Shown here in pieces: positions 1 to 40,656 of a stretch of DNA of 40,656 nt. The first letter of the stretch is position 1; each line of letters opens with the position of its first letter. The DNA is from Przondovirus NAN33P1: the sequence record OZ035777.1. One strand, given 5' to 3'. The translations under genes were made by a program, and so were the position numbers. Below the pieces are notes generated by a model, which searched no databases, had not been told where the DNA came from, and worked only from the letters and a program-made list of their open reading frames with translations.

Positions 1-29
1 ACTGGAAGAAAGCTAATAAGGAGTAACAT

Positions 30-287
30 ATGGACCTGATTAAGTTCCTCGAAATGTTAGACACTGAGATGGCTCAGCAGATGCTCATGGACCTGAAGAA
101 TCCTGAGAAGCGAACCCCTCAGCTGTACAACGCCATTGGTAAACTACTGGAGCGCCATAAGTTCCAAATCTCTAAGCTGACCCCTGACGTTAACATCTTA
201 GGCGGACTGGCTGAGGGTCTGGAGGCTTACAACTCCAAGGTGGGCGCGGATGGTCTGACAGACGACGATACGTTCACCCTACAGTGA
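30..287 (+). CDS. terminase small subunit / DNA maturase A (T7 gene 18 homolog)
   Basis: 85-aa ORF, ATG at 30 preceded by SD TAAGGAG (16-22). Protein MDLIKFLEMLDT...PQLYNAIGKLLERHKFQI...GLTDDDTFTLQ is collinear with T7 gp18 as I recall it. Sits immediately upstream of Rz and the terminase large subunit. Confidence 0.9.
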   Translation: MDLIKFLEMLDTEMAQQMLMDLKNPEKRTPQLYNAIGKLLERHKFQISKLTPDVNILGGLAEGLEAYNSKVGADGLTDDDTFTLQ

Positions 288-290
288 TAT

Positions 291-325
291 ACTCAAGGTA
301 CTACTATATGTGGTGCCTTTATGGA
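291..325 (+). promoter_or_regulatory. RNase III-type processing hairpin (T7 R18.5-like)
   Basis: ACTCA + 10-bp stem (295-304 pairs with 310-319, two G-U pairs) + TTTATGGA. Same ACTCAAGG...GGCCTTTATGA architecture as the T7 R1.1 RNase III site; position between genes 18 and 18.5 matches T7 R18.5. Confidence 0.6.
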
Positions 326-383
326 TGTCATTGCACTACGCTAGGCGTTCCTACGTGAAAACTGAGAAACAACGGGAGGCATT

Positions 384-830
384 ATGCTGGAAATTACAAA
401 GAGAATCGTCCCGTATCTTGTGGTTATCATGGTGTTCGCCTTCGGGTGGCACTTTGGGTCACAATCCACGGACACCAAATGGAAGGAGGTAATACAGAAT
501 GAGTACGTTCAGAAGCAAACAGCTAGAGCTGAGACTCAGAAAGCGATTGACGCAGTATCGGCTAAGTACCAAGCAGACCTTGAAGGGCTGGAAGGCAGCA
601 CTGATAGGATTATTGCTGATTTGCGTAGCGACAATAAGCGGCTGCGCGTCAGAGTCAAACCTACCAGTGTCGCCGCAGGCCCAGACGGTCGATGCCTCGT
701 TGATGGTTCCGTCGAACTACACGAAGCAACTGCTCGAAGTCTTATCGCAATAACCCAGAAGGCCGACCTCAAAGAGAAGGCCCTACAGGACACAATTCGC
801 AAACTTCAAGGGAAAGGAGGTGAACATTGA
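384..830 (+). CDS. Rz-like i-spanin (T7 gene 18.5 homolog)
   Basis: 148 aa, ATG 384 with SD GGGAGG. N-terminal TM helix ([17 protein letters not shown]) then periplasmic coiled-coil region; collinear with T7 gp18.5 (…[10 protein letters not shown]…DRII(A/S)[14 protein letters not shown]…ALQDTIR). Stop TGA 828-830 overlaps the terminase start. Confidence 0.88.
499..753 (+). CDS. Rz1-like o-spanin lipoprotein, embedded in the +1 frame of Rz (T7 gene 18.7 homolog)
   Basis: 84-aa ORF entirely inside the Rz gene in another frame. ATG 499 with SD GGAAGGAGG (481-489). Hydrophobic stretch ending in a lipobox-like ISGC, then a Pro-rich periplasmic tail. Classic embedded Rz/Rz1 arrangement. Confidence 0.7.
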   Translation: MSTFRSKQLELRLRKRLTQYRLSTKQTLKGWKAALIGLLLICVATISGCASESNLPVSPQAQTVDASLMVPSNYTKQLLEVLSQ

Positions 831-2584
831 GTAACTCTCAGCAAGCCAAGAACGCCTTAATCATTGCGCAACTGAAGGGTGACTTTGTCGCCTTTCTCTT
901 CGTGCTATGGAAGGCCCTGAACCTGCCGGAACCAACCAAATGTCAAATCGACATGGCCAAGTGTCTGGCAGACCCAAAGAACAAGAAGTTCATCCTTCAG
1001 GCTTTCCGTGGTATCGGGAAGTCGTTCATCACGTGTGCGTTCGTAGTGTGGACCCTGTGGCGTGACCCTCAGTTAAAGATATTGATTGTCTCAGCCTCAA
1101 AGGAACGTGCGGACGCTAACTCCATCTTCATCAAGAACATCATCGACTTGTTGCCTTTCCTGAGTGAGCTTAAGCCTCGCCCCGGTCAGCGTGACTCCGT
1201 GATTAGCTTCGATGTAGGCCCTGCCAAGCCGGACCACAGCCCGTCAGTTAAGTCTGTGGGTATTACAGGTCAGCTTACTGGTAGCCGTGCCGATATCATC
1301 ATTGCGGATGACGTGGAGATTCCCGGTAACTCTGCAACCCAAGGTGCCCGCGAGAAACTCTGGACGCTGGTTCAGGAGTTCGCCGCACTGTTGAAACCTC
1401 TGCCGACTAGCCGTGTTATCTATCTGGGGACCCCTCAGACCGAGATGACGCTCTACAAGGAACTTGAGGACAACCGTGGGTACTCGACGATTATCTGGCC
1501 TGCACAGTATCCCCGCTCCAAAGAGGAAGACCTGTACTACGGCGACCGTCTGGCTCCGATGCTCCGCATTGAGTACGATGAGGACAAAGAGGGCCTAAGT
1601 AGCCAACCTACCGACCCGGTGCGATTCGACTCCATGGACCTTCAGGAACGTGAGGTGGAATACGGCAAGGCTGGCTATACGCTTCAGTTCATGCTCAACC
1701 CGAACCTCAGTGACGCCGAGAAGTACCCTCTACGCCTCCGTGACGCTATCGTGTGCGGTCTACAGATGGACAAGGCCCCAATGCACTACCAGTGGCTTCC
1801 GAACCGTCAGAACCGCAATGAGGAGCTTCCTAACGTGGGCATGAAGGGTGACGAGATTTACTCCTTCCATACAGCCTCAAGTAACACTGGTGCGTATCAG
1901 GGTAAGATTCTGGTCATTGACCCAAGTGGTCGCGGTAAGGATGAGACTGGCTGGTGCGTTCTATACACCCTCAACGGCTACATCTACTTGATGGACGCTG
2001 GTGGTACTCGTGGTTACGAAGAGAAGTCCCTTGAGTTCCTCGCTAAGAAGGCTAAGCAGTGGCAGGTGCAGACTGTGGTCTTCGAGAGTAACTTCGGTGA
2101 CGGTATGTTCGGTAACGTGTTCCAGCCTGTGCTCCTGAAGCATCACCCAGCGCAACTCGAAGAGATTCGTGCTCGTGGTATGAAAGAGGTCCGTATCTGC
2201 GATACCCTTGAGCCTGTACTGGCAAGTCACCGCTTGGTTATCCGTGATGAGGTAATCCGTCAGGACTACCAGACAGCACGCGATGCAGACGGTAAGCACG
2301 CTCTGAAGTACAGCCTGTTCTACCAGATGACCCGTATGAGCCGTGAGAAGGGCGCTGTGGCACATGACGACCGACTTGATGCGTTAGCATTGGGTGTCGA
2401 GTTCCTACGCTCTACGATGCAGCAAGACGCTGTGAAGATAGAGGCTGAGGTACTTCAGGAGTTCTTGGAGTACCACATGGAGAAACCTCTGAGTAACATC
2501 TCCCAGTTCCGGGCCACAAGCAGTAACGGTGTGGACATCCGGTGGGAAGACGATGGGGATGACTCTATGTTCATCTCATGGTGA
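827..2584 (+). CDS. terminase large subunit / DNA maturase B (T7 gene 19 homolog)
   Basis: 585 aa, near-collinear with T7 gp19 (…[17 protein letters not shown]…[15 protein letters not shown]…[14 protein letters not shown]…[16 protein letters not shown]…). Start is TTG at 827 (the frame is closed by TGA at 821-823) with SD AAGGAGG at 814-820. Confidence 0.95.
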
Positions 2585-2664
2585 TTATGCAGTGATTGTG
2601 CATAAGGATTCATTAGGCCAAGGAAGGCCACTTTTGGAAAACTCTAAGCATAACAGACACTTGG

Positions 2665-2687
2665 AATTAGGTAGCACTATAGGGAGA
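2665..2687 (+). promoter_or_regulatory. phage RNAP promoter (phi-OR-like, after gene 19)
   Basis: AATTAGGTAGCACTATAGGGAGA, exact match to the 23-bp consensus shared by 13 sites in this window; predicted +1 is G at 2682. Position matches T7 phi-OR. Confidence 0.8.
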
Positions 2688-2827
2688 GACCCAAGGTTAC
2701 ATACTATAAGACTACTTAAAGTTTCATTCATATAGATATGCACTTTAAGTCTCCTCTATGAGAGAGGGTAGTGATGATAATATCACCCTCTAACTATAAG
2801 ACACTAGAGCCAACATAAGGAGGACCT

Positions 2828-2977
2828 ATGCGCTTACTGTTAACCTTACTGCGCCATAGGACTACTTGGCGATTTCTGCTGGTACTTGCTGGTGCCCTTG
2901 GGGCTTCACTGGTTACTCAGCAGCAACTCAGTGGACTGGAGACTCTCGTGTGCTCTCTACTCACTTGTAGCGATTAG
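2828..2977 (+). CDS. gene 19.5-like small protein
   Basis: 49-aa ORF not in the supplied track (<60 aa): MRLLLTLLRHRTTWRFLLVLAGALGASLVTQQQLSGLETLVCSLLTCSD. ATG 2828 with SD TAAGGAGG (2816-2823), stop TAG 2975-2977. Last gene before the genome end, as T7 gene 19.5. Confidence 0.6.
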   Translation: MRLLLTLLRHRTTWRFLLVLAGALGASLVTQQQLSGLETLVCSLLTCSD

Positions 2978-3161
2978 GGTCTTCCTGACGCGCTAGGGAT
3001 TCCGTAGTGATGCTTATCAGCATACACCACTCCATCCCTCTACAGTCAATACTTAAAGTTAACCTTAGGTGATTCATTGGGTCCACCTACGGGTCTATGC
3101 AATGACCTGAGGACTACCTGAGGTTACCTTTAAGAATATGACATAAAGTTCTGAGCGTACA

Positions 3162-3342
3162 TCTCATAGTTTACACTTTTGGTTATCCCCCCCGGTACCC
3201 TCTCAGTCCACCCAAAGTAACCATAGGCCACCCTAAACCTTCGGTTTAACCTTAGGTGGGACTGATGGGAAACCTTTGGTGATACTATATGTTGTGGTGA
3301 GTGGGACCTTGGGATACTATATGTTGATGTCTCTGTGTCCCT
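3162..3342 (+). repeat. predicted terminal repeat region (single collapsed copy) with the physical left genome end near 3162
   Basis: 3162 begins TCTCATAGTTTACAC (T7 left end is TCTCACAGTGTACGG); a C7 run, ACCTTCGGTT, and ...TGTCTCTGTGTCCCT|ATCTGTT at 3329-3348 parallel the T7 terminal repeat and its right boundary as recalled from memory. Boundaries are approximate. Confidence 0.4.
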
Positions 3343-3471
3343 ATCTGTTGGTACTCATTAAGTCACACCTGAGGTAACTACCTGAGGTAATACCGGAGAC
3401 CATATACCTTAGGTTAACCGATGGTACATTAGGTTGAGACTCTTAGATAGTGGTTATCCAGTCATTTACAC

Positions 3472-3494
3472 AATTAGGTATCACTATAGGGAGA
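3472..3494 (+). promoter_or_regulatory. phage RNAP promoter (phi-OL-like, left end)
   Basis: AATTAGGTATCACTATAGGGAGA, one mismatch to consensus (G to T at -8); +1 G at 3489. Lies just upstream of the host-type early promoters, as phi-OL does in T7. Confidence 0.65.
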
Positions 3495-3571
3495 CACTCT
3501 GAGTATTACTAAGAGACCATCACCATAAAGACAACCATCACTATAGGTCTACTTAAAGTTAACTTAGAGTA

Positions 3572-3600
3572 TTGACATTAAGAATACACTGTGAGACTAT
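3572..3600 (+). promoter_or_regulatory. host sigma70-type early promoter (T7 A1 homolog)
   Basis: -35 TTGACA 3572-3577, 17-bp spacer, -10 GACTAT 3595-3600. Upstream AGAGTATTGAC is identical to the T7 A1 promoter upstream region as recalled. Confidence 0.6.
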
Positions 3601-3704
3601 AGCAACCGTTGAGAGACACAACGCTACCAACCACTAGCATACTTCGAGTTACTAGATGGATGCTGAAGGGTCTCAAGTAGCTATCAACCGGCATACGAAA
3701 GTGG

Positions 3705-3733
3705 TTGACTCAACGATGAACAAGTAGTAAGAT
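3705..3733 (+). promoter_or_regulatory. host sigma70-type early promoter (A2/A3-like)
   Basis: -35 TTGACT 3705-3710, 17-bp spacer, -10 TAAGAT 3728-3733; about 175 bp upstream of the first early gene. Confidence 0.5.
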
Positions 3734-3907
3734 GCACCACAGATTCACGAAGTATCGCTCTTTTACAATATGGATTAGCTGACATGTACATCACTCATCA
3801 CTTAGTGTTTAACTAGTGGTTACATTCAGGTCTCTGGCAAGGTACGTCCTGTCACCCTGAGAGTAGCCACACTGATAACCACTAATGTAACATTGAGGAT
3901 ATACACC

Positions 3908-4375
3908 ATGATTCACACGAAAGAACCAGCCAACAAAGTATTTGTATTCGTTACCGCTTACCGTGGGTACGAGTCACTCGAAGTTAACGAGAAGGTACTC
4001 AAGGGCCTCATTCGCACCATTAAGACCTATCCGGGAGCGTATGGCAACATTCGTGATGAGAACGTACAAGGATGCTTTAAGGAGGCTGGTATACCTGAGG
4101 CAACGCAAGAGCGCACGCTTAAGGTGGAATGTACCGTCAAACAAGCGGCTGAGCTGTCATGGTTAGCATGTAAGACCTACCATCAAGACGCTGTACTGGT
4201 GGTTAACTCACAGACTCACACGGCCTCTCTGTGGTCTATCGAGGACAAGGGCGAATACCCAATGGTATACCCATGCTTGAAAGAGGTGTCTTTGGGTGGC
4301 ACGCTGCAACAGGTTGATGCACCTAAGGGTGAATGCTATTCGGTAATCGACGGGCAATACTGGGAGGTGGTGTAA
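3908..4375 (+). CDS. S-adenosylmethionine lyase (T3 gene 0.3 SAMase homolog, anti-restriction)
   Basis: 155 aa from ATG 3908 (SD GAGGA 3895-3899). MIHTKEPANKVFVFVTAYRG...SQTHTASLW... is collinear with the T3 SAMase as recalled (MIFTKEPANVFYVLVSAFRS...SQTHTAGLV). First early gene. Confidence 0.8.
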   Translation: MIHTKEPANKVFVFVTAYRGYESLEVNEKVLKGLIRTIKTYPGAYGNIRDENVQGCFKEAGIPEATQERTLKVECTVKQAAELSWLACKTYHQDAVLVVNSQTHTASLWSIEDKGEYPMVYPCLKEVSLGGTLQQVDAPKGECYSVIDGQYWEVV

Positions 4376-4575
4376 TGAGTAAGCTACTAGCGATATCCAA
4401 AATAACAGGGCAATACACTGTAACACTACGGGAGTACCCGCACGGTAAAATGGGGAGTACCTACACTGTGCGATACGGTAAGCAGGTAAAACACTGGGAC
4501 AACGTGGTACTAGCTCAGGAGGATTATCAATCGTGCGTAGTACATCAATCAACTTGCGCTGGGTGGAATTACTGA
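4375..4575 (+). CDS. hypothetical early protein (66 aa)
   Basis: ATG 4375 overlaps the SAMase stop (TAATG), SD GGAGG 4362-4366. MSKLLAISKITGQYTVTLREYPHGK... No homolog recognised. Confidence 0.5.
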   Translation: MSKLLAISKITGQYTVTLREYPHGKMGSTYTVRYGKQVKHWDNVVLAQEDYQSCVVHQSTCAGWNY

Positions 4576-4757
4576 TGAAACACTACGGAATCACACAGCA
4601 GGATCTCAAGATCACTCGCAAGGCCATGAAGGTGGCCCTGATGTATGTCAACCAGTCACCTGAAGACATGAACGCATGGCACGGCTACTATATGGCCCAG
4701 CTGGCAGCAATTTATCATACTCGTAAGGTAATGTATGATAACCCTGTTCGTAATTAG
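4575..4757 (+). CDS. hypothetical early protein (60 aa)
   Basis: ATG 4575 overlaps the upstream stop (TGATG), translationally coupled. MKHYGITQQDLKITRKAMKVALMYVNQSPEDMNAWHGYYM... Confidence 0.5.
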   Translation: MKHYGITQQDLKITRKAMKVALMYVNQSPEDMNAWHGYYMAQLAAIYHTRKVMYDNPVRN

Positions 4758-4932
4758 TGTGTACGCCCTGATTGTCCTGTACTTTGTGCGGGACTTTCGC
4801 AAGGGTCTTAATGTACACAAAGCATCATTCAGTTACCTGAAGTGGGGCGTGCTGCCTCGCTTTACTGTAAGACTACCTAATGGCCGCTTTAAGGCAAACA
4901 AAGTGGGGATATTCTATGTCGCAACGCACTAA
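4735..4932 (+). CDS. hypothetical early membrane protein (65 aa)
   Basis: ATG 4735 overlaps the previous gene; N-terminal hydrophobic helix (ITLFVISVYALIVLYFV) then a basic tail. Confidence 0.5.
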   Translation: MITLFVISVYALIVLYFVRDFRKGLNVHKASFSYLKWGVLPRFTVRLPNGRFKANKVGIFYVATH

Positions 4933-5149
4933 CCTGAAGAAAGCATTCAAGATTGCACGGATGGTTATGACCTACGGTGCATCCGAACGCGCCACAAAGA
5001 AAGCATACATCAGGCACCACATACGACTACCAGCAAGACAGCAGCGATGGGTAATACGTAGCGTGCACATTCAACTACACGAGCCATTCATGGTCCCTAA
5101 GGACCTCGTTCCATCAGCAACTGGTTTTGCAAAGCGCCAAGAGTTTTAG
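4916..5149 (+). CDS. hypothetical basic early protein (77 aa)
   Basis: ATG 4916 (GGGGA 6 nt upstream); an alternative in-frame ATG exists at 4880. Lys/Arg-rich: MSQRTNLKKAFKIARMVMTYGASERATKKAYIRHHIRLPARQQRW... Confidence 0.45.
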   Translation: MSQRTNLKKAFKIARMVMTYGASERATKKAYIRHHIRLPARQQRWVIRSVHIQLHEPFMVPKDLVPSATGFAKRQEF

Positions 5150-5192
5150 CACTCGTTAACACCACACACTACTATTTAAAGGAAACAACTAA

Positions 5193-6212
5193 ATGAACTA
5201 CACCGACATGCAAGAACGCTTAGACGTCATCCGTAACCTACCAATCTGTGAACTCGACAAGCGCCAACCGCTATTGGTTGCACTCATCGCGGACATTGTG
5301 AACTACGAGACGTCTGACGGTGACGATACAGCTAGCAGCTGTGGTCTGGAAAGTCAGTACTACTGGCAAACACTGAAGATTAAGGCCAAAGACGCCGGGT
5401 TTAACCTGCTGGGTAATGGTCACTTCAGCGCAGCGTTTAAGCACGAGCTACTACCGGGTAGGGTCATCAAGGTTGGCTTTAAGAAAGAAGACTCTGGGGC
5501 CGCTTACGTAGCATTCTGCCGGATGCATCAAGGTCGTGACGGTATTCCTAACGTCTATCACGTAGCGCGTCACGCTGGGTGCTACACGGTGGTACTAGAT
5601 GAGTTGTTACCGTGTCAACGCTACGAGGATGATGACCACGACCATTATGCAGACTTAGCGTTTCAATTCGTTGAGTGCACAGGCTACGACCATGAGGATT
5701 ACCGCAAGGATGACCAGCCGTTCATCGAAACGTGCCAGATGATTCGCAAGTTCTTCTACGGGATTGCGTCCTTTGATATGCATAGTGGTAACATCATGTT
5801 CACCAAAGACGGCAAGCCAGTGATTACCGACCCGGTGTCATTCTCGCATGACCGCGAACGTGAGTCGTTCTCACTGGAACCTGAGGAACTGCTCGCAGAG
5901 ATTGAGCAGATAGCGCACGATAAGATGATTGAACGCTGCAAGCGCAACAAGGCTAAGCGTGACCCGAACGGGGAGCTGCGCATCGCACGCCGTAAGGCCA
6001 ATAAGGAACGTCGGGCTGCCAACAAGGCACACGCTAGGTGGCGCAAGGAGCGCGAACGTGAACGTGAGCAGTATCACGTAGAAGCCTTAAAGGCAGACAT
6101 AGCGAGCATTGAAGCGCGCGTTCCGGTGTGGTGCAGGGGACCGGGCCTAGCGATACAAATGGGCAAGCCACTACCAATCGACAACTACCTTCAGGCTAGA
6201 CTTATGGGTTAA
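5193..6212 (+). CDS. serine/threonine protein kinase, host shutoff (T7 gene 0.7 homolog)
   Basis: 339 aa; LPICELDKRQ...AGFNLLGNGHFSAAF...RVIKVGFKKEDSGAAY(V/T)AFCRM.QGR.GIPNVY.V.RHAGCYTVVLD...IRKFF.GIASFDMHSGNIMF...ITDPVSFS is collinear with T7 gp0.7, followed by a basic Arg/Lys-rich C-terminal region. Confidence 0.92.
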   Translation: MNYTDMQERLDVIRNLPICELDKRQPLLVALIADIVNYETSDGDDTASSCGLESQYYWQTLKIKAKDAGFNLLGNGHFSAAFKHELLPGRVIKVGFKKEDSGAAYVAFCRMHQGRDGIPNVYHVARHAGCYTVVLDELLPCQRYEDDDHDHYADLAFQFVECTGYDHEDYRKDDQPFIETCQMIRKFFYGIASFDMHSGNIMFTKDGKPVITDPVSFSHDRERESFSLEPEELLAEIEQIAHDKMIERCKRNKAKRDPNGELRIARRKANKERRAANKAHARWRKEREREREQYHVEALKADIASIEARVPVWCRGPGLAIQMGKPLPIDNYLQARLMG

Positions 6213-6281
6213 CGAGGTGTATCTTAGGTGTCTCCACTGCGAGGCACCAATAGATAAACTTTATTCACAAAGAGGCACACA

Positions 6282-9002
6282 ATGAACGCATTAAACATTG
6301 CACGTAATGACTTCTCAGAGATTGAACTGGCCGCTATTCCGTACAACATCCTCAGCGAGCACTACGGGGACAAACTGGCACGTGAGCAGTTAGCACTCGA
6401 ACATGAAGCGTACGAGCTGGGCGAGCAGCGTTTCCTGAAGATGCTGGAACGTCAGGTTAAAGCTGGTGAGTTCGCTGACAACGTGGCCGCTAAGCCGCTG
6501 GTCTTAACGTTGCACCCACAGTTAACCAAGCGTATTGACGACTGGAAGGAGGAGCAAGCAAACGCTCGCGGTAAGAAGCCTCGCGCATACTATCCGATTA
6601 AGCACGGTGTGGCCTCAGAGTTAGCCATTAGCATGGGCGCTGAGGTGCTCAACGAGAAGCGCGGAGTGTCCAGTGAGGCAATCGCACTGCTAACCATTAA
6701 GGTAGTCTTAGGGACGCTCACAGACGCCTCAAAGGCCACCATCCAGCAGGTATCCTCTCAGTTAGGTAAGGCCCTTGAGGATGAGGCCCGCTTCGGTCGT
6801 ATTCGTGAGCAGGAAGCCACCTACTTCAAGAAGAACGTAGCGGACCAGCTGGACAAGCGCGTAGGCCACGTGTACAAGAAGGCTTTCATGCAGGTTGTCG
6901 AGGCCGATATGATTTCCAAAGGGATGCTGGGTGGTGACAACTGGGCGAGCTGGAAGACCGACGAGCAGATGCACGTGGGGACCAAGCTGCTAGAGTTACT
7001 CATTGAGGGCACTGGTCTGGTGGAAATGACCAAGAACAAGATGGCCGATGGCTCCGACGATGTGACCAGTATGCAGATGGTCCAGCTGGCTCCGGCCTTT
7101 GTGGAACTCCTGAGCAAACGAGCAGGCGCACTCGCAGGTATCAGCCCGATGTACCAGCCGTGCGTAGTCCCTCCGAAACCTTGGGTTGGAACTGTGGGTG
7201 GAGGCTACTGGTCAGTCGGTCGTCGCCCGCTGGCACTGGTGCGTACCCACTCCAAGAAGGCACTGCGCCGCTATGAAGACGTGCACATGCCTGAGGTGTA
7301 CAAAGCAGTCAATCTCGCGCAAAACACGCCGTGGAAGGTGAACAAGAAGGTGCTGGCGGTAGTCAACGAGATTGTCAACTGGAAGCACTGCCCGGTGGGT
7401 GACGTCCCGGCGATTGAGCGCGAAGAATTACCACCACGCCCGGACGATATCGATACCAACGAGGTGGCACGCAAGGCTTGGCGCAAGGAGGCCGCAGCGG
7501 TCTACCGTAAGGACAAGGCACGACAGTCTCGCCGTTTGTCAATGGAGTTCATGGTTGCACAGGCCAACAAATTCGCTAACCATAAGGCCATCTGGTTCCC
7601 ATACAACATGGACTGGCGTGGACGTGTGTACGCTGTTAGCATGTTCAACCCGCAGGGTAACGACATGACTAAGGGTATGCTGACACTGGCCAAGGGCAAA
7701 CCGATTGGTCTCGATGGGTTCTACTGGCTGAAGATTCACGGTGCAAACTGTGCAGGCGTCGATAAGGTTCCTTTCCCTGAGCGCATCAAGTTCATCGAAG
7801 AGAACGAGGGCAACATTCTGGCGAGCGCAGCCGACCCACTGAATAACACTTGGTGGACCCAGCAGGATTCGCCGTTCTGTTTCCTAGCGTTCTGCTTTGA
7901 GTATGCAGGCGTTAAACATCACGGCCTGAATTACAACTGCTCGCTGCCGCTGGCGTTCGATGGGTCATGCTCTGGGATTCAGCACTTCAGCGCAATGCTC
8001 CGCGATTCCATCGGTGGCCGTGCGGTAAACCTGCTGCCATCTGATACCGTGCAGGATATCTACAAGATTGTGGCCGATAAGGTCAACGAGGTGCTCCACC
8101 AGCACGTTGTCAACGGGTCTCAGACGGTGGTCGAGCAGATTGCAGACAAGAAGACTGGGGAGTTCCGCGAGAAGGTAACACTGGGTGAGTCCGTGCTGGC
8201 TGCTCAGTGGTTGCAATATGGTGTTACCCGTAAGGTGACTAAGCGTTCGGTCATGACGCTGGCGTACGGTTCCAAAGAGTTTGGCTTCCGCCAGCAAGTT
8301 CTTGAGGACACCATTCAGCCAGCTATTGATAACGGCGAGGGCTTGATGTTTACGCACCCTAACCAAGCGGCTGGCTATATGGCTAAGCTGATTTGGGACG
8401 CTGTTACCGTGACCGTAGTGGCCGCTGTCGAGGCTATGAACTGGCTGAAGTCTGCTGCTAAACTGCTGGCCGCTGAAGTCAAGGACAAGAAGACCAAAGC
8501 GGTGCTCCGTAAGCGCTGCGCAATCCACTGGGTAACACCAGACGGCTTCCCGGTGTGGCAGGAATATCACAAGCGCGACCAAGCGCGCCTGAAGCTGACG
8601 TTTCTAGGTCAGGCCAACGTGTTCATGACGTACAACAAAGGGGAAGCCAAAGAGATTGACGCACATAAGCAGGAGTCAGGAATCGCTCCTAACTTTGTGC
8701 ACTCACAGGATGGTAGTCACCTGCGCATGACCGTAGTGCACGCCAACGAGGTCTACGGGATTGACTCCTTCGCGCTCATTCACGACTCCTTCGGGACCAT
8801 TCCGGCAGATGCTGGGAATCTATTTAAGGCAGTCCGTGAGACGATGGTAAAGACCTACGAGGATAACGATGTGATTGCAGACTTCTATGACCAGTTCGCT
8901 GACCAGCTGCACGAGTCTCAGCTCGATAAGATGCCTGAGGTACCAGCCAAAGGGGACCTGAATCTGCGCGATATCTTAGAGTCTGACTTTGCGTTCGCGT
9001 GA
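6282..9002 (+). CDS. single-subunit DNA-directed RNA polymerase (T7 gene 1 homolog)
   Basis: 906 aa (the size I recall for K11 RNAP; T7 is 883). Collinear with T7 RNAP throughout, including the C-terminus ...IHDSFGTIPADA.NLFKAVRETMV.TYE..DV.ADFYDQFADQLHESQLDKMP..PAKG.LNLRDILESDFAFA. Confidence 0.98.
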   Translation: MNALNIARNDFSEIELAAIPYNILSEHYGDKLAREQLALEHEAYELGEQRFLKMLERQVKAGEFADNVAAKPLVLTLHPQLTKRIDDWKEEQANARGKKPRAYYPIKHGVASELAISMGAEVLNEKRGVSSEAIALLTIKVVLGTLTDASKATIQQVSSQLGKALEDEARFGRIREQEATYFKKNVADQLDKRVGHVYKKAFMQVVEADMISKGMLGGDNWASWKTDEQMHVGTKLLELLIEGTGLVEMTKNKMADGSDDVTSMQMVQLAPAFVELLSKRAGALAGISPMYQPCVVPPKPWVGTVGGGYWSVGRRPLALVRTHSKKALRRYEDVHMPEVYKAVNLAQNTPWKVNKKVLAVVNEIVNWKHCPVGDVPAIEREELPPRPDDIDTNEVARKAWRKEAAAVYRKDKARQSRRLSMEFMVAQANKFANHKAIWFPYNMDWRGRVYAVSMFNPQGNDMTKGMLTLAKGKPIGLDGFYWLKIHGANCAGVDKVPFPERIKFIEENEGNILASAADPLNNTWWTQQDSPFCFLAFCFEYAGVKHHGLNYNCSLPLAFDGSCSGIQHFSAMLRDSIGGRAVNLLPSDTVQDIYKIVADKVNEVLHQHVVNGSQTVVEQIADKKTGEFREKVTLGESVLAAQWLQYGVTRKVTKRSVMTLAYGSKEFGFRQQVLEDTIQPAIDNGEGLMFTHPNQAAGYMAKLIWDAVTVTVVAAVEAMNWLKSAAKLLAAEVKDKKTKAVLRKRCAIHWVTPDGFPVWQEYHKRDQARLKLTFLGQANVFMTYNKGEAKEIDAHKQESGIAPNFVHSQDGSHLRMTVVHANEVYGIDSFALIHDSFGTIPADAGNLFKAVRETMVKTYEDNDVIADFYDQFADQLHESQLDKMPEVPAKGDLNLRDILESDFAFA

Positions 9003-9012
9003 GGTCTCCGGT

Positions 9013-9035
9013 AATTAGGTAGCACTATAGGGACC
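9013..9035 (+). promoter_or_regulatory. phage RNAP promoter (immediately after gene 1)
   Basis: AATTAGGTAGCACTATAGGGACC; -17 to +4 match consensus; +1 G at 9030. Drives the 9093-9656 gene. Confidence 0.75.
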
Positions 9036-9092
9036 TGCTCTCTGGGTCCATATACTTAAAGACAACTTAAAGTAAACTTAAAGAGGCACGCT

Positions 9093-9656
9093 ATGACTTA
9101 CTCAATCGTTGTAACCATCTTGTTAATCGTTGTAACCATCCTGTTCATCCGGTCTGTACTGCACGCAAACGACCTACAGAGCACTCTTAGCTCAAAGATG
9201 GAAATGCACAAACAGGCCATAGAGTCAGCTGTCACCAAGGTACGTCGGGCAGAAGAGGACAGAGAATCATACTCCCGAAGGTTACAGCACATTGAGGACC
9301 TACTGTATGCTGAGAAAGACAGGGTGACGACTCTAAGTGGGCACATCACAACCCAGCGTGACCGAATGAAGCATCTCCGTAAGAACAACGATGAGTTACT
9401 GAACGAGCTGATGCTGGTCTCCGACCTGATTCACGTTAAGTTCACCGCTGTGTTGCCTGACGGTACCCACTCTAAGACGCTCTTTAAGTTAGGACTTGGG
9501 CCGTGTGGTCTGCACGTTAAGTCCCTCCGCTGGACCGAGCTTGAAGACCGCTATCTGATAGACCAGCTGTGCACCAATGGCGAGCGTAAGCAGTTCGTCT
9601 ACTACAAGAGCGAAGTAGTAGGACGCATCGAGTTCCGCCACGGTAAGTCTGAATAA
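9093..9656 (+). CDS. hypothetical membrane-anchored coiled-coil protein (no T7 counterpart recognised)
   Basis: 187 aa, ATG 9093 with SD AAGAGG (9081-9086). N-terminal TM helix encoded by a 2x21-nt tandem repeat (9104-9145, IVVTILL/IVVTILF), a heptad-rich charged central region, and a C-terminal domain with Cys residues. Lies between RNAP and gene 1.1. Confidence 0.7.
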   Translation: MTYSIVVTILLIVVTILFIRSVLHANDLQSTLSSKMEMHKQAIESAVTKVRRAEEDRESYSRRLQHIEDLLYAEKDRVTTLSGHITTQRDRMKHLRKNNDELLNELMLVSDLIHVKFTAVLPDGTHSKTLFKLGLGPCGLHVKSLRWTELEDRYLIDQLCTNGERKQFVYYKSEVVGRIEFRHGKSE

Positions 9657-9674
9657 GGTAGCACTATAGGAACA
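9652..9674 (+). promoter_or_regulatory. degenerate phage RNAP promoter (phi-1.1-like)
   Basis: AATAAGGTAGCACTATAGGAACA; core GGTAGCACTATAGG intact, three mismatches at -14, +3 and +5. Overlaps the stop codon of the upstream gene and directly precedes an R1.1-like hairpin, as phi-1.1A does in T7. Confidence 0.5.
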
Positions 9675-9675
9675 T

Positions 9676-9707
9676 ACTCAAGGTCATCATCTGGTGGCCT
9701 TTATGAA
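9676..9707 (+). promoter_or_regulatory. RNase III processing hairpin (T7 R1.1-like)
   Basis: ACTCAAGGTCATCATCTGGTGGCCTTTATGAATG; near-identical ends to the T7 R1.1 site (ACUCAAGGUCAU...GUGGCCUUUAUGAUUG as recalled). Stem 9680-9689 pairs with 9692-9701. Confidence 0.7.
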
Positions 9708-9737
9708 TGTCCCTAACAACCACTCAGGAGCAACACT

Positions 9738-9914
9738 ATGTACCAGAACACAATCAACTTCGAGCGTACCCGCGAACGTCAGCAGACCGAGGGTTATATT
9801 CCTAAGGGCCGCAAGCTGAACAAGACGAAACGAGGTGGTGGCGTGAAGGGTTCCTTCCGTAACGCGAAGGGTGACAGCGTTGTTAACCAAGAGAAATACT
9901 TTGTAGGAGCATAA
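9738..9914 (+). CDS. gene 1.1-like small basic protein
   Basis: 58-aa ORF not in the track: MYQNTINFERTRERQQTEGYIPKGRKLNKTKRGGGVKGSFRNAKGDSVVNQEKYFVGA. SD AGGAG 9726-9730. Shares the KGRKLNKTKR motif of T7 gp1.1 as recalled. Confidence 0.6.
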   Translation: MYQNTINFERTRERQQTEGYIPKGRKLNKTKRGGGVKGSFRNAKGDSVVNQEKYFVGA

Positions 9915-9917
9915 CAA

Positions 9918-10175
9918 ATGGCTAAGCAAACTAAATGGCTGTTCGATGGAAGCACTTCGCAGTGGTCTCGTTTAGGAGCAGCGGAGCGCAGACTGATGGA
10001 TACGACAGGACTACACGTGGTCATGCTTGACGACCCGTTCACTAACACCGTGGTATTCAACGTGTTTGAGCCACGCGGGTCGCTTCTAATAAGCAAGCGG
10101 TTCAGCCGCTGGTCAATTGACTCAGCGTCAGACTGGCTGGCAAAACTCATGGTAGACTACTCAAGTTGGAAATGA
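9918..10175 (+). CDS. gene 1.2-like protein (candidate host dGTPase inhibitor)
   Basis: 85 aa, the same length and position as T7 gp1.2; SD AGGAG 9905-9909. Sequence similarity to T7 gp1.2 was not established by eye; assignment is by synteny and size. Confidence 0.5.
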   Translation: MAKQTKWLFDGSTSQWSRLGAAERRLMDTTGLHVVMLDDPFTNTVVFNVFEPRGSLLISKRFSRWSIDSASDWLAKLMVDYSSWK

Positions 10176-10196
10176 TTAGGTAGCACTATAGGCAGA
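10174..10196 (+). promoter_or_regulatory. phage RNAP promoter (phi-1.3-like)
   Basis: GATTAGGTAGCACTATAGGCAGA; mismatches at -17 and +3; +1 G at 10191. Precedes the ligase gene. Confidence 0.65.
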
Positions 10197-10230
10197 CTCA
10201 AGGTCATCGGATTCCGGTGGCCTTTATGAT
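10196..10230 (+). promoter_or_regulatory. RNase III processing hairpin (T7 R1.3-like)
   Basis: ACTCAAGGTCATCGGATTCCGGTGGCCTTTATGATTG; 11-bp stem (10200-10210 pairs with 10214-10224), same conserved flanks as the other family members. Confidence 0.7.
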
Positions 10231-10280
10231 TGCTTATTGCACACTAAATGAACACTACACTACACTTCGGAGACATCCTC

Positions 10281-11342
10281 ATGATGAACATTAAGACTAA
10301 TCCATTTAAGGCCGTATCGTTCGTTCGCTCTGCTATCGAGAAGGCGTTGGAGACTTCCGGTTACCTCATCGCAGACACTAAGCACGATGGTGTGCGCGGG
10401 AACATCTGCGTAGACAACACGGCCAACACAGCGTGGCTCAGTCGGGTCTCCAAGACCATTCCGGCCCTTGAGCATCTCAACGGTTTCGACCAGCGCTGGC
10501 AGAAGTTACTGAAAGATGACCGCTGGATTTTCCCGGACGGCTTTATGCTTGATGGTGAACTAATGGTCAAAGGCGTGGACTTTAACACCGGGTCTGGCCT
10601 ACTGCGCACCAAGTGGCTGAAAGCTAAGAACTATGAGTTCTCAACATACGCCATTGAGAAAGAGTGGGATAACCCTAAGGGTAAAGTACCATTCCACCTC
10701 AATAGTGCCGACCTCAAAGTTGTTCTGTACGATATCATTCCGCTTGACATTATCGAGTCCGGCGATGACTACGAAGTGATGACACTGCTGCGCCTTGAGC
10801 ACGTCAAGGTAGCCTTACCAGTCCTGCAAGACCACTTCCCTGAAGTTGAGTGGTGCCTCTCGGAGTCCCATGAAGTTTACGACATGGACGAACTCGATGC
10901 GCTGTACCGACAGAAACGTGAAGAAGGTCATGAAGGTCTAGTGGTTAAGGACCCTCGCGGTATCTATAAGCGCGGTAAGAAGTCCGGCTGGTGGAAACTG
11001 AAGCCAGAGAATGAGGCTGACGGCGTCGTTGTGGGACTCAACTGGGGAACTCCCGGTCTTGCCAACGAGGGAAAGGTGATTGGCTTCGAGGTTCTCCTTG
11101 AGTCTGGTCGAGTGGTATCCGCCAACAACATCTCTCAGGCACTTATGGAAGAATTCACCAAGCGCGTTAAAGAGTACACCACTGAGTGTAACGCCAACGA
11201 AGCTGGGTGTTGGTACATGAATCCTTACGAGGGCTGGGCTTGTCAAATCAAGTACATGGAGGAAACTCCAGACGGCTCCCTGCGTCACCCGTCGTTCGAC
11301 AAATGGCGCGGAACAGAGGAAGACCCTACCGTTAAGATGTAA
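10281..11342 (+). CDS. ATP-dependent DNA ligase (T7 gene 1.3 homolog)
   Basis: 353 aa from ATG 10281 (MMNIKTNPFKAVSFV..., SD GGAGA 10269-10273). Collinear with T7 ligase, including the adenylation-site lysine context (IADTKHDGVRG) and ...EGHEGLVVKDP...YKRGKKSGWWK(L/M)KPE. The track start at 10248 lacks an SD. Confidence 0.95.
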   Translation: MMNIKTNPFKAVSFVRSAIEKALETSGYLIADTKHDGVRGNICVDNTANTAWLSRVSKTIPALEHLNGFDQRWQKLLKDDRWIFPDGFMLDGELMVKGVDFNTGSGLLRTKWLKAKNYEFSTYAIEKEWDNPKGKVPFHLNSADLKVVLYDIIPLDIIESGDDYEVMTLLRLEHVKVALPVLQDHFPEVEWCLSESHEVYDMDELDALYRQKREEGHEGLVVKDPRGIYKRGKKSGWWKLKPENEADGVVVGLNWGTPGLANEGKVIGFEVLLESGRVVSANNISQALMEEFTKRVKEYTTECNANEAGCWYMNPYEGWACQIKYMEETPDGSLRHPSFDKWRGTEEDPTVKM

Positions 11343-11363
11343 TTAGGTAGCACTATAGGAGAC
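11341..11363 (+). promoter_or_regulatory. phage RNAP promoter
   Basis: AATTAGGTAGCACTATAGGAGAC; -17 to -1 match consensus exactly, initiating region is GGAGA (one G short). Overlaps the ligase stop codon. Confidence 0.7.
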
Positions 11364-11369
11364 AACAAT

Positions 11370-11459
11370 ATGTCCATCAATCTGATTCTAATCATCGTGT
11401 TCATCCTCGCGGCTATCGTGTGGTCAATGAACGACGAGCCACCATACAGCGGAGGCTAA
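11370..11459 (+). CDS. hypothetical 29-aa membrane peptide
   Basis: Unlisted micro-ORF MSINLILIIVFILAAIVWSMNDEPPYSGG, 12 nt downstream of the promoter +1; hydrophobic core; its stop lies 3 nt before the next gene start. Confidence 0.3.
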   Translation: MSINLILIIVFILAAIVWSMNDEPPYSGG

Positions 11460-11462
11460 ACC

Positions 11463-11726
11463 ATGCGTTTACATTACAACAAAACAAACGGAATCTTCTC
11501 GGTTCGCCGGGAGGATCGCAGCACTGTAGCGGCCTCGGAGCGCCACGGTAAGATTCCACGTATCGGCGACACCTTCGAGCTGGCACCCAGCGTGCACATC
11601 TTGGTTACTCGCGGTCTCTACGAATTGGCTCAGACTAAGAGCCGTCCTTTCGTACCCGTTGTGGTAACCAAGTGGCCACGCCTTCGCCTGTTCTGGGAGC
11701 GACTCAAGGAGGTGGTCAATGAGTGA
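11463..11726 (+). CDS. hypothetical protein (87 aa; gene 1.5/1.6 region)
   Basis: ATG 11463 with SD GGAGG 11451-11455. MRLHYNKTNGIFSVRREDRSTVAASERHGKIPRIGDTFELAPSVHILVTRG... Function unknown. Confidence 0.6.
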   Translation: MRLHYNKTNGIFSVRREDRSTVAASERHGKIPRIGDTFELAPSVHILVTRGLYELAQTKSRPFVPVVVTKWPRLRLFWERLKEVVNE

Positions 11727-12054
11727 GCACAAGGACCACTGCGCATCACTGCACAGCTTCCGAGCGTGTGATTGTGGTGCTGTACCAGTACGTAACACCA
11801 TTCCTATTGGTACCGTTGATGACGGTGTTAAACAGCCAAGTCATTACCAGCTGTTCGAAGGCGTCGAGGCCATCGAGGTGATTGCTCGCAGCATGACCCA
11901 AGAGATGTTCAAAGGTTACTGCCTCGGGAACATCCTCAAGTATCGCCTTCGGGCCGGGAAGAAGTCCGAGCTGGCAACCTTAGAGAAAGACATGGCGAAG
12001 GCCACTTTCTATCTGGAGCTGTATGCAAAATATAAGGGGTCGTGTCATGATTGA
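11719..12054 (+). CDS. hypothetical Cys/His-rich protein (111 aa)
   Basis: ATG 11719 with SD AAGGAGG 11706-11712, overlapping the upstream stop. N-terminal HCASLHSFRACDCG suggests metal binding. Confidence 0.6.
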   Translation: MSEHKDHCASLHSFRACDCGAVPVRNTIPIGTVDDGVKQPSHYQLFEGVEAIEVIARSMTQEMFKGYCLGNILKYRLRAGKKSELATLEKDMAKATFYLELYAKYKGSCHD

Positions 12055-12184
12055 ATTAACACCGAGTAGAATTAAAATCCTGAAAATTTGGGCCAATGAT
12101 ATACTAAGACTCTATCAAACTGAGGACTTCACCAAGGAGGAGCTTGAGTTCATAGAGGAGATTTTAGAGAATGAACCCGAGTGA
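12047..12184 (+). CDS. hypothetical acidic 45-aa protein (gene 1.8 position)
   Basis: Unlisted ORF MIELTPSRIKILKIWANDILRLYQTEDFTKEELEFIEEILENEPE; ATG 12047 overlaps the upstream stop; AAGGGG 12033-12038. Confidence 0.35.
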   Translation: MIELTPSRIKILKIWANDILRLYQTEDFTKEELEFIEEILENEPE

Positions 12185-12261
12185 ATGGGCAAGAAGGATG
12201 TACGAGAAGACGCTCGACCCTGCGTACATCACCCTGTATAACATGTGGAAGGAGCGAGAAG

Positions 12262-12426
12262 ATGCAAAAGTTCGTCGTAACGGTCGAGACAGCTAACGCA
12301 TCGTACGAACTCCCGGTACACGCTGGGTCTCTTGAGGAGGCCCTCGAAGTTGCCGAGGCGGAGTACGAAGAGTTAGGCCAAGTGACTAGGGTACGCCCGG
12401 ATACTACTTTCGGGTTCGACCTGTAG
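12262..12426 (+). CDS. host RNA polymerase inhibitor (T7 gene 2 homolog)
   Basis: 54 aa from ATG 12262 (SD AAGGAG 12248-12253): MQKFVVTVETANASYELPVHAGSLEEALEVAEAEYEELGQVTRVRPDTTFGFDL. Shares F.VTVE...E.P..A.SLEEALE.AE..Y...VTRVRP with T7 Gp2 as recalled. Confidence 0.8.
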   Translation: MQKFVVTVETANASYELPVHAGSLEEALEVAEAEYEELGQVTRVRPDTTFGFDL

Positions 12427-12427
12427 T

Positions 12428-12450
12428 CATTAGGTAGCACTATAGGGACA
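12428..12450 (+). promoter_or_regulatory. phage RNAP promoter (phi-2.5-like)
   Basis: CATTAGGTAGCACTATAGGGACA; mismatch at -17; +1 G at 12445. The transcript 5-prime end can fold GGGACA/TGTCCC (12445-12461). Confidence 0.7.
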
Positions 12451-12492
12451 CAAGCTGTCCCTCTCACTGTTTAAACTTAAAGGAGATTCATC

Positions 12493-13188
12493 ATGGCATT
12501 CGCTAAGAAGAAGATTTATACCACCAAGATTGGTACCTGTGAGCCGTACGCTTACTTCAACAAGCCGGACTATGGCGGTGAGGGTTTTGAGAACCCACGC
12601 GGTACCTACAAGGGTTCCGTAACGTTCAAGAACGAAGACTGTCAGGAGCTGGTAGACCTCATCGTTAAGACCCATGAGGAAAACTACGCGGCCCGTCTGG
12701 AAGCTCACGAAGCGAACCCGCCGAAGGTTCAGAAGGGTAAGAAACCTCTGAAGCCGTACGAAGGCGACATGCCGTTCTTCGACAACGGTGATGGTACCAC
12801 CACGTTCAACTTCAAGTGCTACGGTTCATACGAAGACAAGAAGACTGGCGAGACCAAGAAGATTGTTCTGGGTGTAGTTGATGCTAAGGGCAAGCGCATT
12901 CAGGACGTGCCGATTATCGGTGGCGGCTCCAAGGTCAAGATTCGCTTCTCGCTGGTACCGTACGGCTGGTCTGCGGTAGCTGGTGCTTCCGTTAAGTTGC
13001 AGCTGGAAGGCGTCATGCTGGTCGAACTGGCTACCTTTGGTGGTGGCGAAGATGACTGGGTGGACGAGGCTGTCGAAGGCGGTTACGAAGCCAATGAACC
13101 TCGCAGCCGTAAACCTCAGGAAGACCCGGAAGATTGGTCTGGTGAGGAAGCTGACGAGGGCGAAGCTGAAGAAGACGATGACTTCTAA
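12493..13188 (+). CDS. single-stranded DNA-binding protein (T7 gene 2.5 homolog)
   Basis: 231 aa; ...EPYAY(F/I).KPDYG...KKPLKPYEGDMPFFDNGDGTTTF.FKCY...VPIIGGGSK.K...LVPY.W....GASVKLQLE.VMLVELATFGGGEDDW... with the acidic C-terminal tail ending DDF, collinear with T7 gp2.5. Confidence 0.96.
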   Translation: MAFAKKKIYTTKIGTCEPYAYFNKPDYGGEGFENPRGTYKGSVTFKNEDCQELVDLIVKTHEENYAARLEAHEANPPKVQKGKKPLKPYEGDMPFFDNGDGTTTFNFKCYGSYEDKKTGETKKIVLGVVDAKGKRIQDVPIIGGGSKVKIRFSLVPYGWSAVAGASVKLQLEGVMLVELATFGGGEDDWVDEAVEGGYEANEPRSRKPQEDPEDWSGEEADEGEAEEDDDF

Positions 13189-13637
13189 TGGCTGGCTATG
13201 GGGCCAAAGGGATTCGGAAGGTGGGTGCCTTCCGGTCTGGCCTTGAGGACAAGGTGTCCAAGCAGTTAGAATCAAAGGGCGTCACGTTCGATTATGAATT
13301 GTGGCGCATCCCTTATGTTATTCCTGCGAGTGACCACCTTTACACCCCAGACTTCTTGTTACCCAACGGTATCTTCGTGGAGACTAAGGGTCTCTGGGAA
13401 GCCGAGGACCGCAAGAAGCATCTACTGATTCGTGAGCAACATCCAGAGCTAGACATTCGTCTGGTATTCTCGTCGTCACGGACCAAGATTTACAAAGGGT
13501 CGCCCACCAGTTACGCTGAGTGGTGCGAGAAGCATAACATCTTGTTTGCCGACAAATTGATTCCCGTAGACTGGCTGAAGGAGCCGAAGCGTGATGTACC
13601 GTTCGGCAAGTTCAAGCAGAAGAAAGGAGCAAAGTAA
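13188..13637 (+). CDS. endonuclease I, Holliday junction resolvase (T7 gene 3 homolog)
   Basis: 149 aa, nearly identical over long stretches to T7 gp3 (MAGYGAKGIRKVGAFRSGLEDKVSKQLESKG...PDFLLPNGIFVETKGLWE..DRKKHLLIREQHPELDIR.VFSSSRTK.YKGSPTSY). ATG overlaps the gp2.5 stop. Confidence 0.96.
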   Translation: MAGYGAKGIRKVGAFRSGLEDKVSKQLESKGVTFDYELWRIPYVIPASDHLYTPDFLLPNGIFVETKGLWEAEDRKKHLLIREQHPELDIRLVFSSSRTKIYKGSPTSYAEWCEKHNILFADKLIPVDWLKEPKRDVPFGKFKQKKGAK

Positions 13638-13639
13638 GT

Positions 13640-14095
13640 ATGGCTAAGGTTCAATTCACTAAGCGACAGGAGACCTCTCAGATTTTCGTGCACTGTTCTG
13701 CCACTAAGGTAACCATGGACATCGGTGTCCGCGAGATTCGCCAGTGGCACAAAGAGCAGGGCTGGCTGGACGTAGGGTATCACTTCATCATCCGTCGTGA
13801 TGGTACCGTTGAGGCGGGCCGTGACCAAGACGCTGTAGGTTCACACGTCAAGGGGTACAACTCGACTTCTGTCGGTGTGTGTCTGGTAGGTGGTATCGAC
13901 TCCAAGGGTAACCCTGAAGCAAACTTCACGCCAGCCCAGATGCAGTCTCTGCGCTCACTGCTGGTAGAACTGAAGGTGCAATACTCCGGGGCAGTGTTGA
14001 TGGCACACCATGATGTAGCGCCGAAGGCTTGCCCGAGCTTCGACCTGAAGCGCTGGTGGGAGAAGAACGAATTGGTCACTTCTGACCGTGGGTAA
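13640..14095 (+). CDS. lysozyme / N-acetylmuramoyl-L-alanine amidase (T7 gene 3.5 homolog)
   Basis: 151 aa; ...IFVHCSATK....GVREIRQWHKEQGWLDVGYHFII.RDGTVEAGRD...VGSH.KGYN..S.GVCLVGGID.KG...ANFTPAQMQSLRSLLV.L.....GAVL.AHH.VAPKACPSFDLKRWWEKNELVTSDRG, collinear with T7 lysozyme. Confidence 0.96.
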   Translation: MAKVQFTKRQETSQIFVHCSATKVTMDIGVREIRQWHKEQGWLDVGYHFIIRRDGTVEAGRDQDAVGSHVKGYNSTSVGVCLVGGIDSKGNPEANFTPAQMQSLRSLLVELKVQYSGAVLMAHHDVAPKACPSFDLKRWWEKNELVTSDRG

Positions 14096-14096
14096 A

Positions 14097-16008
<1,912 letters not shown>

Positions 16009-16073
16009 GAAATGTCAATGCCCAGCATGTGACTGGGCGTCACCATACGGTAACCACTGAAAGGAGAACCATC

Positions 16074-16283
16074 ATGTTTAAACTTATCGAAGCATTAGGA
16101 CGTCTGGTCATCGCGCTGTACGTACGCGAAGCCAAGGCGCTGGACAAAGCGTCCAAGGTTGAAGCGGAAGCAGCCGCTAAGCTGGCTAAAGCCGCCGACA
16201 AGGCACGTCAAGCGTCTCTGGACGCAACCGCAGAGGCAGCGAAAGTTGCACTTAAAGCCCAGAAACTTAAGGAGTTCTTCTAA
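16074..16283 (+). CDS. gene 4.3-like small protein
   Basis: 69 aa from ATG 16074 (SD AAGGAGA 16061-16067); MFKLIEALGRLVIALYV...KLKEFF, an Ala/Lys-rich helical protein resembling T7 gp4.3 (MFKLIKKLGQLL...) as recalled. Confidence 0.6.
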   Translation: MFKLIEALGRLVIALYVREAKALDKASKVEAEAAAKLAKAADKARQASLDATAEAAKVALKAQKLKEFF

Positions 16284-16361
16284 CCCATGGACATTTACGT
16301 GCTAGTCGGTATGCTTATTGGCGTCCTGCTCATACACCTATTAACATAAGGAGTTCTTCTA

Positions 16362-16673
16362 ATGACTACCAAAGCTAAATTCCCCGGCAATACCATTCAG
16401 CTGTCAGACACTATTGACCAGTGGGGCCGCAAGGTTCACATCAACGTCCGCAATGACAAGGTCACTCTGGTCTACCGCTGGAAGGCTAAGAGCGATAACC
16501 GTGCGCACACCCAGCGTGTGACCCTCGACGATACACAGGCAGCTCGACTGCTGGCATCCGTAGCCGTAGCCGCTACTGTAGCTGTTGGTGAGGACAAGGT
16601 CCGTGAGGCCATCCTGAGTAAAGAGGTAGGCGAAACTTCCGTACGTCTGGCCGAGGCGTCAGAAGCTAAGTGA
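16362..16673 (+). CDS. hypothetical protein (103 aa; gene 4.5 position)
   Basis: ATG 16362 preceded by TAAGGAG within a 16-bp direct-repeat copy; no homolog recognised by eye. Confidence 0.6.
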   Translation: MTTKAKFPGNTIQLSDTIDQWGRKVHINVRNDKVTLVYRWKAKSDNRAHTQRVTLDDTQAARLLASVAVAATVAVGEDKVREAILSKEVGETSVRLAEASEAK

Positions 16674-16676
16674 TAA

Positions 16677-16713
16677 ACTCAAGGTCATTACTATATGTAG
16701 TGGCCTTTATGAT
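16677..16713 (+). promoter_or_regulatory. RNase III processing hairpin (T7 R4.7-like)
   Basis: ACTCAAGGTCATTACTATATGTAGTGGCCTTTATGATTA; 11-bp stem (16681-16691 pairs with 16697-16707); same family as the R1.1-like site. Confidence 0.7.
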
Positions 16714-16745
16714 TATCATACACAACATATTGAGAGGACATTACC

Positions 16746-17132
16746 ATGCGTAAACCTGAAGAAATCCGTGCAGACATCGCGAAGCTGACCAAAGAGCTGG
16801 AAGCTGTTAAGATTCATGAGTCCAGACAGGTTGCTGCTGTTAACATCTTGTATAACTTAGGGTGGACACACGACCCTCACAAGGGCTGGCAGAAACCTGC
16901 GCCAAAATGGAGCGACTATAAGGCTCCCCTGAAGGCTGGCGACTTTGCGACTTGGGAGGATGGGACCATTGGTGGTACAGTCTACATCCGCAGTGTCGGC
17001 GACAAGTATGCTCAGGTGTCTCAAGTTCGTGCTATTACCGGGCTGGGTGCTGACGTAGCTAACGGTAGCTTCGCCGTCGAGAAGAGTAAGCTAACCGTAC
17101 GTCCTCGTGAGTATTTCATCGGGCGTCATTAA
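16746..17132 (+). CDS. hypothetical protein (128 aa; gene 4.7 position)
   Basis: ATG 16746 with GAGAGGA upstream; assignment by synteny only. Confidence 0.6.
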   Translation: MRKPEEIRADIAKLTKELEAVKIHESRQVAAVNILYNLGWTHDPHKGWQKPAPKWSDYKAPLKAGDFATWEDGTIGGTVYIRSVGDKYAQVSQVRAITGLGADVANGSFAVEKSKLTVRPREYFIGRH

Positions 17133-17148
17133 GTAACAGGAGACCACT

Positions 17149-19263
17149 ATGTTAGTAACCGATATCGAGGCTAACAACCTCTTAGAGAAAGTCACTCAGT
17201 TCCACTGCGGTGTCATTTATGACTACAGCACGGACGAGTACGTATCGTATCGACCTTGGGACTTCTCAGCGTATCTCGATGCGTTAGAAGCTGAGGTGGC
17301 TCGTGGTGGTCTCATCGTATTCCACAACGGTCACAAGTACGATGCCCCAGTGTTAACCAAGCTGGCCAAGCTCCAGTTAAACCGCGAGTTCCACCTGCCG
17401 CGTGAGAACGTAGTGGACACGTTGGTACTTAGCCGTTTGCTTTTTGCGAACATTAAGGACTCCGACATGGCCCTGCTGCGTTCCGGTAAGTTACCCGGTA
17501 AGCGCTTCGGGTCTCACGCTCTGGAGGCGTGGGGTTACCGCTTAGGCGAGATGAAGGGTGAGTACAAGGACGACTTCAAGAAACTCCTTGAGGAACAAGG
17601 AGAGGACTATGTGGACGGTGCTGAGTGGATTAGCTTCAACGAGCCGATGATGGACTATAACGTTCAGGACGTTGTGGTGACCAAGGCGCTCTTAGAGAAG
17701 TTGCTGAGTGACAAGCACTACTTCCCGGATGACGTTAACTTTACCGATTGCTGTACTGATGCCTTTTGGTATGATTCCTGCGAGGCCGTCTGGCTGGAGC
17801 ACAGAGCTGCGTGGTTGCTCGCTAAGCAGGAGCGTAACGGCTTCCCGTTTGACACCAAGGCCATAGAGGAACTCTACGTTGAACTCGCTGGTCGTCGTTC
17901 TGAACTCCTTCAGACACTTACCGACACTTTCGGTACTTGGTACCAACCTAAGGGAGGCACTGAGTTGTTCCTGCACCCTCGCACCGGGAAGCCTCTTGGT
18001 AAATACCCACGAGTGAAGTACCCGAAACAGGGTGGTATCTACAAGAAACCCAAGAACAAAGCTCAGCGTGAGGGTCGTGAACCCTGTGAGCTGGACACTC
18101 GGGATTACGTAGAGGGCGCTCCATACACACCAGTAGAGCACGTTGTGTTCAACCCAAGTAGCCGAGACCACATTGCACTCAAGCTGAAGGAAGCCGGATG
18201 GATACCTACAGAGTTCACCGATAAAGGTGCGCCTAAGGTAGACGACGAGGTCCTTGAGCATGTACGTGTGGATGACCCTGAGAAGCAGCGCTGTATTGAC
18301 CTCATCAAAGAGTACCTGATGATACAGAAGCGCATAGGTCAGGCGGCTGAGGGTGACAAAGCGTGGCTACGTTACGTTCAAGAGGATGGTAAAATTCATG
18401 GGTCCGTTAATCCCAATGGGGCCGTTACTGGCCGAGCAACACACAGTTTTCCTAACCTCGGACAAGTTCCCGGAGTCCGTTCTCCTTATGGTGAACCTTG
18501 CCGAGCAGCATTCGGAGCTGAACACCACCTTGATGGTATTACTGGAAAACCTTGGGTTCAGGCAGGTATCGACGCCTCCGGTCTGGAGTTACGCTGTCTC
18601 GCCCACTTTATGTCCAAGTACGATAATGGAGATTACGCGGACGTTATCCTCAATGGTGACATTCACACAGTTAATCAACAGGCCGCTGAGCTTCCGACTC
18701 GTGACAACGCGAAGACCTTTATCTACGGATTCCTTTACGGAGCAGGAGATGAGAAGATTGGACAAATCGTTGGAGCAGGTAAGGAACGCGGAAAGGAACT
18801 CAAGAAGAAATTCCTTGAGAACACCCCAGCAATCGCAGCCCTGCGCGAAGGAATCCAGCAGACCCTCGTCGAGTCATCCAGATGGGTTGCCGGAGAGCAG
18901 AAGGTCAAGTGGAAACGACGCTGGATTAAGGGACTGGATGGAAGAAAGGTACACGTACGGTCACCACATGCTGCACTCAACACGTTGCTTCAGTCAGCGG
19001 GTGCGCTCATTTGTAAGCTCTGGATTGTCGAGACTGAAGAGTTACTTCTCAAAGCTGGATTAAAGCACGGTTGGGATGGTGATTTTGCGTACATGGCGTG
19101 GGTACACGATGAGATTCAAGTAGCGTGCAGAACCCCTGAGATTGCACAGCAGGTTATCGACACTGCGCAACAAGCTATGCGTAACGTAGGGGAACACTTT
19201 AAGTTCCGTTGCCGTCTGGATACAGAAGGTAAGATGGGTCCTAACTGGGCCGTATGTCACTAA
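17149..19263 (+). CDS. DNA polymerase (T7 gene 5 homolog)
   Basis: 704 aa, the same length as T7 DNAP and collinear throughout (exonuclease motif M.V.DIEAN.LLE, polymerase motifs). Retains the thioredoxin-binding insertion (YQPKGGTE.F.HPRTGKPL.KYPR.K.PK.GGI.KKPKNKAQREGREPCELDTR). Confidence 0.98.
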   Translation: MLVTDIEANNLLEKVTQFHCGVIYDYSTDEYVSYRPWDFSAYLDALEAEVARGGLIVFHNGHKYDAPVLTKLAKLQLNREFHLPRENVVDTLVLSRLLFANIKDSDMALLRSGKLPGKRFGSHALEAWGYRLGEMKGEYKDDFKKLLEEQGEDYVDGAEWISFNEPMMDYNVQDVVVTKALLEKLLSDKHYFPDDVNFTDCCTDAFWYDSCEAVWLEHRAAWLLAKQERNGFPFDTKAIEELYVELAGRRSELLQTLTDTFGTWYQPKGGTELFLHPRTGKPLGKYPRVKYPKQGGIYKKPKNKAQREGREPCELDTRDYVEGAPYTPVEHVVFNPSSRDHIALKLKEAGWIPTEFTDKGAPKVDDEVLEHVRVDDPEKQRCIDLIKEYLMIQKRIGQAAEGDKAWLRYVQEDGKIHGSVNPNGAVTGRATHSFPNLGQVPGVRSPYGEPCRAAFGAEHHLDGITGKPWVQAGIDASGLELRCLAHFMSKYDNGDYADVILNGDIHTVNQQAAELPTRDNAKTFIYGFLYGAGDEKIGQIVGAGKERGKELKKKFLENTPAIAALREGIQQTLVESSRWVAGEQKVKWKRRWIKGLDGRKVHVRSPHAALNTLLQSAGALICKLWIVETEELLLKAGLKHGWDGDFAYMAWVHDEIQVACRTPEIAQQVIDTAQQAMRNVGEHFKFRCRLDTEGKMGPNWAVCH

Positions 19264-19283
19264 TACTATACAGGAGATTTATC

Positions 19284-19586
19284 ATGGCTATTACCAAGCG
19301 TTTTAAAGTGACCTTTGAGGTTACCAGCGTCATTGACAGCGAGTCCGAGAAGAACCTGAGCGAGACCATTCTTAGTATCGCACAGAAGGTTTCCAAAGGT
19401 GAGAAGGTGGACAACTTCAAGCTGGGTTTACTTGAGGCTGCACTAAACGGTGGTCCTGACGCAGCGGTTGAGTATTGCATCCGACACGGTCTGCGCTCGA
19501 TGGTCAAAGATGCCCATGACGGCCTTTCGTTTAACGAGAAGAAACTTATGCGCTTCTCTCCGGCTATCGTGAGGGTGACCAAGTGA
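19284..19586 (+). CDS. gene 5.5-like protein (T7 gp5.5 binds H-NS)
   Basis: 100 aa from ATG 19284 (SD AGGAGA 19272-19277); MAITKRFKVTFEVT... resembles T7 gp5.5 (MAMTKKFKVSFDVT...) as recalled. Confidence 0.75.
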   Translation: MAITKRFKVTFEVTSVIDSESEKNLSETILSIAQKVSKGEKVDNFKLGLLEAALNGGPDAAVEYCIRHGLRSMVKDAHDGLSFNEKKLMRFSPAIVRVTK

Positions 19587-19792
19587 GTGAATATCTCAAA
19601 GTTCTGGCGGCCCTCAAGGGCTGCCCTAAGTCCTTCCAGTCGAACTACGTGCGTAATAACGCTGCGTTAGTCGCGGAGGCTGCGAGCCGTGGTCACATTT
19701 CGTGCCTGACCATGAGTGGTCGTAATGGTGGCGCTTGGGAGATTACCAGTGCCGGAGTGAAATTCCTTAAGACCCATGGAGGTTGCCTGTGA
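19583..19792 (+). CDS. gene 5.7 protein homolog
   Basis: 69 aa, GTG start overlapping the gp5.5 stop. MSEYLKVLAALKGCPKSFQSNYVRNNAALVAEAASRGHISCLTMSGRNGGAWEITSAGVKFLK is near-identical in pattern to T7 gp5.7. Confidence 0.85.
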   Translation: MSEYLKVLAALKGCPKSFQSNYVRNNAALVAEAASRGHISCLTMSGRNGGAWEITSAGVKFLKTHGGCL

Positions 19793-19965
19793 GAAAGAGA
19801 ATGGTGTTCGTGCACCCTTTGGAACCTAAATCACACTGGGAAACTTCTGGTGGCATCGTCTGGTTTTATAAGGATGGCTACATGCTGCGACAGTCCCATG
19901 TCACCCACAAGGACCTTCATGACCCGAAGATGGGTTTTAAATTCAAGGAGTTAAAGAATGAGTAA
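19789..19965 (+). CDS. hypothetical basic protein (gene 5.9 position, not gp5.9-like)
   Basis: ORF in the track starts at TTG 19783; a GTG at 19789 has SD GGAGG (19778-19782) and an ATG lies at 19801. Product is basic, unlike the acidic T7 gp5.9 RecBCD inhibitor. Start is uncertain. Confidence 0.4.
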   Translation: MRKRMVFVHPLEPKSHWETSGGIVWFYKDGYMLRQSHVTHKDLHDPKMGFKFKELKNE

Positions 19966-20863
19966 GCACACATTGTTATCCTTCAGTGACTACCGGGCAA
20001 CCCAGAAGATTGCCAAGGGTGTCCTTGTGATGGATGGTGACTGGCTGGTGTTCCAAGCCATGAGTGCCGCTGAGTTCGATGCCTCTTGGGAGGAGGAGAT
20101 TTGGCATCGTTGTTGTGACCACGCTAAGGCTCGAGAGATTCTGGAGAACTCCATTGAATCCTACAAAGGGCGCAAGAAGGCGTGGAAGAATGCAGACGTT
20201 GTCCTAGCGTTCACTGACCGTGTCAACTGGCGTAAGCTGCTGGTGGACCCAACGTACAAAGAGAACCGAGCTGTCACTAAGAAGCCTGTGGGTTACTTCG
20301 AGTTCCTTGAATCCGTCTTTGAAACCTACACGTGCGTCCTTGAGCCTCAGCTCGAAGGCGATGACGTGATGGGTATCATCGGGTCTAACCCTCTCGTGTA
20401 TAACTACGAGAAGGCCGTGCTGGTCTCCTGTGACAAGGACTTTAAGACCATCCCGGATTGTGATTTCCTGTGGTGCACGACTGGTAACATCCTCGTTCAG
20501 ACTCAGGAGACCGCCGACTACTGGCACCTCTTCCAGACTATCAAGGGCGACATCACCGATGGTTACGGTGGGATTCCCGGCTGGGGCGATACCGCAGAGG
20601 ACTTCCTCAAGGAGCCCTTCATTGTGGAGCCTGTAACGTCCATATTGAAGTCCGGGAAGAACAAGGGCCAAGAGGTAACCAAGTGGGTGAAACGCGCTCC
20701 TGAGCCGGGAGAGACGCTCTGGGACTGCATTAAGTCCATTGGTGCCAAAGCAGGGATGACCGAAGCGGAAGTAATCAAGCAGGGCCAGATGGCTCGCATC
20801 CTCCGTTCTGATGAGTACAACATCGAGACTGGGGAGATTACTCTATGGCAACCGGGCAGCTGA
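19958..20863 (+). CDS. 5-prime to 3-prime exonuclease (T7 gene 6 homolog)
   Basis: 301 aa; ...GILVMDGDWLVFQAMSAAEFDASWEEEIWHRCCDHAKAR.IL...VLAFTD.VNWRK.LVDP.YK.NR...KKPVGYFEFL...CDKDFKTIP.CDFLWCTTGNIL.QT.E.AD.WHLFQTIKGDITDGY.GI.GWGDTAEDFL is collinear with T7 gp6. Confidence 0.96.
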   Translation: MSKHTLLSFSDYRATQKIAKGVLVMDGDWLVFQAMSAAEFDASWEEEIWHRCCDHAKAREILENSIESYKGRKKAWKNADVVLAFTDRVNWRKLLVDPTYKENRAVTKKPVGYFEFLESVFETYTCVLEPQLEGDDVMGIIGSNPLVYNYEKAVLVSCDKDFKTIPDCDFLWCTTGNILVQTQETADYWHLFQTIKGDITDGYGGIPGWGDTAEDFLKEPFIVEPVTSILKSGKNKGQEVTKWVKRAPEPGETLWDCIKSIGAKAGMTEAEVIKQGQMARILRSDEYNIETGEITLWQPGS

Positions 20864-20955
20864 TTCTTATCGTCCTGACCATGGGCTTAATCGCTCGTGG
20901 TCTCTGGATGTTGGCCTTGATTATCAAGCAGATAGTCGAGCACAAAGCAGAGTGA
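20845..20955 (+). CDS. hypothetical 36-aa membrane peptide (gene 6.3 position)
   Basis: Unlisted ORF MATGQLILIVLTMGLIARGLWMLALIIKQIVEHKAE overlapping the 3-prime end of the exonuclease gene in another frame. Confidence 0.35.
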   Translation: MATGQLILIVLTMGLIARGLWMLALIIKQIVEHKAE

Positions 20956-20971
20956 TAAACTCATGGGCACT

Positions 20972-20994
20972 AATTAGGTAGCACTATAGGGAAG
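20972..20994 (+). promoter_or_regulatory. phage RNAP promoter (phi-6.5-like) embedded in an inverted repeat
   Basis: AATTAGGTAGCACTATAGGGAAG; +1 G at 20989. Flanked by a perfect 9-bp inverted repeat ATGGGCACT / AGTGCCCAT (20963-20971 and 20993-21001) with R1.1-family flanks (ACTCA upstream, TTATGATTAT downstream). Confidence 0.7.
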
Positions 20995-21041
20995 TGCCCA
21001 TTATGATTATTACTTAAAGATTACTTAAAGAGGAGACTCAA

Positions 21042-21287
21042 ATGTTAAAACCTATAGAGCACATCCTTAACAATCCTAATGACCTTCCTGACGTACCGCG
21101 AGCTGTCAAGGAGTACCTACAGTCTCGCTACAATGCTGACTTCCTGTATCAATCAGAGGTTCGTAAGCTGCGTGAGGCTGGTCACAGTGAGGAGTTCATC
21201 TCCGGGGTACTGTATGGTCACCACATGGCTTCGCGTGTCCTTGATGAGATGGAGGGCCGTCAGCGTGCACTCAAAGAAGGAGATTGA
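21042..21287 (+). CDS. gene 6.5-like hypothetical protein
   Basis: 81 aa, ATG 21042 with SD AAGAGGAG (21028-21035); assignment by synteny. Confidence 0.65.
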   Translation: MLKPIEHILNNPNDLPDVPRAVKEYLQSRYNADFLYQSEVRKLREAGHSEEFISGVLYGHHMASRVLDEMEGRQRALKEGD

Positions 21288-21289
21288 TT

Positions 21290-21511
21290 ATGTGTTTCTC
21301 ACCTAAGATGAAATCACCTAAGGTTGACACAACGACTGTCCCTGAGCCAGCGCCACTAACCGAGGAACCTAAGGGTGTCCAGTATGGTGGAGACGAGGAC
21401 TCAAACAGCAGCACTCCCGAGGTGTCAGGTCGTAAGTCACTCAAGGTGACCAAGACGACCGAGCCTACAGGGTCCGTCAGTAAAATCCGTAAGTCAGCTT
21501 TAGGAGGCTAA
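21290..21511 (+). CDS. gene 6.7 protein homolog (virion protein)
   Basis: 73 aa from ATG 21290 (SD AAGGAGA 21277-21283); MCFSPKMKSPKVDTT...EPAPLTEEP...GG......T.EVSGRK.LKV... resembles T7 gp6.7 (MCFSPKIKTPKMDT...) as recalled. Confidence 0.8.
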   Translation: MCFSPKMKSPKVDTTTVPEPAPLTEEPKGVQYGGDEDSNSSTPEVSGRKSLKVTKTTEPTGSVSKIRKSALGG

Positions 21512-21512
21512 C

Positions 21513-21773
21513 ATGGGACTGTTCAAGAAAATCAAGAAGGCTATCTCCAAGGTAGTCAAGGCACCACTCAAGGCCGTTGGTCTGGCAGCAGATGCACCCA
21601 ATGTGCAAACAGCCGCTGAGACACCTGTGGCCGCACCTCAGGAAGCGCCGAAAGAGGTCGTGGAGGACATTGAGTCTTCGGCAGACACTGAGTCTGGTAA
21701 GAAGAAAACTCGCGCCTCCGGTAAGAAGTCCCTCTCAGTTTCCCGCAGCTCAGGCGGTGGGATTAACTTATGA
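21513..21773 (+). CDS. gene 7.3 protein homolog (tail/adsorption-associated)
   Basis: 86 aa; Lys-rich N-terminus and C-terminus ...SGKKKTRASGKKSLSVSRSSGGGINL matching the T7 gp7.3 tail (...GGKKSLSVARSSGGGINI) as recalled. Confidence 0.8.
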   Translation: MGLFKKIKKAISKVVKAPLKAVGLAADAPNVQTAAETPVAAPQEAPKEVVEDIESSADTESGKKKTRASGKKSLSVSRSSGGGINL

Positions 21774-21796
21774 TTGGTTACGGGGAGGGCTAACAA

Positions 21797-23404
21797 ATGG
21801 CAGAAGTTAAACTCGAAGGCTTCGCAGAGGAGGGAGCCAAGGCGGTATACGACCGTCTGAAGAACGACCGACAACCTTATGAGACACGAGCAGAGTCCTG
21901 CGCTCAGTACACGATTCCCTCACTGTTCCCTAAGGACTCCGATAACGCCTCAACCGATTATACGACTCCGTGGCAATCCGTAGGTGCACGTGGACTGAAC
22001 AACCTAGCGTCCAAGCTGATGCTGGCCCTGTTCCCGATGCAGTCATGGATGAAGTTGACCATTAGTGAATACGAAGCGAAGAACCTTCTGGGTGACGCTG
22101 AGGGTCTCGCTAAGGTCGATGAGGGTCTCTCAATGGTAGAGCGCATCATCATGAACTACATCGAGTCCAACAGTTACCGAGTGACTCTCTTTGAGTGCTT
22201 GAAGCAACTGTGTGTGGCCGGGAACGCGCTGCTGTACTTACCGGAGCCTGAGGGTTATACCCCTATGAAGCTCTATCGACTGAACTCGTATGTGGTACAG
22301 CGAGACGCTTTCGGTAACGTACTCCAGATTGTCACCCTAGACAAGATTGCGTTTAACGCTCTCCCTGAGGATGTCCGCAGCCAAGTGGAAGCAGCCCAAG
22401 GTGAGCAGAAGGAAGACGCTGAGATTGACATCTACACCCACGTGTATCTGAACGAAGCCGGGGATGGTTACTCGAAGTACGAAGAGGTTGCCGAAGAGGT
22501 AGTACCGGGCAGCGAAGCTGAGTACCCTCTCGAAGAGTGTCCATACATTCCGGTCCGTATGGTCCGCATCGACGGTGAATCCTACGGACGTTCCTACGTG
22601 GAAGAGTATCTGGGAGACCTAAAGTCCCTAGAGAACCTCCAAGAGTCTATCGTGAAGATGGCAATGATTACCGCCAAGGTTATCGCTCTGGTAGACCCCG
22701 CAGGTATCACTCAGGTCCGCCGACTCACGGCAGCCCAATCTGGCGCGTTCGTACCGGGCCGTAAGCAGGACATTGAGTTCCTCCAATTGGAGAAGTCCGG
22801 TGACTTTACCGTAGCGAAGAACGTAAGCGACACCATTGAGGCTCGCCTCTCGTATGCCTTTATGCTCAACAGTGCGGTACAACGTACAGGCGAGCGAGTC
22901 ACAGCCGAAGAGATTCGGTACGTGGCGTCAGAGCTGGAAGATACCCTTGGCGGTGTCTACTCGATTCTCTCGCAGGAACTCCAGCTGCCTCTGGTAAGAG
23001 TGCTCCTGAAGCAACTACAAGCCACGCAGCAAATCCCGGAGTTACCTAAAGAGGCCGTCGAGCCAACTATCAGCACTGGCCTTGAGGCTATCGGACGCGG
23101 TCAGGACCTTGACAAGCTGGAGCGGTGCATTAACGCATGGTCTGCCCTTAAGGCTCTCGAAGGTGATGATGATCTCAACTTGGCTAACCTCAAGTTGCGA
23201 ATTGCTAACGCTATCGGACTCGACACAGCTGGTATGCTTCTCACTCAGGAAGAGAAGAACGCCCTTATGGCACAGCAAGGTGCTCAGATTGCTACACAGC
23301 AAGGGGCCGCTGCGTTGGGTCAAGGGATGGCCGCTCAGGCTACTGCAAGTCCTGAGGCGATGGCAGCTGCTGCTGATTCCGTAGGTATGCAGCCGGGTAT
23401 GTAA
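21797..23404 (+). CDS. portal (head-to-tail connector) protein (T7 gene 8 homolog)
   Basis: 535 aa, long runs identical to T7 gp8 (…YETRA..CAQYTIPSLFPKDSDNASTDY.TPWQ.VGARGLNNLASKLMLALFPMQ.WM.LTISEYEAK...; C-terminus AAQATASPEAMAAAADSVG.QPG). Confidence 0.98.
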   Translation: MAEVKLEGFAEEGAKAVYDRLKNDRQPYETRAESCAQYTIPSLFPKDSDNASTDYTTPWQSVGARGLNNLASKLMLALFPMQSWMKLTISEYEAKNLLGDAEGLAKVDEGLSMVERIIMNYIESNSYRVTLFECLKQLCVAGNALLYLPEPEGYTPMKLYRLNSYVVQRDAFGNVLQIVTLDKIAFNALPEDVRSQVEAAQGEQKEDAEIDIYTHVYLNEAGDGYSKYEEVAEEVVPGSEAEYPLEECPYIPVRMVRIDGESYGRSYVEEYLGDLKSLENLQESIVKMAMITAKVIALVDPAGITQVRRLTAAQSGAFVPGRKQDIEFLQLEKSGDFTVAKNVSDTIEARLSYAFMLNSAVQRTGERVTAEEIRYVASELEDTLGGVYSILSQELQLPLVRVLLKQLQATQQIPELPKEAVEPTISTGLEAIGRGQDLDKLERCINAWSALKALEGDDDLNLANLKLRIANAIGLDTAGMLLTQEEKNALMAQQGAQIATQQGAAALGQGMAAQATASPEAMAAAADSVGMQPGM

Positions 23405-23425
23405 TTAGGTAGCACTATAGGGAGA
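23403..23425 (+). promoter_or_regulatory. phage RNAP promoter (phi-9-like)
   Basis: AATTAGGTAGCACTATAGGGAGA, exact consensus; +1 G at 23420; overlaps the portal stop codon. Confidence 0.8.
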
Positions 23426-23514
23426 CACATCCAGATTGAGTGAGGTCTGGTCTGAAGGTTCGAGTCCTTCGTGTTTCCCCCCCCCCTCTTAGTCTTAAAT
23501 TTAAGGAGATTGAA

Positions 23515-24474
23515 ATGGCTGGCGAATCTAACGCAGACGTATACGCATCCTTCGGTGTCAACAGTGCTGTGCTGACTGGTAGTACACCTGAGGAGCATCA
23601 AGAAAACATGTTGGCTCTTGATGTTGCTGCCCGTGATGGCGATGATGCAATCGAGCTGAACACCAACAGTGATGACCCGTATGGCTCCGATGTGGACCCG
23701 TTCGGTGAACCTGAAGAGGGCCGTATGCAGGTCCGCATCTCCGCTGACGGTTCCGACGAAGAGTCTACCGAAGGTGAAGAGGGTTCTGAAGAAGAACAGC
23801 ATGGCGACGAAGGGAGTCAGCCGGAGGAAGTAACCGACGATGGCGAACCAGAAGAGTTCAAACCGATTGGTGAAACTCCGGCTGACATCAACGAAGCCTC
23901 TCAGCAGCTGGAAGAACACGAAGCTGGCTTTAACGACATGGTTGCCACTGCAATCGAACGCGGTCTCTCACAGGATGCTGTGACCCGTATTCAGCAGGAA
24001 TACCAGAACGAAGACAGTTTGTCCGATGAGTCCTACCAAGAGTTGGCCGAGGCTGGCTACAGTAAGGCATTCGTCGATGCATACATTCGTGGTCAGGAAG
24101 CTCTGGTTAACCAGTACGTCGAGAAAGTGATGGACTTCGTTGGTGGCCGCGAGCGCTTCCAGCAGGTCTATGGTCACATGAAGACCAACAACCCTGAGGG
24201 TGCTGAGGCACTCATCAAGGCTTTTGAATCCCGTGACGTAGCCACCATGAAGACGATTCTGAACCTAGCGGGACAGTCTCGTGATAAAACCTTTGGTAAG
24301 AAAGCTGAGCGCTCTATTGCCAAGCGTGCAACCCCAGCGAAACCTGTGGCCCGTAAAGCTGAAGGCTTCGAGTCTCAGGCTGAGATGATTAAAGCTATGT
24401 CCGACCCGCGCTACCGCACCGACTCCAAGTACCGTCGTGAAGTGGAACAGAAGGTCATCGACTCTAAGTTTTAA
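23515..24474 (+). CDS. capsid assembly scaffolding protein (T7 gene 9 homolog)
   Basis: 319 aa from ATG 23515 (SD TAAGGAGA 23502-23509); M.ESNADVYASFGVNSAV..G...EEH..NMLALDVAARDGDDAIEL... and C-terminus ...EMIKAMSDPRYRTD..YRR.VEQKVIDS.F are collinear with T7 gp9; acidic central region. Confidence 0.95.
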   Translation: MAGESNADVYASFGVNSAVLTGSTPEEHQENMLALDVAARDGDDAIELNTNSDDPYGSDVDPFGEPEEGRMQVRISADGSDEESTEGEEGSEEEQHGDEGSQPEEVTDDGEPEEFKPIGETPADINEASQQLEEHEAGFNDMVATAIERGLSQDAVTRIQQEYQNEDSLSDESYQELAEAGYSKAFVDAYIRGQEALVNQYVEKVMDFVGGRERFQQVYGHMKTNNPEGAEALIKAFESRDVATMKTILNLAGQSRDKTFGKKAERSIAKRATPAKPVARKAEGFESQAEMIKAMSDPRYRTDSKYRREVEQKVIDSKF

Positions 24475-24495
24475 TTAGGTAGCACTATAGGGAGA
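24473..24495 (+). promoter_or_regulatory. phage RNAP promoter (phi-10-like, major capsid)
   Basis: AATTAGGTAGCACTATAGGGAGA, exact consensus; +1 G at 24490. The transcript begins with an interrupted 12-bp hairpin (GGGAGA/TCTCCC plus CCCAGC/GCTGGG, 24490-24528). Confidence 0.8.
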
Positions 24496-24608
24496 CCCCA
24501 GCGCCGATGCAAGGCTGGGACTTCTCCCTTCGAGTTACACAATGAGTATCACCTCGTTTCAAGTAGTACCTCAAAACATTTCGTATAAACAACATAAGGA
24601 GATTCAAC

Positions 24609-25646
24609 ATGGCTATCATGCAAGGTGGACAGCAGCTCGGTACTAACCAAGGTAAAGGTCAATCCGCAGCAGACAAGCTGGCGCTATTTCTGAAAGTATT
24701 CGGCGGTGAAGTCCTGACCGCTTTCGCTCGTACCTCTGTGACAACCAACCGTCACATGCAGCGTCAAATCAGCTCCGGTAAGTCCGCACAGTTCCCTGTG
24801 ATTGGTCGCACCAAAGCTGCTTACCTGCAACCGGGCGAGTCTCTGGATGACAAGCGTAAAGACATCAAGCACACCGAGAAGACCATTAACATTGATGGCC
24901 TGCTGACTGCGGACGTGCTGATTTACGACATCGAAGATGCGATGAACCACTATGATGTGCGCTCCGAGTACACCTCTCAGATTGGTGAATCTCTGGCGAT
25001 GGCAGCTGATGGTGCGGTACTGGCCGAGCTGGCTGGTCTGGTTAACCTCGCGGATTCCGTCAACGAGAACATCGCTGGTCTTGGCAAACCGTCCCTGCTG
25101 GAAGTTGGCGCTAAGGCTGACCTGACTGACCCTGTCAAACTGGGCCAAGCGGTTATCGCACAGCTGACCATTGCTCGTGCGGCTCTGACCAAGAACTACG
25201 TCCCGGCTAACGACCGTACGTTCTACACTACCCCGGATGTGTACTCTGCGATTCTGGCTGCTCTGATGCCTAACGCTGCGAACTATGCGGCTCTGATTGA
25301 CCCTGAGCGTGGTTCTATCCGTAACGTGATGGGCTTCGAAGTCGTTGAGGTTCCGCACCTGACCGCTGGTGGTGCTGGTGATGACCGCCCAGACGAAGGC
25401 GCAGATGCGACCAACCAGAAGCACGCCTTCCCGGCAACTGGTGGTAAAGTCAACAAAGAGAACGTTGTGGGCCTGTTCCAGCATCGTTCAGCTGTTGGTA
25501 CCGTTAAGCTGAAAGATCTGGCTCTGGAGCGTGCTCGCCGCGCTGAATATCAGGCTGACCAGATTATCGCTAAGTACGCGATGGGTCACGGCGGTCTGCG
25601 TCCTGAGTCTGCGGGTGCGCTGGTTTTCACAGCGGCCCAAGCGTAA
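24609..25646 (+). CDS. major capsid protein 10A (T7 gene 10 homolog)
   Basis: 345 aa, the same length as T7 10A and collinear (M..M.GGQQ.GTNQGKG..AA.DKLALFLKVFGGEVLTAFARTSVTT.RHM.R.ISSGKSAQFPV.GRT.AAYL.PGE.LDDKRKDIKHTEK.I.IDGLLTADVLIYDIEDAMNHYDVRSEYTSQ.GESLAMAADGAVLAE.AGL...). SD TAAGGAGA 24595-24602. Confidence 0.98.
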   Translation: MAIMQGGQQLGTNQGKGQSAADKLALFLKVFGGEVLTAFARTSVTTNRHMQRQISSGKSAQFPVIGRTKAAYLQPGESLDDKRKDIKHTEKTINIDGLLTADVLIYDIEDAMNHYDVRSEYTSQIGESLAMAADGAVLAELAGLVNLADSVNENIAGLGKPSLLEVGAKADLTDPVKLGQAVIAQLTIARAALTKNYVPANDRTFYTTPDVYSAILAALMPNAANYAALIDPERGSIRNVMGFEVVEVPHLTAGGAGDDRPDEGADATNQKHAFPATGGKVNKENVVGLFQHRSAVGTVKLKDLALERARRAEYQADQIIAKYAMGHGGLRPESAGALVFTAAQA

Positions 25647-25918
25647 ATACCTTTAGTGCTCGGACGGTAACTCCGTCTGAGTATGAGGTACAGACTGTCG
25701 CTATTGGTGGTGATTCGCTTAAGGTGGCACTTGATGGGCTGGAGAGTGTAACGGACTGGTCAACCCTTGAGGTAACTTATGGTACTTCAGGTATTGCCAG
25801 CCACACTCGCCGGACCAACACGCTGTACTTCAAAGGAATCGCTGTGGGCGAAACTCTAGTGACTGTCAGCTTTGACGGTTCCGAAAGGAAGTCCTTTAAG
25901 CTGATCGTGACTAACTAA
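24609..25918 (+). CDS. minor capsid protein 10B, predicted product of a -1 frameshift at GGTTTTC (25622-25628), with a C-terminal Ig-like extension
   Basis: Heptamer G_GTT_TTC at 10A codons 339-340, the motif I recall for the T7 gene 10 frameshift. The -1 frame is open from 25628 to TAA 25916-25918 (96 codons) across the apparent intergenic gap. The extension has a Big_2-like beta-strand pattern. Confidence 0.55.
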
Positions 25919-25930
25919 AACTAAGCCAAA

Positions 25931-25968
25931 CCCCTTGGGGACCACTCACGGTCTCTGAGGGGTTTTTT
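25931..25968 (+). terminator. T-phi-like terminator for phage RNAP (also intrinsic-terminator-like)
   Basis: AACCCCTTGGGG...CTCTGAGGGGTTTTTT: 12-bp stem (25931-25942 pairs with 25951-25962, three G-U pairs) followed by T6 (25963-25968). Resembles T7 T-phi (...AACCCCTTGGGGCCTCTAAACGGGTCTTGAGGGGTTTTTTG) at the same map position after gene 10. Confidence 0.8.
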
Positions 25969-25985
25969 CGTTAGGAGCTTACATT

Positions 25986-26564
25986 ATGAACATGCAAGAT
26001 GCTTACTTTGGGTCTGCCGCTGAGCTGGATGCTATCAACGAGATGCTCGCAGCTATCGGTGAATCCCCGGTGACCACCCTTGACGAAGATGGTAGCGCAG
26101 ACGTAGCGAACGCTCGTCGTATCCTCAACAGGATTAACCGCCAGATTCAGTCTAAAGGTTGGGCATTCAATATTAACGAGTCAGCAACATTGACCCCGGA
26201 TGCCAGCACTGGACTCATTCCGTTCCGTCCGGCCTACCTGTCAATCCTTGGTGGCCAGTACGTTAACCGTGGAGGTTGGGTGTACGATAAGTCAACCGAC
26301 ACTGACACCTTCTCAGGACCAATTACCGTGACCCTGATTACCCTTCAGGACTACGACGAGATGCCTGAGTGTTTCCGCCAATGGATTGTCACCAAGGCCA
26401 GCCGCCAGTTCAACTCTCGGTTCTTCGGAGCGGAGGACGTAGAGAACTCACTGGCACAGGAAGAGATGGAAGCACGGATGGCGTGCAATGAGTACGAGAT
26501 GGACTTCGGGCAGTACAACATGCTCGATGGGGATGCATTCGTACAGGGTCTCATCGGTCGTTAA
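25986..26564 (+). CDS. tail tubular protein A (T7 gene 11 homolog)
   Basis: 192 aa; ...AAEL.A.N..LA.IGE.PV.TL......[26 protein letters not shown]... and ...[51 protein letters not shown] are collinear with T7 gp11. Confidence 0.95.
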
Positions 26565-26586
26565 TCAGAAACTTAAGGAGGACCAA

Positions 26587-28962
26587 ATGGCTCTCGTATC
26601 ACAATCAATCAAGAACCTCAAGGGAGGCATTAGCCAGCAGCCTGAAATCCTAAGGTACCCAGAGCAGGGTACACTTCAGGTCAACGGTTGGTCCTCCGAG
26701 ACTGAGGGTCTCCAGAAGCGACCACCTATGGTGTTCATCAAGTCCTTAGGAGGCCGTGGGTATCTTGGGGAAGACCCATACATCCACCTCATCAACCGTG
26801 ACGAATACGAGCAGTATTACGCTGTGTTCACAGGGAATGACGTTCGGGTATTCGACCTGTCCGGCTATGAGTATCAGGTCCGAGGTGATCGCTCTTACGT
26901 GACAGTAAACAACCCTAAGGATAACTTGCGGATGGTCACCGTGGCCGACTACACGTTCATCGTGAACCGTACCAGACATGTCCGGGAGAGTCAGAACCTT
27001 ACCAACGGTGGCACCTTCAGAGATAACGTTGACGCCCTCATTAACGTTCGCGGTGGTCAGTATGGGCGTAAGCTCGAAGTGAACATTAACGGCGTGTGGG
27101 TAAGCCACCAGCTCCCTCCGGGCGACAACGCTAAGGATGACCCGCCCAAGGTGGACGCACAGGCCATCGCTGAGGCCATCACGGTTCTTCTACGCGCAGC
27201 GCACCCTACGTGGACGTTCAATGTCGGAACAGGGTTCATCCACTGCATCGCTCCAGCAGGTGCCACCATTGACATCTTGGAGACTAAGGATGGGTACGCC
27301 GACCAGTTAATCAATCCGGTTACTCACTACGTCCAGAGCTTCTCTAAGTTACCTCTGAACGCACCAGATGGGTACATGGTGAAGATTGTCGGGGACACAT
27401 CCAAGACCGCTGACCAGTATTACGTTAAGTATGACAAGAGTCAGAAGGTCTGGAAGGAAACTGTTGGATGGAACATCTCGATAGGGCTGGATTACACCAC
27501 TATGCCTTGGACACTGGTTCGCGCAGCCGATGGTAACTTTGACCTCGGGTATCATGAATGGAAGGACCGACGCGCTGGTGATGACGATACCAACCCTCAA
27601 CCATCCTTTGTGAACTCAACGATAACCGACGTGTTCTTCTTCAGGAACCGATTAGGGTTCATCTCTGGGGAGAACATTGTGATGTCCCGTACCAGTAAAT
27701 ACTTCGAGTTCTACCCGCCGTCAGTGGCCAACTACACGGACGATGACCCGCTGGATGTTGCTGTGAGTCATAACCGAGTGTCGGTCCTCAAGTATGCTGT
27801 GAGCTTCGCTGAGGAGCTTCTGCTGTGGTCTGATGAGGCACAGTTCGTCCTGTCAGCCAACGGTGTATTATCCGCTAAGACAGCACAGCTGGACCTGACC
27901 ACTCAGTTCGATGTGTCAGACCGTGCGCGTCCTTATGGTATCGGTAGGAACATCTACTATGCAGCTCCTCGCAGCTCCTTTACGTCCATCATGCGCTACT
28001 ACGCGGTACAGGATGTAAGCTCCGTGAAGAACGCAGAGGACATGACAGCGCACGTCCCGAACTACATCCCGAACGGTGTGTATAGCATCAACGGGTCAGG
28101 TACTGAGAACTTCGCGTGTGTACTGACCAAAGGTGCTCCAAGCAAGGTGTTCATCTACAAGTTCCTCTACATGGACGAGAACATCCGTCAGCAGTCGTGG
28201 TCCCACTGGGACTTCGGGGATGGTGTGGAGGTGATGGCCGCAAACTGTATCAACTCAACGATGTACATGTTGATGCGTAATGCCTACAACGTGTGGATAG
28301 CTGCTGTTGACTTTAAGAAGAACTCTACGGACTTTCCGTTCGAGCCTTACAGGTTCCACGTGGATTCCAAGAGGTCATACCGCATCTCAGAGACTGCGTA
28401 TGACATTGAGACAAACCAGACGGTAGTGAACGTCAAGGACATCTACGGTGCGTCGTTCTCTAAGGGTACCGTGGCAATCTGCGAGAGTGACGGTAAAATC
28501 ACCGAGTACGAGCCTACGGGTTCCTCTTGGGATTCAACCCCGGACATCCGCATTAGCGGTGACATCTCAGGTAAGGACATTGTCATCGGGTTCCTGTACG
28601 ACTTCCAGTATGTGTTCAGTCGGTTCCTCATCAAGCAGGAGCAGAACGACGGCACAACGTCCACTGAGGACTCTGGTCGCCTACAGCTGCGCAGAGCGTG
28701 GGTGAACTATCAGGACACTGGAGCGTTCACTGTGAGCGTCGATAACGGTAGCCGTGAGTTCAACTATCTGGTAAACGCCCGAGTAGGCTCGACAGGTCTG
28801 CGTCTGGGCCAGAAGGCAACAACCACTGGTCAGTATCGTTTCCCGGTGACAGGTAACGCTTTGTATCAGAAGGTGTCCTTGAGTTCCTTCAACGCTTCCC
28901 CGGTGTCGATCATTGGGTGTGGCTGGGAGGGTAACTACAGCAGACGCGCTAACGGTATTTAA
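26587..28962 (+). CDS. tail tubular protein B (T7 gene 12 homolog)
   Basis: 791 aa from ATG 26587 (SD TTAAGGAGG 26573-26581); MAL(V/I)SQSIKNLKGGISQQP.ILRYP.QG..QVNGWSSETEGLQKRPP matches the T7 gp12 N-terminus. The upstream extension in the track (from 26488) lacks an SD and overlaps gene 11. Confidence 0.95.
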   Translation: MALVSQSIKNLKGGISQQPEILRYPEQGTLQVNGWSSETEGLQKRPPMVFIKSLGGRGYLGEDPYIHLINRDEYEQYYAVFTGNDVRVFDLSGYEYQVRGDRSYVTVNNPKDNLRMVTVADYTFIVNRTRHVRESQNLTNGGTFRDNVDALINVRGGQYGRKLEVNINGVWVSHQLPPGDNAKDDPPKVDAQAIAEAITVLLRAAHPTWTFNVGTGFIHCIAPAGATIDILETKDGYADQLINPVTHYVQSFSKLPLNAPDGYMVKIVGDTSKTADQYYVKYDKSQKVWKETVGWNISIGLDYTTMPWTLVRAADGNFDLGYHEWKDRRAGDDDTNPQPSFVNSTITDVFFFRNRLGFISGENIVMSRTSKYFEFYPPSVANYTDDDPLDVAVSHNRVSVLKYAVSFAEELLLWSDEAQFVLSANGVLSAKTAQLDLTTQFDVSDRARPYGIGRNIYYAAPRSSFTSIMRYYAVQDVSSVKNAEDMTAHVPNYIPNGVYSINGSGTENFACVLTKGAPSKVFIYKFLYMDENIRQQSWSHWDFGDGVEVMAANCINSTMYMLMRNAYNVWIAAVDFKKNSTDFPFEPYRFHVDSKRSYRISETAYDIETNQTVVNVKDIYGASFSKGTVAICESDGKITEYEPTGSSWDSTPDIRISGDISGKDIVIGFLYDFQYVFSRFLIKQEQNDGTTSTEDSGRLQLRRAWVNYQDTGAFTVSVDNGSREFNYLVNARVGSTGLRLGQKATTTGQYRFPVTGNALYQKVSLSSFNASPVSIIGCGWEGNYSRRANGI

Positions 28963-28988
28963 CTAAATGTCTCCCTGTGGTGTTGCTC

Positions 28989-29011
28989 AATTAGGTAGCA
29001 CTATAGGGAGA
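28989..29011 (+). promoter_or_regulatory. phage RNAP promoter (phi-13-like)
   Basis: AATTAGGTAGCACTATAGGGAGA, exact consensus; +1 G at 29006; 30-nt leader to gene 13. Confidence 0.8.
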
Positions 29012-29035
29012 CCACACTAAGAGGGGACTTAAAGC

Positions 29036-29446
29036 ATGTACATAAGAAACACTGTAAGTAATGACTTCGAGTTATTCATCCCGGCCTACCATGACGTACT
29101 TGAGGCGCAGGCCATGGGTATAGAACCATCGTTCCCAGCGGTTACTGAGTGTGTCACGTTAGACCACGATGGTTTTCCTTTGGCTATAGGTGGACACTGC
29201 GGAGACCAGTGCTGGTTCGTCACGAGCGACCAAGTGTGGAGACTCGACAGGGCTGGCAAGCTGGAGTTCCGTGAGAGAATCATGGAGTACAGGGACATGT
29301 TATTAAATGTGTATCCATCCCTGTGGAACTTCGTGTGGGTCGGTAACGGTCCTCACAGGCGGTTCCTTAAGTCCATCGGTGCTGTATTCCACGAGGAGTA
29401 CACTCAGGATGGTAAGTTCCAACTGTTCACTATAACGAGGAGGTAA
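29036..29446 (+). CDS. internal virion protein A (T7 gene 13 position)
   Basis: 136 aa (T7 gp13 is about 138 aa); ATG 29036 with AAGAGGGG upstream; assigned by size and synteny between the gene 12 and gene 14 homologs. Confidence 0.75.
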   Translation: MYIRNTVSNDFELFIPAYHDVLEAQAMGIEPSFPAVTECVTLDHDGFPLAIGGHCGDQCWFVTSDQVWRLDRAGKLEFRERIMEYRDMLLNVYPSLWNFVWVGNGPHRRFLKSIGAVFHEEYTQDGKFQLFTITRR

Positions 29447-29448
29447 CT

Positions 29449-30039
29449 ATGTGCTGGATGGCAGCAATACCAATTGCAATGGCAGCAGCGCAGTCTGTAG
29501 GTAACGCTCGGAATGCCGCTAAGGTCACCGGTCTACAGAACGACCAGATGCGCCGACAGTCTGCCCAGATGATTAAAGAGTCAAACATTCAGAACGCTAA
29601 CGCCAGCCTTGAGCAGAAGCAGAAGCTGGAAGAAGCCAGTGCGGACCTGACCGCTAAGAATCTCGATAAGGTTCAGGCCATGGGTACAATCCGTGCAGCA
29701 ATCGGAGAGGGAAACCTTGAGGGTGCCAGCATGGACCGTATCAGTCGCATCGAAGAGGGCAAGTTCATTCGGGAGGCCAACGCGGTCACCGATAACTACC
29801 GTCGAGACTATGCGTCACTGTTCGCCCAGCAGCTGGGTAACTCTGAGTCAACCATGGACCAAGTAAAATCCATGCAGAAGGCTGAGGGTAAAGGTAAGTC
29901 CAAGCTGGAGCAGGTGCTTGACCCACTGGCTCTTATGGGTTCACAGGCAGCATCCGCATACGCTTCCGGTGCGTTCGACAGCAAGTCCACCAAGGCCCCA
30001 ATCAGTCAGGCCAAAGGAACTAAGGTAGGAGGTAAGTAA
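29449..30039 (+). CDS. internal virion protein B (T7 gene 14 homolog)
   Basis: 196 aa, the same length as T7 gp14; MCW.AAIPIA...AQ...N...A... and ...DRI.R..EG.FIREAN.VT.NYRRDY...FAQQLG.......Q.....KAE.K.KSKL..VLDPLA.MGS.AASAYASGAFDSKST are collinear. Confidence 0.92.
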   Translation: MCWMAAIPIAMAAAQSVGNARNAAKVTGLQNDQMRRQSAQMIKESNIQNANASLEQKQKLEEASADLTAKNLDKVQAMGTIRAAIGEGNLEGASMDRISRIEEGKFIREANAVTDNYRRDYASLFAQQLGNSESTMDQVKSMQKAEGKGKSKLEQVLDPLALMGSQAASAYASGAFDSKSTKAPISQAKGTKVGGK

Positions 30040-32294
30040 TGGCCAGTAAACTAGAACAAGCATTGAACCAGATACCACAGGCCGGGTCTACTCGAATCCG
30101 TGGTGGCGCAGCGTCCATGCAGTATCGCCCAGTGACCATTCAACAGGAGGGTGCCCGCCAGTCCAACCTAGTGCAGTCCTTGGCGAAGTTTGGGGCAGCA
30201 ATGGGTGAGGCGGCAGACGCCTACGATAAGCGACAGCGGGACAAGGCTGAGGAGCGGTCCGACGAGATTATCCGCAAGTTGACCCCAGAGCAGCGACGAG
30301 AGGCAATCAAGAATGGGACCCTGCTGTATCAGGATGACCCGTACGCTATGGAGGCCCTACGGTTCAAGACTGGCCGTAATGCTGCGTTCCTCATAGACGA
30401 CGAAGTGGCACAGAAGGTTCAGAACGGTGAGTTCCGCACTCGTACCGAGATGGAAGAATACAGACACAAGCGGTTGACCGAAGGTGCCAACGAGTACGCT
30501 GAGCAGTTCATGATTAACCCTGAGGACTCTGAGTTCCAGAGGGGGTTCAATGCGAACATCACCGAGCGTAACATCTCACTGTATGGTAAGCACGATACAT
30601 TCCTGAGCGAACAGGCACAGAAGGGTGCCATACTGGCCTCTAAGGTGGAGTTGTCAGGCGTACTTAAAGACCCACAGGTTCTGGCGCGTCCAGAGTCCGG
30701 TGAGTTCTTCCAGCGCTACATTGACAATGCACTTAAGACCGGGAGTATTCCTAGCGATGCTCAAGCCCAGCAGGTCATCATCGGGTCGCTCAACGACGTC
30801 ATCCAGCGTCCGGGTGCTACCAACTTCTTGCAGAGCCTTGAGGGCCGTCCGGTCACCCTTAACGGGAAGACCACGACCTACAAGGAACTTATGGGAGAGG
30901 AGCAGTGGAACGCCCTGATGGTCAAGGCCCAGTCAACCCAGTTCGACAATGACGCTAAGTTGTCCGAAGGTTTCCGCCTTGGGATCACCAGTGCGTTGAA
31001 CCAAGACGACACCAGCAAGGGCTGGGAGATGCTTCAGGGTGCCAAGGCAGAACTGGATCGTCTGCAACCCGGTGAACAGATGACACCCGAGCGTGAGCGC
31101 CTGATTCAAGCTGAGGAACAGATGCAAGCCCGTTTCCGTCAGGAGGCCCAAGCGGCAGCCAAGGAGATGGACAAGCGTCAAAAGACCATTAACAAGAATC
31201 GGGTCATCGACCAGCAGTTCACCAAACGCATCAACGGGCAGTACGTGTCCACCAGCTACAAGGACATGCCTACCAACGAGAACACTGGAGAGTTCACTCA
31301 CAGTGACATGGTGAACTACGCTAACGGGAAGCTGGCTGAGATTGACCAGATGCAGCTCACGGAGCAACAGAAGGACCGCATGAAGCTGAGCTACCTACGG
31401 GCAGACTCAGAGGGTGGAGCCTTCCGTACTGTTGTAGGCCAGATGGTCACCGACGCTGGGTCTGAATGGTCTGCCGCTGTGATTAACGGTAAGTTACCAG
31501 AGGACACCACGGCGTTGAACAAGCTGCGGACCATGCGTAACACCGACCCGGACCTCTTCGCTGCGCTATACCCAGATAAGGCGGACCTGTTCCTGACGAT
31601 GGACATGATGGATAAGCAGGGCATTGACCCGCAGATTCTCATAGACGCTGACCGTTCCCGCCGCAGTCTCACCAAGGAGATGCAGTACGAGGATGATAAG
31701 GCGTGGGCGTCCCTGAAGAACAACTCAGAGTCTCCCGAGCTGTCCCGCATTCCAGCTAGTCTGGATGGCATGGCCCGTAAGATTTACGACAGCGTCAAAT
31801 ACCGGACAGGTAACAGCGACATGGCTATGCAGCAGGTAGACAAGTTCCTCAAGGAATCCACTGTGACTTTCAAAGGTGATGACGTGGATGGCGATACCAT
31901 TGGTATTATCCCGAAGAACATCCTACAGGTCAGTGATGACCCTAAGAGCTGGGAGCAAGGCCGAGACATTCTCGAAGAAGCCCGTAAGGGAATCATTGCG
32001 GCTAACCCTTGGGTGACCAACAAGCAGCTGACGATGTACCAGCAGGGTGATTCTATCTACATGATGGACACCACTGGGACTGTTCGCATCCGCTATGATA
32101 AGGAGCTACTGACTCGAACCTATCAGGAACAGCAGCAGCGACTGGCCAAGGAAGCCGAAGAGAAGGCACTGAAGGAAGCAACCAAGCGTGCACCTATCGC
32201 CGCAGCCACTCAGGCCCGTAAGGCCGCTGGTGAGCGTGTCCGTGCGAAACGTAAAGCCACTCCGAAGTTCATTTATGGAGGTGGCGATGAGTAA
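30039..32294 (+). CDS. internal virion (core) protein C (T7 gene 15 homolog)
   Basis: 751 aa (T7 gp15 is 747 aa); ATG overlaps the gene 14 stop (TAATG); helical, charged protein at the syntenic position. Confidence 0.93.
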   Translation: MASKLEQALNQIPQAGSTRIRGGAASMQYRPVTIQQEGARQSNLVQSLAKFGAAMGEAADAYDKRQRDKAEERSDEIIRKLTPEQRREAIKNGTLLYQDDPYAMEALRFKTGRNAAFLIDDEVAQKVQNGEFRTRTEMEEYRHKRLTEGANEYAEQFMINPEDSEFQRGFNANITERNISLYGKHDTFLSEQAQKGAILASKVELSGVLKDPQVLARPESGEFFQRYIDNALKTGSIPSDAQAQQVIIGSLNDVIQRPGATNFLQSLEGRPVTLNGKTTTYKELMGEEQWNALMVKAQSTQFDNDAKLSEGFRLGITSALNQDDTSKGWEMLQGAKAELDRLQPGEQMTPERERLIQAEEQMQARFRQEAQAAAKEMDKRQKTINKNRVIDQQFTKRINGQYVSTSYKDMPTNENTGEFTHSDMVNYANGKLAEIDQMQLTEQQKDRMKLSYLRADSEGGAFRTVVGQMVTDAGSEWSAAVINGKLPEDTTALNKLRTMRNTDPDLFAALYPDKADLFLTMDMMDKQGIDPQILIDADRSRRSLTKEMQYEDDKAWASLKNNSESPELSRIPASLDGMARKIYDSVKYRTGNSDMAMQQVDKFLKESTVTFKGDDVDGDTIGIIPKNILQVSDDPKSWEQGRDILEEARKGIIAANPWVTNKQLTMYQQGDSIYMMDTTGTVRIRYDKELLTRTYQEQQQRLAKEAEEKALKEATKRAPIAAATQARKAAGERVRAKRKATPKFIYGGGDE

Positions 32295-32310
32295 ACAATA
32301 AGGAGACAAC

Positions 32311-35300
32311 ATGAGCTACGACAAGTCCAAACCTAGTGACTACGACGGTATGTTCCAGAAGGCAGCAGACGCACACGGTGTTAGTTACGACCTACTGCGT
32401 AAACTGTCCTTCAACGAATCATCCTTCAACCCTAAGGCCGTCTCTAAGACTGGCCCTAAAGGCATCATGCAGTTCACCAAAGCGACGGCCCGGAGCATGG
32501 GCCTTAACGTGACCGATGGTGACGACGATGGGCGCTACAACCCTGAGTTAGCCATTGACGCTGGCGCTAAGCTGCTTGCCAGTCTCGTTAAGAAGTACGA
32601 CGGTGATGAGCTGAAAGCGGCCCTAGCGTACAACCAAGGGGAAGGCCCAGCGGGTGCCCCTCAGCTCCAAGCGTACGACAAGGGAGACTTCAGGTCTATC
32701 TCGGAGGAGGGGCGTAACTACATGCGCAAGCTGCTGGATGTGGCCAAGAGTCCGAACTCAGGCGCACTGGAGGCGTTCGGTGGTATCACCCCAAAGGGTA
32801 AAGGGATTCCCGCAGAGGATGCCTTCAAGGGCATTGCTAAGACTGGTAAGGTAGGTACTGCGCTGCCGGAGTCCCATGGGTTCGACGTAGAGGGTGTAGC
32901 GCAGGAAGCGCCCAACACGCCATACGCTAAGGACTTCTGGGAGAAGACCGGGACGACTCTCGACGAGTATAACGCTCGGTCTACCTTCTTCGGCTTCGGT
33001 GATGCTGCTGAGGCTCAACTTCAGAACTCAACCTTGGGTGTGGCCTTCCGTGCTGCGCGTGCTGATGATGGGTACGATGTGTTCAAGGACACGATGACCC
33101 CGACTCGCTGGAACTCTTACGTCCCGTCCAAGGAGGACTTACAGAAGCTGCGGGACTCCGGGTTACCTCCCAGTTACTACGGTGTGGTGACAGGTGGTGA
33201 CGGTGAGAACTGGGACGCCCTCATTAAGCTGGCCAAGGATAACTTTGCTGCTGACCAAAGGGCCGCCGAGGCTGGTACTGGTGCGAAACTTGCAGCTGGT
33301 GTTGTAGGCGCTGGTGTGGACCCATTGAGCTATGTCCCCTTGGTGGGTGTGACCGGGAAGGGTATCAAGGTAGTCAATAAGGCTCTCCGTGTTGGAGCTC
33401 AGGCTGGTGCACTCAACGTTGCCTCTGAAGGAATCCGTACGTCTATCGCTGGTGGTGAAGCTCACTATGCTGATGCGGCGCTCGGTGGTCTACTGTTCGG
33501 CTCCGGTATGTCAGTCCTCAGTGACGCTGTGGCTGCTGGTATCCGTAAGACACGTGGTGTTGAATCAGTGAACGAGTTCGCTGGTCCGGCACTTCGTATG
33601 GAAGCCAGAGAGACTGCTATCAACACTGGTGGCCATGATACCTCCACGCTACCTCCTGAGAACTTCTCGTTTGAGCAGAACCATGGGGGTGTTCCGTTTG
33701 CCGACCATCCTACCGAAGAGGGCGCAGTGGTTCTGGCCAATGGTTCAATCCTGAGTGACACCAACCCGCTTAACCCAAGGACTCAGCGGGACTTCGCGGA
33801 GATTGACCCAGAGCGTGCAGCTCCCGGTATCAAACTCGGTGGGTTCACTGAGATTGGCCTGAAGACATTAGGGTCCAAGGATGCTGGTGTACGTGCAATC
33901 GCTCAGGACCTCGTACGCTCTCCCACAGGGATGCAATCAGGGTCTAGCGGTAAGTTTGGTGCGACCGCTTCGGACATCCATGAGCGGCTCCATGCGACTG
34001 ACCAGCGGATGTACAACCAACTGTATGACGCTGTTGACCGTGCCATGAAGGACCCAGAGTTCTCCATTGGTGAGCAGAAGATGTCACGCAGAGCCATCCG
34101 TCAGGAAGTCTACAAGCGTGCAGCCTTGGCGATTGAGCGTCCAGAGTTACAGGCTGATTTGACCAAAGGTGAACGTGAGGTGATGGACCTACTGAAAGAG
34201 CACTTCGACACCAAGCGTGAGCTGATGGAACAGCCGGGTATTTTCGGTAACGCTAACGCCGTGAGCATCTTCCCCGGTAGTCGCCATAAGGGAACCTACA
34301 TACCTAACGTGTACGATAGGGGTGCTAAGGAGCTGATGACTCAGAAACTAGGCGGACCTGAAGGACTCCAACAGGCTATCGCCCAGAGCTGGCTCACCAG
34401 TTACCGAGTGCGTCCTGAGGTTAAGGCACGTGTCGATGAGTACCTCATGGAACTCAACGGCTACAAGTCGGTTGACCAAGTGACACCTGAGGTGGTCCAG
34501 AAGCACGCCATGGACAAGGCTTACGGTATCAGCCACACTGAGGACTTCACGGCATCAAGTGTCATTGACGACAACATCACTGGTCTGGTCGGTATTGAGA
34601 ACAACTCGTTCCTTGAAGCCCGTAATATGTTCGACAGCGACATCCCGGTTACCTTACCGGACGGGTCAACCTTCAGTGTCAACGACCTGAGGGACTTCGA
34701 CATGGCACGGATTATCCCAGCGTACGACCGTCGAGTTAACGGTGATATCGCCATCATGGGCGGTAGCGGTAAGACCACGAAGCAGCTCAAGGACGAAATC
34801 ATGGCGTTAGACAAACGGGCCGAACGTAAGGGACAGCTTAAGGGTGAAGTGGAAGCACTGAAGGATACCGTTAAGATTCTCACTGGCCGTGCTCGCCGCA
34901 ACAATGACACAGCCTTTGAGACGGCTATGCGCTCCTTGAATGACCTAGCGTTCTTCGCTAAGAACTTCTACATGGGTCCGCAGAACCTCACAGAGATTGC
35001 TGGGATGTTGGCTAAAGGTAACGTTAAGGCGATGCTGCATGGTATCCCAACGTTGCGTGACCTCGCCACCAGAACCTCTCCGGTTTCCGGTAGTGAACTC
35101 CGTGAACTCCATGGGGCGCTGTTCGGTAAGGAACTAGACCAGCTAATACGACCGGGGCGTGAGGACATCGTGCAGCGAATCCGTGAGGCTTCCGATACCA
35201 GCGGGGCCATGGCGTCAGTCATTGGTACCATTAAGTTCGGTACTCAGGAGCTGTCGGCTCGTTCTCCTTGGACCAAGATGCTGAACGGTACGGCCAACTA

Positions 35301-36276
35301 CATTCTGGACACTGCCCGTCAGGGTGTGCTCGGGGATGTGGCTGGTGCTGCCCTCGGCGGTAAGGGTTCCAAGTTCGGTAAGGAGAACTTCCTCAAAGCT
35401 GCCTCTATCAGTCCAGAGCAGTGGAAGGGCATCAAGCAACTCTTTGTTGACCATGCGACTCGTGATGCCAACGGACAGTTCACCATCAAGGACAAGAAGG
35501 CGTTCAGTCAAGACCCGAGAGCGATGGACCTGTGGCGTCTTGCCGATAAGGTTGCTGATGAGACCATGCTGAGGCCTCACAAGGTATCCCAGCAGGATTC
35601 CAAGGCGTATGGTGCTGGTGTCAAGATGGCTATGCAGTTCAAGAACTTCACCATCAAGTCACTCAACGCTAAGTTCATTCGGTCCTTCTACGAGGGCTAC
35701 AAGAACAACCGTGCCATCGACATGGCCCTGACCCACGTGTTGTCTATGGGTATCGCTGGGACTTACTTTGCGATGCAGGCCCATGTGAAGGCTTACGGAC
35801 TCCAAGAGGCTCAACGTAAGGACTACCTGAAGAAAGCTCTTAACCCGACTATGCTGGGCTACGCAGCGTTGACTCGAAGTTCCCACACTGGTGCCCCGCT
35901 GTCTATCGTTTCGATGATGGCTGGTGCCGCTGGATTCCAAGACGCCAACATGCTGCGCTCCACCATCTTACCTAAGGAGGAACAGTTCCAGAAGAAAGAT
36001 GGAGCGTCCAAAGGTCGAGCCGAGTCGAGCAACCTTGCGGGTAACTTAGGGTCTCAGGTCCCAGCGCTGGGTTACGTAGGGAACGTCATTGCGACCGCTA
36101 AGAACGCTTATGGTGTTGCTACAGCGCCTAACAAGCCGACTGAGCGTGACTACATGACTGGCCTGATGAACTCCACCAAGGAGCTTGTACCTAACGACCC
36201 GCTCACCCAGCAGCTCATAATGAAAATCTATGAGGCAAACGGTGTGACCATCAAGCAACAGCCTAAACCTAACTAA
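32311..36276 (+). CDS. internal virion protein D with N-terminal lytic transglycosylase domain (T7 gene 16 homolog)
   Basis: 1321 aa (T7 gp16 is 1318 aa); N-terminal SLT-like domain (...SDYDG.FQKAADA.GVSYDLLRK...ES.F.P.A.SKTGP.G.MQFTKATA...LAYNQGEG) and extensive collinearity to the C-terminus (...MTGLMNSTKELVPNDPLTQQL..KIYEANGV). Confidence 0.96.
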   Translation: MSYDKSKPSDYDGMFQKAADAHGVSYDLLRKLSFNESSFNPKAVSKTGPKGIMQFTKATARSMGLNVTDGDDDGRYNPELAIDAGAKLLASLVKKYDGDELKAALAYNQGEGPAGAPQLQAYDKGDFRSISEEGRNYMRKLLDVAKSPNSGALEAFGGITPKGKGIPAEDAFKGIAKTGKVGTALPESHGFDVEGVAQEAPNTPYAKDFWEKTGTTLDEYNARSTFFGFGDAAEAQLQNSTLGVAFRAARADDGYDVFKDTMTPTRWNSYVPSKEDLQKLRDSGLPPSYYGVVTGGDGENWDALIKLAKDNFAADQRAAEAGTGAKLAAGVVGAGVDPLSYVPLVGVTGKGIKVVNKALRVGAQAGALNVASEGIRTSIAGGEAHYADAALGGLLFGSGMSVLSDAVAAGIRKTRGVESVNEFAGPALRMEARETAINTGGHDTSTLPPENFSFEQNHGGVPFADHPTEEGAVVLANGSILSDTNPLNPRTQRDFAEIDPERAAPGIKLGGFTEIGLKTLGSKDAGVRAIAQDLVRSPTGMQSGSSGKFGATASDIHERLHATDQRMYNQLYDAVDRAMKDPEFSIGEQKMSRRAIRQEVYKRAALAIERPELQADLTKGEREVMDLLKEHFDTKRELMEQPGIFGNANAVSIFPGSRHKGTYIPNVYDRGAKELMTQKLGGPEGLQQAIAQSWLTSYRVRPEVKARVDEYLMELNGYKSVDQVTPEVVQKHAMDKAYGISHTEDFTASSVIDDNITGLVGIENNSFLEARNMFDSDIPVTLPDGSTFSVNDLRDFDMARIIPAYDRRVNGDIAIMGGSGKTTKQLKDEIMALDKRAERKGQLKGEVEALKDTVKILTGRARRNNDTAFETAMRSLNDLAFFAKNFYMGPQNLTEIAGMLAKGNVKAMLHGIPTLRDLATRTSPVSGSELRELHGALFGKELDQLIRPGREDIVQRIREASDTSGAMASVIGTIKFGTQELSARSPWTKMLNGTANYILDTARQGVLGDVAGAALGGKGSKFGKENFLKAASISPEQWKGIKQLFVDHATRDANGQFTIKDKKAFSQDPRAMDLWRLADKVADETMLRPHKVSQQDSKAYGAGVKMAMQFKNFTIKSLNAKFIRSFYEGYKNNRAIDMALTHVLSMGIAGTYFAMQAHVKAYGLQEAQRKDYLKKALNPTMLGYAALTRSSHTGAPLSIVSMMAGAAGFQDANMLRSTILPKEEQFQKKDGASKGRAESSNLAGNLGSQVPALGYVGNVIATAKNAYGVATAPNKPTERDYMTGLMNSTKELVPNDPLTQQLIMKIYEANGVTIKQQPKPN

Positions 36277-36297
36277 TTAGGTAGCACTATAGGGAGA
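36275..36297 (+). promoter_or_regulatory. phage RNAP promoter (phi-17-like)
   Basis: AATTAGGTAGCACTATAGGGAGA, exact consensus; +1 G at 36292; overlaps the gene 16 stop. The transcript starts with an 8-bp hairpin GGGAGACC/GGTTTCCC (36292-36311). Confidence 0.8.
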
Positions 36298-36337
36298 CCG
36301 CTTGGTTTCCCTTCTCATTCACTTTAAGGAGGTCATA

Positions 36338-38869
36338 ATGGACCAAGACATTAAAACAGTCATTCAGTACCCAGTGGGAGAGACTGAGTACGACATCCCG
36401 TTCGACTACCTATCCCGTCGCTTCGTCAGAGTGTCTCTGGTCTCTGAGGATTCCCGAAGACTGCTGAGTAACATCACGGAGTACCGCTACGTCTCCAAGA
36501 CCAGAATCAAACTACTGGTTTCTACTGAAGGTTTCGACCGTGTTGAGATTCGTCGGTTTACCTCAGCCTCTGAGCGAATTGTTGACTTCAATGATGGCTC
36601 TGTGCTGCGAGCAACAGACCTTAACGTATCACAGCTACAGTCGGCGCATATTGCGGAAGAAGCCCGTGATGCAGCCCTGCTGGCCATGCCTCAGGACGAC
36701 GCAGGTAACCTCGATGCACGCAGTCGCCGTATCGTTAACTTAGCTCCCGGTATTGACGGCACTGACGCTATCAATAAGGACCAGTTAGATTCAACGCTGG
36801 GTGAGGCTGGTGGTATCCTTTCTGATATGAAAGAAGTACAGAAGGAAACCTATGACTATATCGAGAAGCTCGGTGATGACACTTCAATTGTCCGTGGGGT
36901 AACTTGGGTGTACAACCAAGGGTCTGCCGTTGGTGGCGAGACTACTGTACTCATCGATAAACCTACCCGCACGCTGGCCGTTCCTTATATTGAGATTAAT
37001 GGTAGCCGCCAAGAGGTTGGGTATCACTTCTCGTTTGATATTGCCACCCAGATGATTACCTTAACGGAACCACTGGTTACCGGGGACTTCCTGATGGCAA
37101 TGACCACAGAGTCTAGTGTACCTCTGGAAGACCTTCTGGCTAACCCGACTGGTGCCTCGGCTATCGGTACCTCCGATGGTCGAAACGTTCAGGCAAACAT
37201 CGACGAGCTTCGCTCAGAGTTAGACTTCCTGAAAGACACTACGGTGCTCGACGTTCGCCGTTTTGGTGCTGTGGGTGATGGCATTGCAGATGATTACCCG
37301 GCGTTTCAGAAAGCGTGTATCGCTGCGAGCCAACTTGGCGGGGCAATAGTCCACGTACCGACCCCAAAGGTAAAATGGAAGATTGGATTCCCGGTATACT
37401 TGTTCGACCGAACTTGGGTCCGGGGTACAGGCATCAACTGTATTGTAGAGTTCACTGACCCGCTGTATGCGCGCAAGTCCCGCTCTGGGTTCGTCATTGG
37501 GTCTGGTTACGAACAGAACCGCGACAAGGCCATCCAGTGTCTTAACGATGGCACTTGGGCCACTACTGGCTCGGTGGTAAATAGGGACTTCGTTGAATTG
37601 GGCCGAGGGCAGTACGTACGCGACAACCCTAGCAAGGTCCAGTCGAGACTGTGCCGAGTGTCCGGGATGTACCTGAAAGCTTCGTACCAGAACGGTGCTA
37701 CCCTGAAGGGCGGCTACGCTGTGTCTGGTGCCAACGCGGTAGACTCAGAGGTATTTGACATTTGGGGTGAAGGTTGGACTGAGATTATCAACTTCGGGTC
37801 TGACGTACCGCCAGCTACGCCAAGTTGTCACAACCTCCATGCGTACGACATAACGTGTGTTGCTCCTAACGACTACGAGACGTACTACAGCGCAGGGTTC
37901 ATTGCGAACTCTACAAGCTGCTCTATTGGCCGATTCAAGCAGCTCAGGGCAATAGCTGATGGTTCTCCTCACGGTTCTTGTGGTTCCATGAACTACACCG
38001 AGTATTGCTCCTTCTACGATATCGACGTACCGAGCTTAGGTCGTACAGCCTCGTCTGAGGGTATCCTTGTGAACAACTCCAAGGGCGCTGTGACTCGTAA
38101 CGTTCGTATTGGTAACGCTAAGACCGGGGTGGCCGAGTATTACACCACTGGTGCTGGTATCTTCTACGACAGAGACCAACCCAACGTGTTCGATAGTATC
38201 CATGCGAATAACTGTGACAACGCGGTAGCTCTCCGCTCCAAGTTCTCGGTTTGGAAGAACGTGACGCAGACCAACTGTACCTATCACGTCTACTTCGGGA
38301 CGACCAACGCACAAGCCTGTGTGGTCAAGTTCGTACCGGACACAATCGGTGGTGGTAATAACGTAGACATTCTGGACAGGCTCCGCGATAACGTTGTGAC
38401 TGGCTGGCGTGTGCGCTCGCTCCACATCCGCCCCATCGCCTACCTACTGAACGACAAGTCAGTGTTGCGTAGCTGGGATGCTGGTAAGAACATCAAGGCT
38501 GAGAACGGTGTGGGATTCCAGTGGTTATTCCCTGTACCATCTACCATGCGTGCAATCACTCAGGTCAGCCAATGGTTTACTTTCGAGGTGGGTGCAGCGA
38601 CGGCAGGGACAGAGGTCAAGGTTCAGGTTCGCCGTATGTCAGCGTACAACGGAGACGCCAACGAGCAGCCTGTAATCCTCTTTGAGAACAGCCGAAAGGC
38701 CTCTCTGGATACCGTACAGGCTACTAACATTGTGGCCAACTCCCCGGGTCTGGTCCTGACGTCCCCTACGGATGGACTGGCTAACGCTGTGGATGTCCTC
38801 GTGAGTGTTACGGCACCGACCGTTAACTTCAACATGAAAGAAGCTCGCATCACGTATCTGGGCGACTAA
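36338..38869 (+). CDS. tail fiber / tailspike protein with T7 gp17-like N-terminal anchor and C-terminal beta-helix (depolymerase-type) domain
   Basis: 843 aa from ATG 36338 (SD AAGGAGG 36326-36332). Residues 1-150 are collinear with the T7 gp17 N-terminal adaptor (...IKTV..Y.....E.D.IPF.YL.R.FV.V.L...D.R.L...T.YR.....RI.L......F...E.RR.TS...R.VDF.DGS.LRA.DLNV.Q.Q..H.AEEARD...). The rest is unrelated to T7 and carries a pectate-lyase-like motif [35 protein letters not shown]. Confidence 0.9.
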
Positions 38870-38882
38870 CTAAGGAGACAGT

Positions 38883-40469
38883 ATGTTAAACAAATTGAAT
38901 CAACCTAAAGGCTCTACAATCGGTGTGCTCAAGGATGGGCGCACCGTCCAAGAGGCAATCGACGAGCTGGAGAAGATTAAGACCCGCAACGTTGACCCTG
39001 AGCGCTTCCGTGAGACACTGACGTCAAGTGACGATGAGGTATTCGAGAAGCTGTTCGCGTGGTTGGCTACTCAGTCAGACGTTGTGGGAACCTCAAGTTC
39101 TTCCTATATCACAGCCTTACCTCGCATGATTGAGCTTAGCGGTCGTACCTATACGTTGACTAAGCGTCACGTGCTGGACGGTAACTTTGGTATACAGAAC
39201 GGTACCATCCTGATGTCCGGTGAGGGTGAGATTATCATGGGCCTCGATGCTGGTACCAAGACTCGTCGTCACTTCCTTAAGTATGTACATTTCGAATACA
39301 TCGGGTCGGCTGACCGGGATACCTCACTGGTTACTATGGCCCGCTGTTTTAACTCAGTGGTGCTGTTCTGTAACTTCATCGCTGGTGGGGATACTGCCCG
39401 CAACCGGGCACCGCGTACCCGTTACGGCCTGTTCGCAGGGTCCACCAGATGCTGGGGCTTCCAGTTAATCGGTGGTGAGTATTACGGTGGCGACTGTGCG
39501 TTGCGTGTTGGACGCGCTAACGACCACACTGGGTTGACCATTCGTCCCGGTACCGTTCACCACTCACGTGTTATCAACATGCTGCTGTGTAACCCTGCTG
39601 GTGCAGAGGTGTCTGGTTGTAACATTGAGCACGCAGATAACGGTGCGATTGGCTTAGGGATTACATCAGGTACCAACACCTCCGGTAACGCAGCCCACGG
39701 TGTTCGCATCAACGGTGTGTACTTCTATAACAATGGTAATGGTTCCAGTGGGTCAAACGTTGCTCCAGCGAACATCCTCATAGGGAAGGACATTCCGGGG
39801 ACTGAGGGCTGGGACCGACCGGGTGAGCTGATTACGTCAAGTCGAAACACTGCGCACAGCATTACGGTGTCAGAGTGTTACATCGTTAGCCCAAACACCC
39901 AGAACGCTTGGCAGGTTAACGCCCTGTACGGTGTATCCTTCTTGGACAACAAAGTGGGCCTCAAAGGTGACGCTACGATTCACGGTGTGTACGACGGTAC
40001 ATGTGCTAACTGCTGGGCTGTAGGTAACCGAGACCAAGGCGGCAAGGTGTTCCAGTTCTCCTCTACGGCAACCAACACGATTCTGACTACCAGAAAGGGT
40101 AAGTGGACTCCGAAGATTATCGGTGAGGGCACAGCAGGTAACACGACGCTGAGTGCTTCTGGTGGTGCGTACTCTCTGGATAACGGAATGGTCACCGTGT
40201 CGTGCTTCGCAGTGGTTGACACTAAGGACCCAAACATGGCTGGCAACCTGAACATCAAACTACCGGTAGCCTGTGAGGACCAGCAGCGGGGCGGTACAGG
40301 CATATCGTTGACGAACGTCCCAGACGTGCCGAGCCCGAATGGTAGCATCATTGTGATAGGAGACACCGCTCGAATCATGCTGGGGTCTGCGCGATTACAG
40401 CCAGCGAACGTCACGACTGGTACCGCCATCCACTTCTCGGTGTCCTACCCAGCAGACGTTAAGGTATAA
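38883..40469 (+). CDS. second receptor-binding protein / tailspike (beta-helix, depolymerase-type) lacking a gp17 anchor domain
   Basis: 528 aa, ATG 38883 with SD TAAGGAGA (38871-38878), 13 nt after the first fiber gene. No gp17-like N-terminus; Gly/Asn/Thr-rich repetitive beta-helix-like segments (NGAIGLGITSGTNTSGNAAHGVRINGVYFYNNGNGSSGSN). Sits between gene 17 and holin gene 17.5, where T7 has no gene. Confidence 0.85.
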   Translation: MLNKLNQPKGSTIGVLKDGRTVQEAIDELEKIKTRNVDPERFRETLTSSDDEVFEKLFAWLATQSDVVGTSSSSYITALPRMIELSGRTYTLTKRHVLDGNFGIQNGTILMSGEGEIIMGLDAGTKTRRHFLKYVHFEYIGSADRDTSLVTMARCFNSVVLFCNFIAGGDTARNRAPRTRYGLFAGSTRCWGFQLIGGEYYGGDCALRVGRANDHTGLTIRPGTVHHSRVINMLLCNPAGAEVSGCNIEHADNGAIGLGITSGTNTSGNAAHGVRINGVYFYNNGNGSSGSNVAPANILIGKDIPGTEGWDRPGELITSSRNTAHSITVSECYIVSPNTQNAWQVNALYGVSFLDNKVGLKGDATIHGVYDGTCANCWAVGNRDQGGKVFQFSSTATNTILTTRKGKWTPKIIGEGTAGNTTLSASGGAYSLDNGMVTVSCFAVVDTKDPNMAGNLNIKLPVACEDQQRGGTGISLTNVPDVPSPNGSIIVIGDTARIMLGSARLQPANVTTGTAIHFSVSYPADVKV

Positions 40470-40478
40470 GGAGGTAAC

Positions 40479-40656
40479 ATGCTGTCCCTAGACTTCAACA
40501 ACGAAGTTATCAAGGCGGCTCCCATTGCGGGGGTCGCTGGGGCTGACGGTGTAGCGAGGCTCTTTTGGGGCCTCTCACTCAACGAGTGGTTCTACGTCGC
40601 GGCAATCGCCTACACAGTGGTTCAGATTGGTGCCAAGGTAGTCGATAAAATCATTG
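40479..40656 (+). CDS. class II holin (T7 gene 17.5 homolog), 3-prime truncated by the window edge
   Basis: ATG 40479 with SD AAGGAGG (40469-40475). MLSLDFNNEVIKAAPIAGVAGADGVARLFWGLSLNEWFYVAAIAYTVVQIGAKVVDKI is near-identical to T7 gp17.5 (MLSLDFNNELIKAAPIVGTGVADVSARLFFGLSLNEWFYVAAIAYTVVQIGAKVVDK...). The ORF runs off the end of the window. Confidence 0.9.
   Translation, partial: MLSLDFNNEVIKAAPIAGVAGADGVARLFWGLSLNEWFYVAAIAYTVVQIGAKVVDKII

What the first reader, a model, noticed from the sequence alone, without database searches (positions are those of the whole stretch)
25622..25918. Predicted -1 frameshift fuses the major capsid protein to a 96-aa Ig-like domain (capsid 10B)
Gene 10A ends ...ALVFTAAQA* at 25646. 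The heptamer G_GTT_TTC (25622-25628) lies in 10A codons 339-340; this is the motif and location I recall for the T7 gene 10 -1 frameshift. Translating the -1 frame by eye from 25628 gives an uninterrupted 96-codon reading frame (HSGPSVNTFSARTVTPSEYEVQTVAIGGDSLKVALDGLESVTDWSTLEVTYGTSGIASHTRRTNTLYFKGIAVGETLVTVSFDGSERKSFKLIVTN) that crosses the apparent 75-nt intergenic region and stops at TAA 25916-25918, just before the T-phi hairpin. The supplied track shows only its distal part as an isolated GTG-initiated 64-aa ORF (25724..25918) with no SD. The extension has the alternating beta-strand pattern of a bacterial Ig-like (Big_2-type) domain and is about twice the length of the T7 10B tail. It would put an Ig-like decoration on a fraction of capsid subunits.
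Basis: partly seen in the sequence, partly recalled or inferred. Interest (0 to 1): 0.75.

Follow-up and report, generated by a model that had tools for sequence, protein, structure and literature searches.

The report
Frameshifted capsid protein with Ig-like domain
This T7-family Klebsiella phage very probably uses the same ribosomal slip as phage T7 to put an Ig-like domain on a fraction of its capsid subunits, which is an ordinary mechanism with a known precedent (phage T3) but is left unannotated in about 450 sequenced phage genomes.

Summary
G_GTT_TTC lies at 25622-25628 in codons 339-340 of gene 10A. The -1 frame runs 96 codons from 25628 to TAA 25916-25918, just before the T-phi terminator.

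- In 46 close and 17 distant relatives, GTTTTC keeps the same phase.
- The -1 frame stays open from the slip site into a homologous domain (38-95% identity).
- No start codon or Shine-Dalgarno is conserved.
- The stretch annotated as intergenic is under purifying selection only in the -1 frame (pN/pS 0.30, versus 0.97 and 1.86).
- The same slip site is experimentally proven in T7, Kvp1 and K1F.

The result is a new member of a known kind. The predicted 10B is 436 aa and 46.4 kDa.

One addition: a hairpin at 25648-25690 shows compensatory base changes and is a candidate frameshift regulator at non-canonical spacing.

The parts
24483..24494 (+). Core of the phage RNA-polymerase promoter phi10, upstream of gene 10
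   Evidence: Exact match to CACTATAGGGAG. There are 17 such sites in the window against 3 expected. The next one downstream is at 28999, so no promoter lies between 10A and the extension.
24609..25646 (+). Gene 10A, major capsid protein (345 aa, 36.6 kDa)
   Evidence: ORF list. Pfam Gp10A-like 1e-102. PDB 7y23 E 1.6e-216 and T7 10A 2xvr E 2e-166. Mass.
25607..25646 (+). Productive shift window, from the last -1-frame stop (TGA 25604-25606) to the 10A stop
   Evidence: The -1 frame is open only from 25607. GGTTTTC is the only slippery-type motif in this interval (by inspection).
25622..25628 (+). Slippery heptamer G_GTT_TTC (10A codons 339-340), the proposed -1 slip site
   Evidence: Phase confirmed. 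GGTTTTC in 44 of 46 close relatives and CGTTTTC in 2. GTTTTC in the same phase in 16 of 17 distant loci and in T7 and K1F; phase could not be scored in L047, whose contig starts 18 nt upstream of the heptamer, though GGTTTTC and the open -1 frame are present there. Proven site in T7, Kvp1 and K1F.
25628..25918 (+). 10B-specific extension in the -1 frame, 96 codons plus TAA; predicted 10B is 436 aa and 46.4 kDa
   Evidence: Translation. Open in all 47 sequences. pN/pS 0.29 in this frame. phrog_7473 3e-42. Mass.
25628..25684 (+). Linker, extension residues 1-19 (HSGPSVNTFSARTVTPSEY), predicted disordered
   Evidence: pLDDT 47-57. Sequence and length vary between lineages, yet the frame is always open.
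25685..25915 (+). Ig-like beta-sandwich domain, extension residues 20-96, with family motifs VTDW and RRTN.LYFK
25648..25690 (+). Conserved RNA hairpin (18 bp, 2-nt bulge, loop UAACU), starting 19 nt 3' of the heptamer and 2 nt 3' of the 10A stop; role unproven, candidate frameshift regulator
   Evidence: MFE z = -3.5 and -4.9. 98.9% of cells paired in 36 sequences. Two pairs carry double compensatory changes (14 and 12 sequences) with G-U intermediates. Slid-register controls give 35-52% paired.
25928..25965 (+). T-phi-type intrinsic terminator closing the gene 10 transcription unit
   Evidence: 16-bp stem followed by a T-run. The homologous position is annotated as a terminator in K11, T7 and PE3-1.

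Best explanation
The window is a KP32-like (Przondovirus, T7-family) Klebsiella phage. Gene 10 is transcribed from phi10 to T-phi as one mRNA. Most ribosomes read 10A to its stop at 25646 and make the 36.6-kDa major capsid protein. A minority slip back one base on G_GUU_UUC (25622-25628), with tRNA-Phe re-pairing from UUC to UUU. They then continue in the -1 frame for 96 codons and make a 436-aa, 46.4-kDa 10B. 10B shares residues 1-340 with 10A and ends in a flexible linker of about 19 residues plus a 77-residue Ig-like beta-sandwich. The C-terminus of T7-type capsid protein is exposed on the outside of the shell (established knowledge; it is the basis of T7 display, and K1F g10b::gfp shows it). 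The domain would therefore be displayed on a fraction of subunits. By analogy with T3 10B, T4 Hoc and lambda gpV-C, it probably acts as a weak carbohydrate or surface adhesin. What is shown here: sequence anatomy, conservation, selection in the -1 frame, and fold. What is inferred: that slippage occurs here, its efficiency, incorporation into virions, and the binding function.
Against: I found no protein-level evidence for 10B in any KP32-like phage. PDB 7y23 contains only the 345-aa form. No canonical stimulator sits 5-9 nt downstream of the heptamer; the conserved hairpin starts 19 nt away. Synonymous invariance of GTT-TTC is not statistically exceptional: 28% of adjacent conserved codon pairs are equally invariant within the clade, and 12 of 38 conserved codons are invariant across deep lineages. 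Two relatives have CGTTTTC and one has AGTTTTC, which weakens P-site re-pairing. Pfam Big_2 is not matched. The binding function rests on analogy only.
Confidence: 0.82

Rival explanations
1. The Ig-like domain is made as a separate small protein. Translation would start at GTG 25724 (64 aa), at a non-canonical codon, or by termination-reinitiation after 10A, giving a free decoration protein.
For: Every public record examined annotates it this way, as a 'minor capsid protein' or 'hypothetical protein' of 64-87 aa. In the PE3-1 sub-lineage the 10A stop overlaps an in-frame ATG (TTAATGA), a classic coupling arrangement.
Against: The window has no ATG, GTG or TTG in this frame before 25724, and no SD there. 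The GTG is GTA in 9 of 46 relatives. Candidate starts differ between lineages. Coding-type selection and amino-acid conservation extend upstream of every candidate start, back to the slip site. A 64-aa product would lack the first beta-strand of the predicted domain, residues 20-26. A free Ig domain has no evident capsid anchor.
Confidence: 0.07
2. A frame change does join 10A to the extension, but not by tRNA slippage on GGUUUUC. It could occur at another codon within 25607-25646, or the phage RNA polymerase could slip on the T-run and produce -1 mRNAs.
For: The productive window is 13 codons long. No canonical stimulator is next to the heptamer. Three relatives have an imperfect heptamer.
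Against: GTTTTC is the only slippery-type motif in the window and the only element conserved there across all lineages. The same sequence is the MS-mapped shift site in Kvp1 and the accepted one in T7. A run of four T is shorter than the homopolymer runs usually needed for transcriptional slippage (general knowledge).
Confidence: 0.06
3. The -1 ORF is an unexpressed relic of a recombination event, kept open by chance or by constraints on the RNA.
For: One relative (L066) carries a disrupted domain. T7 10B is reported to be dispensable (general knowledge).
Against: Only 0.7% of shuffles give 96 open codons. pN/pS is 0.23-0.30 in this frame only. The domain is kept at 38-95% identity across 451 phage records in several genera. 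The model is a confident, well-packed fold.
Confidence: 0.03

Closest known systems
Phage T7 gene 10A/10B -1 programmed ribosomal frameshift (Condron, Atkins and Gesteland 1991, as cited in PMC5009743)
   Same: Identical heptamer G_GUU_UUC at the same place near the 3' end of a homologous 345-aa 10A. The -1 ORF ends just before T-phi. A minor capsid species carries a C-terminal extension.
   Different: The T7 extension is 56 aa, has no Pfam hit, and the review states it is not Ig-like. Here the extension is 96 aa and Ig-like. T7 stimulation involves a distal element in the terminator. Here a covarying hairpin lies 19 nt downstream.
Phage T3 gene 10B (Ig-like extension by -1 frameshift; Fraser et al. 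2006, as cited in PMC5009743 and PMC13320782)
   Same: An Ig-like domain is appended to a T7-family major capsid protein by -1 frameshifting near the end of gene 10.
   Different: T3 slips on C_CCA_AAG (lysyl codons), not the U-run. Its domain is a bona fide Pfam Big_2 (4e-10). There is no detectable similarity to the present domain (hhalign probability 0.1%).
Kluyvera phage Kvp1 10B and phage K1F g10b
   Same: -1 frameshift at TTTTC(A) in gene 10. It was shown by MS of a 43.6-kDa virion band in Kvp1 and by fluorescent g10b::gfp virions in K1F. K1F has the identical CTG GTT TTC context.
   Different: The K1F extension is a short T7-type tail of about 44 codons with no Ig domain; the Kvp1 extension sequence was not examined here. 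Other members of the K1F genus (PE3-1, 6925) carry the Ig-like module instead.
In-frame Ig-like decorations on phage structural proteins (lambda gpV C-terminal domain 2L04, T4 Hoc-like proteins, mycobacteriophage Douge capsid and tail-tube proteins)
   Different: Those domains are encoded in frame or as separate genes. Here access to the domain depends on a frameshift.

Membership tests
T7-type gene 10 -1 programmed frameshift (10A/10B) | Slippery G_GUU_UUC in 0-frame phase near the 3' end of a gene 10A homolog | tested here: met
   25622-25628, codons 339-340. 10A homology. Same site in T7 and K1F.
T7-type gene 10 -1 programmed frameshift (10A/10B) | -1 ORF open from the slip site past the 10A stop, conserved and under purifying selection in that frame | tested here: met
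   96 codons. Open in 47 of 47 close sequences and 17 of 17 distant loci. pN/pS 0.23-0.30 in the -1 frame only.
T7-type gene 10 -1 programmed frameshift (10A/10B) | Two capsid species in virions (major 10A, minor longer 10B) with a junction peptide | not testable with these tools
   No proteomic data for this clade were found. Shown only for T7, Kvp1 and K1F.
T7-type gene 10 -1 programmed frameshift (10A/10B) | 3' stimulatory element | tested here: inconclusive
   No structure lies within 5-9 nt. A covarying hairpin starts 19 nt downstream. Comparable hairpins in other lineages are not significant (z -0.5 to -2.0). No Rfam match.
Ig-like (E-set) beta-sandwich fold | Seven-strand beta-sandwich that superposes on solved Ig-like domains | tested here: met
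Pfam Big_2 (PF02368) | Sequence match above the gathering threshold (22.8 bits) | tested here: not met
   No hit for the window extension even at E<=10. Of 25 family members, one gives a marginal E = 0.042. Positive control: the T3 extension scores 39.9 bits.
Pfam Big_2 (PF02368) | Structural similarity to solved Big_2 domains | tested here: met
T3-type 10B | Slip at C_CCA_AAG and homology to the T3 extension | tested here: not met
   Different slip site. hhalign probability 0.1%.
Independent small capsid-decoration gene | Own start codon with ribosome-binding site, conserved among relatives | tested here: not met
   No SD. GTG is replaced by GTA in 9 of 46 loci. ORF calls are inconsistent. 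Exception: a TAATG overlap in the PE3-1 sub-lineage.

The most novel reading that the evidence does not exclude
The covarying hairpin at 25648-25690 starts 19 nt past the slip site and abuts the 10A stop codon. It may be a non-canonical, long-spacer regulator that sets the 10A:10B ratio, for example by stalling ribosomes at or near the 10A stop. The invariant GGUUUUC site would then be a fixed docking point behind which unrelated display modules (T7-type tail, this Ig-like family) are swapped by recombination, even within one genus (K1F versus PE3-1 and 6925). If true, this clade would be a cleaner system than T7 for the still unexplained stimulation of gene 10 frameshifting.
Probability: 0.2. 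Interest if true: 0.55.

Novelty: new member of a known kind. Interest (0 to 1): 0.35.

Why it matters
About 450 sequenced phage genomes carry this extension, including many Klebsiella przondoviruses proposed for therapy. That is more than carry the T7-type tail (160) or the T3-type Big_2 (104). Every record examined here annotates the extension as an orphan 'hypothetical' or 'minor capsid' ORF, or does not annotate it at all, so the real 46-kDa virion protein is missing from databases. Ig-like capsid decorations have been linked to adherence to mucus and bacterial surface glycans. A displayed Ig-like domain could therefore affect how these phages behave in mucosal or capsule-rich settings. 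It also marks a natural, tolerated display site for engineering. The domain defines a sequence family with no Pfam model. The covarying hairpin gives a concrete handle on gene 10 frameshift control.

Tried and rejected
- Pfam on the extension and on 25 family members gave nothing significant, so Big_2 membership by sequence is rejected.
- hhalign of the family against the T3 extension gave no similarity, so common origin with T3 10B is unsupported.
- PADLOC and NCBIfam scans were not run, as they were not relevant.
- Rfam on 25500-26050 at E<=1 gave no match.
- An upstream SD-like stimulator (as in dnaX) was looked for by eye at 25605-25621; nothing conserved was found.
- The outer stem of the 102-nt MFE (25632-25643 with 25716-25728) was not retained in the alignment consensus, and its AAGCG/CGCUU pairing is broken where relatives have CACTT, so it is rejected.
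- Hairpins at about +30 nt in the other Ig-type lineages exist but are not better than shuffles, so recurrence is not claimed.
- Synonymous constraint at the slip site is not significant within the clade and only suggestive across lineages, so it is not used as primary evidence.
- Literature searches for przondovirus 10B, for virion proteomics and for the paper behind PDB 7Y23 found nothing relevant.
- The first AF2 model from a shallow alignment was only moderate (pLDDT 72). It was superseded by the model from a 25-sequence alignment.

Full report
**What the window is.** The gene 10 region matches Klebsiella przondoviruses (KP32-like, Studiervirinae). The best hit is PMBT12 at 98.6% identity, and 290 records cover at least 80% of the query. 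Gene 10A (24609-25646, 345 aa) is a T7-type major capsid protein. It scores Pfam Gp10A-like at 1e-102, PDB 7y23 at E 1.6e-216 and the T7 10A structures at E 2e-166.

**Checking the observation.**
- The sequence reads CTG GTT TTC ACA GCG GCC CAA GCG TAA. G_GTT_TTC therefore occupies 25622-25628 in codons 339-340.
- A terminator hairpin with a T-run lies at 25928-25965.
- The -1 frame is closed upstream by TGA at 25604-25606. A productive shift can therefore only occur within 25607-25646, and the heptamer is the only slippery motif in that interval.
- Ninety-six open codons arise in 0.7% of shuffles.
- Small corrections: the gap to the annotated GTG is 77 nt, and the extension is 1.7 times the 56-aa T7 tail.

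**Is the extension coding, and from where?**
- Forty-six close relatives (83-96% amino-acid identity) all keep [G/C]GTTTTC and an open -1 frame of 96-97 codons. This holds even though the 10A stop shifts between two positions.
- In 25647-25723, which public records treat as intergenic, pN/pS is 0.30 in the -1 frame. It is 0.97 and 1.86 in the other two frames.
- In the distal part, pN/pS is 0.23 against 2.8 and 1.6.
- tblastn matches begin at residue 1 of the extension.

**Deeper comparison.**
- tblastn finds the domain in 451 phage records. About 300 are at 80% identity or more, and 149 are below 60% in Kayfunavirus, Enterobacter and other phages.
- Seventeen such loci from at least five lineages were examined. 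Their linkers differ in sequence and their extensions run 92-103 codons.
- All keep GTTTTC, a 10A stop 4-7 codons later, and an open -1 frame into the homologous domain. The 0-frame phase could be confirmed in 16 of them; the L047 contig starts only 18 nt upstream of the heptamer.
- One genome (L066) has a disrupted domain.
- K1F, in the same genus as several Ig-type phages, has the identical slip context but a short T7-type tail. The module behind the slip site is therefore exchangeable.

**Independent expression is unlikely in this phage.**
- The only phage promoter nearby is phi10 at 24483, and the next is at 28999.
- GTG 25724 lacks a Shine-Dalgarno, whereas genes 10, 11 and 12 have AGGAG-type sites.
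- That GTG is GTA in 9 of 46 relatives.
- Gene callers produce ORFs of 55-87 aa with different starts.
- A 64-aa product would lack the first strand of the domain.
- No homolog is found fused in frame or outside this genomic position among 5.8 and 1.8 billion proteins searched.
- One exception was noted. In the PE3-1 sub-lineage the 10A stop overlaps an in-frame ATG, so translational coupling is possible there.

**Experimental precedent for the site.**
- The Atkins et al. review describes G_GU as the X_XX part of the T7 gene 10 shift site. It also describes an unexplained distal stimulator in the terminator (PMC5009743).
- Kvp1 virions contain a 43.6-kDa 10B whose unique peptides map a -1 shift at TTTTCA (PMC2579914).
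- K1F g10b::gfp fusions give fluorescent virions (PMC6277420).
- The KP32 RefSeq record carries a note, inherited from T7, that a minor capsid protein arises by -1 frameshift, but it has no 10B CDS.
- K11 names its gene 10A only.
- The PE3-1 record mentions a slippery sequence.
- I found no paper that describes 10B or an Ig-like domain for przondoviruses.

**What the extension is.**
- Pfam gives no hit. PHROGs places it in phrog_7473, of unknown function.
- As controls, the T3 10B extension is Big_2 (4e-10) and the T7 tail matches nothing.
- The present family has no detectable similarity to the T3 domain.
- A 25-sequence alignment at 38-95% identity shows invariant VTDW and RRT..LY motifs.
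- The AlphaFold model from that alignment has pLDDT 89-93 for residues 21-96, seven strands and a disordered 19-residue linker.
  - invasin and LigB
  - several phage capsid and tail Ig decorations
- A profile search of 1.8 billion representatives adds weak but library-significant hits to Ig-repeat surface proteins.
- The domain is therefore Ig-like and nearest to the Big_2 type by fold. It is not a Pfam Big_2 member by sequence.

**Mechanism.** The best-supported model (confidence 0.82) has four parts.
- A minority of ribosomes slip -1 on G_GUU_UUC.
- They produce a 436-aa, 46.4-kDa 10B.
- 10B co-assembles with 10A.
- It displays the domain on the capsid exterior.

A role as a weak glycan or surface adhesin is inferred from T3 10B and other phage Ig domains. 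Limits of the evidence:
- There are no protein data for this clade.
- There is no canonical stimulator.
- Codon invariance at the slip site is not exceptional. Within the clade, 28% of adjacent conserved codon pairs are equally invariant.
- Across ten deep representatives the slip-site Val is GTT in 10 of 10, while the other three conserved Val positions vary. Overall, though, 12 of 38 conserved codons are invariant.

**An extra feature: a conserved hairpin.**
- An 18-bp hairpin at 25648-25690 starts 19 nt after the heptamer and 2 nt after the 10A stop.
- It folds better than shuffles, with z -3.5 and -4.9.
- In 36 distinct sequences, 98.9% of cells are paired.
- Two pairs show double compensatory changes: A-U to G-C in 14 sequences and C-G to U-A in 12, with G-U intermediates.
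- Slid-register controls fall to 35-52% paired.
- The compensatory changes alter linker residues (T/V and S/P). The RNA structure, not the peptide, therefore appears to be what is selected at those positions.
- The spacing is too long for a classical -1 stimulator.
- Similar hairpins in other lineages are not significant, and Rfam has no match.
- Its role is open. It could regulate frameshifting, pause ribosomes at the 10A stop, or stabilise the mRNA.

**Novelty and verdict.** This is a new member of a known kind. It combines the T7 slip site with a T3-like outcome, an Ig-like capsid decoration, using a domain family unrelated in sequence to the T3 domain and absent from Pfam. It is the commonest 10B type among sequenced phages: 451 records, against 160 T7-type and 104 T3-type. 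It is not annotated as a frameshift product in any record examined. The interest is moderate to low for mechanism. The practical value lies in annotation, phage engineering and phage-therapy biology.

Noticed in passing
window 25648-25690: An 18-bp RNA hairpin lies just after the 10A stop. It has two base pairs with double compensatory changes across relatives, and those changes alter linker amino acids in the -1 frame. It starts 19 nt from the slip site, which is not canonical stimulator spacing.
   Followed up: partly
L066:601-877 (IMGVR_UViG_2974604219_000001): In one Kayfunavirus-type genome the extension ORF diverges after about residue 53 into unrelated hydrophobic sequence (…TTPEWFFLLKVRMIMFYLL…). 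The Ig-like domain is disrupted or replaced. This could be natural loss, an insertion or an assembly error.
   Followed up: no
L052:436-445 (Escherichia phage PE3-1) and proteins P0126-P0128: In this sub-lineage the 10A stop overlaps an ATG in the extension frame (GGTTAATGACC). The domain might therefore also be made as a free 87-aa protein by translational coupling. The window has AAT at that codon.
   Followed up: partly
L054:1659-1809 (K1F) versus L050, L052 and L057-L065 (other Kayfunavirus): Within one genus the same CTG GTT TTC site is followed either by a T7-type non-Ig tail (K1F) or by the Ig-like module. Homology breaks at the slip site, which suggests modular exchange of 10B C-terminal cassettes by recombination.
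   Followed up: partly
phage collection: Among 50,697 phage records, 451 carry this extension family, 160 the T7-type tail and 104 the T3-type Big_2. T3-type ORFs are auto-labelled 'structural protein with Ig domain', whereas this family stays 'hypothetical' or 'unknown function'.
   Followed up: yes
L048:1098-1161 (T7, 3' of its slip site): The T7 sequence starting 5 nt after its own GGTTTTC folds into an extended irregular hairpin (72-nt window, z = -2.4). This was not examined against the published T7 stimulator mapping.
   Followed up: no
L041, L046 and L069 slip sites: Three relatives have CGTTTTC or AGTTTTC instead of GGTTTTC. The A-site UUUC slip is kept, but P-site re-pairing is lost. 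This may mean lower efficiency, or that the P-site part matters little.
   Followed up: no
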